Position numbers and translations under genes: made by a program | DNA from: a virus | Strand: one strand, 5' to 3' | Length of the DNA stretch: 34,663 bases | Virus genome (UHGV): UHGV-0173140 | Notes under the pieces: model-generated | What the model saw: only the letters and a program-made list of their open reading frames with translations | Told to the model about the DNA's origin: nothing | Databases searched by the model: none | In this document: positions 1-34,663 of the stretch, piece after piece | Numbering within the stretch: position 1 is the stretch's first letter | Layout of the letters: each line of letters begins with the position of its first letter

Positions 1-7049: not shown

Positions 7050-8405
7050 TCAGTCGTCAATAGACGGTAATCCGTCCCCTGCTTTATCAATCCCCGTAAT
7101 TGGTAGACCCGCCTCTTTATATACGTATTCCTGAAGGTCTGGATCTGGGAATACAGGTGCGCCAGCTTGTGCAAGTCGTGCAAGTGCAGTGGTCAACGTT
7201 TCGATACTGTCTTTACTGATCGATCCGGCGCGAATCGACGGGCGGTATTCATCAGGAAATACGTTTAACGACCATAACTGCGGTATCAACTGACGATTAA
7301 CACATTCTACAATGCTGTCAATACGTGATTGCATTGCGCGGATCCACAGTTCAGTACGACTACCCAGATTAGCGTTATTCCCGGTATTACCACCCGTTCC
7401 GAAAAACATGAAATCTGCCAGTAATGCGCGAGCAATACTGGTATCCAGGCGTTTAATCGTCCGGTCAATATCCACAGAACTGGTCTGGTTAGGTGTAACG
7501 AATTCCAGTTTCACCTGTTGTTCACCACCATACGTGGTAACACCTGTTTCGTTATCATAACCCGTGATATACGGTTTAGAATAAATCACCAGTCCTGATT
7601 GTTCATTGCGTTTGATATTGGCAACAATGTTTTCATAATTATCAATCATCGCCTGTGCTGCCTGACGCTGTTGTTCAGGAACATTAGGGTCATTAGCCGC
7701 TTTCTTAATATCTGCGTTAACAGTAATTACCGGGAACCCTGTACCACGTTCGGCAAGTATGGATTCGATTTCCATATTCACTTTTTTGTAGTACCACGGA
7801 CGATAAGCTGTGCGCAGCAGTGATAAACCTTCCGGGTTACCTTTATTCGGACTTGAAATCAAATGAAGCGAACGGTCACGCGTGATTAACGTCGTTGTAC
7901 CCTGGTTAGGTGAACGTTGATAAATACCACGAACATAACCTGTCGGTTCTTCAATGTCCCAGCCAGCAAGCGTTTCAGGTGCTACAGGAACCAGACGGGC
8001 AATACCCACCGTGCCATCATCAAGGTCTTTCACCCAGATGTCATACCAACCCCAGCCAAACACATCAACGTCTGTCCATGTCTGAACGAACGCGGACCAG
8101 GTATCGTCCGGGAGTGCACCACGCGGATCACCCATTTTATTTTCAACAGCATCCTGTAACCATTCTGAATAACGAATAGCTTCTGGATCATCTTTGTCAG
8201 ACGGGTCAAAAATCCACTGTACAGAACGATAAACGCTACTCATAGCGAATAACACACCGCCAATAGTTTCGTCGTTCTCAGCCATCTGACGCAGAATACG
8301 ACGGCCTTGTTTACCGTTCAGCTTAGGAAGGAAATCGTCGTTTACCTGGTTGCCTGTTCGACTGTACCCGGCAACGGCTAGTTGTTCGAATTGTTGATCA
8401 GCCAT
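7050..8405 (-). CDS. putative portal protein
   Basis: 451 aa; size and position between terL and the MuF-like gene on the same strand; no decisive motif, so the call is positional. Confidence 0.5.
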   Translation of the reverse strand: MADQQFEQLAVAGYSRTGNQVNDDFLPKLNGKQGRRILRQMAENDETIGGVLFAMSSVYRSVQWIFDPSDKDDPEAIRYSEWLQDAVENKMGDPRGALPDDTWSAFVQTWTDVDVFGWGWYDIWVKDLDDGTVGIARLVPVAPETLAGWDIEEPTGYVRGIYQRSPNQGTTTLITRDRSLHLISSPNKGNPEGLSLLRTAYRPWYYKKVNMEIESILAERGTGFPVITVNADIKKAANDPNVPEQQRQAAQAMIDNYENIVANIKRNEQSGLVIYSKPYITGYDNETGVTTYGGEQQVKLEFVTPNQTSSVDIDRTIKRLDTSIARALLADFMFFGTGGNTGNNANLGSRTELWIRAMQSRIDSIVECVNRQLIPQLWSLNVFPDEYRPSIRAGSISKDSIETLTTALARLAQAGAPVFPDPDLQEYVYKEAGLPITGIDKAGDGLPSIDD

Positions 8406-8475
8406 GTTCTACAGGCTCCATACGGTTTACGGTTCTTAACGTATGTTATATCAGTGATGGTTTTTTTGCACGGTG

Positions 8476-8517
8476 TTAAAATAATTCTTGACGGATTGCA
8501 AACGTACGATTATGCTT
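8476..8517 (+). promoter_or_regulatory. conserved promoter copy (TTGACG 8488-8493, -10 tatgct)
   Basis: gttaaaataattcttgacggattgcaaa; opposite strand carries TTGCAA facing the portal gene. Confidence 0.5.
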
Positions 8518-8547
8518 TAGTCATCAAATGAACGAAGGGTGATAACT

Positions 8548-8859
8548 ATGAAACCGAATGAAAATATTACACAACTGGATATTGCTTTTGGACCTAAAAA
8601 CATTGCTGAATTTCTCCCGGCGATGGGTAGTATTCCGAAAGAATTTTTCGAAAATTCTAACCCGTGGAATCAGTGGGTCAGCAAATGGTTTTTCAATGGT
8701 CTGAAAGAATACGCGGTTGCTGTTAAAGGTGTGGATTTTAAACAGGCCCACGCACACATCAGCGTGATTCTGGGTAGTTTCGAACCTAAACACGAACATA
8801 AAATTGCCGGGTGTGCATATCTTGCGTCAATGTGGTTTGTACCGGAGACAGTTAAATGA
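8548..8859 (+). CDS. hypothetical protein
   Basis: Track ORF 8539-8859; ATG at 8548. Confidence 0.45.
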   Translation: MKPNENITQLDIAFGPKNIAEFLPAMGSIPKEFFENSNPWNQWVSKWFFNGLKEYAVAVKGVDFKQAHAHISVILGSFEPKHEHKIAGCAYLASMWFVPETVK

Positions 8860-9191
8860 AAATAAATATGAGTAATGGTAAAGTAATAATTGACGGTAGG
8901 GAATTTACAGGACGTAAATTTGAAATTAACGGTGATAAAGTAATTGTTGATGGCATACAGGTTGATGGTAATCTGGTTGGTAACATATCGATCAGTGTTT
9001 ATGGTGATGTTGAATCCATTGAAACGACTAACGGTGAAGTTAACATTTCAGGAAACAGTGGAGATATCAAAACGGTTAATGGTAATGTTTCTGTTACTGG
9101 GGATAGCGGTAATATCAAAACAGTTAATGGAAATATTACTACAAAGTCATGTACTAATTCACATTCTATCAACGGTATCATCCGTAACTGA
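8856..9191 (+). CDS. repetitive beta-strand (beta-helix-like) protein
   Basis: Repeated G(D/N)-hydrophobic-alternating pattern: NGEVNISGNSGDIKTVNGNVSVTGDSGNIKTVNGNITT. Confidence 0.45.
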   Translation: MKINMSNGKVIIDGREFTGRKFEINGDKVIVDGIQVDGNLVGNISISVYGDVESIETTNGEVNISGNSGDIKTVNGNVSVTGDSGNIKTVNGNITTKSCTNSHSINGIIRN

Positions 9192-9203
9192 GGAAGAACA
9201 ATC

Positions 9204-9539
9204 ATGAACCATGTAAATGCTATTCGTTGTAATGATGAATATCAATGTTCGCATTGTGGTAAATCGTGGGATATCCACGAAGAAGCACCAGATTGTAAAA
9301 TGACACTGGCTAGTGCAGACGTGTATAAAACGGTCAATTATTTTGGTTTGTCTTTAACTGTTCCTGAAGATATTGACTATATAGCCACGAATAGTTACGG
9401 GGTTGTTTACGGGTATTTTAGTGAACCAGAACTCTGTGATGAATTTTGGGATAATCGTCGTTACGGTATCCCAAAAGTGAGGCTTGCAACTGTAAACCTA
9501 CACGGTCTGGACTGGACGGAGACTCTAAGAGAATGTTAA
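9204..9539 (+). CDS. hypothetical protein
   Basis: Track ORF with SD gaggaag; Cys-containing N-terminus. Confidence 0.45.
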   Translation: MNHVNAIRCNDEYQCSHCGKSWDIHEEAPDCKMTLASADVYKTVNYFGLSLTVPEDIDYIATNSYGVVYGYFSEPELCDEFWDNRRYGIPKVRLATVNLHGLDWTETLREC

Positions 9540-9699
9540 TTGGTTATGTACTGGTGCTTGTTCTGCATGGTGTGACTATTGAACCTGTGACAGAACGCAT
9601 CATGACGTTCGAACAGTGTCAGGGTGCGTTACAAGCTGAACAGGCTTACAACCCTGATAAAATTTACGGGTGTGCTGAAGTTTATCGGGACTAATAATT

Positions 9700-9975
9700 A
9701 TGGAATACATGTATATTGTTTTCTCACTTCTGTTAATGATTGTTGTCGTTATTACAACTGAGAAAAAAGAACAAGGGGTGATAGGGTTAGCAGTTGCTCT
9801 GATTCGTGTTCTTTCAATCATGTTGCTGGTAACCAGTTTTTCAATTGCTTTTGACATCGTAGAATTACAAAGCGATTATTACGGTTTTGTGAAACTTCAA
9901 CATCAGCTAACATACGCCGTCATATTCGGTTTAGGTTCTGTTAGCCTCGCTGTTCTTTCATCTTTCAGACGTTGA
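9700..9975 (+). CDS. small membrane protein (about 3 TM helices)
   Basis: Hydrophobic segments IVFSLLLMIVVVI, LAVALIRVLSIMLLV, AVIFGLGSVSLAVL. Confidence 0.5.
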   Translation: MEYMYIVFSLLLMIVVVITTEKKEQGVIGLAVALIRVLSIMLLVTSFSIAFDIVELQSDYYGFVKLQHQLTYAVIFGLGSVSLAVLSSFRR

Positions 9976-10000
9976 AAAAAGCCCCGGACAGTTCCGGGGC
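9975..10000 (-). terminator. rho-independent terminator for the minus-strand operon (gccccgga-cagt-tccggggc, T-run on minus strand)
   Basis: Hairpin 9981-10000; plus-strand aaaaaa at 9975-9980 is the minus-strand U-tract. Confidence 0.6.
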
Positions 10001-10008
10001 AAAGTCGA

Positions 10009-10158
10009 TCAGTAAAACGTGAACGCGGAAAACTGTAATGGTACTATGAACGGACTGGTAAACCCTCTGAAAACGGCCTGAGTATGTGCAATCTGTGACT
10101 GAAGAAGACCAAATTGCGTAGCAGGACTTCCCAGACAACACGATGTTCTACAACACAT
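10009..10158 (-). CDS. small Cys-rich hypothetical peptide (49 aa)
   Basis: ATG with strong aaggggg SD; MCCRTSCCLGSPATQF...; lies between the last operon gene and the terminator. Confidence 0.3.
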   Translation of the reverse strand: MCCRTSCCLGSPATQFGLLQSQIAHTQAVFRGFTSPFIVPLQFSAFTFY

Positions 10159-10173
10159 AATAACCCCCTTTTT

Positions 10174-10428
10174 TTACGATTTTTCTGACTCTTTAAGACC
10201 TAAAACGGCAATTACTTTCACAGCGATACGTTGCGCCAGGTCTAACTGTTGCTGACTTAATTTCCCGGTAGTCATCACTGCCATGATCCCACTCATTGAA
10301 CCCAACGCTTTAAAATCGTTAAATGCCGACTTCATGATCACTTCTTGACTGTGACCTTCGTCTACGATTACGTGTGCGCGTAACCCCAGACTTTCGACTA
10401 CTTTGTCTACCCCTTCATTCTTCGTCAT
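10174..10428 (-). CDS. hypothetical protein
   Basis: Track ORF; last long gene of the minus-strand operon. Confidence 0.45.
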   Translation of the reverse strand: MTKNEGVDKVVESLGLRAHVIVDEGHSQEVIMKSAFNDFKALGSMSGIMAVMTTGKLSQQQLDLAQRIAVKVIAVLGLKESEKS

Positions 10429-10918
10429 CTTCGTTTACCTTATTTTTGGCTACTTTTGGTTGCTCACGAGGATCATTCATCGGGGGCCACGGGCTGATAT
10501 TTTCACGAGTTTCCACAGGTTCAGGTTCTGTACCTAAAAACTTACTGACAAATTCACCAGCAAAATGTGAAGTGTCGCTGACATAAACATGCATCCTGTC
10601 CAAATCAGCCTGACTAATTGAATTAGGTGCAATATTAATTTTAAATTGATGGAAACCAACATACATCACATTAACAGGTCGTTCGATTGTCCCCGGTGTC
10701 GGGGGAATCACACCCAAAATCCAACAGTAATGAAAACGACCATCACCCATCGGTTCACAACCAGCGTTAAGCCAGCTTACCTTCGGATGAGGAAACATTG
10801 TTGTTGAGTCAGTGGCATCCCGACGTAATGACCACTCCACACCACCAATGTTAATAGTGCTTCGCGGTTTCATACCGTTAAACTGGGTGACACCCATACC
10901 TGCGTTAATATTCTGCAT
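10415..10918 (-). CDS. hypothetical protein
   Basis: 167-aa track ORF; acidic C-terminal tail NEDDEE. Confidence 0.45.
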   Translation of the reverse strand: MQNINAGMGVTQFNGMKPRSTINIGGVEWSLRRDATDSTTMFPHPKVSWLNAGCEPMGDGRFHYCWILGVIPPTPGTIERPVNVMYVGFHQFKINIAPNSISQADLDRMHVYVSDTSHFAGEFVSKFLGTEPEPVETRENISPWPPMNDPREQPKVAKNKVNEDDEE

Positions 10919-10934
10919 GTCGGTTTCCTGTTAG

Positions 10935-11294
10935 TTACATCTTTTTAAGTGCGTGGATACAGGCTGCAGCCAGATCTGTTAGCTCTTTTTTAATACCAGA
11001 CGTCGAACCTTCGGTTTTTTCTTCCATCAGTTCGCGATATTCCATTTCAACAATGGACATCATCCCGCCGGGCTTATCGTGGTACGACGCCCAAGTCGAA
11101 GGAGGGTTATCCATACGTGCTTTAACATGGGCCATAACTGAACCATGTTCGCTAACAGAGCTATCATGATGAAATACTCCCATCGTGTCCGGGTGATGCC
11201 CGTGGTGATAATGATGGTGGTGATGAATTTCTACATCTTCCTCTTCATCGTCATCATCGTCTTTTTTGATAACGTAATACGGTTTGTAATGCAT
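10935..11294 (-). CDS. His-rich acidic protein
   Basis: KKDDDDDEEEDVEIHHHHHYHHGHHPD...FHHD; 119 aa. Confidence 0.5.
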   Translation of the reverse strand: MHYKPYYVIKKDDDDDEEEDVEIHHHHHYHHGHHPDTMGVFHHDSSVSEHGSVMAHVKARMDNPPSTWASYHDKPGGMMSIVEMEYRELMEEKTEGSTSGIKKELTDLAAACIHALKKM

Positions 11295-11344
11295 ACTCTC
11301 ATCTCCTGTTAAAGCGCCCCGTACAGAGGCGCTTAGTTGACCAA

Positions 11345-12043
11345 TTAGCAGCAGCCAGTCGGTGGAGTTTGCGGAGTAGGCAGCTTGAAGTTAATAAGCT
11401 GATCGACCTGGTTAATTTTGCACGCCAACTGAGACGTTTGTGACAATTGAGACAACTGGAAGTCACGGGTTTGAATCTGAGATTTCAGGTCACAAATCAG
11501 AACAGCCTGAGACTGTGCGAACTGGTCACGGATCAGTGCACGAGTTGCTTCCGCTTGACGTTCAATGTTCAGGTTGGTTTCGCAGCAACACTTCTCAGCC
11601 GCTAACTGTGCCTGGAAAGAACGAGTCAGTGCCGCAGTTTCAGATGCACAGATCGCATTGGTCACAGTGTTAGTACCCTGTTGAATCTGCGTGTTCAGAC
11701 CTGCAAAACCTTGAACGTTTGCCAGCAGGTTTTGTGTGTTCTGTTGGGTCAGACCGTTATAGGTAGAAGCTGCTGAGCGTTCAACAGTCAGGTTAGTACC
11801 ATTCTGACCCTGAATGTTAGCAAGTGACGCCGCATTAATAGCCTGAAGAATAGCGTTAGTATCCAGAGAGTTCTGAACAACAACACCTTCAGCAGCACCA
11901 ATACCACGACCACCCCAACCACCGCCACCACCCCAGCCATTACCGAACCAGGAACCGATAAGACCGCCGATACCACCACCAAGTGCAGCCGCGCCAGCTT
12001 CACCGCCGAAACCGCCAGTGGGAACTAAAGTCATGTCAGACAT
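11345..12043 (-). CDS. Gly-rich / Gln-Asn-Thr-rich protein with C-terminal Cys residues
   Basis: N-terminus GGFGGEAGAAALGGGIGGLIGSWFGNGWGGGGGWGGRG; C-terminus ends TGCC; aggag SD. Confidence 0.5.
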   Translation of the reverse strand: MSDMTLVPTGGFGGEAGAAALGGGIGGLIGSWFGNGWGGGGGWGGRGIGAAEGVVVQNSLDTNAILQAINAASLANIQGQNGTNLTVERSAASTYNGLTQQNTQNLLANVQGFAGLNTQIQQGTNTVTNAICASETAALTRSFQAQLAAEKCCCETNLNIERQAEATRALIRDQFAQSQAVLICDLKSQIQTRDFQLSQLSQTSQLACKINQVDQLINFKLPTPQTPPTGCC

Positions 12044-12050
12044 GTTGAAA

Positions 12051-12101
12051 CTCCTGTGAGAGAATGTTAATTAACTGTAACCGATCGGTTACTTACAGGA
12101 G
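12051..12101 (-). promoter_or_regulatory. 5' leader stem-loop able to sequester the SD of the Gly-rich gene; contains 16-bp perfect palindrome gtaaccgatcggttac (12077-12092)
   Basis: Arms ctcctgt (12051-12057) and acaggag (12095-12101) are complementary; one arm carries the aggag SD. Confidence 0.4.
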
Positions 12102-12127
12102 TATAAACGCGTTACATTAATCTAACA

Positions 12128-12175
12128 GATAATTTACAAACATTTATAATGTAATTTGTCAAGAATTAAAAAAGA
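12128..12175 (-). promoter_or_regulatory. conserved promoter copy, minus strand (TTGACA; reverse complement of 12157-12162)
   Basis: Reverse complement reads ttttttaattcttgacaaattacat; -10 element uncertain. Confidence 0.45.
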
Positions 12176-12198
12176 AAACAGGCGGGAATAATCCCGCC
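12163..12198 (-). terminator. rho-independent terminator after terL (ggcggga-ataa-tcccgcc plus T-run on minus strand)
   Basis: Hairpin 12181-12198; minus-strand tgttttctttttt follows. Confidence 0.55.
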
Positions 12199-12205
12199 AC
12201 ACTGT

Positions 12206-13969
12206 TTAAAAAATGTCACCGTATTCAGGAGTACCAACAGGATTCACACCACCAGTAAATGGTTCTTCAACGAATTCGGTACGTTTTGGTGATAGTGCAA
12301 TAACCGCAGCATCGAAAAAGTTTGGCGACTTACTTCCATTTGGTTTTTTGTCGATCACAATCTTCCCGGCACCGTTACTGGTATATGTTGGCTGACTTAA
12401 CTCAGCTTCTAACCGTTGTGCATTTTCCAGTGACGGATCAATCAGAATGATTTCGTCCGGATCCTGTGGTTGACCTTCCACATACCATTTATAAATTCGC
12501 TGACATCGCAGACGTAACGCCCACGATGCCTGTGCTTTATAATTTGAAAAATAATCTTTGTTTGATTTACGGTCTTTGTCACCAGGTTTCGTACCACCGA
12601 TAATATCACCGCCCGGATCCACAACTTTTCCATTCGGTAACCACGGGCGCACACGGAAGCGTAAAGTATCTTTCCGGTCGTTTGCCGCTACTTTAACGCC
12701 TGTACCAACACCGTTAACTTCGTACCAGTATTCATCAACACCCAGCATATTAGCCATCGTCAACATCCCTGGTGCAGCCAGTTCAGCGCCCCTGTGGTCA
12801 AGCTGCAAATGTGTCAGGAATACACCGTGAGCAATTACCAGTGCGCTTGCGTCTTCACCACCGTCTGCGGCATCCTGTCCGGCGATACGTTGACCTGTTG
12901 GTGTAAGTAGTCCGTTAGCTTTACGCCATTCTGTGTCACGGAAAGCATCAAAAGCAGCGCGCACCCATTCAGCTTTAATCAGTACACCCTGAACAGCAGC
13001 GGCATAATCGCGGTCAACTTCCTGTGCGAAAATATGCTGTAAACCTTTTTCAGCGAACGATTGTTTTTCTCGTTTATACCATTCGTCGTCTTTAGCCGGG
13101 TGATCACGCCAGTCCAGAACCATGACACGCAATTTACCACGGGGTAATTTCTTACCCGGTTCCCATTCCAAACCAGCTTTACGATTACGATAAAAAACGT
13201 TACCAACACCGTTAACTGAACTGATGTCGATACGAACGTTGGTGTTAGCTGACAATGACGCTTCAATCAGTTCAGGACGATCTACGTGTGCCGCTTCATC
13301 CAAGAAATAGACAGACTTACGACCACCACGACCAATATTGTCACCAGCTTCACCAGTAATTGTTGCACCGTTTTCTGGGTTGATACATTTCATGTAAACC
13401 AGATGGTCTTTTTCACGCAGACCAACAGGACGTAATTCCGGTGGTAATGCGCGAATAATCTGGCGAATCTTTTCAAAAATACTATCAGGGTCGCCCAGCT
13501 TATCGACAAGCTGTTCTTTACGTGAACCCCAGCCAACTGAAGAACCAGGACGATACAGCCACGCCCACACGGACAAACCACAGGCTACCCAGGTCGCGCC
13601 ATAATCTCGCGATTTTTCCCAAAGCCCTTTTTCTTTGTCTTCAAGTGCTTCATAAACAAACTGAACCATGTCAATCTGACGTTCGAAAAGGCAGAAAGGC
13701 ATGTTGGGTGGATATTCAGTACCAACATTACGCGGGTCATAAGTAAACGCCCAGTCCAGAATGAACGCTACCGGGTTTGTTTCGTAATATTTTTTCAATA
13801 CCGGGACAATTGCCCGATCCGTGCGCATACGATTTAACAGGTTAATACGGTCAATGTAACACTGTTTGTAATCCGGTCGTGGCTGACCTTTTCGCCAGAT
13901 ACGTTCGTCATTTGCGTAGGCATCACGCCAGCGCGTGTAATTATGAACATTTCCAGTAAACTTATTCAT
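12206..13969 (-). CDS. terL: terminase large subunit
   Basis: Walker A-like KSRDYGAT, Walker B VYFLDEAAH and a C-terminal nuclease-like region; start set at MNKFTG (13969) because the longer track ORF (to 14194) would run through the plus-strand promoter at 14032. Confidence 0.8.
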   Translation of the reverse strand: MNKFTGNVHNYTRWRDAYANDERIWRKGQPRPDYKQCYIDRINLLNRMRTDRAIVPVLKKYYETNPVAFILDWAFTYDPRNVGTEYPPNMPFCLFERQIDMVQFVYEALEDKEKGLWEKSRDYGATWVACGLSVWAWLYRPGSSVGWGSRKEQLVDKLGDPDSIFEKIRQIIRALPPELRPVGLREKDHLVYMKCINPENGATITGEAGDNIGRGGRKSVYFLDEAAHVDRPELIEASLSANTNVRIDISSVNGVGNVFYRNRKAGLEWEPGKKLPRGKLRVMVLDWRDHPAKDDEWYKREKQSFAEKGLQHIFAQEVDRDYAAAVQGVLIKAEWVRAAFDAFRDTEWRKANGLLTPTGQRIAGQDAADGGEDASALVIAHGVFLTHLQLDHRGAELAAPGMLTMANMLGVDEYWYEVNGVGTGVKVAANDRKDTLRFRVRPWLPNGKVVDPGGDIIGGTKPGDKDRKSNKDYFSNYKAQASWALRLRCQRIYKWYVEGQPQDPDEIILIDPSLENAQRLEAELSQPTYTSNGAGKIVIDKKPNGSKSPNFFDAAVIALSPKRTEFVEEPFTGGVNPVGTPEYGDIF

Positions 13970-14031
13970 GATTATCGGTCCGTTTGTAACTATTCTGTAC
14001 AGTTTACCACGGGTGATTGGTGGTGACAGAG

Positions 14032-14074
14032 ATTTAAAATAATTCTTGATAGATTGCTCATGTATCTGTATAGT
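14032..14074 (+). promoter_or_regulatory. conserved promoter copy (TTGATA 14045-14050, -10 tatagt 14068-14073)
   Basis: gatttaaaataattcttgatagattgc; followed by a ~220-nt leader. Confidence 0.5.
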
Positions 14075-14303
14075 TGTTGTCATAGACAAGATACCTGACC
14101 AAGTATGTAGTAACCCGGAATTGTCCGGCTGAAGATACCGCTGATTGTCAGGCGCTACGGTGAGTATAAAGCGTAACTCACCCCACGAAATCACACACTA
14201 TGCATCATCTGGTTGGATGGTGGTTCCTGCGGGGATTGTGAAATTAGTTGCGACGGGTTGAAGAGATATCTTGTCACTAAACAAAAACAAGAGGGTCGTG
14301 AGT

Positions 14304-14990
14304 ATGAATATTGTTAACAGCTTGATGAAAGACTTACTTATTTCCGGTGGTTGGTCTGAAAGCTGTGTACAGATGTATCAACATGATTATGTAAAACCGA
14401 ATATTATTGAAACATACATTCAAGAAAACAAAAACAAGAGAGTCATGAGTATGAAAATCACTAAACAAGAACTGAAAAATTTTGGTGCATGTCAGGAAGG
14501 TTTTAAACGTTTCATCATTCAGACTAACAACACTGACGAACCTGTTGAAGTTATTAGTCTAATCGGTGGCAAAAATACCGTTTCAGACTTGTTATGGTTA
14601 GCCGGGAAAATCTTACCAAAAGAAAAAATCGTTCGGTTCGCTTGCGATTGTGCTTTGTTGAACATTGAATTAATTCGACCTTATACGAATGACTTTAATC
14701 TGATTCAGGATTTTCTTAATAACCCGTCACAAAATGCTGCTCGTGATGCTGCTGATGCTGCTCGTGCTGCTGCTGCTGATGCTGCTGATGCTGCTCGTGC
14801 TGCTGCTGTTGCTGCTGCGTATGCTGCTCGTGCTGCTGCTGTTGCTGCTGCTGCGTATGCTGCTCGTGCTGCTGATGCTGCGTATGCTGCTGCTGCTGCG
14901 TATGCTGCTCGTGCTGCTGCTGCTGCTCGTGCTGCTGCTGCTGCTCGTGCTGATATTAACAAACTGTTGGTGAAACTTTTCACTGAGTAA
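14304..14990 (+). CDS. hypothetical protein with C-terminal Ala-rich (AARxAAD/Y) low-complexity repeats
   Basis: ATG 14304 (track 14271, TTG); the leader aaaaacaagag(g/a)gtc(g/a)tgagtATG is duplicated in frame at 14430-14453; C-terminal ~70 residues encoded by GCT-rich repeats. Confidence 0.5.
   Translation: MNIVNSLMKDLLISGGWSESCVQMYQHDYVKPNIIETYIQENKNKRVMSMKITKQELKNFGACQEGFKRFIIQTNNTDEPVEVISLIGGKNTVSDLLWLAGKILPKEKIVRFACDCALLNIELIRPYTNDFNLIQDFLNNPSQNAARDAADAARAAAADAADAARAAAVAAAYAARAAAVAAAAYAARAADAAYAAAAAYAARAAAAARAAAAARADINKLLVKLFTE
14735..14952. repeat. imperfect trinucleotide-type repeat (gct gct cgt/gat/tat) about 220 bp
   Basis: Direct reading; produces open shadow frames on both strands (track ORFs 14705-15112 and 14734-14973). 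Confidence 0.8.
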
Positions 14991-15012
14991 AAATTACTGG
15001 AGCGCGTCGAAC

Positions 15013-15195
15013 ATGGGCGATAAACCAACTCTGACACCGTGGCGGATCCGTTTAAATGGTGATGACGTTGCGACGATTTACGCTTATCAGGATAAACCAC
15101 GAAATTTAGCACTGGGGCAATACGCGCAATTATTCATGTTATCGTCCTGGCAGATTGTGCAACAAGCATTGGGGAAGATTAAAAGGGGTTATTGA
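15013..15195 (+). CDS. hypothetical protein
   Basis: Track ORF with ggag SD. Confidence 0.4.
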   Translation: MGDKPTLTPWRIRLNGDDVATIYAYQDKPRNLALGQYAQLFMLSSWQIVQQALGKIKRGY

Positions 15196-15198
15196 AAT

Positions 15199-15360
15199 AT
15201 GAAGATATTTCTCAAACGATTATTATGCAAACACGAATGGTATTTATATCGTACTATCCACGGGGATGAACGTAACTATGCCACGCAAGAACACCGTTGC
15301 AAATTGTGTGGTAAACATCGCTATTCGGGCGGTAATTATAATGTGAAACATTTGTCATAA
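15199..15360 (+). CDS. small Cys-containing protein (53 aa)
   Basis: ATG 15199 with aaagggg SD; CKHEW...CKLCGKH. Confidence 0.35.
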   Translation: MKIFLKRLLCKHEWYLYRTIHGDERNYATQEHRCKLCGKHRYSGGNYNVKHLS

Positions 15361-15403
15361 ATCCGGGCGCGTACTGTTCACCACGAATGATGAACGGACC
15401 GCT

Positions 15404-23892: not shown

Positions 23893-24059
23893 TTCTTTTT
23901 ACTCCCGGTTAGTTTGGCAATCCAACGATTTTCATTAACGCTGGGAAAACTGTTATTGAACTTACACTGACGTTCTTCTTCTTTTGTCAACGGTTTAAAT
24001 TTAGAACGACAGGTCAACGTACCGTAAATTGATGTTAAGTTGTCTGACATAGTTTTCAT
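23889..24059 (-). CDS. small hypothetical protein (56 aa)
   Basis: ATGA-coupled to the ParB-like stop and to the downstream start. Confidence 0.3.
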   Translation of the reverse strand: MKTMSDNLTSIYGTLTCRSKFKPLTKEEERQCKFNNSFPSVNENRWIAKLTGSKKK

Positions 24060-24823
24060 AACTGGTGCTCCTTCAGTGCTTTTAACGCTTCGAACTGTTC
24101 AGTGGTGAGTTCAACCAGGACTTTACCACCTTCCGAACGGGTTACAGACCATTCACCACGGATTGCTTCCACTGCAGATCGTACTAGTTTAGCAGGTGGA
24201 CGACGCGTTACTACTGGTTCTTTATCACCTGCTTTAAACTGGCGTATGGCTGCTGACGCGCTGATTTCACCATTCTGGATCCGACGTTTAAGTTCCAGCG
24301 GCATATCAAGAATATTCAGTTGTTCGTAAACATGTTGGACGGTTTTACCGACCTGTGTAGCGATCTGCTCAACACTCATGCCATATGAACGGAAACGACC
24401 GTAAATAACAGCACGTTCAACAGGTGACCACGGTTTACCTTCATTACCTTTTAATAGTGTCAGGGTCTGCTGTAGTTCATCACCAGATGATTCAACAACG
24501 TCTACTGTCAGAATCGGCGTCCCGGCCTCAATAGCTGCCAATACGCCACGTAAACGATGCTCACCATCCTGGACATACGGAACACCGTCAACAACCTGTA
24601 CCACGATCGGTGGAACGAAATCGCCGTTGGTATAAGCCTGACGAAAGTTTTCAATGTGTGCCAGTGCTGCTTCAGTTTCCCAGTAGTTGTCGGTAAACAC
24701 ACCCCGTGGGTTATGACCCGGGCGAATCTTGATGATACGCGGATCAATGCGATATGCGTTACCACGTTTTACGTTGGTTTTATCGGTATCAGACAGCTTG
24801 CGAAGGGAGTTAATGTTAGCCAT
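24056..24823 (-). CDS. ParB-like nuclease-domain (ParB/Srx) protein
   Basis: VQDGEHRLRGV motif in an N-terminal ParB-type fold; helical C-terminal half. Confidence 0.65.
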   Translation of the reverse strand: MANINSLRKLSDTDKTNVKRGNAYRIDPRIIKIRPGHNPRGVFTDNYWETEAALAHIENFRQAYTNGDFVPPIVVQVVDGVPYVQDGEHRLRGVLAAIEAGTPILTVDVVESSGDELQQTLTLLKGNEGKPWSPVERAVIYGRFRSYGMSVEQIATQVGKTVQHVYEQLNILDMPLELKRRIQNGEISASAAIRQFKAGDKEPVVTRRPPAKLVRSAVEAIRGEWSVTRSEGGKVLVELTTEQFEALKALKEHQL

Positions 24824-24857
24824 GGTTGTTAGTCCTGTTTGCGTCCGAAATTAGTTT

Positions 24858-25049
24858 TTACCAGAAAGTCGATAGCATACTGCTGACCTTCTGCAGTAAG
24901 GAAAGTGAAATAGGTTTCTTTCTGATATTCAGTTTTTGTATCGCACGTAGCGGCAAAACCGTAAGCGCGAAGTTCAGCAGCACCTGATTTAGACGGTAAA
25001 TCGCCAGAGTAAAGAGCACCACGGAAAAATAATGCATAAATAACCTCAT
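24858..25049 (-). CDS. small hydrophobic ORF downstream of promoter (uncertain)
   Basis: Only ATG-initiated frame in this gap; an overlapping frame looks more protein-like but has no start codon. Confidence 0.25.
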   Translation of the reverse strand: MRLFMHYFSVVLFTLAIYRLNQVLLNFALTVLPLRAIQKLNIRKKPISLSLLQKVSSMLSTFW

Positions 25050-25067
25050 GTGTGTTAACTGAGGCTA

Positions 25068-25110
25068 ATTATCGGGGAGGGTTGGTAATCTGTCAAGAAT
25101 TATTTTAAGG
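25068..25110 (-). promoter_or_regulatory. conserved promoter copy, minus strand (TTGACA; -10 GATAAT)
   Basis: Reverse complement reads ccttaaaataattcttgacagattaccaaccctccccgataat. Confidence 0.55.
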
Positions 25111-25500
25111 ATACGGAACCCACACAGTTAAACCAGCTTTCAACATGCGACGGTGCATATCAGCAGTACCACGACCACCGGGGAACATAACACCGTATAT
25201 AGGGCGTGGTTCACCCTCTAACATCGCCTGATTACGTTGATGACCTGCAACAGCGTTATAAGCCCCGTGCTTACCCTGTTTTACAACCGCACCAGGTACA
25301 GTCAGATCGTCCCACGCTGCCGGGCAACTACGCACAGGAATACCGTGTAATTGCGCCCATTGCTTACACAGGTTATCAACACCTGACGCACCTCCTTCAA
25401 TTAGTTCGGTAACCGGAAATTGTTTGTGAAGTAGTCCTAACGCGGAAAACACTGCTGTTCTGTCGTTAAAGTCACGACCACCTGTGACGACAATTATCAT
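25105..25500 (-). CDS. SLOG-superfamily protein (DUF2493/YspA-like)
   Basis: IIVVTGGRDFNDR, EGGASGVDNLCKQWA, RNQAML and FPGGRGTADM match the DUF2493 pattern from memory. Confidence 0.6.
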   Translation of the reverse strand: MIIVVTGGRDFNDRTAVFSALGLLHKQFPVTELIEGGASGVDNLCKQWAQLHGIPVRSCPAAWDDLTVPGAVVKQGKHGAYNAVAGHQRNQAMLEGEPRPIYGVMFPGGRGTADMHRRMLKAGLTVWVPYP

Positions 25501-26177
25501 TGTTTATTAGCCTCAAATACAGCGCGAGCAAAGCCACGCGGGGTTAATGAACGTAATTGTTTAGTTGTTTCAGACTTACCACCCAGATATTTCCAGCCCC
25601 AGAAGAAACCAATATTAATCGGTCCGGGACGTTTTTCAGGCATTCTGAAACCGTTACCGAACCACAGACATGTTTTCTTCGTGTATCCGTCAAACATCGG
25701 CATTTTAGGGTGAAAAGGTTTATCATCTGTTGTCATATAACCGCCATATTCCCACGGATGAAAATAAGCGTTAGGTGGTCCCATCATTTCAGGACGCGAT
25801 AAAGCACCGACAGGGTTTTCCACCATCCAGGGTACGTTATAACGTTCTCCGAGTTCACGGATCAGTTTTGCGTTTGCCAGTGCATACTGTAGTTCAGCGT
25901 CATCCCGGTCATGTTGCGAACCGCTTTGAGCAAACAGGGTGCAATCCGGAAAACCAAAAATAATTGACGGTAAAGGTGTTCCCAGTATTTCCTGCTTAAT
26001 TGCAAATTGTGGGTCAATCCACTGATTAACGTAATGAAGATTTGGGTGTTGCATTTTGATTTTATATTCCCCGTGATTACCGGAATCAGCATTAAAGCAA
26101 TAAGCCTGATAGCCAGCCTTAGCCCACGGTAAACCCATGATCCCGGAACCATCGAATAATGACCAGACGACTTTCAT
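25497..26177 (-). CDS. short DNA (cytosine-5)-methyltransferase-like protein
   Basis: Motif I-like LFDGSG, motif IV-like GFPDCTLFAQSG, motif VI-like MVENPVG; only 226 aa with no obvious target-recognition domain. Confidence 0.45.
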   Translation of the reverse strand: MKVVWSLFDGSGIMGLPWAKAGYQAYCFNADSGNHGEYKIKMQHPNLHYVNQWIDPQFAIKQEILGTPLPSIIFGFPDCTLFAQSGSQHDRDDAELQYALANAKLIRELGERYNVPWMVENPVGALSRPEMMGPPNAYFHPWEYGGYMTTDDKPFHPKMPMFDGYTKKTCLWFGNGFRMPEKRPGPINIGFFWGWKYLGGKSETTKQLRSLTPRGFARAVFEANKQ

Positions 26178-26389
26178 CCTTCTGTCTCCTCGACGATTCG
26201 TGTGATTTTAACAGGTGCAATTGTTACTTTTTTACAATTGAAACCTTGATCACGGAGTGCTTTAAGTGCAACACCAGCCATGTAAGTTGAACTGAACAGA
26301 GTAGCGTCACTAATATCAACCCAGGTAATCCGGGTATCAATATGTGCATAACGGTCTTCTTTTTTGATTACAGCACCGAATTCAGTCAT
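26174..26389 (-). CDS. hypothetical protein
   Basis: Track ORF; ATGA-coupled. Confidence 0.4.
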   Translation of the reverse strand: MTEFGAVIKKEDRYAHIDTRITWVDISDATLFSSTYMAGVALKALRDQGFNCKKVTIAPVKITRIVEETEG

Positions 26390-26579
26390 GATCGTTTTTC
26401 ACTCCCCACATGCAAGCACCAATTGATGCCGCAGCCGCTAATAATCCAAGATCCGCCAGAAACCACCACGGTGTTTCCGCATGATTACCACGGGTCATTA
26501 GTCCGACAATACAAGACGCGAGTGTTACGGACACAAGAAATACGATAACAGTAATTAAACGGTCAAATATGTTTTTCAT
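26382..26579 (-). CDS. small membrane protein
   Basis: Start at MKNIFD with aaggag SD (track 26382-26624); two hydrophobic helices. Confidence 0.45.
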   Translation of the reverse strand: MKNIFDRLITVIVFLVSVTLASCIVGLMTRGNHAETPWWFLADLGLLAAAASIGACMWGVKNDHD

Positions 26580-26610
26580 AATAATCACTCCTTGTTCACT
26601 TGATGTACAG

Positions 26611-26652
26611 ACTATAGCGTACACATCTGTAATTCGTCAAGAATTATTTTAC
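26611..26652 (-). promoter_or_regulatory. conserved promoter copy, minus strand (TTGACG; -10 TATAGT)
   Basis: Reverse complement reads gtgtaaaataattcttgacgaattacagatg... Confidence 0.5.
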
Positions 26653-26669
26653 ACATCCTTGTGCAATGA

Positions 26670-29024
26670 CTAACCGTTACTCGCAGGTGGGAAAGGCACT
26701 ACATTAGCTGTTGACTGAAAAGGGAGAAGACGAATACCCCTGAAACCGTTTAGTCGTACGTTATTTATATTAACAACGTCTTTTTTCACTTTACCACGAA
26801 GGGTGGATTTAAACGCCCGACTAAATGCAGTTTTAGTCATTGCTGGACCACCTTCCTGTGTTTTCCAGAGACGATAACGACCATAGAGTTCTTCAGTGTG
26901 CACCTCACCATCAGATACCAATTCGCAACAATCTCTGATAAAACTTCTAAGTGGTGATTGTTGATCCATAATTTCCTGACGTTCTTCCAGACTTGCTTTT
27001 GGTTCAGTAAACCGTCCGTTTGCACGTAACCGTTGTAAACCTTCAATCGCCCAGTTACAGATCCCCGGTAGTTCTTTCATCAGTCGTGCTTCCAGAGTAG
27101 TATCTTCACGACCCAGGAACGAAATGTTGAATGGCAGGATCAGCAAACGGTTAGCCATTGCACCGGAATCATCAGCAAATGCCGGGATGTTGTTAGCAGC
27201 CAGTGTCATACGTCCCGGTAAACGACCGTTCCATGCACCTTTATATTTACGATTAACCGGAATCGCATCACAACCTGTAATAGATTTGAAACGGTCCAGA
27301 ATTCGGTTGCGATCAGGCCCGGACACACTGTGAGCATCACCGATAAACAGCACAGATTTATCCAGCACAGTTTCAAGTACCGCATCACTAGCTAAACCCT
27401 CCAGTGTGATCCCCGCATACGCTTCATCACCTACCAGTGCCTGAATGATACGACCAATCGTGCCTTTACCGGAACGTGGTGCACCAATCAACAGCATCGC
27501 TTTCTGATAGTCATACGAGTTGACAAGCATGTAACCCAGCCATTCCTGCAACAGTGCAATACGTTCCTGATCACCTTCCAGAGTTGTATTTAAAAACTGT
27601 TCAAACGCTGGTGCACGAGCAAATGGATCGTAGCTATACGGTAAAATACTGGTCGTAAAGAAATCCGGGTTATGTGCATCACATTTACCCGTGTGTACAT
27701 CCAGTATCCCGTTCTGACAAACAATATAGTGTGATACATCAACACCGGGCCATGTTCCAAGCTCACGATCAGCGCGTGTGAATAAATACGACAATACCTT
27801 GTACGTACCATTAATCACGTCAGCTTTTGGTTCGCTGGCAAGCATTGCCATAGAAATTTGATGTTTCAGTTCATCTTCACTGACACGTTCCCACACACGA
27901 CCGTTGAACCGGTACGGCTGTTGCTGGACGAAAATCAATGTGTTGTTCGGATAATAGTTATTAACGAACGTGGATGCGTTAACCGTGTGGTTTGAACCAT
28001 ATGCACCTTCACCGGGTTTCACACTCATGTACGCAGGTGTTCCACCGTTAGGAACGACGGTAGGCGCTGGTGTGACTGCTTTCATCAGTTCTGGTGTCAG
28101 TGTCGGTTGACTACGATAAACCGTATCACAACGTTCCACAGCGCCCAGAATCGTGTTTTCACGGTAATCCTGACGATCTGTCCATTTACCACGAACCAGC
28201 CCGGAACGGTTAAACAATCGTTCAATACGTTCGCAATCTTTCCCGGTCCAGAACGCAAGGTGTGAGCACAGGGCAGCATCAGCGGCAGATGCATTGTAGT
28301 CTTTTCCCTGGTCGCTGGGATATGACACAGACAGGCGTTCAACGTTTGCATTCCACAGATCCGCAAATGACGCTTTATTACCAAATACTGAAGCAGCACT
28401 GGACGAATTTAACGCCATTTTAATCAGTTCATCATCGTCTGCCGGACCTGACCAGTCATCACAGGGTGCTGTTGTCCAGCGTGCGGAACGGTCTGAACGG
28501 ATACGACCATACCGGGCAATAGAATCATGAATGCCCTGGGTATAATCAATATCAACATCACCATTACCCGTGAGTGTCATCGCGACGAAACGATCACGCC
28601 AGTACATTTCCAGCCCGGTTTTCTGGTCGTTAAGACTGTTAAAACCTTCCGGTATGCTGGTATAAGCACAGATGATATGTAAACCTGTTCCTGACTGACT
28701 TACTTCAGTGTAAGCATTTGGGAAACGGTTTACGAATTCATGCGCCAGAGGTGACCACGTAGCTGTTGCCTGATCTACCAGACAGTTATCAACATCGATA
28801 AAGAAATAAGGGTCATTTTCTGTGAATACAAAACCAACACCGGACATACCGTACATTTGCGCCATACCCAACGCGGTGTGATAGTCAGACCAGTCGTTAG
28901 GGTTAGTGGTACTGGCTTTATAACCGTGTACCGGGCTGTATGGTACTTTCGTTGGTTTTGGACGATCGGCGACTGTCTCAAGTCGCCACATGACCCACTG
29001 TTTACGGTTCAGTAACCCTTTCAT
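26670..29024 (-). CDS. DNA primase-helicase (prim-pol N-terminus, PriCT-like middle, D5/P4-type P-loop NTPase C-terminus)
   Basis: FIDVDN and SQSGTGLHI prim-pol motifs; Walker A GAPRSGKGT; 784 aa. Confidence 0.75.
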   Translation of the reverse strand: MKGLLNRKQWVMWRLETVADRPKPTKVPYSPVHGYKASTTNPNDWSDYHTALGMAQMYGMSGVGFVFTENDPYFFIDVDNCLVDQATATWSPLAHEFVNRFPNAYTEVSQSGTGLHIICAYTSIPEGFNSLNDQKTGLEMYWRDRFVAMTLTGNGDVDIDYTQGIHDSIARYGRIRSDRSARWTTAPCDDWSGPADDDELIKMALNSSSAASVFGNKASFADLWNANVERLSVSYPSDQGKDYNASAADAALCSHLAFWTGKDCERIERLFNRSGLVRGKWTDRQDYRENTILGAVERCDTVYRSQPTLTPELMKAVTPAPTVVPNGGTPAYMSVKPGEGAYGSNHTVNASTFVNNYYPNNTLIFVQQQPYRFNGRVWERVSEDELKHQISMAMLASEPKADVINGTYKVLSYLFTRADRELGTWPGVDVSHYIVCQNGILDVHTGKCDAHNPDFFTTSILPYSYDPFARAPAFEQFLNTTLEGDQERIALLQEWLGYMLVNSYDYQKAMLLIGAPRSGKGTIGRIIQALVGDEAYAGITLEGLASDAVLETVLDKSVLFIGDAHSVSGPDRNRILDRFKSITGCDAIPVNRKYKGAWNGRLPGRMTLAANNIPAFADDSGAMANRLLILPFNISFLGREDTTLEARLMKELPGICNWAIEGLQRLRANGRFTEPKASLEERQEIMDQQSPLRSFIRDCCELVSDGEVHTEELYGRYRLWKTQEGGPAMTKTAFSRAFKSTLRGKVKKDVVNINNVRLNGFRGIRLLPFQSTANVVPFPPASNG

Positions 29025-29027
29025 AAT

Positions 29028-29201
29028 TTACGCTCCGAACTGACGTTCAGCAGCCATCAGTTTGACCAGGTTGATAGCAGATCGCCCGGTAAGCAGATTA
29101 CGTTTAACATGAATTTCAGTAACGTTCAGACGTTTGGCAACAGCTTCAATACCGTGGTTATCAATCAGTTTTTGCAGACGTTCAATGCGTTCAGTATTCA
29201 T
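29028..29201 (-). CDS. small hypothetical protein (57 aa), possible HTH
   Basis: MNTERIERLQKLIDNHGIEAVAKRLNVTEIHVKRNLL...; fills the gap between neighbours. Confidence 0.35.
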   Translation of the reverse strand: MNTERIERLQKLIDNHGIEAVAKRLNVTEIHVKRNLLTGRSAINLVKLMAAERQFGA

Positions 29202-29689
29202 TGTTTAATCCATTTTTCAAATTGTGAAGGGTGAGTGATGAAACGAAATTCACCACCTGCGTTTTCAACAATCGCACCGAAAGTGGCCTGTGCTTGTGCA
29301 CGTTTATCACTGGGGATCATGTGCCAGTCAGGGCGTTTCATTTCGGCAGCAATAAAGACGCCCACTTTTGAACCGATCATATCCGGTGTAACGATTTTGG
29401 TTTTAATGCCGATGTAGTCGCTTGACTTCATAACAGCGTTGATTTTCGCACTGGTGTTACCAAGACCATAACGAACCATCATTCCTTTTTCGTTTTTCAG
29501 AGCACCTGAGTTATTACGCCAGATACGTTGCCCTGCACGTGCCGCAATCAGTTCACACTCTTTACTGGTAGCGCTTTCACTTACACCGTCTTCGTGTGGT
29601 GTTCCGTCAGGCTGATAAAGAGCGTATAACTCGTACAACGCCATCTGACTAATACCGTGACGAATCGCCCATTGTTCAAGCGTTGTCAT
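29198..29689 (-). CDS. VRR-NUC-like PD-(D/E)XK nuclease
   Basis: SDYIGI ... GVFIAAEMK pattern (D...E.K). Confidence 0.6.
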   Translation of the reverse strand: MTTLEQWAIRHGISQMALYELYALYQPDGTPHEDGVSESATSKECELIAARAGQRIWRNNSGALKNEKGMMVRYGLGNTSAKINAVMKSSDYIGIKTKIVTPDMIGSKVGVFIAAEMKRPDWHMIPSDKRAQAQATFGAIVENAGGEFRFITHPSQFEKWIKQ

Positions 29690-30192
29690 AATATTTTAGT
29701 CCCACTAGTAAGATATTTAATCTGGTGTAAACAGTCGTCTAACGCGTTGTGGTAAGTACCGTCACGGGTAAATTCTTTCGGGTTAATACCCAGCAAATCA
29801 ACAGCTGTACGAACATCACGAACATTCCAGAACTTCCACGGGCAACGAACCCCAACAGCATTAAACCATGCTTCCAGAATAGTGATATCGAATGTGGAAC
29901 CATTTCCCCACGGTTTAGCATCGTGCCAGATGAATTTGGCAAAATCTTTAGCAACCTGAACAGGATCGGCAGTACCACTAAAAGCATCTTTTTGTGCTTG
30001 TTCTGACTGCTGCGACCACCACTTCATAGTGTCAGGGTCCGTGTGACCATAAGCAAGCGCATTAAAACCCATTGATGCGTAAAACGTTTCACCAATATCA
30101 CCCTGACGATCAAAGTAAACAGCGCCAATTGACAACACTGCACAACCTGGTTTAGTACCACACGTCTCAATGTCAACCATCAAATCACGCAT
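29686..30192 (-). CDS. DEDD-family 3'-5' exonuclease
   Basis: Exo I MVDIETCG and Exo III-like YHNALDD. Confidence 0.65.
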   Translation of the reverse strand: MRDLMVDIETCGTKPGCAVLSIGAVYFDRQGDIGETFYASMGFNALAYGHTDPDTMKWWSQQSEQAQKDAFSGTADPVQVAKDFAKFIWHDAKPWGNGSTFDITILEAWFNAVGVRCPWKFWNVRDVRTAVDLLGINPKEFTRDGTYHNALDDCLHQIKYLTSGTKIL

Positions 30193-30233
30193 TACAATTC
30201 CTTACGTTTAAAATATTTCTATGCAGATTACCA

Positions 30234-31895
30234 TCAGATTAATGAACTTGCAACCCTTGCAGCGAGTTCATTAGCTTCACGAGTACGTAACCCCTGAGCG
30301 CTAAGTACATCAACACCAAACACCCTGTAAAACATCTTGTAAGCGTCATCAACGGGTATACCTTTATCACGTTGAATACCCGCCCATGTGGTAATCATGC
30401 CGCGTAACTTACGCTGTGCATCGTTCATTGCCTGAATGTTTTTCATTGCACTGTAAGCTGCAACAGGGGGTGCACCAGCGTTTAACATTTGTTCTTTTAC
30501 TGCAACAGGGTCACGGTCGATTATCACAACTGCCCGGCGTAATTCTTCCAGTTCTTCAGGTGTCAGTTCACGTAAATTACCTTCTACACGATCCGGGCCT
30601 GAGCGTTCGGCTTTTTCAGGAATATGACCACAATATGGGCAGCACGGCAGACCAGACGGATAAGGCTTCAGACACGGTGGAATACCGTTATCAGGATCAC
30701 CCTTGTTTGTACACGTTGTGTTACTGTTCCCACTGCTGTTTGATGAACGACGGTCACGGTCATCTAAAGACCAGTTGTAGTGCTGATCGGGAAGTGGAAA
30801 ACCACGGGCCAGAAATCGACGAACATTACCGACTTTATCAATAATCAGTGCTTTTTTACCCGGTTTGAAACGCAATGGTCGACCCATTTGTTGTACAAAC
30901 AAAGAGTAAGATTCTGTGGGACGGTCCATTACTGCACATTCCATTGCCGGACAGTCGTATCCTTCACCGAATAAATCGTTGTTACACAGTACAAGCGTCT
31001 TACGTCGTTCAAAACGTTCCAGGATATCCGCTCGTTCCTGATTGCTGTTTCGTGAGCTGATCGCCTCTGCAGGAATACCAGCATCGCGAAATTCTTTTGC
31101 CAGTGCTTCAGCAGAATCTACGTCACACGTAAAAACAACAGTGAGTAAGCCATCTGCATATGTTTTCCACGTACTGACGGTATCACCAACAATGTTTGAA
31201 TCTTCCATCGCTTTTTTTAATGCAGATGGTTTGTAATCACCCGTCGTGTGAGAAATCATTTCTGCAGTTAATTCCAGGTCTGTTTCAGCCATAATCAGAC
31301 GATAATCAGCCAGATGTTGTTGACTGATTAACTCACGCATTGACGGACCAATGATCATTTGATCTGCGTAACCTGACGCATGACGACCCAGGCCTTTACC
31401 GTCAGCACGGATCGGTGTAGCTGTAACACCCAGACCTTTAGCGTTAGGGAATTTTTCCCGGCAGTCTCCCCACTGTGTGCCACGTACCAGGTGATGCGCT
31501 TCGTCGCTGAACACAAGAGACACGTCGTTGTACCATCGTTCGTACTGTTTTGTTCTTAACGTTTGTGAACTGGTAATAACGATGTCAGCGCCGGGGGAAT
31601 AGGTACTGTAACCAAGCGTTTTCATCTGCTGATTAGTTGCAAACTTAACAGTATCTTTTTGCGCTATAAATCTGTGTGCTAACCCTTGACGAGCAACAGC
31701 CATTGCGATTTGGCTAACCAGTTCCTTACGGTGTGCCTGGATGACTTTTACACCGTCTCTTGTTTTTACCAGTTCAGACATACAGAACGTTTTTCCTGCC
31801 CCCGTGGGAAGCACAAGAATCACGTCGTCAGCACCGCTGGACCATGCCTGACATACGTTATTGATAGCTTCAGTCTGATAATAACGAGCTTTCAT
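30234..31895 (-). CDS. superfamily 2 DEAH-box helicase
   Basis: Motif I LPTGAGKTF, motif II VFSDEAHH, motif III TATP, motif VI QQMGRPLR; C-terminal Cys cluster. Confidence 0.8.
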   Translation of the reverse strand: MKARYYQTEAINNVCQAWSSGADDVILVLPTGAGKTFCMSELVKTRDGVKVIQAHRKELVSQIAMAVARQGLAHRFIAQKDTVKFATNQQMKTLGYSTYSPGADIVITSSQTLRTKQYERWYNDVSLVFSDEAHHLVRGTQWGDCREKFPNAKGLGVTATPIRADGKGLGRHASGYADQMIIGPSMRELISQQHLADYRLIMAETDLELTAEMISHTTGDYKPSALKKAMEDSNIVGDTVSTWKTYADGLLTVVFTCDVDSAEALAKEFRDAGIPAEAISSRNSNQERADILERFERRKTLVLCNNDLFGEGYDCPAMECAVMDRPTESYSLFVQQMGRPLRFKPGKKALIIDKVGNVRRFLARGFPLPDQHYNWSLDDRDRRSSNSSGNSNTTCTNKGDPDNGIPPCLKPYPSGLPCCPYCGHIPEKAERSGPDRVEGNLRELTPEELEELRRAVVIIDRDPVAVKEQMLNAGAPPVAAYSAMKNIQAMNDAQRKLRGMITTWAGIQRDKGIPVDDAYKMFYRVFGVDVLSAQGLRTREANELAARVASSLI

Positions 31896-31926
31896 TTTCT
31901 ACCCTGTAATATCGAATCGTGAAAAA

Positions 31927-31971
31927 ATTTTAAAATAGTTCTTGACGCATTGCAACTTATTCCTCTAACAT
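31927..31971 (+). promoter_or_regulatory. conserved promoter copy (TTGACG 31942-31947) overlapping a divergent minus-strand promoter (TTGCAA 31950-31955, -10 TAAAAT at 31927-31932)
   Basis: ttttaaaatagttcttgacgcattgcaac; the reverse complement gives TTGCAA-17-TAAAAT facing the helicase gene. Confidence 0.5.
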
Positions 31972-31992
31972 CTGCATCAACGAAAGGCGAGT

Positions 31993-32034
31993 GTAAAATA
32001 ATTCTTGACAGATTACACAACACCTTTTAAAGTT
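31993..32034 (+). promoter_or_regulatory. conserved promoter copy (TTGACA 32005-32010, -10 taaagt)
   Basis: gtgtaaaataattcttgacagattacac; second of two tandem promoters. Confidence 0.5.
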
Positions 32035-32065
32035 AGCGACAACCAAACAACAAGAGGAAAACGTA

Positions 32066-32818
32066 ATGTTCGAAGTTAAATTACTTGTAACTGCTCCGGG
32101 TCTGGAAACTGCGATCAACAATCTGGCAGCAGCGATTGCTGGTAAAAGTGTCTCACCGATTACGAAAGAAGAAATCGTTTCTGTCGTTGCTGAATCACTG
32201 CCTGTTGTATCTACACCAACTGAAGATGTTGACGATAACGAAACCAGCACTGAAGAGTTCGACAAATGGGGTTTGCGTCATGATCCGCGTATCCACACTG
32301 ACAGTAAATCCCTGAACAAAGGTGATGGTCTGTGGCGTCAAAAGAAAAAACTGGATGAAGCGTTTGTTGACGGTGTTAAACGTGAACTTATCGCTGAAGC
32401 AGTTGAAGCAGGGCGTTATACCGGACCTGCAGAACTTGCACCAGGTTATGTAGCACCTGTTGATCCTGCTCCAGCGGTTCCTGCCGCTCCGGTAGCTCCA
32501 GTTGTACCAGCAGCACCGGCTGCACCAGTCGCGCCTGTCGAGCAACCTGTAACCACGGATCCGGCTAAAGTTTATAACACACAGGTTCTTCAGTCAGCAC
32601 TGATGCAGATGTTTGGACAAATTACGGGTGACCGTGCTGCGCCATTAAGTCAGCGAATCATGGGACTGTATGAAACTCAGAACGTGATGCAGATTGACGA
32701 CCCGGTAAAACTGAAATCTATCATCGAACTGATTGAACGCATTAACGCGGCCCCGGCTGATGCTGAAAACATTGTTGGTCAGGCTGAATCTGTTAAACAA
32801 ATGGGTGGAGCATTCTGA
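32066..32818 (+). CDS. hypothetical protein with Pro/Ala/Val-rich linker
   Basis: caagagga SD; central APVDPAPAVPAAPVAPVVPAAPAAPVAPV low-complexity segment. Confidence 0.5.
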   Translation: MFEVKLLVTAPGLETAINNLAAAIAGKSVSPITKEEIVSVVAESLPVVSTPTEDVDDNETSTEEFDKWGLRHDPRIHTDSKSLNKGDGLWRQKKKLDEAFVDGVKRELIAEAVEAGRYTGPAELAPGYVAPVDPAPAVPAAPVAPVVPAAPAAPVAPVEQPVTTDPAKVYNTQVLQSALMQMFGQITGDRAAPLSQRIMGLYETQNVMQIDDPVKLKSIIELIERINAAPADAENIVGQAESVKQMGGAF

Positions 32819-33963
32819 TGAGCAGTCACGCTACCTTTAGTGCCAGTGGATCAAAACGTTGGTTAGCTTGTCCGGGTAGCGTTCAACTGTCACAGCGGAT
32901 TGACTATGTAGAACCATCATCACCCAGTGCTGAAGAAGGTACAGCCGGGCACTGGGTGTTAGAACAGAAGATTAAAGGTAAACCGCCATTAATGCCGTGT
33001 CTTGCTCCTAACGGTGTTCAGGTTACTGAAGACATGCATATTTATGCGGATGACTTTATAGCAGATGTTCTTTCAGTTGGTGCGAAACTTGATCCGCTGT
33101 TTTCAGAAGTTCGCATTCACATTGACTGGTTGTTACCCGGTCAGTACGGAACCTGTGATTATCGCTGGTATGACTTTAATACTGATACGCTTTACGTATG
33201 GGATTATAAATACGGTCATGTTGCAGTTGAAGCAGTTGATAATTCACAGGGGGTCTATTACGCACTGGACCAACGTTGTATTGATACTGTTAAGCGCGTT
33301 GTGTTCACAATTGTTCAGCCACGGGCTTATCACCCACTCGGACCTGTAAGACGATGGGAGTTTAACCGGGCAACATTGATGGAATGGGCTGAACGATTTA
33401 AACACGGGTTTAACGAAGCACATAAACCAGACGCACCGTTAAATGTTGGTAGTCATTGTCATTACTGTCCGGCGCGTGGTATGTGTCCGGCGATGTATGA
33501 GAGGGTTTTAGAATTGGCTACTGTTCTTGATGCACCACCATCACTTACGCCAGAAGAAGTAGCGCGTCGTCTGGCACTTCTTGAAGAATTGTATACGCGT
33601 TCTTCTGAAGCAAAAACAGCGTTACATACTCAGGGGTTACATTTTGTACGTATGGGTAAGGCTTTACCGGGTTTTAAACTTGCAACAAAGCAAACCCGAC
33701 GTCGGCTTACGGACGAAGGTAAACTGATCGGTGCTGCACCTATGTTTGGTGTAAACCCTGAAACATTGTACGAACGTAAATTAAAACCGTTGTCAACACT
33801 GGAAAAATCACTGCCTCCGGCACTTGTTGACATGTGTACGACAAAACCAGAAGGTCAGCCAGTTTTAGTACCTGACAGTGACCCGCGTAAAGGTCATAGC
33901 ACACTGGCAGAATCTGTTTTTAATAAACCCGTGACGATGCCGACTGGCGCACGTCCACTTTAA
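32818..33963 (+). CDS. DUF2800-like PD-(D/E)XK nuclease (Cas4/RecB-like, with Cys cluster)
   Basis: N-terminus MSSHATFSASGSKRWLACPGS; Cys cluster CHYCPARGMCPAMY. Confidence 0.65.
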   Translation: MSSHATFSASGSKRWLACPGSVQLSQRIDYVEPSSPSAEEGTAGHWVLEQKIKGKPPLMPCLAPNGVQVTEDMHIYADDFIADVLSVGAKLDPLFSEVRIHIDWLLPGQYGTCDYRWYDFNTDTLYVWDYKYGHVAVEAVDNSQGVYYALDQRCIDTVKRVVFTIVQPRAYHPLGPVRRWEFNRATLMEWAERFKHGFNEAHKPDAPLNVGSHCHYCPARGMCPAMYERVLELATVLDAPPSLTPEEVARRLALLEELYTRSSEAKTALHTQGLHFVRMGKALPGFKLATKQTRRRLTDEGKLIGAAPMFGVNPETLYERKLKPLSTLEKSLPPALVDMCTTKPEGQPVLVPDSDPRKGHSTLAESVFNKPVTMPTGARPL

Positions 33964-33978
33964 AAGAAGGTTAATAAC

Positions 33979-34663
33979 ATGGCACAGAAAGAATCTTTTG
34001 TAACTCCGGTTGGTCGTCTGGTTGGCGGTTCTTTTTTCGATATCAACACTCATGACCACGAAAATAAACCGTTAGCACCTGAAAAACACAACTGGTGGGT
34101 TGGTCTGGCGTTTCCTAAAACAGCGGCGAACTGGTGGGAAGAACAAGGTGAACTGGGTGCGGTATTCCAGGCGATTATGCGAGCGGCTAACTCACACTAT
34201 GTGAACGGCGAACCACAACAACCTACTTTCGCATGGAAAATTATTAACGGTGATGATCCGAAACATGCGAGTAAAACTGGTTATGCTGGTCACTGGGTAA
34301 TTGGTTTCTCACGCAACGTGGCTATTGACGCGTGTCCGGTTTATAACGCAGCGTACCAGCCAGTTATTGATAAAAATCTGGCGAAAAAAGGTTATTACTA
34401 CCGTATCAGCGGATCATCTGTTGCAAACGGTCGTACAGGTAATCAGGCTGGTGTGTATATCAACATGGAAATGGCGCAACTGCTTTATGCAGGTGAAGAA
34501 ATCATTTCTGGTCCGGCTCCTGCCTCTGTGTTCGGTGCTGCTCCTGCAATGCCTGAAGGTGCACGTCTGATCGGCGTAACACCAGCGGCAGCACCTGTAG
34601 CAGCGCCTACACCAGCGGCAGCACCTGTAGCAGCGCCTACACCAGCGGCAGCACCTGTAGCAG
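33979..34663 (+). CDS. putative ssDNA-binding protein (DUF2815-like), partial; C-terminus beyond window end
   Basis: ATG 33979 with aagaagg SD; frame open to the window end; position after a DUF2800-like gene; C-terminal TPAAAPVAAP repeats. Confidence 0.4.
   Translation, partial: MAQKESFVTPVGRLVGGSFFDINTHDHENKPLAPEKHNWWVGLAFPKTAANWWEEQGELGAVFQAIMRAANSHYVNGEPQQPTFAWKIINGDDPKHASKTGYAGHWVIGFSRNVAIDACPVYNAAYQPVIDKNLAKKGYYYRISGSSVANGRTGNQAGVYINMEMAQLLYAGEEIISGPAPASVFGAAPAMPEGARLIGVTPAAAPVAAPTPAAAPVAAPTPAAAPVA
34580..34663. repeat. 30-bp tandem repeat acaccagcggcagcacctgtagcagcgcct x2.8 (coding, truncated by window end)
   Basis: Direct reading. Confidence 0.8.

Follow-up and report, generated by a model that had tools for sequence, protein, structure and literature searches.

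A free-standing phage protein of the PHROG 3163 family with Toastrack-like repeats, encoded in an exchangeable slot of a 9NA-like siphophage genome

The DNA analysed here, in the following called the window, is a stretch of 34,663 nucleotides from the UHGV virus genome UHGV-0173140 and can be assigned on sequence grounds to a 9NA-like (Nonanavirus/Sashavirus-like) siphophage. The flanks of the region of interest are approximately 95% identical to the Escherichia phages AVIO78A and KarinMuster_Bas82 and to the Salmonella phage Sasha. The region consists of a plus-strand operon of five genes (Table 1), which is bordered on one side by the portal gene (7050-8405, minus strand) and on the other side by a run of minus-strand genes ending with the large terminase gene (12206-14194), both recognised by their PHROG matches; portal and terminase apart, all nearby genes are of unknown function. 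The first gene of the operon belongs to PHROG 36680, the second encodes the 111-aa protein considered here, the third a zinc-ribbon-like protein (PHROG 1972), the fourth a 53-aa protein (PHROG 16556) and the fifth a 91-aa hydrophobic protein (PHROG 15669). A hairpin divides the operon from the converging minus-strand genes, and terminators have been annotated at the equivalent place in AVIO78A and Sasha. No Rfam family was found in the region of the target gene, and PADLOC defence-system models gave no match.

Table 1. Positions in the window of the target gene, its subdivisions and the surrounding signals
Feature	Position	Strand	Basis
Sigma-70-like promoter candidate, TTGACG-N17-TATGCT	8488..8516	+	Consensus scan, 9/12 matches
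Five-gene operon holding the target gene	8548..9975	+	ORFs, PHROG matches, annotation of relatives
Ribosome-binding site GGAG	8843..8846	+	Seen in the sequence, 9 nt upstream of the start codon
Coding sequence of the beta-repeat protein, stop included	8856..9191	+	ORF list, sequence; PHROG 3163 member
N-terminal subdomain, aa 1-44	8856..8987	+	DSSP of the model, hhalign
Cassette boundaries	8861..9194	+	blastn of the window vs AVIO78A; AVIO78A annotation
About 3.75 tandem 16-residue repeats, Toastrack-like putative solenoid part	9009..9188	+	Lag-16 z-score, family consensus, hhalign
Terminator-like GC-rich hairpin, T-run on the minus strand	9981..10000	-	Terminator scan and sequence

By its consensus score alone, the candidate promoter upstream of the operon is unremarkable. 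The intergenic stretch 8406-8547, though, is near-invariant in seven 9NA-like phages, the more distant 9NA and SP069 included, and among these seven phages the -35 hexamer does not vary and the -10 hexamer hardly does. Such near-invariance makes it likely that a functional host-type promoter region, probably a divergent one, is located at 8406-8547. The preliminary description of this DNA had spoken of an early-promoter gene, which is a plausible designation, and early expression may reasonably be presumed from the promoter element together with the near-invariant intergenic region.

The target gene has the coordinates and length that had been claimed for it, an open reading frame at 8856-9191 encoding a protein of 111 aa. 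Translation starts with ATG, and the start codon and the TGA of the upstream open reading frame share an ATGA overlap, which suggests translational coupling to the upstream gene. The translated protein reads MKINMSNGKVIIDGREFTGRKFEINGDKVIVDGIQVDGNLVGNISISVYGDVESIETTNGEVNISGNSGDIKTVNGNVSVTGDSGNIKTVNGNITTKSCTNSHSINGIIRN. Isoleucine, asparagine and glycine contribute 14.4% each and valine 10.8% to its composition, and it has a net charge of -2.4 with a pI of 5.2. The protein contains no hydrophobic segment, the top Kyte-Doolittle mean over 15 aa being 0.9.

Comparison of the window with AVIO78A, its closest relative and an Escherichia phage, delineates a sharp exchange. The two sequences are 94-96% identical up to position 8860 and again from position 9195, and between these points 334 bp of the window stand in for 854 bp of AVIO78A with three unrelated small open reading frames, as seen by blastn. 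Yet other small open reading frames occupy the slot in KarinMuster, Sasha, 9NA and SP069, and the target gene is absent from all closest named relatives. One metagenomic viral contig of this lineage has the gene in the corresponding position, in a copy of 98% identity. In a locus search with the single protein only one sibling phage was recovered from the viral contigs and none from GTDB genomes; E. coli genomes contain no DNA match to the gene. All tblastn matches in the phage collection fall below 60% identity, with the best one, at 55%, in Citrobacter phage K1M. The GC content of the gene is 33.6% (24% at third codon positions, GC3) versus 43.9% for the window, and its operon neighbours have 41% and 40%. 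The gene is a swappable single-gene accessory cassette, horizontally exchanged and dispensable.

The preliminary description had pictured a protein built of short repeats, and a repeat periodicity is indeed present. BLOSUM self-similarity, computed as z-scores against 500 composition-preserving shuffles, peaks at lags 16 and 19 (z = 4.0 and 3.2, respectively), and there is no signal at lags 5 (z = 1.1), 8 (z = -1.1), 10 (z = 1.2) and 20 (z = -1.2). Read by eye, the repeat units are VESIETTNGEVNISGN / SGDIKTVNGNVSVTGD / SGNIKTVNGNITTKSC / TNSHSINGIIRN, which correspond to aa 52-67, 68-83, 84-99 and a truncated unit at aa 100-111. When unit is compared with unit in the family alignment, the units align in register with hhalign probabilities of 92-98%. 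Tandem Repeats Finder reports no DNA-level repeat in the region, which implies that the repeats of the protein are old, and they can be regarded as ancient. The N-terminal subdomain is of a different nature, with short strands and the two-residue turns DG, GR and GD; its hhalign probability against the C-terminal repeats is 3.7%.

Two repeat architectures with other periods were considered and rejected. A pentapeptide-repeat protein (PF00805), whose five-residue units build a four-sided beta-helix, would show a signal at lags 5, 10 or 20, which is missing here together with any Pfam match, and the triple-stranded beta-helix of the T4 gp5 type with its eight-residue VxGxxxxx unit is at variance with the lag-8 z-score of -1.1 and with an E-value of 0.99 for the profile against 4jj2. 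The absence of a period of five and the null result with the Pfam pentapeptide model also bear on the idea, voiced beforehand, that the protein may act as a mimic. In its concrete form, a nucleic-acid mimic of the Qnr/MfpA type, the beta-helix would imitate DNA and in this way block a restriction system or an enzyme of the host that binds DNA. A small phage protein with a predicted beta-solenoid, a location in an accessory region and a mildly acidic pI of 5.2 would be in line with such a role. Known DNA mimics have strongly acidic surfaces. The net charge of -2.4, the family median of -3 and family pI values of up to 11 do not fit this pattern, and nucleic-acid mimicry is considered highly improbable.

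The protein is a direct member, with no difference noted, of PHROG 3163, a family of unknown function (E 4e-19, 69.7 bits, aa 2-99 versus profile positions 8-106 of 121). An exhaustive phmmer search retrieved at least 648 cluster representatives at E <= 1e-3 (clusters at 50% identity), nearly all of them 100-150 aa long, and the clusters at 90% identity retrieved by a profile search number at least 1474. A precomputed Pfam domain is absent from all of the latter, and those with a name are nearly all called 'hypothetical', with one source naming a member after YvlB. Members are mainly stand-alone proteins of 110-150 aa, and a hydrophobic segment is found in just 2 of 259 relatives. The family has a median charge of -3, with pI values that reach 11. 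The gene is real, and its family, although listed as PHROG 3163, is uncharacterised and stands outside Pfam. The 2321-aa protein P0004 also surfaced in the searches; it is a surface protein with many tandem copies of a repeat of approximately 95 residues, and its 15 weak repeat matches were judged to be a false positive.

The N-terminal part of the family follows the consensus GxVxINGxxxxGxxIxIxxGxVxVDGV, after which come four units with the consensus G-D-V-x-C/V-x-x-V-x-G-x-V-x-T-x-S. Invariant or near-invariant alignment columns are G14, G19, D32, G33, G50, T73, G76, G85, G92 and G107, among which D32 and T73 are the only ones that are not glycine; no conserved stretch of 7-10 columns exists in the family alignment. 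Conserved positions are otherwise limited to glycines and buried hydrophobic residues, and conservation of this kind points to a structurally constrained fold or scaffold and not to the active site of an enzyme. The conservation pattern of the family would therefore fit a scaffold rather than an enzyme.

Structure prediction leads in the same direction as the repeat analysis. An AlphaFold2 model based on a 66-sequence alignment is confident and consists of beta strands only (pLDDT 93.2, pTM 0.80). Residues 1-36 of the model form short strands linked by two-residue turns. The strand runs from residue 45 onwards have breaks at positions 60, 76 and 92, a spacing of exactly 16 residues, which is the expectation for stacked coils, and in the model a parallel-solenoid geometry can be presumed. 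A Foldseek search against the PDB gave no significant match (best E 0.26, TM-score at most 0.36), and the weak neighbours are mostly parallel beta-helices or solenoids; the list of weak matches comprises FapC, antigen 43, bactofilin, ice-binding proteins, IcsA, hemolysin A and FwdC. The viral structure library yielded nine matches at E <= 1e-3; phage homologs superpose with TM-scores of 0.87-0.93, and three giant-virus proteins match as well. Sequence searches of the PDB with the protein, the family profile and a relative of the protein, P0014, returned chance-level matches only (6jsa with E 0.011-0.45, a capsid protein with E 0.039).

With homologs and a model at hand, the trivial explanation that the reading frame arose by chance or is a decaying remnant can be weighed. 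The AT-rich DNA, the simple amino acid composition and the lack of an annotated function would speak for it; against it stand divergent homologs of equal length, numbering in the hundreds and with conserved structural positions, the nearly identical (98%) gene in the corresponding position of another phage contig, a good ribosome-binding site, a start coupled to the upstream gene and the confident structure prediction. With homologs, conservation and structure prediction combined, a reading as a non-gene is effectively refuted and retains next to no probability.

The known family closest to PHROG 3163 appears, by sequence comparison, to be the Toastrack/DUF4097 beta-helix repeat. Toastrack, which comprises DUF4097/PF13349 together with DUF2807 and DUF2154, includes YvlB, LiaG and the C-terminus of LiaF of Bacillus subtilis as well as the structure 4QRK in the PDB. 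The Pfam DUF4097 model matches neither the window protein nor the family consensus at E <= 1, and it matches 13 of 66 relatives at E < 0.1, the best with E 1.1e-5. One relative, P0014, reaches 23.1 bits compared with the gathering score of 22.9 and covers model positions 79-168 of 247. The NCBIfam models of LiaG and LiaX give weak matches. For a profile-to-profile comparison, 46 DUF4097 proteins with a precomputed PF13349 label were retrieved by an artificial motif-rich seed; against this set, the family scores an hhalign probability of 97.2% (E 4e-11) over 56 columns at aa 42-97, and the C-terminal half alone scores 97.4%. In the controls of this comparison, the real profile has a score of 69.6, the reversed profile 31 and eight column shuffles at most 13.5. 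Since the reversed control still scores 31, part of the DUF4097 score comes from periodicity alone. The DUF4097 similarity is real at the level of sequence, confined to the repeat motif T-x-S-G-D-[IV] and in part an effect of periodicity.

In likeness, both protein families possess repeated beta-strand units with the T-x-S-G-D-[IV] motif, are all-beta, contain neither transmembrane segments nor conserved residues of a catalytic type and are presumably cytoplasmic. In other respects they differ. The target has 111 aa compared with 247 positions of the Pfam model, about 90 of which are covered in P0014, and its coils have a length of 16 residues versus 18-19 in the DUF4097 proteins that were read. 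Its N-terminal 44 aa are unrelated to DUF4097 (hhalign 2.5%). Toastrack has a characteristic N-terminal region of seven intertwined strands (PMC11237479), and no counterpart of this region was recognised in the target, with aa 1-44 at 2.5% and a protein of under half the model length. Equally, Toastrack contexts are defined by membrane-anchor or signalling partners, namely PspC, LiaI-LiaF-TM, SHOCT-like and HTH domains (PMC11237479), whereas the target stands alone, with no fusion to or neighbourhood of PspC, LiaF-TM, SHOCT or HTH, is carried by phages and has no membrane-anchor partner. The protein is consequently best described, as far as sequence comparison reaches, as a distant, shortened and free-standing variant of the Toastrack repeat rather than as a member of DUF4097.

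The structural searches add little to this assignment. The Toastrack reference 4qrk is absent from the 50 listed of the 67 Foldseek matches for the target. In a control, the model of a genuine DUF4097 protein finds 4qrk only at E 0.01 with a TMq of 0.37, so that the negative outcome of Foldseek against the PDB has little weight. In the same vein, an artificial DUF4097-like query against the PDB found no solved Toastrack chain. Weak sequence matches to two families of sporulation proteins, YabP and YqfC, concern the N-terminal part only. YqfC matches aa 1-33 with an E-value of 0.006, YabP matches 6 and YqfC 5 of 66 relatives, and the likeness is restricted to short beta-hairpins of the type G-x-[VI]-x-[VI]-x-G in the N-terminal part; with 16 bits against a curated cut-off of 78 bits, these matches probably reflect a common hairpin pattern and not homology.

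The likeness to 'bactofilin or beta-helix' proteins proposed in the preliminary description has to be divided. A small all-beta repeat protein with solenoid-like weak structural neighbours is what was found; the link to bactofilins did not hold. The Pfam Bactofilin model (PF04519, formerly DUF583) matches neither the protein nor the family consensus at E <= 1, and it matches 3 of 66 relatives with a best E-value of 0.0049. Aligned with residues 40-133 of BacA (2n3d), the family yields an hhalign probability of 1.4%, and 2.7% with a profile of BacA and TtBac (6ria), the domain sequences having been taken from a PDB search and the two-sequence profile limiting the sensitivity. Foldseek TM-scores to 6ria, 6rib and 2n3d range from 0.15 to 0.27. 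Both proteins are small, with stacked beta repeats and glycines at the turns; repeat length and motif are different, and the target has no disordered terminal tails. Membership in the bactofilins is thus not supported by the sequence comparisons.

A functional counterpart of this proposal, in line with the filaments envisaged in the preliminary description, is a bactofilin-like cytoskeletal protein, the beta-helical subunits of which would polymerise end to end into filaments during infection. It could draw on the small all-beta fold with stacked repeats, on the weak Pfam Bactofilin matches of the three relatives, on the occurrence of bactofilins in the weak Foldseek list and on an entry in the viral structure library that bears the name 'Bactofilin [Myoviridae sp. 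ctPuP5]' (E 5.5e-6, TMq 0.56). The latter name, however, is a label that was assigned automatically, and the Pfam null result, hhalign probabilities of 1.4-2.7% as opposed to 97% for DUF4097 and the low TM-scores argue against a bactofilin. Furthermore, the N-terminal 44 aa resemble a distinct cap, which would block one end for polymerisation. A role as a cytoskeletal filament is therefore regarded as quite improbable.

Phages with a member of the family infect Klebsiella, Vibrio, Aeromonas, Erwinia, Acinetobacter, Escherichia, Yersinia and Fusobacterium and comprise siphoviruses, podoviruses and large myoviruses; further members reside in Pseudomonas prophages and in phage-plasmid-like replicons, and every plasmid match is annotated as a hypothetical protein. 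All homolog contexts examined are phage or prophage. In Pseudomonas prophages the homolog lies where the early operon ends, adjoining xis/int, in large myoviruses homologs are found among small genes near rIIA/rIIB, endolysin, ligase or NAPRTase, and in TL-2011b the homolog is a lone opposite-strand gene beside terminase. One homolog in an Erwinia phage is annotated as 'baseplate hub subunit and tail lysozyme', a name based on the T4 gp5-type helix rejected above. There is no conserved neighbour gene across 14 loci, and this finding was read as an indication that the protein acts on its own.

These contexts are also where a contribution to the virion has to be discussed. As a minor virion-associated protein, the target might decorate or chaperone a component of the tail or the fibre or, alternatively, be carried in the particle and delivered upon infection. 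Yersinia phage fHe-Yen8-01 has a homolog (37% identity, E 1e-9) that is annotated as 'particle associated protein' and, in the company of other particle-associated genes, directly precedes the tail fiber gene; a paper on this phage was not found in the literature. Terminase or portal genes lie near the gene in the window as well as in TL-2011b and Citrobacter phage K1M, and beta-helices are common in phage fibres. On the other hand, the gene is oriented opposite to the structural genes and belongs to an operon with a sigma-70-like promoter, the closest relatives build the same virion without it, and elsewhere the homologs are mostly found among early or accessory genes of phages and prophages. 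A virion role is on balance deemed unlikely.

Solubility, the lack of conservation of a catalytic type, the Toastrack-like repeat and the accessory positions together make a scaffold or decoy the best supported reading. We tentatively suggest, with a confidence that falls just short of probable, that the protein, produced during infection, is a soluble, non-enzymatic scaffold or decoy that binds proteins in the cytoplasm. The N-terminal 44 residues would form a cap rich in beta-hairpins, and the remainder would form approximately four stacked 16-residue coils, distant kin of the beta-helical repeats of bacterial Toastrack proteins. Produced in what is presumably the cytoplasm of the infected cell, the protein could use the flat beta-sheet faces of the solenoid to bind another protein, most likely a host factor, and the bound partner might be sequestered or modulated, with host takeover or counter-defence as the outcome. 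Bacterial Toastrack domains have been proposed to be protein-docking platforms or surfaces (PMC11237479), and the binding role as well as the binding partner of the target are what we infer. Two observations do not sit easily with the scaffold or decoy: the 'particle associated protein' of fHe-Yen8-01 adjoining the tail fiber gene suggests a virion role, and the structural matches in giant viruses, which have eukaryotic hosts, argue against a target specific to bacteria. What probability the scaffold or decoy and its rivals leave over belongs to functions outside those listed here.

A bolder version would see in the protein a phage-borne, free-standing 'mini-Toastrack' decoy, which copies a docking surface found on Psp/Lia-type scaffolds of the envelope-stress response of the host or on another beta-solenoid platform, or else a protein that assembles with itself into a beta-solenoid filament; it is rather unlikely to be correct. 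Should a decoy be at work, its partners would be titrated and diverse phages might in this way blunt or redirect a stress or defence response of the host. If either the decoy or the filament proved true, a family of over 1000 clusters, spread over phages, prophages, phage-plasmids and possibly also giant viruses, would have a function assigned for the first time.

New in this analysis is the link, at the level of sequence, between the PHROG 3163 family and Toastrack repeats; a literature search for Toastrack or DUF4097 in connection with phage genes found nothing. The link leads to a concrete and testable idea, a protein-docking scaffold or decoy. On present evidence, the target is another well-folded phage protein of unknown function, as will hardly surprise specialists. 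At the same time, the family is widespread and outside Pfam, and it appears as a mobile single-gene cassette in accessory hot spots, a mobility typical of genes for host takeover or counter-defence. The sibling phages, which carry different cassettes in the same slot, constitute a natural experiment.

In the second position of the plus-strand operon, where the beta-repeat gene resides, the set of small open reading frames differs in each of the 9NA-like relatives AVIO78A, KarinMuster, Sasha, 9NA and SP069, with the slot in AVIO78A occupied by members of PHROGs 2650 and 1273, both without an assigned function. Within the beta-repeat gene itself, two antisense open reading frames (8852-8986 and 8999-9205, minus strand) appeared 'conserved' across loci upon neighbour clustering; their apparent conservation is taken to stem from the repeat gene, itself conserved on the opposite strand, and not to indicate antisense genes. 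The adjacent zinc-ribbon-like gene is kept in most relatives, its product matching PHROG 1972 and, weakly, the Pfam 'double zinc ribbon' (E 7.6e-4), and for the Sasha ortholog of the final operon gene three transmembrane segments have been annotated.

Features of the window and of loci with homologs of the beta-repeat gene
Feature	Location	Strand	Remarks
Gene-exchange hot spot	window 8860-9195		slot after operon gene 1; matching slot in L001 (AVIO78A) and L019, L020, L021, L022 (further 9NA-like relatives)
Zinc-ribbon-like gene	9204-9539	+	directly 3' of beta-repeat gene; 111 aa; N-terminal CxxC...C motif
Hydrophobic-protein gene	9700-9975	+	final operon gene; 91 aa, strongly hydrophobic; PHROG 15669
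Genes in 10077-12174 block	10174-12043	-	four proteins, PHROGs 7239, 8329, 9157, 9288; function unassigned
Unusual 119-aa protein	10935-11294	-	acidic run DDDDDEEED, then histidine run HHHHHYHHGHH
Unusual 232-aa protein	11345-12043	-	glycine-rich N-terminus (GGFGGEAGAAALGGGIGG...GWGGGGGWGG), Q/N-rich middle, C-terminal ...PTGCC
Homolog, Vequintavirinae phage	L014 2983-3336		directly upstream of endolysin / cell-wall hydrolase
Homolog, Vequintavirinae phage	L015 1414-1833		directly upstream of endolysin / cell-wall hydrolase
Homolog, Pseudomonas prophage	L010 2242-2595

Upstream of the operon, sequence comparison of seven 9NA-like phages revealed nearly no variation in the intergenic region 8406-8547 that separates the portal gene from the plus-strand operon, a conservation exceeding that of the surrounding coding DNA. 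Among the seven are 9NA and SP069, the flanks of which are only about 86-87% identical to the window. The region probably harbours divergent promoters or another regulatory element.

Beyond the 9NA-like phages, carriers of beta-repeat gene homologs include two rV5-like phages and a Pseudomonas prophage. In an Erwinia phage of the Vequintavirinae, the endolysin/cell-wall hydrolase gene is followed by one small open reading frame and subsequently by rIIA/rIIB. The label 'baseplate hub subunit and tail lysozyme' carried by one Vequintavirinae homolog copy is a mislabel. The prophage arm with the family member equally encodes a YafO toxin and a protein weakly matching the Acb2/Tad1-hairpin, a content consistent with an accessory or counter-defence region. 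As the matches of the AlphaFold model of the beta-repeat protein (mf9b855996440) in the viral structure library BFVD include proteins of the giant viruses of eukaryotes Sylvanvirus, Fadolivirus and Klosneuvirus (E 1e-4 to 2e-8, TMq 0.56-0.69), the fold, and possibly the family too, may reach beyond phages.

Downstream of the operon, a stretch of approximately 2.1 kb (10077-12174) has no counterpart in L017, a sibling viral contig that elsewhere runs collinear with the window at about 95%. The 232-aa protein encoded in this block weakly matches a 'virion structural protein' PHROG.

Follow-up and report, generated by a model that had tools for sequence, protein, structure and literature searches.

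A conserved Cys-rich microprotein gene predicted at the end of a minus-strand cassette in a 9NA-like siphovirus

Does the short stretch between the last gene of a phage operon and its terminator encode a protein, and what might such a protein do? The stretch concerned lies at positions 10009 to 10158 of virus genome UHGV-0173140 (34,663 nt; this whole stretch of DNA is referred to as the window). The initial annotation described there a small ORF of 49 codons beginning with MCCRTSCC, preceded by a strong Shine-Dalgarno (SD) sequence and missing from the ORF list owing to a size cutoff, and took the clustered Cys residues as a hint of a metal-binding or disulfide peptide. Megablast of the window returned 15 phage records with identities from 96% (Sashavirus BDX09P1, Bas82 KarinMuster, and PJ16) down to 83% (9NA and SP069). 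Judged by its sequence, the window is an E. coli siphovirus of the 9NA-like group (Nonanavirus/Sashavirus).

The frame was found in the minus-strand ORF listing (10009..10158, stop codon included), the strand having been left unstated in the initial annotation. The gene, designated E, has an ATG start and 49 codons plus a stop, and its product is MCCRTSCCLGSPATQFGLLQSQIAHTQAVFRGFTSPFIVPLQFSAFTFY, in which the four Cys reported among the first eight residues occupy positions 2, 3, 7, and 8. On the minus strand, its 5' context consists of the TAA stop codon of the preceding gene D (10176..10174), AAAAA, GGGGG (10168..10164), TTATT, and the ATG (10158..10156), so that 15 nt separate the D stop from the gene E start. 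The SD sequence AAGGGGG (10164..10170, minus strand) is located 5 nt upstream of the ATG, exactly as had been claimed, and is conserved in two phage lineages: it reads AAGGGGG in the 9NA-like relatives and TAAGGAGG in the Seuratvirus orthologues, the canonical AAGGAGG being read upstream of E in CAjan, SA126VB, GottfriedDienst, and yong3. On the 3' side, the minus-strand unit is closed by a strong intrinsic terminator (9971..10000, minus strand) composed of the hairpin GCCCCGGAACTGTCCGGGGC and TTTTTT, which confirmed the placement of the frame between the last operon gene and a terminator. The hairpin has an 8-bp stem with 7 GC pairs and a 4-nt loop, and hairpin and T-run together span 10000..9981, beginning 8 nt past the gene E stop. 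This was the best terminator-like site of the region, and the records of AVIO78A, Sasha, Sergei, and Solent mark it as a terminator. Owing to the A-run on its opposite side, it is usable by convergent plus-strand genes too. Read-through of D into E was considered, as the two genes share a frame in the window, and was rejected because the spacing varies by 1-2 nt among the relatives.

The coding capacity of the frame was assessed with an alignment of the gap around E comprising the window and 11 sequenced relatives. The frame was open in all 11 relatives, with 54 codons in each, and in none of them was it broken while the DNA was conserved, a pattern that had been proposed as the mark of a structured 3' UTR or sRNA. 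Relative to all sequenced relatives, the window copy carries a 15-nt in-frame deletion near its 3' end (49 versus 54 aa). The variable columns of the E alignment (n = 32) were distributed over codon positions 1, 2, and 3 as 2, 5, and 25, respectively. In comparisons with the Salmonella relatives, 17 synonymous and 4.5-6 non-synonymous differences were counted, which gave dN/dS values of 0.047-0.067 in the E frame, whereas the other two frames gave values of >3 (Fisher p = 1.4e-8). For codons 1-30, dN was about 0-0.015 at a dS of 0.8-0.9 (dN/dS of 0-0.016), and for the tail, dN/dS within the 9NA group was 0.08-0.15. The bias towards third positions together with the low dN/dS in this frame is the hallmark of a translated protein. 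The comparison of synonymous with non-synonymous change suggested by the initial annotation thus came out in favor of a genuine small coding gene, as did the conserved SD and the PHROG match described below. E is among the most strongly constrained sequences of its region, and the N-terminal 30 residues are the functional core of its product.

Homology searches placed the product in a small family. It matched phrog_25697 with an E-value of 3.3e-7 over residues 1-45, and phmmer with E as the query gave E-values of 4e-25 to the 54-aa orthologue and of 1e-9 and 8e-6 to Seurat-like members. Three annotated genomes list the orthologue as a hypothetical protein, namely 9NA (gp15; AIB07018.1), Solent (CPT_Solent_024), and Bas82 (Bas82_0006), and it was skipped in six of the nine (Sasha, Sergei, PJ16, SP069, AVIO78A, and PDP46), about two thirds of those checked. 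The label "unannotated" was accordingly correct for the latter six and incorrect for the former three; a size cutoff fits as the cause of the absence, and some annotators do call E orthologues. Window E shows the gene order typical of the gp15 family, following a D homologue, preceding the bidirectional terminator, and converging with gene F, which encodes a protein with three TMDs. It resembles 9NA gp15, Solent_024, and Bas82_0006 in position, SD, the MCCRTSCCLGSPATQ start, and 92-100% identity over the shared residues, but it differs from them in length, (F/V)RPFV near the C-terminus being deleted. PHROG 25697 and a few GenBank hypothetical proteins already hold this family, of which the window copy is a new, slightly shortened member; the purifying selection, the invariant motif, the very narrow distribution, and the origin as a cassette add-on are added here.

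More distant members were detected by tblastn as 67-aa proteins with 41-58% identity to E in CAjan, Seurat, SA126VB, GottfriedDienst, and Hafnia phage yong3. The E orthologues hold the same cassette position in CAjan, SA126VB, GottfriedDienst, and yong3 and in two metagenomic contigs; in Seurat, the support is the tblastn match, at the same position. The Seuratvirus proteins (CAjan AJT60510.1, SA126VB_29, and bas21_0028) share with E the core, the location at the cassette end, a strong SD, the bidirectional terminator, and a convergent F. In contrast to E, their tails are longer, richer in Pro, and not alignable, in most Seurat-like members Gly stands in place of C3, an extra C-x-C at positions 29-31 is present in one Seuratvirus subgroup, and their cassette follows the tail-fibre genes rather than TerL. 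An exhaustive phmmer search of 1.84 billion representatives yielded four E-family clusters, and a profile search of 5.8 billion proteins yielded nine, located on phage-like contigs. All nine clusters are stand-alone peptides of 36-81 aa, with no domain fusion among them. In these searches, the family was restricted to 9NA-like (Nonanavirus/Sashavirus) and Seuratvirus phages.

The family alignment revealed the invariant core M-C…CC-LGSPATQ-x-G-x-LQ-x-Q-x-A. In total, 16 residues are invariant in the family (C2, C7, C8, L9, G10, P12, A13, T14, Q15, G17, L19, Q20, Q22, A24, P40, and F48), and window E carries all 16 alignment columns. These residues have stayed unchanged between lineages in which the remaining cassette proteins show only about 75% identity. 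The Cys cluster with its adjoining Leu (C2, C3, C7, C8, and L9) corresponds to codons 2-9 (10132..10155, minus strand), where C2, C7, C8, and L9 are the invariant positions. Comparison of E with Pfam, NCBIfam, and PADLOC gave no match, including none to a metal-binding family.

The remainder of the protein follows a different pattern. The tail (codons 32-49; 10012..10065, minus strand) is rich in Pro and Phe and ends in Tyr. Beyond residue 30, the sequences are unalignable between lineages, and a composition rich in Pro, Phe, Ala, and Val is kept. The family tails comprise 24-40 residues; that of the window has lost five residues and still ends with FTFY. The C-termini of the intact members (VFY, VFW, RIF, RIW, RMF, and FFL) are aromatic except for Leu in yong3. 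Metagenomic variants are altered here. In the 9NA-like contig L025, a 10-nt deletion at the site of the window's deletion leads to a frameshift, and the frame reads through the terminator to a length of 81 aa. One Seuratvirus contig has E truncated to 36 aa. In the two minority metagenomic variants with a frameshifted or truncated tail (P0002 and P0051), the frameshift is confined to the tail, and their existence indicates that the tail is not indispensable. Between CAjan and SA126VB, dS was 0.10 in the N-terminal part of E and 1.15 in the tail, and this jump points to a recombination breakpoint within the gene. L025 has also undergone an in-frame loss of RTSCC at the N-terminus, which recreates M-CC-LGS.

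Two readings would deny the frame a function. The conserved DNA might act as a structured 3' UTR, an sRNA, or a terminator-associated RNA in which the ORF is accidental. The position at the 3' end of an operon beside a terminator would suit this, and so would a 58-codon GTG frame that overlaps gene E in a different frame. Furthermore, a closed ORF with an ATG start and 49 codons or more arose in 4% of the shuffles of the 198-nt gap, so that length by itself is only mildly unusual and E stands above chance because it is conserved. Against this, the substitutions follow the codon positions and dN/dS is low in the E frame alone, the indel in the window is in frame, and the protein motif is kept in Seuratvirus although the DNA there has diverged too far for megablast, in which no Seuratvirus record appeared; these phages were found by the protein search alone. 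Folding of 9965-10180 (minus strand; 216 nt) was no better than that of shuffles (z = -0.08), and in the centroid structure the terminator hairpin alone persisted. Searches of the whole window with Rfam at the gathering score matched no family, and ARAGORN found neither a tRNA nor a tmRNA. A non-coding element is thus very improbable. The frame might instead be translated and functionless, a young, drifting ORF that originated in the space between D and the terminator. The occurrence in two phage lineages, with only nine clusters among 5.8 billion proteins and no fusion to a known domain, is in line with recent birth, and the low-complexity tail is a deletion hotspot with frameshifted variants. 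However, drift does not agree with a dN of about zero in the N-terminal part while synonymous sites have diverged, with a dN/dS of about 0.1 even in the tail, or with sixteen residues shared without change between lineages, and it is hardly credible. Taken together, 10158..10009 on the minus strand is, to judge from the sequence comparisons, very probably a genuine translated small-protein gene of the gp15/PHROG 25697 family, under strong purifying selection and forming the last cistron of the A-E unit.

The A-E unit is self-contained on the minus strand and extends from the TerL terminator to the strong bidirectional terminator, with products of 232 (A), 119 (B), 167 (C), 84 (D), and 49 (E) aa. 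Gene A (11345..12043, minus strand; PHROG 9288) encodes a protein whose N-terminus is rich in Gly and Trp and which carries an invariant CCCET and a C-terminal GCC. PJ16 labels it "lateral tail fiber chaperone" and the BASEL records call it "putative sugar-binding protein"; neither label was traceable to evidence. Gene B (10935..11294, minus strand; PHROG 9157) encodes a protein in which an acidic run is followed by HHHHHYHHGHH; its orthologues in Seuratvirus are also His-rich, and that of Bas21 is annotated as "putative pyrophosphatase". Gene C (10415..10918, minus strand) matched PHROG 8329, and gene D (10174..10428, minus strand), which overlaps C by 14 nt, matched PHROG 7239. Comparison of A-D with Pfam, NCBIfam, and PADLOC gave no meaningful match, and sequence searches of the PDB with C and A gave nothing below an E-value of 0.1. 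The AF2 model of C had a pLDDT of 79 and matched no solved fold in Foldseek. A GajA-like stretch in D was weak (E-value 0.004) and was disregarded. The BASEL, Seuratvirus, and HIDEN-SEQ papers are silent on the genes of the A-E cassette.

The cassette is split from the packaging gene by a terminator after TerL (12181..12198, minus strand). A TTGACA hexamer is present past this terminator (12162..12157), for which the scan gave no acceptable -10 element; in the AVIO78A record, the corresponding place between TerL and the cassette bears annotations of both a promoter and a terminator. On the opposite side, gene F (9700..9975, plus strand) encodes a 91-aa membrane protein with three TMDs, is convergent with E, and shares its terminator. 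F is 51-57% identical to its Seuratvirus homologues and 44% identical to eiAU gp12, and the three TMDs are annotated in Sasha and Solent. It accompanies the cassette in both Seuratvirus and eiAU, the latter having F without E.

The distribution of the cassette bears on the origin of E. The order of the five genes and the terminator that closes them are the same in Seuratvirus, where the cassette follows the tail-fibre genes, the normal location of A-D, and not TerL. Between the 9NA-like and Seuratvirus lineages, A, C, and D share about 70-80% identity. A-D without E was found in about 140-180 phage records, including Tlsvirus (DanielBernoulli), Nonagvirus (JenP2), Eiauvirus (eiAU, with F), and Yersinia phages, and A alone occurs in T5-like Epseptimavirus as well. 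D is 69-71% identical in the Tlsvirus and Nonagvirus cassettes lacking E. In the E-less cassettes, the terminator hairpin directly abuts or embeds the D stop, which indicates that E was inserted at this junction in particular lineages. The plasmid-dependent phage PDP46 has a deletion equivalent to window positions 10291..12187, from the TerL terminator to the middle of D, and retains E unchanged. A-C are thus dispensable for growth on the host of PDP46, and E does not need them in order to be present; given how recent the deletion is, continued selection on E cannot be read from it. As a possible source of E, a duplicated piece of A was considered, since blastp without composition correction aligned CAjan E with A residues 128-156 (E-value 5e-4). 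Profile-profile comparison by hhalign gave a probability of 1.6%, and the similarity was rejected as an effect of Gln/Ala composition.

Physical properties of the product were then calculated. The Kyte-Doolittle maximum over 19 residues was 0.9-1.3, from which no TM segment is expected, and the net charge was +3. Neither a signal peptide nor a lipobox was found in the protein, which begins MCCRTSCC, and a longer N-terminus is excluded by an in-frame stop five codons upstream of the ATG. The AF2 model, built with four homologues, showed a single predicted alpha-helix, the Gln/Ala-rich PATQFGLLQSQIAHTQAVFR (codons 12-31; 10066..10125, minus strand), and coil elsewhere, with low confidence (pLDDT of 53 overall and about 55-60 in the helix). 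The predicted helix holds the invariant P12, A13, T14, Q15, G17, L19, Q20, Q22, and A24, and it is not amphipathic (muH of 0.05-0.14). As the invariant residues of the helix are mostly polar or small, a specific macromolecular contact appears more plausible than membrane binding. The tail is probably disordered.

One reading that would accommodate these features, and which we hold tentatively, is that E acts as a cytoplasmic accessory microprotein consisting of a thiol- or metal-dependent N-terminal part, a partner-docking helix, and a tail for a variable surface. The invariant thiols would coordinate a metal ion or take part in a thiol link, the conserved polar helix would dock on a partner that is itself conserved, with the products of its own cassette as the most plausible choice, and the fast-evolving tail would touch a more variable surface. 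The candidate partners are A, for its invariant CCCET and terminal GCC, and B, for its poly-His tract. The retention of E in PDP46 without A, B, C, and half of D counts against an obligate partnership with the cassette. A more specific version, which appears rather doubtful, has E as a thiol- or metal-dependent microprotein of recent birth or capture that plugs into A-D, where it would affect virion or tail-fibre maturation or host interaction; on this reading, its Cys cluster would pair with the cysteines of CCCET and GCC in A, with B as a possible metal donor. Metallothionein-like micropeptides offer an analogy in their vicinal Cys pairs, the CxC found in some family members, and the His-rich neighbor. 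Unlike them, the E family has three invariant Cys and matches no family model, and metal binding is putative. The suggestion of a metal-binding or disulfide peptide is favored by the three invariant Cys and by the extra C-x-C of the Seuratvirus subgroup; it is weakened by the Gly at C3 in most Seurat-like members, by the missing match to metal-binding families, and by the absence of a signal peptide leading to the oxidising periplasm. Three thiols in a reducing cytoplasm, for their part, prove nothing about metal binding.

Two alternative roles were weighed against the accessory microprotein. If E were a RiPP precursor, the leader, which an enzyme of the cassette would recognise, would consist of the first 25 residues, which are invariant, and the core of the variable Pro/Phe-rich part. 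Its small size, the recombination breakpoint between the two parts, and the uncharacterised C and D directly upstream would be in keeping with this, and so would the combination of a conserved leader with a hypervariable core, which fits a docking domain with a variable tail equally well. The Cys residues, however, lie in the conserved part and not in the presumed core, the neighbors match no maturase, RRE, protease, or transporter family in Pfam or NCBIfam, and the model of C lacks a known enzyme fold. Since A-D are conserved in many phages without E, they are not enzymes dedicated to it, and a RiPP precursor is quite improbable. The other alternative places E at the envelope, as a lysis-timing or superinfection-exclusion factor or as a mimic of the OMP C-terminal signal, possibly acting with F. 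Every intact member ends in a hydrophobic, usually aromatic residue, and we take these C-terminal ends to resemble OMP beta-signals and DegS-activating tails; the membrane protein F accompanies the cassette in Seuratvirus, and the Pro-rich tail is o-spanin-like. Rz1-type o-spanins are presumably similar to E in being small, with a Pro-rich C-terminal part and functionally important Cys, a likeness that no database match accompanies. In contrast to them, E has neither a signal peptide nor a lipobox, is not located in or beside an i-spanin gene, and belongs to a phage with separate Rz/Rz1. In Bas82, holin, endolysin, and Rz/Rz1 lie about 30 kb from the E orthologue, the Rz-like spanin and o-spanin being annotated at 33.6-34.1 kb and the orthologue lying at 3.8 kb. 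A canonical lysis role was rejected since the lysis genes are elsewhere in the genome. The absence of any TM segment, the stop codon upstream of the ATG, the presence of F without E in eiAU, and the existence of tail-less E variants also stand against an envelope function, which is considered improbable.

E marks a lineage-specific addition to a four-gene cassette of Tlsvirus, Nonagvirus, Seuratvirus, Eiauvirus, 9NA-like, and Yersinia phages. If its recent birth or capture as a thiol- or metal-dependent partner of A-D were true, it would offer a way into the function of a cassette that well over 100 siphovirus genomes carry. A conserved orphan microprotein in a siphovirus will not surprise a specialist; as phage orphan genes go, E is sound yet rather ordinary, and it is a reasonable rather than urgent target. 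The invariant Cys cluster and the predicted Gln-rich helix offer concrete residues for mutation, and since derivatives of E. coli K-12 support the growth of both Bas82 (KarinMuster) and the Seuratvirus phages of the BASEL collection, E is directly testable.

The 3' part of the small Cys-rich gene E (49 aa, 10009..10158, minus strand), which is the last cistron of the cassette, proved to be a deletion hotspot: the window and a metagenomic 9NA-like contig (L025, 2501-2746) both carry deletions at the same place in the tail (codons 32-49). In the window, 15 nt are missing in frame at about position 10018. At this site the metagenomic contig has lost 10 nt, and the shifted frame runs on through the terminator, so that the product is 81 aa long; its E also carries a second loss in the N-terminus, of 15 nt in frame, between two TGTTGT repeats. 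In the comparison of the Seuratvirus phages CAjan (L013) and SA126VB (L014) (3001-3204), the dS of gene E was 0.10 in codons 1-30 versus 1.15 in the tail, and this jump implies a recombination breakpoint inside the gene.

At the junction between genes D (84 aa) and E (10156..10176, minus strand), the window has the ATG of E five codons after the stop codon of D and in the same frame. A design in which D is read through into E was rejected, because the spacer in the relatives is 1-2 A residues shorter than that in the window, indicating that the shared frame is incidental.

The plasmid-dependent phage PDP46 (L010, PQ783785.1) carries a 1.9-kb deletion that corresponds to 10291..12187 of the window. 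One end lies inside the hairpin of the TerL terminator and the other in the middle of gene D, with GGGAT microhomology at the junction. Genes A, B, and C and half of D are gone, and gene E is kept intact, presumably being transcribed now by read-through from TerL.

Gene A (232 aa; 11345..12043, minus strand) encodes a protein whose N-terminus is rich in Gly and Trp (GGLIGSWFGNGWGGGGGWGG); CCCET is an invariant motif in it, and GCC is located at its C-terminus. Its homologues were found in about 180 phage records, in Tlsvirus, Nonagvirus, Seuratvirus, Eiauvirus, Yersinia phages, and the T5-like Epseptimavirus, usually directly after the tail-fibre genes. Gene A has no family in Pfam, and its database labels differ between 'lateral tail fiber chaperone' and 'putative sugar-binding protein'. 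Gene B (119 aa; 10935..11294, minus strand) contains DDDDDEEEDVEIHHHHHYHHGHH, and its orthologues in CAjan and yong3 are also His-rich. No Pfam match was obtained for gene B despite the label 'putative pyrophosphatase' of the Bas21 orthologue. The A-B intergenic region forms a hairpin (AGCGCCtctgtacGGGGCGCT; 11305..11340, minus strand), the equivalent site of which is annotated as a rho-independent terminator in AVIO78A and SA126VB; this hairpin may attenuate transcription into genes B-E.

On the plus strand, the gene at 9204..9539 encodes a 111-aa protein with CxxC...C in its N-terminus. It gave a sub-threshold Pfam match to a double zinc ribbon (PF07191; E-value of 7.6e-4, with a score of 19.9 bits where the cutoff is 25) and also matched several PHROGs of unknown function. 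Gene F (9700..9975, plus strand), which converges on gene E, encodes a 91-aa protein, for which the Sasha and Solent annotations give three transmembrane domains in an N-out/C-in topology, and is not among the genes of the annotated lysis cassette. Its homologues show 51-57% identity in Seuratvirus and 44% in the Eiauvirus phage eiAU, and F is always oriented towards the end of the cassette, with the same bidirectional terminator between them.

Follow-up and report, generated by a model that had tools for sequence, protein, structure and literature searches.

A five-gene operon between terL and the portal gene

The locus lies in the genome of a 9NA-like (Nonanavirus/Sashavirus) coliphage that is 98% identical to the BASEL phage Bas82; the window referred to below is the whole stretch of DNA analysed (34,663 nucleotides). 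Its minus strand carries a promoter-driven operon enclosed by two intrinsic terminators, with the following features in the direction of transcription:

12181..12198 (-): intrinsic terminator at which the terL transcription unit ends, directly upstream of the operon (7-bp stem, 6 of its pairs G-C, and a T-run)
12146..12172 (-): one copy of the promoter motif conserved in this phage, TTTTTAATTCTTGACAAATTAC, with -35 TTGACA at 12162-12157 (motif search)
12100..12105 (-): -10-like TATACT in the cassette's own conserved regulatory region (alignment of the upstream region in 5 lineages)
12077..12092 (-): conserved stem-loop GTAACCGATCGGTTAC of the 5' UTR, some 33 nt before the P1 start codon
11345..12043 (-): P1, 232 aa (ORF list and family alignment)
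11312..11334 (-): GC-rich, attenuator-like hairpin AAGCGCCTC...GGGGCGCTT in the P1-P2 gap, with TTT after it (RNAfold, -17.6 kcal/mol)
10935..11294 (-): P2, 119 aa (ORF list and family alignment)
10415..10918 (-): P3, 167 aa, overlapping the start of P4 by 14 nt
10174..10428 (-): P4, 84 aa, with the conserved motif TGKLSxxQ...RIAVKV
10009..10158 (-): P5, 49 aa (54-67 aa in relatives), Cys-rich at the N-terminus, MCCRTSCCLGSPATQ, and aromatic at the C-terminus
9981..10000 (-): intrinsic terminator closing the operon (8-bp stem with 7 G-C pairs, then TTTTTT)

The initial annotation had placed four genes between terminators in the interval 10174-12175. The enclosing terminators were recovered, at 12198-12181 and 10000-9981 on the minus strand, but a fifth gene, P5 (10009-10158), precedes the closing terminator beyond the end of that interval and has its own ribosome-binding site (AAGGGGG). 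The position between terL and portal likewise stands, although six genes on the opposite strand share the interval between the operon and the portal gene. P1-P4 are genuine genes and not chance open reading frames: each belongs to a PHROG of unknown function (E = 1e-46 to 1e-123), and their conservation at the protein level in other phages reaches down to approximately 30-40% identity. A terminator is also present upstream of the cassette in other lineages, and equivalents of the closing terminator lie downstream of it in Greed, yong3, KarlJaspers and PY100.

It had also been proposed that the operon is preceded by its own copy of a promoter conserved in this phage, and this was confirmed, the TTGACA at 12162-12157 sitting within the repeated motif AATTCTTGACAnATTAC. 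The motif occurs in four copies in the window and five in the Bas82 genome; the other copies all lie upstream of non-structural genes (dUTPase, exonuclease/annealase, ParB and small early-type genes), and no copy was found within the structural cluster of either the window or Bas82. The candidate -10 elements, TGTAAA with a spacing of 18 nt and TAAATT with one of 20 nt, are poor, and because of this weakness a generic sigma-70 scan missed the promoter. The -10-like element closer to P1, which reads TATGCT or TATACT in other lineages, is a candidate promoter element.

The exact sequence of the 5'-UTR palindrome is found once in the window, and a hairpin occupies the equivalent place in 16 lineage variants. 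Its stem changes in a compensatory manner, from GTAAC/GTTAC to GTAGC/GCTAC to GTGGC/GCCAC, with three G-U variants in addition; 98.8% of cells are paired and the covariation score was reached by none of 500 shuffles, in an alignment that was hand-trimmed around the hairpin and is to that extent biased toward structure. We prefer an RNA hairpin over a DNA operator as the reading of GTAAC-N6-GTTAC because of the G-U variants, and the palindrome could not be matched to an operator of a known host regulator. The second hairpin, AGCGCC...GGCGCT with its T-run, is kept at the position after P1 in 10 of the 12 lineages examined and carries a terminator annotation in phage AVIO78A. It probably terminates transcription partially, which fits the drop in codon bias downstream of P1. 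Rfam returned a sole, sub-threshold match (mir-598, on the His/Asp-coding repeat), which we take to be chance.

Distribution, transfer and decay of the cassette

P1-P4 moves as an intact unit among phage families that are not related to one another, and loss or breakage of the unit is frequent. Strict synteny of P1-P2-P3-P4 extends over at least seven lineages of cultured phages and to distant phages known from metagenomes, and 29 of 34 IMG/VR loci show this order. Carriers of this order in GenBank belong to the Seuratvirus/Nonagvirus, Hanrivervirus/Tlsvirus, Eiauvirus, PY100 and N4-like groups, and the unit is present in more than 100 sequenced phages of Escherichia, Salmonella, Shigella, Yersinia, Klebsiella, Edwardsiella and relatives. 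Within the BASEL collection it is carried by Bas06, Bas08, Bas82 and members of the Queuovirinae. P5 is limited to Nonanavirus/Sashavirus and some Seuratvirus loci.

In other lineages the usual site of the cassette is the tail-fibre end of the late region; it also occurs after the gene for the virion RNA polymerase and among early genes. The late location at the tail-fibre end, and the lysis-gene neighbours seen in several metagenomic phages, also fit a late, structural or lysis-related role. Decay takes several forms. A deletion in phage 9NA has removed P1, P2 and half of P3, T5-like phages carry a pseudogene, and elsewhere we found an in-frame P1::P3 fusion, truncated cluster members and broken loci (L017, L037 and L046).

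Morons are accessory genes with their own promoter and terminator that lie between conserved genes, for example in lambdoid phages. The cassette resembles them in its predicted promoter, in the terminators on both sides and in its position between conserved genes (here terL and portal), and it is present, absent or degraded among close relatives and inserted at different genomic positions. It differs from them in comprising five genes, an internal hairpin and a 5'-UTR stem-loop that covaries, in being carried by virulent and not temperate phages, and in that its four-gene core is kept across phage families and into distant metagenomic lineages.

The encoded proteins

Scans of all five proteins against Pfam, NCBIfam, PADLOC and PHROGs returned essentially just PHROGs of unknown function, and with PDB searches included no characterised family was matched, in agreement with the earlier impression that the proteins belong to no recognised family. 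We found no description of the cassette in the literature.

P1 has a conserved N-terminus (MSDMTLxPTGG) followed by a Gly-zipper-like segment (G22-G26-G30-G34-G38-G42), a predicted Q/N/T-rich helix at residues 62-219 (approximately 158 residues), a conserved CCC motif and a Pro-rich tail. The Gly/Trp-rich N-terminus, Q/N/T-rich body and CC end described initially are thus all present, the end reading GCC. In the AlphaFold model, which is of moderate confidence (pLDDT 56-92 in the helix, 65 overall), residues 1-61 are unstructured and 62-219 form a single helix. Neither single-sequence nor profile searches of PDB and Pfam gave a match, a Foldseek search of the model against PDB was empty, and a PHROG annotated 'virion structural protein' was matched weakly (E = 4.6e-4). 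A canonical coiled coil was rejected for want of a clean heptad periodicity in the helix. GxxxG counts were discarded as evidence for a glycine zipper: the motif occurs in 119 of 120 homologues, and such counts are uninformative because chance predicts them where about half of the residues are glycine. C207 and the C-terminal cysteine are both present in 82 homologues and both absent from 35, while none has one alone. Homologues of P1 are annotated as 'putative sugar-binding protein' (BASEL) and 'lateral tail fiber chaperone' (PJ16); we found no text in the literature backing either name.

The N-terminal segment is borderline hydrophobic, with a best 19-residue Kyte-Doolittle window of median 1.14 and maximum 1.68 across 120 homologues; values are 1.5-1.7 in several relatives and 0.9-1.6 in distant ones, for which the summed insertion energies on the Hessa scale (its values entered by hand) are positive. 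No Sec, Tat or lipoprotein signal is visible in P1. Using codon weights entered by hand, the codon adaptation index (CAI) of P1 (0.558) ranks second among 33 Bas82 genes, after the major capsid protein (0.584), compared to 0.20-0.39 for P2-P5 and 0.27-0.28 for the holin, endolysin and Rz genes, far below P1; the high-P1 pattern is repeated in Greed and KarlJaspers.

A codon bias near that of the major capsid protein, a long predicted helix, paired cysteines that would oxidise outside the cell and the weak structural PHROG match are what might be expected of an abundant, disulfide-cross-linked fibrous protein of the particle, for which P2-P4 would serve as assembly factors and which, as with side tail fibres or decoration proteins, laboratory growth would not require. 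In Seuratvirus/Nonagvirus, Tempevirinae, Eiauvirus and T5-like phages the cassette directly follows tail-fibre genes, and its frequent decay resembles that of dispensable fibres. However, the P1 N-terminus is common to unrelated virions (T1-like, 9NA-like, Seurat-like and eiAU siphoviruses and N4-like podoviruses), and because one conserved N-terminus spans these unrelated architectures a shared docking site is unlikely. In addition, the promoter class of the operon precedes non-structural genes exclusively in this phage, and the MazG-like enzyme described below has no obvious part in fibre assembly. A role in the virion therefore seems rather unlikely to us, and the earlier suggestion of an unusual virion component is disfavoured by the sharing of the unit between siphoviruses and N4-like podoviruses as well as by its promoter type. 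The papers examined report no virion mass spectrometry of a cassette-bearing phage.

The inner-membrane spanin of lambda, Rz, has a hydrophobic N-terminus, a long helix, a Pro-rich stretch and cysteines near its C-terminus. P1 shares this general layout, its C-terminal cysteines could form intermolecular disulfides, and several distant metagenomic cassettes directly adjoin genes that we read by eye as holin, endolysin and spanin. P1 might accordingly be a spanin-like or holin-modulating membrane protein that aids envelope disruption or times lysis, as the initial annotation had allowed in proposing a lysis component. Unlike i-spanins, though, P1 lies outside the lysis cassette and has no outer-membrane partner (no lipobox-bearing open reading frame was found inside or beside it), its N-terminal segment is a weak transmembrane candidate, its codon bias is well above the lysis-gene values, and no sequence similarity was found. 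Complete lysis cassettes are encoded elsewhere in Bas82 (holin, endolysin, Rz and Rz1) and in eiAU. An accessory function in lysis is thus an improbable explanation.

P2 consists of a variable acidic/His-rich N-terminal part and a conserved C-terminal domain of approximately 70 aa with a PPxTW motif. MazG-like proteins carry an acidic metal-binding motif, ExxE-(12-28)-ExxD. The corresponding residues in P2 are E85-x-x-E88-(15)-E104-x-x-D107, with the three glutamates unchanged and D107 almost always kept in 29 family members; the spacing of 15 is within the MazG-type range. The P2 profile matched PDB entry 2p06 (AF_0060) with E = 0.0019, a value inflated in part by the His tag of the construct; without the tag, hhalign gave P = 7.8e-4 (probability 25%) in a 60-column alignment of the C-terminal domain to AF_0060. 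The latter is itself a Pfam MazG member, scoring above the threshold of that family (29.4 bits). Sub-threshold Pfam matches were obtained to PRA-PH for 8/29 family members (best E 0.0077) and to MazG for 5/29 (best E 0.0019), while the curated cut-off for MazG or PRA-PH was reached by none of the 29. The conserved domain of P2 looks like a MazG-type nucleotide pyrophosphohydrolase: it shares the acidic motif of the MazG/all-alpha NTP pyrophosphohydrolases (PF03819, PRA-PH PF01503), but differs from them in the sub-threshold level of its matches, its shortness and the variable acidic, His-rich or basic extension that precedes it.

The acidic run followed by HHHHHYHHGHH that first drew attention to P2 is present (DDDDDEEED...HHHHHYHHGHH). 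The His run is lineage-specific: Hanrivervirus, Seuratvirus Greed, PY100 and many members from metagenomes have a reduced run or none, and a His-rich metallochaperone was rejected since the tract is missing or reduced in most relatives.

The AlphaFold model of P3 (pLDDT 76.6, core near 90) is globular, with an antiparallel beta-sheet, a C-terminal helix and a disordered acidic tail; the fold gave no match and searches of PDB returned nothing meaningful. An exhaustive profile search of 1.84 billion representative proteins found P3 matches in just 54 clusters, nearly all of them standalone proteins of approximately 45-220 aa (the shorter ones being fragments). When ten distant matches were compared with Pfam, nine proved to be standalone proteins with no family and one, of 1,741 aa, gave weak families. 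The Cys/His residues of P3 are kept among close relatives and lost in distant ones.

For P4, profile searches of PDB and Pfam gave nothing meaningful and no helix-turn-helix signal, so that it was rejected as a helix-turn-helix autoregulator; nor was this motif found in P2, P3 or P5. Its single weak PADLOC match (GajA residues 375-432, E = 0.004) is most likely chance. PDB matches to Ricin B, Psb31 and a de novo TIM barrel, obtained in the P1, P3 and P4 searches, were set aside as compositional. P5, with its N-terminus MCCRTSCC..., matches phrog_25697 (E = 3e-7) and is 47% identical to its counterpart in Seuratvirus Greed, with MC..T.CCLG.PATQ invariant. P4 and P5 are orphans.

The Gly-rich N-terminus of P1, the His run of P2 and the Cys clusters of P1 and P5 had suggested a secreted microcin-type peptide or a metal-binding product. 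Class II microcins are made as short precursors with a leader ending in GG, beside genes for an ABC exporter with a C39 peptidase and for immunity. P1, in contrast, is 232 aa long, and by direct reading its first 11 residues, MSDMTLVPTGG, depart from the double-glycine leader consensus in that positions -4 and -7, which should be hydrophobic, are occupied by Pro and Thr, respectively. Annotations within and around the cassette, at every locus and in every lineage examined, include no exporter, C39 peptidase or immunity gene. Metal binding fares no better, as most P2 relatives lack the His run, the conserved part of P2 is MazG-like and the Cys/His residues of P3 do not persist. The family alignments appear largely to refute both proposals, and we regard them as very improbable.

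Possible roles in the infected cell

The reading we favour, while giving it somewhat less than an even chance, is that the cassette is a self-contained, horizontally mobile, moron-like operon of virulent Enterobacterales phages, most likely acting on the infected cell. The promoter class, which belongs to non-structural genes, and the complete lysis cassette elsewhere in Bas82 speak against a part of the virion or of canonical lysis. In the mechanism we envisage, the 5'-UTR stem-loop would stabilise the mRNA and the hairpin after P1 would attenuate transcription, which would make P1 very abundant and P2-P5 scarce. P1 could attach to the inner membrane through its glycine-zipper-like, fusion-peptide-like N-terminus and oligomerise through the long Q/N-rich helix, the cysteine clusters stabilising the assembly by disulfides or bound metal. 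Such an assembly might change the cell envelope, for example by excluding competing phages or modulating lysis, with P2 (as a MazG-type nucleotide pyrophosphohydrolase), P3, P4 and P5 as putative low-copy cofactors or regulators. None of the five proteins is tied by homology to a function, be it exclusion, control of lysis or another.

Exclusion has precedents in llp of T5 and cor of T1, superinfection-exclusion genes located by receptor-binding genes and encoding single small lipoproteins with signal peptides. Like these, the cassette is autonomous, dispensable, found beside tail-fibre genes in several lineages and possibly early; unlike them, it comprises four or five genes, in which no export signal can be recognised.

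Anti-defence operons of the acr-aca type have a strong promoter with an inverted repeat and consist of small, mobile, frequently lost genes. The cassette recalls them in its inverted repeat/5'-UTR stem-loop, close to the mRNA 5' end and behind an early-type promoter, and in small genes that move between unrelated phages and are frequently lost, as is typical of anti-defence genes. It could on this basis be a nucleotide-centred module of counter-defence or host takeover, in which P2, whose acidic motif ExxE...ExxD is intact, would hydrolyse a nucleotide pool or an immune signalling nucleotide, abundant P1 would bind stoichiometrically or serve as a scaffold, and regulation would follow the acr-aca pattern; the very high predicted expression of P1 suits a stoichiometric inhibitor. 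On the other hand, known defence and anti-defence models were unmatched apart from the weak GajA match, P4 shows no helix-turn-helix signal of an acr-aca-like regulator, and the main product is a fibrous, low-complexity protein of 232 aa, unlike known small globular inhibitors. Bas82 and the Tlsvirus Bas08, both cassette-bearing members of BASEL, are reported to be markedly sensitive to restriction-modification, and Bas82 also to Old; no general protection by the cassette is evident, given the restriction-modification sensitivity of these phages. We consider counter-defence unlikely as the main function.

Our best guess, held with low confidence, remains a host-directed module built around an abundant, membrane-associating rod and serving exclusion, envelope control or counter-defence. 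The anatomy and evolutionary behaviour of the unit rest on tool results, and the biological role is a guess. With greater reserve, it is possible that P1-P4 represents an unrecognised system of tailed phages, shared by siphoviruses and podoviruses, in which a Gly-zipper, Cys-clustered rod floods the cell together with a MazG-type enzyme and two orphans, and whose purpose would be inter-phage exclusion, immune evasion or remodelling of the envelope, achieved through a mechanism unlike any described.

The unit is widespread and no peculiarity of a single phage; it has kept both its order of genes and the RNA signals that belong to it, and P1 is apparently made at capsid-protein levels. A defined function would annotate five PHROG families together, and could show a new route of envelope manipulation or of competition between phages by virulent phages. 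The cassette is present in the freely available BASEL model phages, and natural deletion variants such as 9NA exist.

Layout of the operon and its promoter

Over the region carrying the operon, Escherichia phage KarinMuster (Bas82 of the BASEL collection) and vB_EcoS_PJ16 share 98% identity with the window, and Salmonella phages Sasha and Sergei ~86%; the window phage and these relatives belong to the 9NA-like siphoviruses (genera Nonanavirus and Sashavirus). P1–P4 are each annotated in Bas82 as 'hypothetical protein', and each of the five open reading frames (ORFs) matches a PHROG family without assigned function (E = 3e-7 to 2e-123). P1–P5 are kept as proteins in distant phages and are therefore genes, not chance ORFs. 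Four genes had been counted in the initial annotation; P1–P4 are present as described, but the fifth, P5, had been overlooked. The features, in minus-strand order, are:

12206-14194, minus strand: terL
12198-12181, minus strand: intrinsic terminator after terL
12162-12157, minus strand: TTGACA, between the terL terminator and P1
11345-12043, minus strand: P1, 232 aa
10935-11294, minus strand: P2, 119 aa
10415-10918, minus strand: P3, 167 aa
10174-10428, minus strand: P4, 84 aa
10009-10158, minus strand: P5, 49 aa
10000-9981, minus strand: strong terminator closing the operon

The two flanking terminators thus lie where they had been proposed, and the operon does have its own copy of a conserved promoter. 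This motif (AATTCTTGACAnATTAC; 22 nt, AAAATAATTCTTGACA(G/C/A)ATT(A/G)C) occurs four times in the window (4482-4508 and 31990-32016, plus strand; 25111-25085 and 12172-12146, minus strand) and five times in Bas82; with its poor -10 element, the operon copy escapes a generic promoter scan. The Bas82 copies precede the cassette, the dUTPase block, the exonuclease/annealase/polymerase block, the ParB block and a small-gene block, and none of the five lies inside the structural cluster (14–32 kb). This placement points to expression of the cassette together with non-structural genes in this phage, and in 9NA-like phages the motif probably marks the early or middle regulon.

Several neighbouring ORFs deserve comment. 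The mechanically called terL ORF encodes 662 aa from a GTG start, against 587 aa (1764 nt) in the annotations of Bas82, AVIO78A and 9NA, so that the true start is probably 75 codons further in. Divergent from terL, a 239-aa ORF (14271-14990, plus strand) has a weak, sub-threshold Pfam match to DUF6931 (E = 4.6e-4); a long Ala-rich repeat (AARDAADAARAAAADAADAARAAAVAAAYAARAAA...) fills its C-terminal third and gives rise to long ORFs in other frames (14705-15112, minus strand, antisense; 14734-14973, plus strand). Six small opposite-strand genes lie between the operon and portal, one of which (9204-9539, plus strand) encodes 111 aa, shows a CxxC...C pattern and matches a double zinc ribbon weakly, below threshold (E = 7.6e-4). 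Another 111-aa protein (8856-9191, plus strand) gave no Pfam match; it consists of short repeats (NG.V.I.G / GNI.TVNGNV type) resembling those of beta-helix or bactofilin-like proteins.

Distribution and decay of the unit

The order P1-P2-P3-P4 recurs in phages of several families. It lies directly 3' of tail-fibre genes in Seuratvirus and Nonagvirus (Greed, yong3), after the genes for the lateral tail fibre and the fibre's chaperone in Hanrivervirus and Tlsvirus (Drexlerviridae; KarlJaspers Bas06), after host-specificity, tail-fibre and gp38-like genes in Edwardsiella phage eiAU, directly 3' of the virion RNA polymerase gene in an N4-like contig (L040), and as an isolated four-gene block amid early genes in Yersinia phage PY100. 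The P3 profile recovered 34 IMG/VR loci, 29 of them with P1–P4 all in order; P5 is confined to 9NA-like phages and part of the Seuratvirus loci. An exhaustive profile search recovered 19 further viral contigs via distant P3 relatives, most of them with P1-like, P2-like, P3-like and ~70-aa P4-like genes ordered as in the window, often 3' of a large ORF of ~750–1,140 aa or beside genes judged by eye to encode holin, endolysin or spanin. Cultured GenBank phages with the unit are exclusively phages of Enterobacterales; a few GenBank records carry Campylobacter, Aeromonas or Chlamydia host names, and these look like mislabelled coliphage sequence. These varied locations show that the operon moves as a unit. 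The 78 kb genome of the cultured, putatively N4-like Enterobacter phage N5822 (GenBank MW032452.1) has two separate P3-family matches, a possible sign of a second cassette or a duplication.

The unit is also frequently broken. In phage 9NA itself P1 and P2 are missing, and of P3 only the C-terminal half survives, as gp13 (96% identity). The T5-like Epseptimavirus phages (RA40, SE24; loci L008, 4752-5297, and L010, 3851-4396) lack P2–P4 and keep only a frameshifted P1 remnant, immediately 3' of the L-shaped tail-fibre gene and with the cassette's regulatory region still in front of it. Several T1-like phages have a truncated P1 of ~125 aa, and three other loci (L017, L037, L046) are likewise broken. 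In 11 Seuratvirus-like contigs (up to 61.5 kb; protein cluster P0160) the first two-thirds of P1 are fused in frame to the last half of P3, through a deletion at a shared 'IER' microhomology (...NLNIER(Q) in P1, ...TIER(P)VNV in P3). Such frequent decay implies that the unit is conditionally dispensable.

RNA signals and the encoded proteins

Three regulatory features accompany the cassette wherever it has moved in the lineages described below. Five lineages have in common, 5' of P1, a -10-like TATGCT or TATACT, a 16-nt element GTAAC-N6-GTTAC, TTAACAA and a ribosome-binding site. The exact 16-nt element occurs once in the window, and across 16 lineage variants its pairing is kept by compensatory changes (GTAAC/GTTAC, GTAGC/GCTAC, GTGGC/GCCAC) plus three G-U variants; the latter fit an RNA stem-loop better than a DNA operator. 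In the alignment 98.8% of cells are paired and none of 500 shuffles reached the covariation score, although hand-trimming around the hairpin and the small number of independent changes make this supportive, not conclusive. As it lies few bases 3' of the -10-like element, the stem-loop would sit at the extreme 5' end of the mRNA, a position at which stem-loops stabilise E. coli mRNAs. A second, GC-rich hairpin between P1 and P2 (AGCGCC...GGCGCT and a T-run; 11334-11312 in the window) is present in 10/12 lineages and is annotated as a terminator in phage AVIO78A. Seuratvirus, Hanrivervirus and T5-like phages additionally carry tandem TTTACA direct repeats spaced 10–11 nt apart (e.g. TTTACAAAACTTTACAT), ~70–110 nt 5' of the P1 homologues (L004, L005, L007, L010) and absent from the window; these may serve as overlapping -35 elements or as a response-regulator-type site.

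With Sharp-Li E. coli weights, the codon adaptation index of P1 (0.558) is second of 33 Bas82 genes, exceeded by the major capsid protein (0.584) alone and well above the scaffold protein (0.465), compared to 0.20–0.39 for P2–P5; the gap recurs in Greed (0.557 versus ≤0.32) and KarlJaspers (0.38 versus ≤0.28). By codon usage P1 resembles a very strongly expressed gene, and the index together with the two hairpins suggests that much P1 and little P2–P5 is made. The Gly/Trp-rich N-terminus and GCC end of P1 had been accurately described. That N-terminus is strongly conserved (MSDMTLxPTGG, then G-x3-G repeats), and the best 19-residue window is borderline hydrophobic (median Kyte-Doolittle 1.14, up to 1.5–1.7 in some close and distant relatives). 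In an AlphaFold model built on a 38-sequence alignment, residues 1–61 are unstructured, 62–219 form one helix (pLDDT 56 rising to 92) and a Pro-rich tail follows. Searches of PDB, Pfam and folds returned no match for P1; a canonical coiled coil was dropped because helix hydrophobicity has no clean heptad period. The CCC of 'QAQLA...CCC' is kept even in distant metagenomic relatives, and Cys207 and the C-terminal Cys occur both together (82 homologues) or not at all (35), never singly, a pattern that may rest on few independent events but suggests a disulfide or shared metal site.

The capsid-like codon bias of P1 and the usual adjacency to tail-fibre genes would suit an accessory virion fibre. 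However, one P1 N-terminus is common to phages whose particles are unrelated, and in this phage the promoter is of the non-structural class; the product is probably not a virion part, and we consider such a fibre rather unlikely.

P2 has the acidic run (DDDDDEEED) and the HHHHHYHHGHH reported for it, but the His run is restricted to particular lineages, so the proposed metal binding finds no conserved His-based binder. A microcin-type product fares no better, the size and leader being wrong and exporter and immunity genes missing; either idea is highly improbable. Opposite the His/Asp-coding repeat, a sub-threshold Rfam match to mir-598 (11192-11261, plus strand; 34 bits, gathering score 69) almost certainly arises by chance from the repetitive sequence. 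The conserved part of P2 is its C-terminal 70 residues (PPxTW and E85-x-x-E88-(15)-E104-x-x-D107). The family profile matches PDB 2p06 (AF_0060, itself a member of Pfam MazG) with E = 0.0019, aided by the construct's His tag; with the tag removed, hhalign gives P = 7.8e-4 over 60 columns. Sub-threshold Pfam matches are to PRA-PH (8/29 family members) and MazG (5/29). These several lines, each weak, agree with one another, and it is fairly likely that P2 is a MazG-like nucleotide pyrophosphohydrolase; that the whole module serves nucleotide-centred counter-defence appears unlikely. P4 and P5 are orphans.

Possible role of the unit

The suggestion of a lysis component can be set aside insofar as the unit is not the phage's lysis cassette, since Bas82 and eiAU hold complete ones elsewhere, and a lysis accessory seems quite unlikely. 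The reading we tentatively prefer is a host-directed mobile accessory module centred on abundant P1, any specific role being much less probable. Host RNA polymerase would initiate at the cassette's promoter, the message would be stabilised by the 5' stem-loop, and the hairpin after P1 would pass only part of transcription. P1 could then build up to very high levels, attach to the inner membrane by its glycine-zipper-like, fusion-peptide-like N-terminus and self-associate along the long helix, with cysteines locking the assembly. The altered envelope might exclude rival phages or tune lysis, and MazG-like P2 with P3, P4 and P5 may be low-amount cofactors or regulators.

We found no description of the unit in the literature examined, and it is readily testable in BASEL phages. 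Its behaviour matches a known kind of element, the moron-type accessory units, but unlike the usual morons it has unusual content, multi-gene conservation across phage families, embedded RNA signals and an orphan rod protein with capsid-level codon bias.

Follow-up and report, generated by a model that had tools for sequence, protein, structure and literature searches.

A conserved hairpin and a putative promoter-embedded anti-Shine–Dalgarno arm in the leader of a glycine-rich gene of 9NA-like coliphages

Introduction

In phage T4, the ribosome-binding sites of genes e (lysozyme), soc, 49 and I-TevI are masked on transcripts initiated upstream, and the late promoter lies inside the 5′ arm of the masking structure (PMC3014915). 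A base-paired 5′ end protects mRNA against 5′-end-dependent decay in E. coli (Emory, Bouvet and Belasco; Arnold et al.; as cited in PMC3997798), and the 5′ UTRs of ompA and papA are presented in the same source as 5′ stem-loop stabilisers of mRNA (Emory, Bouvet and Belasco; cited in PMC3997798). Here, we describe a phage leader in which both devices may be combined. It lies on the minus strand of a stretch of viral DNA of 34,663 nucleotides (the window), which represents a 9NA-like (Nonanavirus/Sashavirus) coliphage with 97.6% identity to Escherichia phage KarinMuster_Bas82 (hereafter Bas82) over the queried 1.4 kb.

The leader resembles those of the T4 genes in that a stem sequesters the Shine–Dalgarno (SD) sequence, and in that a − 10-type hexamer lies in or beside the 5′ strand of this stem: transcripts from the corresponding putative promoter would lack the arm, while any longer transcripts from upstream genes would carry it. 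It also differs from them. The T4 promoters are gp55-dependent TATAAATA late promoters, whereas those considered here are of the host sigma-70 type (TTGAC-N17/18- followed by a − 10, or TATACT); thus, a temporal early/late meaning need not apply here. In addition, the layout recurs in the window phage at several tandem promoters of small genes, and an extra conserved hairpin is nested in the stem.

As for the 5′ stabilisers, the T7 phi10/gene 10 leader, with a stem-loop at its start, is another example. The nested hairpin is similar to these elements in its place (at, or 1–2 nt from, the predicted 5′ end, and followed by an A/U-rich stretch and the SD) and in the conservation of structure rather than sequence; it is dissimilar in that its stem is just 5–6 bp long (− 5.8 kcal/mol) and its 5′ end is a predicted one. 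The com/mom system of phage Mu is a case of translational activation in which an activator hairpin is located upstream of an inhibitory stem. There, too, a hairpin accompanies an inhibitory stem that hides the SD; in the present leader, however, the hairpin is nested in the stem, and no evidence of a Com-like protein or binding motif was found.

Results and discussion

Gene context and layout of the leader

The leader occupies the minus strand between the large terminase gene, terL (14194–12206), and a co-directional gene for a 232-aa Gly-rich protein (12043–11345), which is assigned to phrog_9288, a PHROG family without assigned function. This gene heads a four-gene cassette that is common to several siphovirus genera. 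The PHROG families of the cassette proteins are all without assigned function, and a Pfam search of these proteins matched no family; the labels given to the Gly-rich gene elsewhere (‘lateral tail fiber chaperone’ and ‘putative sugar-binding protein’) found no support here. Homologues of the gene occur in Sashavirus, Seuratvirus, Nonagvirus, Hanrivervirus-like, Segzyvirus and T5-like phages, among others, and its genome position differs by genus: it follows terL, the tail fibre gene or the coat gene. The morons of Hendrix and colleagues are autonomous promoter–gene–terminator units of phage genomes. The Gly-rich gene is like them in having a terminator before it, a leader with a candidate promoter of its own, and a terminator-like hairpin after it, as well as in a location that varies between genera; it is unlike them in that it resides in virulent siphoviruses and is the first gene of a four-gene cassette.

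Read on the minus strand, the leader is tatACTCCTGTaa GTAACCGATCGGTTAC agttaattaacattctctc ACAGGAGT ttcaac ATG. The elements of the whole intergenic region are arranged in the following order: the terminator, ATTCTTGACA (12166–12157), TAAATT, CTGTTA, TATACT, ACTCCTGT, two A residues, GTAACCGATCGGTTAC, agTTAATTAACAttctctc, ACAGGAGT, ttcaac, and the ATG. The first of these is an intrinsic-terminator hairpin located 3′ of terL (12198–12181; GGCGGGA-TTAT-TCCCGCC, with a T-run extending to about 12168); it would limit readthrough into the leader and need not abolish it. In Sergei, SP069 and 9NA, the terminator is absent and the terL stop codon abuts the promoter motif, so that readthrough into the leader is to be expected there.

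Two candidate promoters follow. The upstream one, P_up, carries a motif of a promoter family discussed below, ATTCTTGAC(A) (12166–12157), including the − 35 element TTGACA (12162–12157), and has TAAATT (12136–12131) as its candidate − 10 at a spacing of 20 nt; the predicted P_up transcripts would start near 12123 and include the anti-SD arm. The proximal one has TATACT (12105–12100) as a − 10-type hexamer, which is located 7 nt 5′ of the hairpin, and CTGTTA (12128–12123), 17 nt farther 5′, as a weak − 35 candidate with three of six matches. CTGTTA is conserved in Sergei and 9NA, while the spacer between it and TATACT is 35% identical. On the opposite strand, the same block doubles as the − 35 (CTAACA) of a promoter-like site.

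The anti-SD 5′ arm, ACTCCTGT (12102–12095), covers the 3′ half (3 nt) of TATACT and all but one of the six discriminator bases. It is followed by the predicted proximal transcription start, at A12093 or G12092 (7–8 nt after the − 10), by the inner hairpin (12092–12077), and by a TTAACA motif (12070–12065) between the hairpin and the SD. The motif is kept across the clades as TTAACA, TCAACA or TTAACG and may be an A/U-rich landing or enhancer region for the ribosome. The 3′ arm, ACAGGAGT (12057–12050), holds the SD core AGGAG (12055–12051), 7 nt before the ATG (12043–12041).

The inner palindrome as an RNA hairpin

As noted in the first-pass annotation, the outer stem encloses a perfect 16-nt palindrome, GTAACCGATCGGTTAC. 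Its transcript can be folded into a hairpin with a 6-bp stem and a tetraloop (GUAACC-GAUC-GGUUAC), for which the 16-mer alone gave − 5.8 kcal/mol (z = − 3.3). All the better-conserved clades have a hairpin at 20–41 nt upstream of the ATG. The first-pass annotation had offered a protein-binding DNA operator as one function of the palindrome, and indeed a perfect palindrome at a predicted transcription start, with GTAAC half-sites conserved in four genera, is what would be expected if a dimeric phage repressor or activator bound the DNA at + 1 of the promoter. Covariation between the arms was counted after 19 distinct leaders, representing 7 clades, had been aligned.

Three features of the alignment are relevant. 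One is that 98% of the cells are paired, and that pairing falls to 24–50% when the 3′ arm is shifted by 1–3 columns. Another is that three of the six pairs have undergone double changes, two from A-U to G-C and one from C-G to A-U. The last is that the one-sided changes all lead to G·U or U·G pairs (GTAGCC/GGTTAC, GTAACA/TGTTGC and GTAACG/TGTTAC): such changes make the half-sites unequal in the DNA while the pairs are kept in the RNA. Covariation that tolerates G·U pairs indicates an RNA element and not a DNA operator. Other observations also argue against the operator. Segz_1, L031, L030 and L027 have unrelated leaders with a hairpin of another sequence in the same place; the palindrome is present in a single copy in the window, where the next best match, with two mismatches, is no better than chance would give; the genera between which the cassette moves probably have no regulator in common; and the central GATC is not conserved. 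We therefore regard binding of such a regulator to the palindrome as the least credible of the explanations considered in this study. The inner palindrome is an RNA hairpin that accompanies the Gly-rich gene in at least seven phage clades. The conserved hairpin also marks a mobile four-gene cassette found in many enterobacterial siphoviruses.

Several other roles for the hairpin were considered. The GATC/CGATCG in the loop is a Dam/PvuI site that is not conserved, the relatives having AATC, GATT, ATAC or AGTT. A terminator or attenuator is not indicated either: the hairpin lacks a U-run, being followed by AGUUAAUUAAC, and is not listed in the terminator scan; in the Hanrivervirus-like hairpin, a T-run comes only after a gap of 4 nt, and the stem is weak. 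Small promoter-proximal hairpins in phage leaders are also known as the boxB elements of lambda nut sites and other antiterminator hairpins. In contrast to these, the loop is not conserved here (GAUC, AAUC, AUAC, AGUU, UAAA and others) and is not GNRA-like, no convincing boxA was found in this leader, and the cassette moves between genera with different regulators. With the Rfam covariance models, no match in the window reached the gathering score, and the region 11990–12230 gave only sub-threshold matches (E-values of 0.36 to 4.1).

One anecdotal case may be added. In 9NA, the Gly-rich gene has been shortened by a deletion, and the inner hairpin contains a disrupting C-C mismatch; this combination fits relaxed selection.

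Spacing between the hairpin and the − 10-type hexamer

When the leaders were anchored on the first base of the hairpin and a − 10-type hexamer was defined by an A as its second base and a T as its sixth, the distance from the end of such a hexamer to the hairpin was exactly 7 nt in 11 of the 15 representatives and 6 nt in two more, while each of the other offsets was seen in 0–2 of the 15. The hexamers are TATACT, CATACT, TATGCT, TAGAAT, TAAATT and TAGATT. The clearest example is clade T (L023, L029, L065, L075 and L078), in which TTGTCA-N16-TAGAAT is invariant across five unrelated spacer sequences; this pattern of hexamers and spacing is a classic signature of a sigma-70 promoter. Similar pairs of elements are present in Seuratvirus (TTGTAA-16-TATGCT) and Nonagvirus (TTGTGA-16-TATGCT). 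Within Sashavirus, the conservation of TATACT is largely due to its overlap with the arm, only ‘TAT’ being independent of it.

Transcription from sigma-70 promoters usually starts about 7 nt after the − 10 element. Accordingly, the hairpin is predicted to begin at + 1 or + 2, and it is probable that it starts at + 1 of the gene's own promoter and acts there as a 5′ stabiliser. A literature search for transcription-start data on these phages found none.

The − 35 elements show a contrasting pattern: a poor proximal − 35 is seen both here (CTGTTA, 3/6) and in the Hanrivervirus-like clade (2/6), which likewise has an anti-SD arm, and a good − 35 is found only in the clades without the arm. This anticorrelation is also compatible with a proximal promoter that has decayed, the former discriminator being now transcribed. 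The point is taken up below.

The outer stem and the predicted masking of the SD

The pairing of ctcctgt (12101–12095) with the SD-carrying acaggag (12057–12051), reported in the first-pass annotation, was confirmed and can be extended to 8 nt, namely ACTCCTGT with ACAGGAGT. A repeat search recovered the same arms and, in addition, an extended pairing of 17 nt with 82% complementarity. Folding, which had been suggested there as a check on the stability of the leader structures, showed them to be stable: the 65-nt segment 12108–12044 forms the outer 8-bp stem around the 6-bp hairpin with − 17.0 kcal/mol, as compared with − 7.7 ± 2.4 kcal/mol for the shuffled sequences (z = − 3.94), and none of 200 shuffles was as stable. 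In dinucleotide-type shuffles of this leader, the 75 nt upstream of the SD zone contained a perfect 8-nt complement to it in 0.3% of cases, and one of at least 7 nt in 1.1%. In Bas82, 6 of 107 genes have an anti-SD complement of at least 7 nt, and this leader ranks 7th of the 107 for SD occlusion; it is thus in the tail of the distribution, unusual and not unique.

The computed consequence of the stem depends on the presence of the 5′ arm. In an RNA that includes it, the SD is 99% paired and 6.8–8.2 kcal/mol is needed to open AGGAG; in one starting at A12093 or G12092, the cost is 3.0 kcal/mol. The calculated difference of 4–5 kcal/mol would correspond to moderate, several-fold repression and not to an on/off control. 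The translational switch proposed in the first-pass annotation is supported in one part: the outer stem would occlude the SD if both arms are on one RNA. As to what operates it, discrimination between classes of transcripts is preferred here over a switch operated by a ligand, by temperature or by a protein, the arm overlapping TATACT and the discriminator, an overlap that the first-pass annotation does not mention.

Two further pairings in the region were considered and rejected. A possible second ‘lock’ between CUGUUAGA (12128–12121) and codons 2–4 was equalled in 216 of 2000 shuffles and was taken as chance. An alternative hairpin, CUGUAA/UUACAG (12098–12093 with 12080–12075), is a potential competitor of the mask; it is weak, and it is not kept in Sergei.

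The outer stem is conserved in a pattern that is distinct from that of the inner hairpin. Its arms are identical in the diverged leaders of Sergei, SP069 and 9NA, while the adjoining 17 nt are only 35% identical (6/17) between the window and Sergei. A stem in the same register is found in the Hanrivervirus-like clade (CTCTTTG/CAAAGAG); it starts at the fifth base of the − 10 hexamer and differs from that of Sashavirus by three compensatory pairs. When 16 arms were compared on the SD of this clade, its own (− 8.9 kcal/mol) scored best. Outer stems are also present in L027 and L036, with different sequences. The outer anti-SD stem was also looked for in Seuratvirus, Nonagvirus, clade T, SP-126, Segz_1 and L030, and it is absent from them. 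The mask is thus a clade-specific addition, unlike the conserved inner hairpin.

Predicted transcripts with and without the arm

Because the arm overlaps the − 10 and the discriminator, it would be absent from transcripts of the gene's own promoter. By analogy with T4 gene e, the leader may therefore be a composite, in which a hairpin is combined with a promoter-embedded anti-SD arm that masks the ribosome-binding site only on transcripts initiated upstream. We give this reading about an even chance of being correct. It would work as follows. The cassette's own sigma-70 promoter (− 10 TATACT, start near 12093/12092) would produce an RNA that opens with the hairpin, and this 5′-terminal stem-loop would most likely shield the mRNA from 5′-end-dependent decay. 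The arm ACTCCTGT would be transcribed only on RNAs initiated farther upstream, either by readthrough from terL or from the ATTCTTGAC promoter at 12166. On these long RNAs, the arm would pair with ACAGGAGT and hide the SD, while the RNAs from the proximal promoter, having no arm, would be open to ribosomes.

The main rival is the scenario of the first-pass annotation, in which occlusion occurs on the only mRNA of the gene: TATACT would be inactive, all transcripts would carry the arm, and the masking would be either constant or relieved in trans, for example by a protein bound to the inner hairpin, in the manner of Com at Mu mom. The distribution of the − 35 elements is in line with this scenario, the proximal − 35 being weak in both arm-bearing clades and strong in the clades without the arm, and so are the stable masked fold and the presence of the family promoter motif upstream. 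Moreover, Sasha has no co-directional gene upstream of the leader and nonetheless keeps the arm. The upstream promoter, however, is itself abnormal. P_up is the only member of its motif family whose nearest valid − 10 is at 20 nt (21 nt in Sergei) instead of 17–18 nt; at 17–18 nt from its TTGACA, no valid − 10 was found, TTGTAA and TGTAAA lacking A2 and T6. With such a spacer, it is doubtful where the arm-containing RNA would come from in genomes that, like the window, have a terminator behind terL. It is also against this scenario that the spacing of 7 nt between the − 10 and the hairpin is retained, that four other promoters with a good − 35 and − 10 have an arm within the discriminator, out of reach of transcription from the promoter itself, and that no candidate for an RNA-binding activator was found, the cassette proteins being without a Pfam match. 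On balance, occlusion on a single mRNA appears rather unlikely, though it deserves more weight than the other alternatives to the composite.

Long transcripts might also be processed. An 8-bp outer stem with an internal branch on readthrough RNA could be a site for RNase III or RNase E, and cleavage near it would leave the hairpin in a 5′-proximal position, freeing a hairpin-capped, translatable mRNA. Eight base pairs are short for RNase III, however, no Rfam match was found, and the fixed spacing of 7 nt from the − 10 hexamer would be left unexplained; such processing is very improbable.

If the promoter-dependent masking is confirmed, promoter-dependent translation would not be peculiar to the late promoters of T4, and a siphovirus would reuse it with promoters of the host type. 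For annotation, this would mean that reads over a gene in these phages need not mean that the protein is made. The arrangement would also constitute a compact natural module, made up of a − 10 element, an anti-SD arm and the SD, to which a 5′ hairpin can be added, and could be used to insulate expression from upstream transcription. The kind of mechanism is already known; what appears to be new is the setting, and its most interesting part, in our view, is the recurrence at several sigma-70 promoters, which is also the easiest part to test.

Recurrence of the layout at other promoters of the window

The motif ATTCTTGAC has 13 exact copies in the window, and 25 copies are found at one mismatch, as compared with 10.3 ± 3.3 expected. 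These copies represent a promoter family, TAAAATAATTCTTGAC(R), in which 12 of the 13 members have a valid − 10 at 17–18 nt. For 12 promoters (11 of the family and the proximal promoter), we computed the pairing between the 12-nt stretch following the − 10 and the SD region of the next gene. Five of these promoters, with the − 10 at 16006, 17620, 18109, 25073 and 12105, reach − 9.5 kcal/mol or lower with their own SD. The arm–SD matrix revealed that CCUC-type arms pair fairly well with many SDs; nevertheless, the pairing with the own SD is stronger than that with the SDs of other genes (permutation p = 0.001).

Thus, the layout of the leader recurs at four other promoters in the window. On the plus strand at 17620–17663, it consists of a TAAATT − 10, the arm CTCACAT (17627–17633), ATGTGAG with the SD (17644–17650), and the ATG at 17661; the pairing has − 7.6 kcal/mol and z = − 3.3. 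At 18109–18152, also on the plus strand, a TATAAT − 10 is followed by the arm CCTCATT (18117–18123), AGTGAGG with the SD (18134–18140), and the ATG at 18150; here, the pairing contains one G·U and has − 8.0 kcal/mol (z = − 2.0). Both of these sites had been pointed out in the first-pass annotation as similar anti-SD pairings, and they were verified. The third is located on the plus strand at 16006–16046, where a TAGACT − 10 is overlapped by the arm CTTCAGTT, which pairs with AACTGGAG carrying the SD. The last is on the minus strand at 25073–25035, with a GATAAT − 10, the arm AGCCTCA, and TGAGGTT with the SD (− 9.8 kcal/mol).

Counted from the end of the − 10, all five arms, including that of the Gly-rich gene, start at positions − 2 to + 3, upstream of the expected transcription start. 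Short leaders force the arms near the − 10, and the chance that all five fall within 3 nt is about 3%, which provides modest support. The arm-bearing promoters follow one another behind small genes without intervening terminators, and arm-containing readthrough RNA is therefore to be expected. A broader possibility is that 9NA-like phages systematically place an anti-SD in the discriminators of sigma-70 promoters, as a genome-wide ‘translational insulation’ to which the Gly-rich cassette adds a portable 5′ hairpin. We put this forward as a tentative generalisation, doubtful as yet and clearly less probable than the composite proposed for the single leader. If it is true, each small gene would be translated only from its own promoter and remain silent on readthrough RNA from upstream.

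These data also bear on whether the outer stem has any role at all. It is conceivable that the hairpin alone is functional and that the complementarity of ACTCCTGT and ACAGGAGT is a by-product, arising by chance or from a C/T-rich discriminator that meets a purine-rich SD. Consistent with this, most clades with the hairpin and the gene, among them SP-126, whose leader is close to the Hanrivervirus-like one, lack the outer stem, anti-SD matches of at least 7 nt are not confined to this gene in Bas82 (6 of 107), and CCUC-type arms are rather permissive in their pairing. Yet the rarity of the 8-nt match among the shuffles (just 0.3%) and the preference of the arms for their own SD in the permutation argue otherwise, as do the three compensatory pairs in the same register between Sashavirus and the Hanrivervirus-like clade. 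Taken together, we consider a by-product unlikely, more so than occlusion on a single mRNA. Further evidence against it comes from Sergei, in which the pattern of arm-bearing promoters is repeated: at the orthologue of P15979, the 16006 promoter, the distal part of the stem, AGTT/AACT, has been replaced by AGGGT/ACCC through compensatory changes.

Promoter family and SD complementarity

A family of phage promoters with the motif TAAAATAATTCTTGAC(R)nATT(A/G)CA is represented in the window by 13 exact sites, most of which lie immediately 3′ of the stop codon of the preceding small gene. Its −10 element, a hexamer having A at position 2 and T at position 6, is located 17–18 nt 3′ of the TAAAATAATTCTTGAC motif. 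Examples of the motif sites occur on the plus strand at 597–605, 4493–4501, 6262–6270, 8484–8492, 15979–15987, 17593–17601, 18081–18089 and 32001–32009, and on the minus strand at 286–294, 25092–25100 and 26636–26644. At four promoters in the window besides that of the Gly-rich gene, the SD of the downstream gene was found to be complementary to the bases directly 3′ of the −10 element: 16006–16046(+), 17620–17663(+), 18109–18152(+) and 25035–25073(−). The pairings, computed as duplexes, amount to −9.5 to −10.8 kcal/mol, and compensatory changes are seen in the Sergei orthologue of the 16006–16046(+) site.

A terminator-like hairpin also occurs at 3161–3188(−) (GCCTCAGT...ACTGAGGC, then TTTTTT): the SD of the head-morphogenesis gene is inside its 3′ arm, and the T-run leads straight into the ATG of this gene, an arrangement that couples termination with RBS masking by another route.

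The Gly-rich gene and its cassette

The Gly-rich gene belongs to a four-gene cassette of unknown function (10174–12043(−)), whose products are the Gly-rich protein (232 aa; CCCETNLNIERQ motif and C-terminal PTPPTPPTGCC), a His-rich protein (119 aa; HHHHHYHHGHH) and two others of 167 and 84 aa. The cassette is common to Sasha-, Seurat-, Nonag-, Hanriver- and Segzy-like phages, and its genome position varies. The Gly-rich gene itself has weaker matches in T5-like phages, and distant homologues (26–35% identity) were found in MAGs, among them gut Clostridia and Treponema.

The Gly-rich gene is bracketed by terminator-like elements, since the sequence GCGCC-tctgtac-GGGCGC at 11301–11334(−), a hairpin that carries a short T-run, adjoins its 3′ end, just 5′ of the SD of the next gene; the annotations of AVIO78A and Sergei list this hairpin as a terminator. 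On the opposite strand, a promoter-like site at 12122–12150(+) (CTAACA-17-TATAAT, 10/12 matches) is directed into the terL terminator, away from the Gly-rich gene. It is partly kept in Sergei, and in Sasha a divergent upstream gene could use the equivalent site.

In Salmonella phage 9NA (L163), a deletion shortens the Gly-rich gene to 63 aa (1025–1213), fusing its N-terminus to the mid-portion of gene 3 of the cassette. The 9NA leader hairpin (970–990) carries a G-to-C change that disrupts the pairing (GTAGCC/GCTTAC); the anti-SD arms, the outer stem strands predicted to hide the SD of the Gly-rich gene, are still intact there.

Elsewhere in the window, a 239-aa ORF at 14271–14990(+) has a long alanine-rich repeat tail (AARAAAADAADAARAAAVAAAYAARAAA...).

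Follow-up and report, generated by a model that had tools for sequence, protein, structure and literature searches.

Ancestral start, putative recombination scar and hypervariable GCT tract in an Imm5-related early gene of a 9NA-like phage

The UHGV virus genome UHGV-0173140 carries a gene whose translation-start region is present twice in the same reading frame and whose 3' part is a long GCT-rich repeat, which raises the questions of which start is the original one, how the doubling arose and whether the repeat is variable. The window, which is the whole stretch of 34,663 nucleotides analysed here, comes from a 9NA-like (Sashavirus/Nonanavirus) siphophage, and the Ala-repeat gene is the first gene of its rightward early operon, divergent from terL (Table 1). 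Its neighbours are terL on one side and, on the other, small hypothetical early genes and then RdgC. The mechanical terL ORF extends to 14194; annotated homologues place the start at 13969, the start of the TerL annotations of PDP46 and AVIO78A (587 aa) mapping to residue 76 of the window ORF. A consensus scan alone revealed a sigma-70-like site at 14046-14074 (TTGATA-17-TATAGT, 10/12 match) that could drive the rightward early operon, and phage 536P12 has TTGACA-17-TATAGT at the equivalent position. A search for a terminator 3' of the gene found none. Full-length orthologues (Salmonella phage 9NA gp10, Sergei gp17, Solent gp17 and PDP46_0013, PHROG 21347) lie at the equivalent locus adjoining terL, and all are annotated as hypothetical proteins. 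This first-early-gene slot is hyperplastic and is exchanged between related phages.

Table 1. Coordinates of the Ala-repeat gene, its parts and the surrounding features in the window.
Feature	Position	Strand	Basis or remark
terL (large terminase), divergent neighbour	12206..13969	-	ORF list; PDP46 and AVIO78A annotations; weak Terminase_6N match
Divergent intergenic region	13970..14303	.	holds candidate promoter for rightward early operon
Leader copy 1	14279..14311	+	SD-like AAGAGGG, 8-nt spacer; ATG 14304 is the long-form start
N-terminal extension, 49 codons, MNIVNSLMKDLLISGGWSESCVQMYQHDYVKPNIIETYIQENKNKRVMS	14304..14450	+	final ~8 codons are predicted read-through of leader copy 2
Leader copy 2, internal	14426..14458	+	SD-like AAGAGAG and ATG 14451; ancestral RBS and start of the family
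Conserved N-domain, 92 aa	14451..14726	+	family alignment, AF2, codon changes
Antisense ORF, 135 aa	14705..15112	-	ORF list
Variable Ala-rich tract, 75 codons including SQN	14727..14951	+	interrupted (GCT)n, CTG.CAG-type with NNT interruptions, predicted helical
Leu-rich +1-frame ORF, 79 aa	14734..14973	+	by-product of NNT codons
23-nt direct repeat, left copy, TGCTGCTCGTGCTGCTGCTGCTG	14756..14778	+	bounds the 165-nt deletion of L012
23-nt direct repeat, right copy of TGCTGCTCGTGCTGCTGCTGCTG	14921..14943	+	bounds the 165-nt deletion of L012
C-terminal amphipathic helix, DINKLLVKLFTE, and stop codon	14952..14990	+	conserved across the family

We observed that the two leader copies match at 30 of 33 nt with a start-to-start distance of 147 nt, a multiple of three, which confirms the preliminary description of a start segment that recurs 147 bp downstream in the same frame and gives the gene two SD-ATG starts. 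A search of the 34.6-kb window for the 28-nt core AAACAAAAACAAGAGGGTCGTGAGTATG, allowing ≤3 mismatches, returned exactly two sites (0 expected, 100 shuffles). GAGGG precedes the ATG at 14304 and GAGAG the ATG at 14451, each at a distance of 8 nt, so that the gene has two in-frame start codons with an SD-like sequence each. The two starts are not conserved together, since the upstream one occurs in only about five known genomes. Homologues in 536P12, 9NA, Solent, Sergei and Vibrio and Shewanella phages start at MKI(T/S)K. Furthermore, position 1 of the PHROG 21347 profile corresponds to residue 50 of the window long form and to residue 1 in all but a few of the 150 listed family representatives, and almost all of ~170 family clusters use the second-ATG start. 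These alignments identify the second ATG as the start used ancestrally and across the family. The canonical product is the 179-aa protein initiated at ATG 14451.

The segment between the two starts distinguishes the window, PDP46 and L015 from 9NA gp10, Sergei gp17 and Solent gp17. This extension was found only in the window and its close relative L012, in PDP46, L015 and P0042, and in P0189/L013, where it is fused to a different gene. It is a rare and nearly invariant 5' module (49 or 47 codons among the window, PDP46 and L015). It occurs in four distinct fusion contexts; three different leaders precede it and three different partners follow it, and it has no Pfam or PHROG match. In 536P12, a single leader lies directly upstream of MKITKQ and exactly the extension block is missing. 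A tandem duplication was considered and rejected: in-register identity falls from 19/21 in the leader to a background level of 6-9/21 past it, so the extension did not arise as a tandem copy that later diverged. The doubled start has the look of a scar left by recombination and not that of a gene designed with two starts. A 5' gene fragment of ~117 nt would have been fused in frame to the ancestral gene, ahead of its leader, SD and ATG, all of which stayed intact; this fragment is a module found also at the head of other first-slot genes in related phages. The old leader would now be read through as codons ~42-49 of the longer ORF. In this lineage the internal leader would belong to the same allele type as the upstream leader, and the 26/28-nt repeat would result from this.

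Internal in-frame starts yield two isoforms in T7 gene 4A/4B and lambda S107/S105, and the Ala-repeat gene resembles these in being one ORF with two in-frame SD-ATG sites. It could thus be a programmed two-isoform gene, making 228-aa and 179-aa proteins with distinct roles, in which selection keeps the leader repeat. The correct SD spacing before both starts fits this possibility, as does the ORF being unbroken in all five extension genomes, among them a genome with an in-frame 6-nt indel and another whose internal start is GTG. Likewise, neither start is masked by strong mRNA structure (folding around either was no better than in shuffles, z -0.18 and +0.29). However, the extension is absent from almost all family members, its homologues are only a handful of near-identical copies, its structural confidence is low (AF2 pLDDT 48-63), and it also occurs ahead of an unrelated C-terminus. 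Since the A-rich leader is stop-free in that frame anyway, a fusion would be open with a chance of 1 in 3, and the 0-2 substitutions in 111 nt leave a selection test no power to show constraint. The two leaders of PDP46 and of L015 have only the SD core in common, so the long repeat is not conserved. Unlike in the T7 and lambda genes, the downstream start here is ancestral, and the upstream part would be a recent add-on. Taken together, we consider a programmed two-isoform gene unlikely. Internal initiation itself is plausible because the internal SD and ATG are ancestral and are retained, intact or nearly so, in every extension-carrying genome; both long and short isoforms may possibly be made.

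The recombination-scar reading has a counterpart in lambdoid phages and T4-type PeSL cassettes, whose early-region mosaicism arises by recombination at shared leader or boundary sequences. Here also, shared RBS-leader alleles flank exchangeable first-slot modules and chimeric ORFs are abundant, but the exchange would have left an in-frame fused module instead of a clean gene swap.

The 179-aa protein has four parts, namely a ~50-aa N-terminal module, helices homologous to Imm5_like/DUF6931/Imm5, the variable Ala tract and a conserved C-terminal helix. Residues 50-228 of the long form match PHROG 21347, a function-unassigned phage family, over profile positions 1-186/186 (E 8e-71). The N-domain consists of the N-terminal module MKITKxEL..AC..G..RF..QT..GG.NT.SDLLWLAG followed by the first Imm5-like helices KIVRFACDCALLNIELIRPY..FLNNP. 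A13, C14, R20, F21, Q24, T25, G39, G40 and D46, among others, are invariant in the family alignment. AF2 modelled this domain with a pLDDT of 81-95 (90.6 for the short-tract member P0009), and its codon changes are more often synonymous than non-synonymous (9:2 and 12:2). At the other end, L172, L173 and F177 are nearly invariant family-wide at any tract length. The conserved C-terminal helix and the predominance of synonymous changes in the N-domain thus argue that the protein is under selection.

Profile searches placed the family close to the Imm5-type proteins. The window protein matches DUF6931 (PF22011) over residues 41-166 (profile 8-130/145; E=2e-4, 21.9 bits), a score below the gathering threshold of 27 that may in part be compositional, and gives no match at E≤1 to Imm5_like (PF21805) or Imm5 (PF14423). 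Among 137 family members, 14 match DUF6931 (E≤0.01), 8 match Imm5_like and 1 matches Imm5. Several of the 14 are above threshold, and P0099 passes both Imm5_like (49.5 bits, GA 25) and Imm5 (25.3 bits, GA 25). Comparison of the C-terminal halves alone by hhalign gave a probability of 98.2% and an E of 3.8e-14. The window family shares with these domains an F-A-x-x-C-A helix, followed by one that closes with (W/F)LxNP and, after it, by Ala-rich AAxAA helices. It differs in adding a phage-specific N-terminal module and a conserved LLxxLF C-terminal helix, and in the window protein the Ala-rich part has degenerated to a simple triplet repeat. NCBIfam and PADLOC gave no meaningful match for the window protein, a sequence-profile search of the PDB only a chance match (E 0.6), Foldseek with the full-length model nothing in the PDB at E<2, and BFVD family members only. 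No relatives were found in 185,579 bacterial species genomes. By these searches, the family is phage-restricted and is a phage-only relative of Imm5-type helical "immunity" proteins.

Imm5 and its Pfam relatives are mostly alpha-helical proteins with a predicted immunity role in polymorphic toxin systems (Zhang et al. 2012, PMC3482391). A gene of the Imm5 type would be expected to lie near a polymorphic toxin (DYW deaminase, CdiA-CT) or within a polyimmunity locus, and its product would bind and neutralise a cognate toxin. In contrast, the window family is carried by lytic phages without an adjacent toxin, and no toxin domain was detected near the gene in the ORFs scanned, part of the neighbourhood, against Pfam. 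Since there is neither an adjacent toxin nor a PADLOC or NCBIfam match, an immunity-like function is argued from remote homology only. This kinship suggests that the protein may bind and neutralise another protein, in an immunity-like or anti-defence early role.

The preliminary description of ~220 bp of C-terminal gct gct cgt/gat/tat repeats agrees with both the repeat array and the codon counts. TRF reported an array at 14735-14954 with a period of 33 (6.7 copies, score 257), together with periods of 9 and 6. The 72 codons at 14736-14951 comprise 49 GCT, 4 GCG, 8 CGT, 5 GAT, 4 TAT and 2 GTT. GCT accounts for 49/53 in the tract against a background of 35% (P=2e-18) and for 92-100% in the seven Ala-rich tracts compared, likewise in L015; the longest pure run in the window tract is 5 GCT units. 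The Sergei record already marks a 'direct tandem repeat region', and one deposited record annotates 'CRISPR spacers' within the tract.

We observed that the tract is hypervariable and that its length changes between otherwise identical phages. In 9NA, Solent and Sergei, whose lengths were read from isolate genomes, the tracts have 98, 79 and 45 residues with N-domain DNA identical at 276/276 positions and identical downstream DNA, and the Solent and Sergei tracts are one 102-nt block apart. The window tract has 75 aa compared to 20 aa in L012, a metagenomic phage 99.9% identical to the window, with identical flanks; this 165-nt in-frame deletion lies between perfect 23-nt direct repeats, and could in principle be an assembly collapse as L012 is a metagenome assembly. 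Further close relatives have tracts of 66, 90 and 65 aa (in PDP46, the short form is 170 aa and the tract 66 aa), and metagenomic homologues range from ~7 aa upward. Each member has a different tract. The 98/79/45 lengths and the repeat-bounded deletion give strong support to the earlier proposal of a tract prone to slippage or recombination; conservation of the repeat base for base in relatives, which was named there as the contrary case, was not found, as the tracts differ at identical flanks.

Coding simple-sequence repeats are known as VNTRs, and CTG.CAG triplet repeats are unstable in E. coli. The tract resembles both in its short direct repeats and shifting copy number, which differs between near-identical genomes as in a hypermutable coding repeat, and the endpoints of the L012 deletion lie in perfect direct repeats. 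It differs in being interrupted, in belonging to an early gene of a virulent phage, and in changing always in frame, with no on/off phase switching. The structure of the junctions leads us to infer slippage or recombination as the mechanism. The array is built from 9-nt units such as GCT-GCT-CGT, -GAT or -TAT, and slippage in replication or short-homology recombination between direct repeats would add or remove blocks. All unit lengths are divisible by three, so the C-terminal helix remains in frame in every variant. Continual turnover of units would homogenise codon choice to almost only GCT and NNT codons, and tract length and order would therefore change far faster than point substitutions accumulate.

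AF2 predicted the tract as helical (pLDDT ~90) and drew a single helix of 87 residues, with no hairpin. Residues other than Ala recur at a spacing of 3-4, and the local helical moment exceeds that of shuffles in 5/6 tracts. We infer a helical hairpin or stalk, with ends held together so that length would be tolerated; the AF2 model does not support the hairpin form. A reading as a DNA mimic, with an acidic helix as in Ocr/ArdA, was rejected since the charge of the variable residues differs, being Arg-rich here and Asp/Tyr-rich in 9NA.

Variation of the Ala helix might be an adaptive contingency element under selection, retuning binding or escaping recognition by a host defence or toxin. Turnover is extreme relative to the flanks, and the repeat architecture and GCT-only coding are kept across distant Salmonella, E. 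coli and Vibrio phages. Furthermore, the gene occupies the swapped, hyperplastic first-early-gene slot, and its superfamily is predicted to act in toxin-immunity conflicts. Nevertheless, neutral drift of a tolerated spacer explains the variation equally well. P0009 has almost no tract, P0040, P0026 and Vibrio K120 have non-repetitive sequence at its position, and the variable residues follow no consistent charge or composition from one phage to another. We thus regard selection for tract variation as a rather doubtful proposition.

An artefact, in which sequencing or assembly collapsed a tract that is in truth uniform, is a very unlikely source of the length differences. Short-read assemblers can mis-size repeats, and L012 and many P-numbered homologues are metagenomic. 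Yet unit order and composition differ as well (the GTT and GCG-TAT units of the window are absent from 536P12), five isolate genomes from different laboratories all differ, and the internal repeats are imperfect, the longest perfect one (23 nt) being shorter than the read length and than the k=119 of the L012 assembly.

The tract had also been described as open in three forward frames and one reverse frame. Openness of several frames held, in a different distribution: only two forward frames are open, whereas all three reverse frames are. The third forward frame contains 5-6 TGA stops because GCT-GAT and CGT-GAT junctions create TGA, while the +1 frame (NTN codons) and the reverse frames are open because the codon string is GCT/NNT. 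Such openness is automatic and therefore not evidence of extra genes. The antisense 135-aa ORF is open here only because GCG, not GCT, precedes every TAT. Templated, DGR-like diversification or a second overlapping gene, for which the several open frames might speak, is extremely improbable, as the 34.6-kb window holds no second tract-like copy to serve as template, relatives differ by block indels and not adenine-specific substitutions, 6-12 stops fall within the antisense ORF in PDP46, 536P12 and 9NA, and the openness of the Leu-rich +1 ORF follows trivially from its NNT codons.

Overall, the account that we consider probable combines an ancestral second start, an extension made by a recombination scar, a GCT tract driven by slippage or recombination, and an immunity-like early protein. 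The sequence and its orthologues were already deposited as hypothetical proteins, and no paper was found that deals with the function of DUF6931/Imm5_like, with 9NA gp10 or with repeats of this kind in phages. Similarly, we found no description of the family as a phage-restricted Imm5-like offshoot, of the Ala region as a CTG.CAG-type array whose turnover far outpaces point mutation, or of the doubled start as a recombination scar.

The locus carries a warning for assembly and annotation, as ORF callers will choose the long form and 'CRISPR spacers' have once been annotated in the tract. Conversely, the tract is a ready strain-typing marker for 9NA-like phages, and 9NA, Solent and Sergei are existing collection phages that are isogenic save for tract length. 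If the tract variation is functional, this candidate for phage counter-defence would be a simple example, open to experiment, of diversification driven by in-frame repeats. A more speculative and distinctly improbable extension of this idea is that the GCT tract acts as a specificity or length dial in an Imm5-like anti-toxin or anti-defence protein, in which in-frame slipping would diversify helical stalks or surfaces and the retained internal start would add isoforms. Were this true, it would be a form of programmed diversification in a virulent phage that is neither DGR-based nor phase-variable, by which 9NA-like phages and related Vibrio and Shewanella phages would keep pace with host toxins and abortive-infection effectors.

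The window derives from a siphophage of the 9NA-like group; at the DNA level it is most similar to Escherichia phage PDP46 and Sashavirus 536P12 (~91% identity), and less so to 9NA, Sergei and Solent. The preliminary description proposed that the Ala-rich tract (14727-14951) of the gene ending at 14990 is prone to slippage or recombination, and comparison with relatives bore this out. The independent isolates 9NA, Solent and Sergei share identical N-domain DNA (276/276) and identical downstream DNA, between which their tracts measure 98, 79 and 45 residues, respectively; one 102-nt block and three unit-level changes distinguish the Solent tract from that of Sergei. In L012, a metagenomic phage contig of 57.8 kb that matches the window at 99.9% identity over 6.5 kb, a 165-nt stretch is cleanly deleted in frame, with ends inside perfect 23-nt direct repeats. 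In the closer relatives PDP46, 536P12 and L015, with flanks ~95% identical, the tracts number 66, 90 and 65 residues and differ in unit order, and metagenomic homologues have tracts from ~7 residues upward. Base-for-base conservation in relatives was looked for and not found; since their tracts differ in length and order, the tract is hypervariable. Judging from their junctions, these changes probably arose by slippage or short-homology recombination. A DGR-type mechanism was excluded as far as the window allows, because no second tract-like copy was found elsewhere in it and variation occurs by blocks. As a whole, we consider this DNA-level account very likely.

The repeat tail was recovered by TRF as an array at 14735-14954. 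Its 72 codons between 14736 and 14951 comprise 49 GCT, 4 GCG, 8 CGT, 5 GAT, 4 TAT and 2 GTT. GCT encodes 92-100% of the Ala residues in the seven Ala-rich tracts examined and in L015, including tracts of Vibrio phages with N-domains only ~60-70% identical, against a window background of 35% (tract enrichment, P=2e-18), and the interrupting codons are all NNT. This codon usage supports a DNA-level process; the tract is thus a CTG.CAG-type triplet array, with interruptions, that keeps duplicating and losing units. The tract had also been described as open in three forward frames and one reverse frame. Multiple frames are indeed open, but the third forward frame is closed by a TGA at every GCT-GAT and CGT-GAT junction, and none of the three reverse frames has a stop within the tract; such openness follows arithmetically from NNT codons. 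A 135-aa antisense ORF is open in the window phage only, because each TAT is directly preceded by one of the four GCG codons (14814-14902), the sole non-GCT Ala codons of the tract; relatives have GCT-TAT instead, creating TAA on the reverse strand, and the same antisense frame contains 6-12 stops in PDP46, 536P12 and 9NA. In Vibrio phage 2.044.O._10N.261.51.B8, two GenBank 'CRISPR spacer' ncRNA features lie within the homologous tract (1524-1597) and are most likely a repeat-finder artefact of the triplet array.

Other tandem repeats were observed in the window. A perfect 30-nt repeat (2.8 copies of ACACCAGCGGCAGCACCTGTAGCAGCGCCT, 34579-34663) runs off the window end and encodes a Thr/Pro/Ala/Val-rich decapeptide repeat, making it a candidate second in-frame coding VNTR of this phage. 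Near-perfect 21-nt repeats of 2.6 copies each are located at 1-55 (100% matches) and 20433-20487 (97%), the latter inside an ORF (19842-20612) that gave no Pfam match.

The in-frame duplicated start reported earlier was confirmed: 14279-14311 and 14426-14458 match at 30 of 33 nt, 147 nt apart, and their 28-nt core occurs at these two window sites only (0 expected by chance). Each copy bears an SD-like GAGGG or GAGAG 8 nt ahead of an in-frame ATG (14304 and 14451). Several observations show that the second ATG is the ancestral start: 536P12 has a single leader directly before ATG-AAA-ATC (MKITKQ...), and the 147-bp block is precisely what it lacks; MKI(T/S)K opens 9NA gp10, the Solent and Sergei proteins and all homologues from Vibrio and Shewanella phages; position 1 of PHROG 21347 falls on long-form residue 50; and profile position 1 is residue 1 in nearly all of the best 150 family members from 1.84 billion representatives searched.

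The 49-codon extension (14304-14450) is rare: it was found in PDP46 only among 50,697 phage records, and also in L012 and L015; searches of 5.8 billion protein clusters added P0042 and P0189. Its DNA is nearly invariant (0-2 differences per 111 nt), three different leader variants precede its copies, and three partners lie downstream of it. Sequence comparison ruled out that the extension is a duplicate of the 5' end of its gene that has since diverged. The extension gave no family matches and low AF2 confidence. In the simplest reading, a 5' fragment of another first-slot gene would have been fused in frame ahead of the leader and ATG, leaving both intact, and the internal leader, A-rich and stop-free in that frame, would be read through. 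The two leaders of PDP46 and L015 have only the SD core in common, so only in the window/L012 lineage is the repeat long and near-perfect. With a usable SD at both starts and no masking mRNA structure found at either, both long and short isoforms could be made. Furthermore, a 15-nt sequence, TCACTAAACAA[A/G]AAC, occurs just upstream of the first leader copy (14274-14288) and at short-form codons 3-7 (14458-14472), with 14 of 15 nt identical; the same pair is spaced 36 nt in 536P12. It may have arisen by coincidence in an A-rich region, or it may be a small operator-like element.

The gene is the first of a rightward operon of small early genes running to RdgC, and the large terminase gene (terL) is divergent from it. 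The 587-aa annotated TerL of relatives places the predicted true start of terL at 13969, making the mechanical ORF 75 codons too long. The intergenic region would then span 334 nt, and 13970-14194 is probably non-coding promoter space. PDP46, the closest annotated relative, is described as plasmid-dependent, its host being E. coli with a conjugative plasmid (PMC12137930). The first-gene slot behind the early leader is hyperplastic, with unrelated genes there in two relatives. Several first-slot ORFs are chimeric (P0041, P0042, P0189); P0041, found on 9 contigs, switches from domain residues 1-42 to an unrelated C-terminus at a GG(K/E)N motif.

Features of the gene, its neighbourhood and the first-gene slot
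Feature	Genome or protein	Position	Strand	Description
Mechanical terL ORF	window	12206-14194	-	662 aa, GTG start
Sigma-70-like site	window	14046-14074		within 334-nt intergenic region
Direct repeats bounding L012 deletion	window	14756-14778 and 14921-14943		23 nt
Unrelated gene in first slot	L003 (Sashavirus BDX09P1)	2000-2365
Unrelated gene in first slot	L004 (AVIO78A)	1808-2143
Extension partner 1				full domain
Extension partner 2	P0042			first 42 domain residues joined to unrelated C-terminus
Extension partner 3	P0189/L013			C-terminal 41 residues of AVIO78A gene from same slot

The family comprises ~170 clusters at 50% identity, found in unrelated phages of Salmonella, E. coli, Vibrio and Shewanella with differing neighbourhoods. 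It was absent from the 185,579 representative bacterial and archaeal genomes searched and therefore appears to be phage-restricted. A conserved 92-aa N-domain (C14 invariant, C65 at least 90% conserved; motifs SDLLWLAG and RFACDCAL) is followed by the variable tract and by a C-terminal helix, (I/V)NxLLxxLF, that is likewise conserved. The N-domain is under purifying selection, synonymous codon changes outnumbering non-synonymous ones by 9:2 and 12:2. AF2 modelled a short-tract member with confidence as a compact fold (pLDDT 90.6, pTM 0.70) and the tract of the window protein as a single long helix; no solved structure was significantly similar to the models. Non-Ala tract residues lie 3-4 apart, with modest clustering on one helical face in five of six tracts.

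From the SDLLWLAG helix onward, the protein is a remote homologue of the Pfam families DUF6931, Imm5_like and Imm5. With 21.9 bits, the window protein falls below the DUF6931 cutoff of 27, and 14, 8 and 1 of 137 family members match DUF6931, Imm5_like and Imm5, respectively. One member, P0099, exceeds the curated cutoffs of Imm5_like and Imm5; it shares the N-module and the LF terminus, and its tail is rich in Ala, Tyr and Asp. Aligning the C-terminal halves alone with hhalign gave 98.2% probability. These matches mark Ala-rich AAxAA helices as a hallmark of the superfamily; in the window phage's branch the helices have degenerated to a simple repeat; P0040, P0026 and Vibrio K120 have non-repetitive sequence in the tract region. 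The definition of Imm5 is that of a predicted, mostly helical protein giving immunity to DYW-deaminase and CdiA-CT toxins (PMC3482391). In P0177, a distant relative of 236 aa, a DUF7666 domain (E 2.8e-10) replaces the usual N-terminal module; after it come the family's FxCxCAL-NIELIKPY helix and a tail rich in Ala, His and Tyr, so the helical repeat half is paired with more than one kind of N-terminal module.

Existing database records list the sequence and its orthologues as hypothetical proteins, the Sergei record flagging a tandem repeat, and our literature search yielded no publication dealing with the family, with what DUF6931/Imm5_like proteins do or with repeats of this type in phages. 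The coding VNTR, the Imm5-like helical protein and phage gene-boundary mosaicism are each of a known kind, encountered here as variants. The canonical product begins at 14451, tract length is altered in frame through repeat-mediated indels, and both protein ends are conserved. The functional core would consist of the conserved N-domain and C-terminal helix, so that the tract, which may form a helical stalk or hairpin, could vary in length without harm. Based on the homology and on first place in a hyperplastic early slot filled otherwise in relatives, we tentatively propose that the protein might bind another protein, acting as an immunity-like or counter-defence factor.

Follow-up and report, generated by a model that had tools for sequence, protein, structure and literature searches.

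The compact Dcm of Drexlerviridae phages (K42 / KarlJaspers Bas06 type) triggers the bacterial retron Ec86/Eco1; for the K42 enzyme, formation of 5mC at CCWGG has been demonstrated by LC-MS, and its C82 as well as the substrate-binding K175/K176 have been mutated (bioRxiv 10.1101/2023.08.16.553469). SLOG domains of viruses have been predicted to act in anti-defense, and SLOG-NADAR-Macro neighborhoods have been reported together with the description of LOG enzymes as N-glycosidases (PMC9503650). For the ligand or catalysis of SLOG proteins of the YAcAr/DUF2493 family, the literature offers predictions only. Orphan ParB-like proteins of phages have been surveyed as well (bioRxiv 10.1101/2025.10.10.680097).

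The window, i.e., the whole stretch of 34,663 nucleotides that was analyzed, belongs to a siphophage of the 9NA/Sashavirus type with ca. 95% nucleotide identity to phages PDP46, PJ16, and Sasha. An initial annotation had singled out three consecutive minus-strand genes for a C5-methyltransferase-like, a SLOG, and a ParB-like protein as a candidate module for DNA modification or anti-defense, and these genes are indeed present (25497-26177, 226 aa; 25105-25500, 131 aa; 24056-24823, 255 aa). However, we favor with a probability of roughly three in four the explanation that they are functionally independent accessory genes that have been gained and lost separately and are divided over two transcription units. 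They would sit on the early, replication-proximal arm of this virulent 9NA/Sasha-type siphophage, in a mosaic stretch downstream of the primase-helicase gene, and their shared order would reflect the common descent of the clade's backbone rather than a functional module. All three gene families have already been described and are annotated in published or GenBank relatives. The remark that no system with exactly this trio had been described is literally true but, on our reading, only because the trio is no system, its genes being annotated singly.

A promoter box (AAATAATTCTTGAC) occurs in 13 copies in the window against 0.5 expected, and two of these lie in the region of interest, at 26636-26649(-) and 25092-25105(-). 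All genes and promoters given for this region are on the minus strand. The first copy is part of promoter P1 (26611..26649; -35 TTGACG, -10 TATAGT; 10/12 consensus matches), which heads a string of genes for a small membrane or lipoprotein-like product, a 71-aa protein, the methyltransferase, and the SLOG protein. The lipoprotein-like gene (phrog_22517; 26382..26624; PHROG E = 4.2e-46 with residues 16-80 aligned) probably starts at an internal ATG, giving a product of ca. 65 aa, and the gene of the 71-aa protein (phrog_26050, function unassigned; 26174..26389) overlaps the methyltransferase start by 4 bp. Further downstream, the methyltransferase stop and the SLOG start again share 4 bp (ATGA).

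The second box copy belongs to promoter P2 (25068..25105; -35 TTGACA, -10 GATAAT; 11/12 consensus matches), which separates the SLOG gene from the ParB gene and is, as read from the sequence, the promoter of the latter; in PJ16, it lies immediately upstream of the ParB start. Because P2 sits between these genes, the trio is predicted to span two transcription units that are split at the SLOG/ParB junction. Both promoter copies noted initially are therefore real, but they do not stand in front of one common gene set, as the second separates SLOG from ParB. A variable insert (24858..25049) between P2 and the ParB gene holds a possible hydrophobic ORF of 59-63 aa without a family match; an unrelated 76-aa ORF takes this place in PDP46 and Bas82, and nothing does in PJ16. 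The end of the ParB gene overlaps by 4 bp with a DUF2737 gene (56 aa; 23889..24059), and these two genes form one transcription unit.

In the relatives from Salmonella, Escherichia, and Klebsiella, the order methyltransferase, SLOG, ParB is retained even where protein identity falls to ca. 65-69%, and this conservation within the 9NA-like clade would speak for joint function. However, the genes are also lost independently: 9NA has the methyltransferase and ParB without SLOG, and Bas82 and AVIO78A have SLOG and ParB without the methyltransferase. Phage phi_270 carries the methyltransferase only. In addition, relatives carry HNH, NADAR, or small ORFs in the gap that separates SLOG from ParB or in that which separates methyltransferase from SLOG, including 1-2 ORFs at the latter position in those of Klebsiella. 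We also studied co-occurrence among the 80 best-matching IMG/VR loci for the methyltransferase and 82 loci for SLOG, which are rich in near-duplicates so that the counts are not independent. The seven 9NA-like loci among the best 80 contained ParB in every case and SLOG in six. In the other 73 loci, SLOG was never found within 6 kb of the methyltransferase and a distant ParB was present in four, while the 75 SLOG loci that are not 9NA-like had no methyltransferase of the window's type and a distant ParB in two. Among all 82 SLOG loci, this methyltransferase was thus confined to the seven 9NA-like ones. Gene neighborhoods, proposed earlier as a check on the trio, consequently turn against it: it is not co-inherited within the clade and, in the loci sampled, does not co-occur outside of it. 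Nor is there any sign of global DNA modification or protection: Bas82 (with SLOG and ParB) has been reported to be markedly RM-sensitive, and restriction enzymes cut the DNA of 9NA virions.

The 226-aa protein is a putative compact Dcm-like C5-cytosine DNA methyltransferase with Cys79, Glu120, and Lys167/Lys168 as catalytic residues. It matches PHROG 757 ("DNA methyltransferase", E = 1.3e-79), has weak type II methyltransferase (MTase_II) matches in PADLOC, and its catalytic domain has the overall fold of C5-cytosine DNA methyltransferases. It matched nothing in Pfam even at E<=10, neither single-sequence nor profile searches of Pfam, NCBIfam, and PDB sequences gave a match, and the family profile found no methyltransferase in the PDB by sequence. 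The assignment draws on PHROGs, structure prediction, the literature, and Pfam matches of relatives, of which 8/35 family members match PF00145 (best E = 3.1e-6). Motifs I, IV, and VI had been recognized correctly and do not vary across the family: the SAM-binding motif I (FxGxG) is F8-D9-G10-S11-G12 with D9, G10, S11, and G12 invariant across 35 relatives, motif IV with the catalytic Cys is F76-P77-D-C79-T80 with P77 and C79 invariant, and motif VI (ENV) is E120-N121-P122-V123 with E120-N121 invariant.

Canonical C5 methyltransferases (PF00145; M.HhaI, M.HaeIII, DNMT3, or 3g7u of prophage CP-933R) share motifs I (FxGxG), IV (PC), and VI (EN) with the window protein, but the latter is ca. 100 residues shorter and has no PF00145 match. 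In place of their large, variable target-recognition domain, which lies between motifs VIII and IX, it has a segment that is short but strongly conserved. What had been described as the absence of this domain thus holds for its canonical large form, but residues ca. 125-205 at the equivalent position rank with the best-conserved ones of the family and include K167/K168.

Over its full length, the protein is homologous to gp64 of Warwickvirus tiwna (236 aa, Drexlerviridae Dcm type; 43% identity, E = 1e-61), through which we matched the published K42 Dcm based on gene length (711 bp) and residues C82/E128/K175/K176. C79 of the window protein corresponds to C82, E120 to E128, and K167/K168 to K175/K176. 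The two proteins therefore share their size class (226 versus 236 aa) and the catalytic Cys, Glu, and Lys-Lys positions, and both are orphans without a restriction partner; they differ in phage family and gene context, and their identity is only 43%. While fold and homology are clear, we infer activity and specificity from this 43%-identical homolog. Most likely, the orphan enzyme would methylate phage DNA during replication with CCWGG (52 sites in the window) as the probable target, which would protect it from CCWGG-type restriction and, as a side effect, could trigger retron Ec86/Eco1. An anti-defense role of this Dcm-like orphan methylase on its own is plausible, as is one of the SLOG protein, for which it has been predicted (PMC9503650). 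Of the proposed joint module for hypermodification or signal interception, the domain calls and such single-gene roles survive, but joint action is not supported in view of distribution, promoters, and restriction sensitivity.

The 255-aa protein is an orphan of the ParB/Spo0J type with a putative N-terminal ParB-CTPase fold followed by a ParB HTH. It matches PHROG 1033 ("ParB-like", E = 1.9e-59) and PF17762 (HTH_ParB, 28.9 bits versus a cut-off of 22.6), reaches E = 2.4e-9 with TIGR00180 at a score of 37.2 that is below the cut-off of 58.45, and was not matched by PF02195 in the Pfam search. Its PDB matches are Spo0J, ParB, Noc, and KorB in alignments that span box II and the HTH, and its domain architecture is that of the DNA-binding proteins ParB, KorB, and Noc. 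The "ParB-like nuclease-domain" label was right about the protein family, and its "nuclease" part is a legacy Pfam name; nothing indicates nuclease activity. With orphan proteins of the ParB-CTPase fold such as KorB, Noc, VirB, and BisD, it shares box I (NPR), box II, the subsequent HTH, and probably the N-terminal ParB fold, as well as the lack of a ParA partner and its location on a mobile element. It differs from them in box II, where the conserved G87-E-H89-R90-L-R92-G replaces the first Arg of GERRxRA by His, and in box III, which is GNEGK and not ENxQR, so that it is uncertain which NTP would be used and whether it would be hydrolyzed.

The annotated flanks of relatives contain no ParA, none was found among the larger ORFs scanned in the window, and no palindrome of at least 14 nt recurs in the window as a parS-like site; we therefore rejected a ParA-parS partition system. 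A single 16-bp palindrome (12077-12092) and an iteron array (19340-19830) were detected, but neither can be tied to ParB. A paper on BstA that seemed to connect 9NA and ParB was also discarded, as ParB-mCherry is an unrelated tool there. The ParB-like family is very narrow (29 clusters), and its gene is kept throughout the 9NA-like clade. Expressed from its own promoter, the protein would most likely resemble KorB, Noc, or VirB as an NTP-switched DNA-binding regulator or organizer of phage DNA, and be neither a nuclease nor a partner of the methylase. ParB-CTPase folds are frequently fused to DNA methyltransferases in phages, so a link between the two has precedent, which counts in favor of a common module.

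The 131-aa protein had been called a stand-alone SLOG (DUF2493) protein, and this is borne out by PF10686 (YAcAr/DUF2493; 69.1 bits versus a cut-off of 28.2, E = 2.9e-19), which is also present in all of the 120 relatives listed, and by the Rossmannoid SLOG fold of the predicted structure (pLDDT 95.9). Invariant residues are G7, G8, R9, G36, G40, D42, G108, G111, and T112 in the loops GGR, GxxxGxD, and PGGxGT. The nearest folds are LOG, DprA, ShosA, and ThsA (TMq 0.55-0.69) at weak E-values (E >= 1e-3), with LOG-family structures 1wek and 5wq3 among the closest PDB entries. It shares the Rossmannoid fold and the GGR, GxGxD, and PGGxGT loops with YAcAr/DUF2493 proteins and, more distantly, with LOG, DprA, and the SLOG domain of ThsA, but differs in standing alone with 131 aa and a clade-specific insert of ca. 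17 residues, and it has no solved close homolog. PADLOC gave no SLOG or ParB match for the trio proteins.

On other viral contigs, SLOG genes are found next to sigma factors and RNA polymerase (upstream) or helicases and ThyX (downstream), DNA polymerase is a neighbor in phage records, and fusions join DUF2493 to a Dda-like helicase in HelB of ICP1 and to DciA. The YAcAr protein would be a small Rossmannoid nucleotide-binding protein, for which we infer that it either assists replication or a helicase or binds immune signals derived from ADP-ribose or acts on them as an N-glycosidase. That it acts in anti-defense, alone or with adjoining NADAR genes, by binding or degrading such signals (Thoeris-type cADPR isomers) is possible but rather unlikely. 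Such a role has been foreseen for viral SLOG domains and their NADAR and Macro neighborhoods (PMC9503650), NADAR adjoins SLOG in AVIO78A and KP13-27, early expression from a strong promoter is predicted, and the SLOG domain of ThsA turns up in the fold comparison. However, the fold matches are weak and ThsA is no nearer than LOG or DprA, and the recurrent links point to replication proteins. Moreover, NADAR or Macro appeared in 0/70 downstream and 0/72 upstream neighbors on other viral contigs, i.e., in none of 142 immediate neighbors, though these were crudely picked as the longest ORF within 400 bp, which could miss small genes.

Less probable still, and in our view unlikely, is a functional pair of methyltransferase and SLOG with ParB unrelated, in which SLOG would assist methylation by removing an inhibitory nucleoside by-product such as SAH as an N-glycosidase or would work on the DNA that is to be methylated. 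The 4-bp stop/start overlap suggests translational coupling, and Vibrio phage K389 has a primase, a non-homologous MT-A70 methylase, and then SLOG with a 4-bp overlap again. A methyltransferase adjoins SLOG in 3 of ca. 72 unrelated loci, each time of a different family (MT-A70, N6_N4, Dam), and the resemblance to LOG enzymes would fit an N-glycosidase. However, 9NA keeps the methyltransferase without SLOG, the loci of Bas82 and AVIO78A encode SLOG without any methyltransferase, the two genes are not adjacent in Klebsiella relatives, and the 0/73 count beyond the clade weighs against the pair as well. The K389 arrangement can be inherited synteny with one slot replaced because its primase is 40% identical to that of the window. 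In a broader version, which appears quite improbable, the translationally coupled pair of a methylase slot and a YAcAr SLOG gene downstream of homologous primases in 9NA-like phages and a Vibrio phage means that SLOG serves DNA methylation; SLOG could then clear SAH or another adenosyl by-product as an N-glycosidase or couple methylation to replication, which would give this uncharacterized family a novel role.

A single system in which the three proteins together hypermodify the DNA of the phage or intercept a nucleotide signal of its host is highly improbable: DNA or nucleotides are the targets of all three domains and the C5 methyltransferase relative 8yf3 in the PDB is a carboxymethyltransferase, so that this fold can transfer a non-methyl group, but the homologous Dcm yields plain 5mC, and the module is not supported because of independent loss, intervening cassettes and a promoter, the lack of co-occurrence outside the clade, and the lack of global modification.

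With three independent genes, the locus would hold little new biology, and what looks like a three-gene "system" would be a synteny artefact of a single phage clade. The ParB-like orphan and the YAcAr SLOG that stands alone belong to uncharacterized families and are each reasonable targets for single-gene studies. Since a homolog of the methylase triggers retron Ec86, presence or absence of the compact Dcm-like enzyme may predict sensitivity to this retron, and PDP46 and PJ16 with the gene versus Bas82 and AVIO78A without it offer natural variants for a comparison. The compact Dcm-like methylase family is spread over 1489 phage records from many unrelated groups, and it is extremely common in enterobacterial phages.

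Using positions 23800-26700 as a megablast query, we matched 23 phage records, headed at ~95% identity by the Escherichia phages PDP46 and PJ16, Sashavirus BDX09P1 and Salmonella phage Sasha, with Salmonella phage 9NA at 84%. Because the top matches are phages of this type, the window is, as judged from sequence similarity, a 9NA/Sashavirus-type virulent siphophage. The three minus-strand ORFs that the initial annotation had grouped as a candidate DNA-modification or anti-defense module, i.e., a 226-aa methyltransferase (MTase; 25497-26177), a 131-aa SLOG protein (25105-25500) and a 255-aa ParB-like protein (24056-24823), are present exactly as described there. All three already carry annotation in the matched records, e.g., as "cytosine specific methyltransferase", "SLOG cluster4 family protein" and "ParB-like partition protein" in PDP46. 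Each belongs to a described family and is annotated in published relatives.

The 226-aa protein found no match in Pfam, NCBIfam or PDB sequences, and HMM searches placed it in PHROG 757 ("DNA methyltransferase", E 1.3e-79), while Pfam family PF00145 was reached by 8 of 35 close relatives (best E 3.1e-6). Its family is large and tightly conserved, with members of 215-240 aa in which FDGSG, FP(D/P/S)C, ENPVG and, toward the C-terminus, TPRGFARAV vary little or not at all. The C5-MTase motifs noticed initially are invariant in the family, but the supposed lack of a target-recognition domain needs amending, as a very short conserved segment probably substitutes for it. By tblastn, the family occurs in 1489 phage records, including Drexlerviridae, Webervirus, Vequintavirinae, Dhillonvirus, and Campylobacter, Vibrio and other phages. 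Such a Dcm, encoded by a 711-bp gene, was described in a preprint on retron Ec86 from the KarlJaspers/Bas06-like Drexlerviridae phage K42, with catalytic C82 and substrate-binding E128, K175 and K176; its methylation of CCWGG in msDNA (5mC by LC-MS) triggers the retron, and of 35 phages in that collection that are sensitive to the retron, 34 carry one (10.1101/2023.08.16.553469). Gene 64 of Warwickvirus tiwna is likewise 711 bp long and has all four residues at identical positions, and the window MTase aligns with it over its full length (43% identity, E 1e-61), with C79, E120, K167 and K168 in the corresponding places. On the strength of this match, we assign the window MTase by sequence to an already known family of compact, orphan Dcm enzymes encoded by phages. 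If CCWGG specificity is conserved, substrate sites would be available to it: the window holds 52, compared to 45 expected from composition and 78 by a maximal-order Markov estimate.

A promoter-associated conserved box, AAATAATTCTTGAC (UP-like element plus -35), is found 13 times in the window compared to 0.5 expected copies (e.g., at 286-299, 592-605, 4488-4501, 25092-25105, 26636-26649 and 31996-32009). On either strand, it marks numerous short transcription units. The trio had been placed behind two copies of this early promoter. Both are real and head good sigma-70 matches, but only the copy at 26636-26649 lies upstream of the lipoprotein, 71-aa protein, MTase and SLOG genes, a string of four joined by translational coupling, whereas that at 25092-25105 sits between SLOG and ParB. 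In alignments with relatives, this second promoter directly precedes ParB in PJ16, while an unrelated 76-aa ORF is inserted between them in PDP46 and Bas82, and the window carries yet another insert. The junction (24824-25067) is a hot spot of cassette exchange that is empty in PJ16; the window insert is ~190 bp long, unrelated to that of PDP46/Bas82, and includes a possible hydrophobic ORF of 59-63 aa. ATGGCTAA is shared by the beginning of the PDP46/Bas82 insert and the ParB start.

The distribution of the three genes, both within and outside the clade, argues against joint action, and the reading as one module is thus not supported. HMM-confirmed comparisons found all three together in the window, PDP46, PJ16, Sasha, Kpn BU9, Carvaje and KP13-27, only MTase and ParB in 9NA (two small ORFs take the place of SLOG), SLOG and ParB without MTase in Bas82 and AVIO78A, and MTase alone in phi_270. 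Spacer cassettes between the genes also differ, i.e., an HNH endonuclease in Sasha, BU9 and Carvaje, NADAR in AVIO78A and KP13-27, and the 76-aa ORF in PDP46 and Bas82, while one or two small ORFs separate MTase from SLOG in the Klebsiella phages. Among the 80 best-matching IMG/VR loci with an MTase homologue (many of them near-duplicates; 6-kb flanks), seven are 9NA-like, with ParB in all seven and SLOG in six. The other 73 contain no SLOG within these flanks, and in four of them a distant gene of the ParB family occurs at other positions. Conversely, only the seven 9NA-like loci among the 82 best-matching SLOG loci hold a window-type MTase, so that gene neighborhoods beyond this clade speak against the trio. 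As for phenotype, marked RM sensitivity has been reported for Bas82, and the virion DNA of 9NA has been analyzed by restriction digestion.

A genuine partnership of just MTase and SLOG, which overlap by 4 bp in the window, appears very improbable to us. The same 4-bp overlap recurs in Vibrio phage K389 (positions 108-3339 of its locus record), where a YAcAr SLOG gene follows a primase and an MT-A70 adenine methylase that is analogous in placement but non-homologous to the window MTase. However, the K389 primase and SLOG are 40% and 46% identical to those of the window, and this order can be explained as inherited synteny of the replication module in which another methylase has taken over one slot. 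Moreover, an MTase adjoins SLOG in only 3 of ~72 other SLOG loci.

The call of a standalone SLOG (DUF2493) protein was borne out by a PF10686 match (69 bits) and a very confident structure model (pLDDT 95.9), which among solved folds comes nearest to LOG family proteins, DprA, ShosA and ThsA (TMq 0.55-0.69 with weak E-values); no close solved homologue was found. The family, present in 655 phage records, conserves GGR, GxxxGxD, AGxxRN and PGGxGT, to which the 9NA-like clade adds an insert of ~17 residues. Viral SLOG domains have been predicted to bind or cleave ADP-ribose-derived immune signals, and SLOG-NADAR-Macro neighborhoods have been reported (PMC9503650; PMC7824862). The NADAR genes directly downstream of SLOG in AVIO78A (2343-2765 of its locus record; PF08719, E 1e-22) and KP13-27 (3074-3415; PF08719, E 4e-17) fit this SLOG-NADAR prediction (PMC9503650), unlike the window, which has no such insert. 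Among immediate neighbors (the longest ORF within 400 bp, a choice that could miss small genes) in 72 non-9NA-like viral contigs, NADAR and Macro were absent downstream of SLOG; instead, we found SF2 helicases (10), ThyX and HNH there, and sigma factors (11), RNA polymerase (3) and assorted replication genes upstream. DUF2493 also occurs in fusions, with a Dda-like helicase in ICP1 HelB and with DciA in Streptomyces, and adjoins DNA polymerase in several phages. Given these neighbors and fusions, context speaks for a predicted replication-associated role no less than for the equally predicted anti-signal role.

The 255-aa protein is ParB-like as proposed (PHROG 1033 "ParB-like", E 1.9e-59; PF17762 HTH_ParB; TIGR00180 below cut-off), though a nuclease role is not indicated. 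It matches solved Spo0J, ParB, Noc and KorB structures over box II and the HTH and appears to have the canonical ParB N-terminal layout, followed by a ParB HTH, with NPR as box I, G-E-H-R-L-R-G as box II (canonically GERRxRA) and GNEGK in place of the canonical ENxQR. The family is narrow (29 clusters), and, apart from phi_270 with its partial locus, every 9NA-like relative examined has the gene. No ParA annotation lies nearby, and a search of the window for repeated palindromes found none; the longest perfect palindrome there is a single 16-bp GTAACCGATCGGTTAC (12077-12092) between the large-terminase ORF and an ORF whose end is at 12043. A recent survey described many orphan ParB-CTPase-fold proteins of varied NTP specificity on phages and plasmids as well as frequent ParB-MTase fusions in phages (bioRxiv 10.1101/2025.10.10.680097). 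The protein is most likely an NTP-switched DNA-binding regulator or organizer comparable to KorB, Noc or VirB.

The divergent, AT-rich intergenic region that immediately precedes the small-terminase gene (18631-19383, minus strand) spans 19340-19830 and carries at least seven direct copies of an iteron-like motif (approximately WAAWGCACAACATGCACTA), and its homologous region in Sasha is annotated as "direct tandem repeat region". Candidate functions are a pac site, an origin or an array bound by a DNA-binding protein of the phage, e.g., the ParB-like one. A long imperfect TGCTGC / 33-bp tandem array (14735-14954) lies inside the ORF at 14271-14990 (phrog_21347) and encodes a low-complexity repeat protein. 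The same early arm as the trio also encodes a 189-aa HD_4-domain protein (21520-22089, minus strand; RelA/SpoT-type HD hydrolase, E 5.9e-15), for which the annotation varies among relatives between (p)ppGpp synthetase, metal-dependent phosphohydrolase and polyphosphate hydrolase, and which may degrade alarmones or other nucleotide signals.
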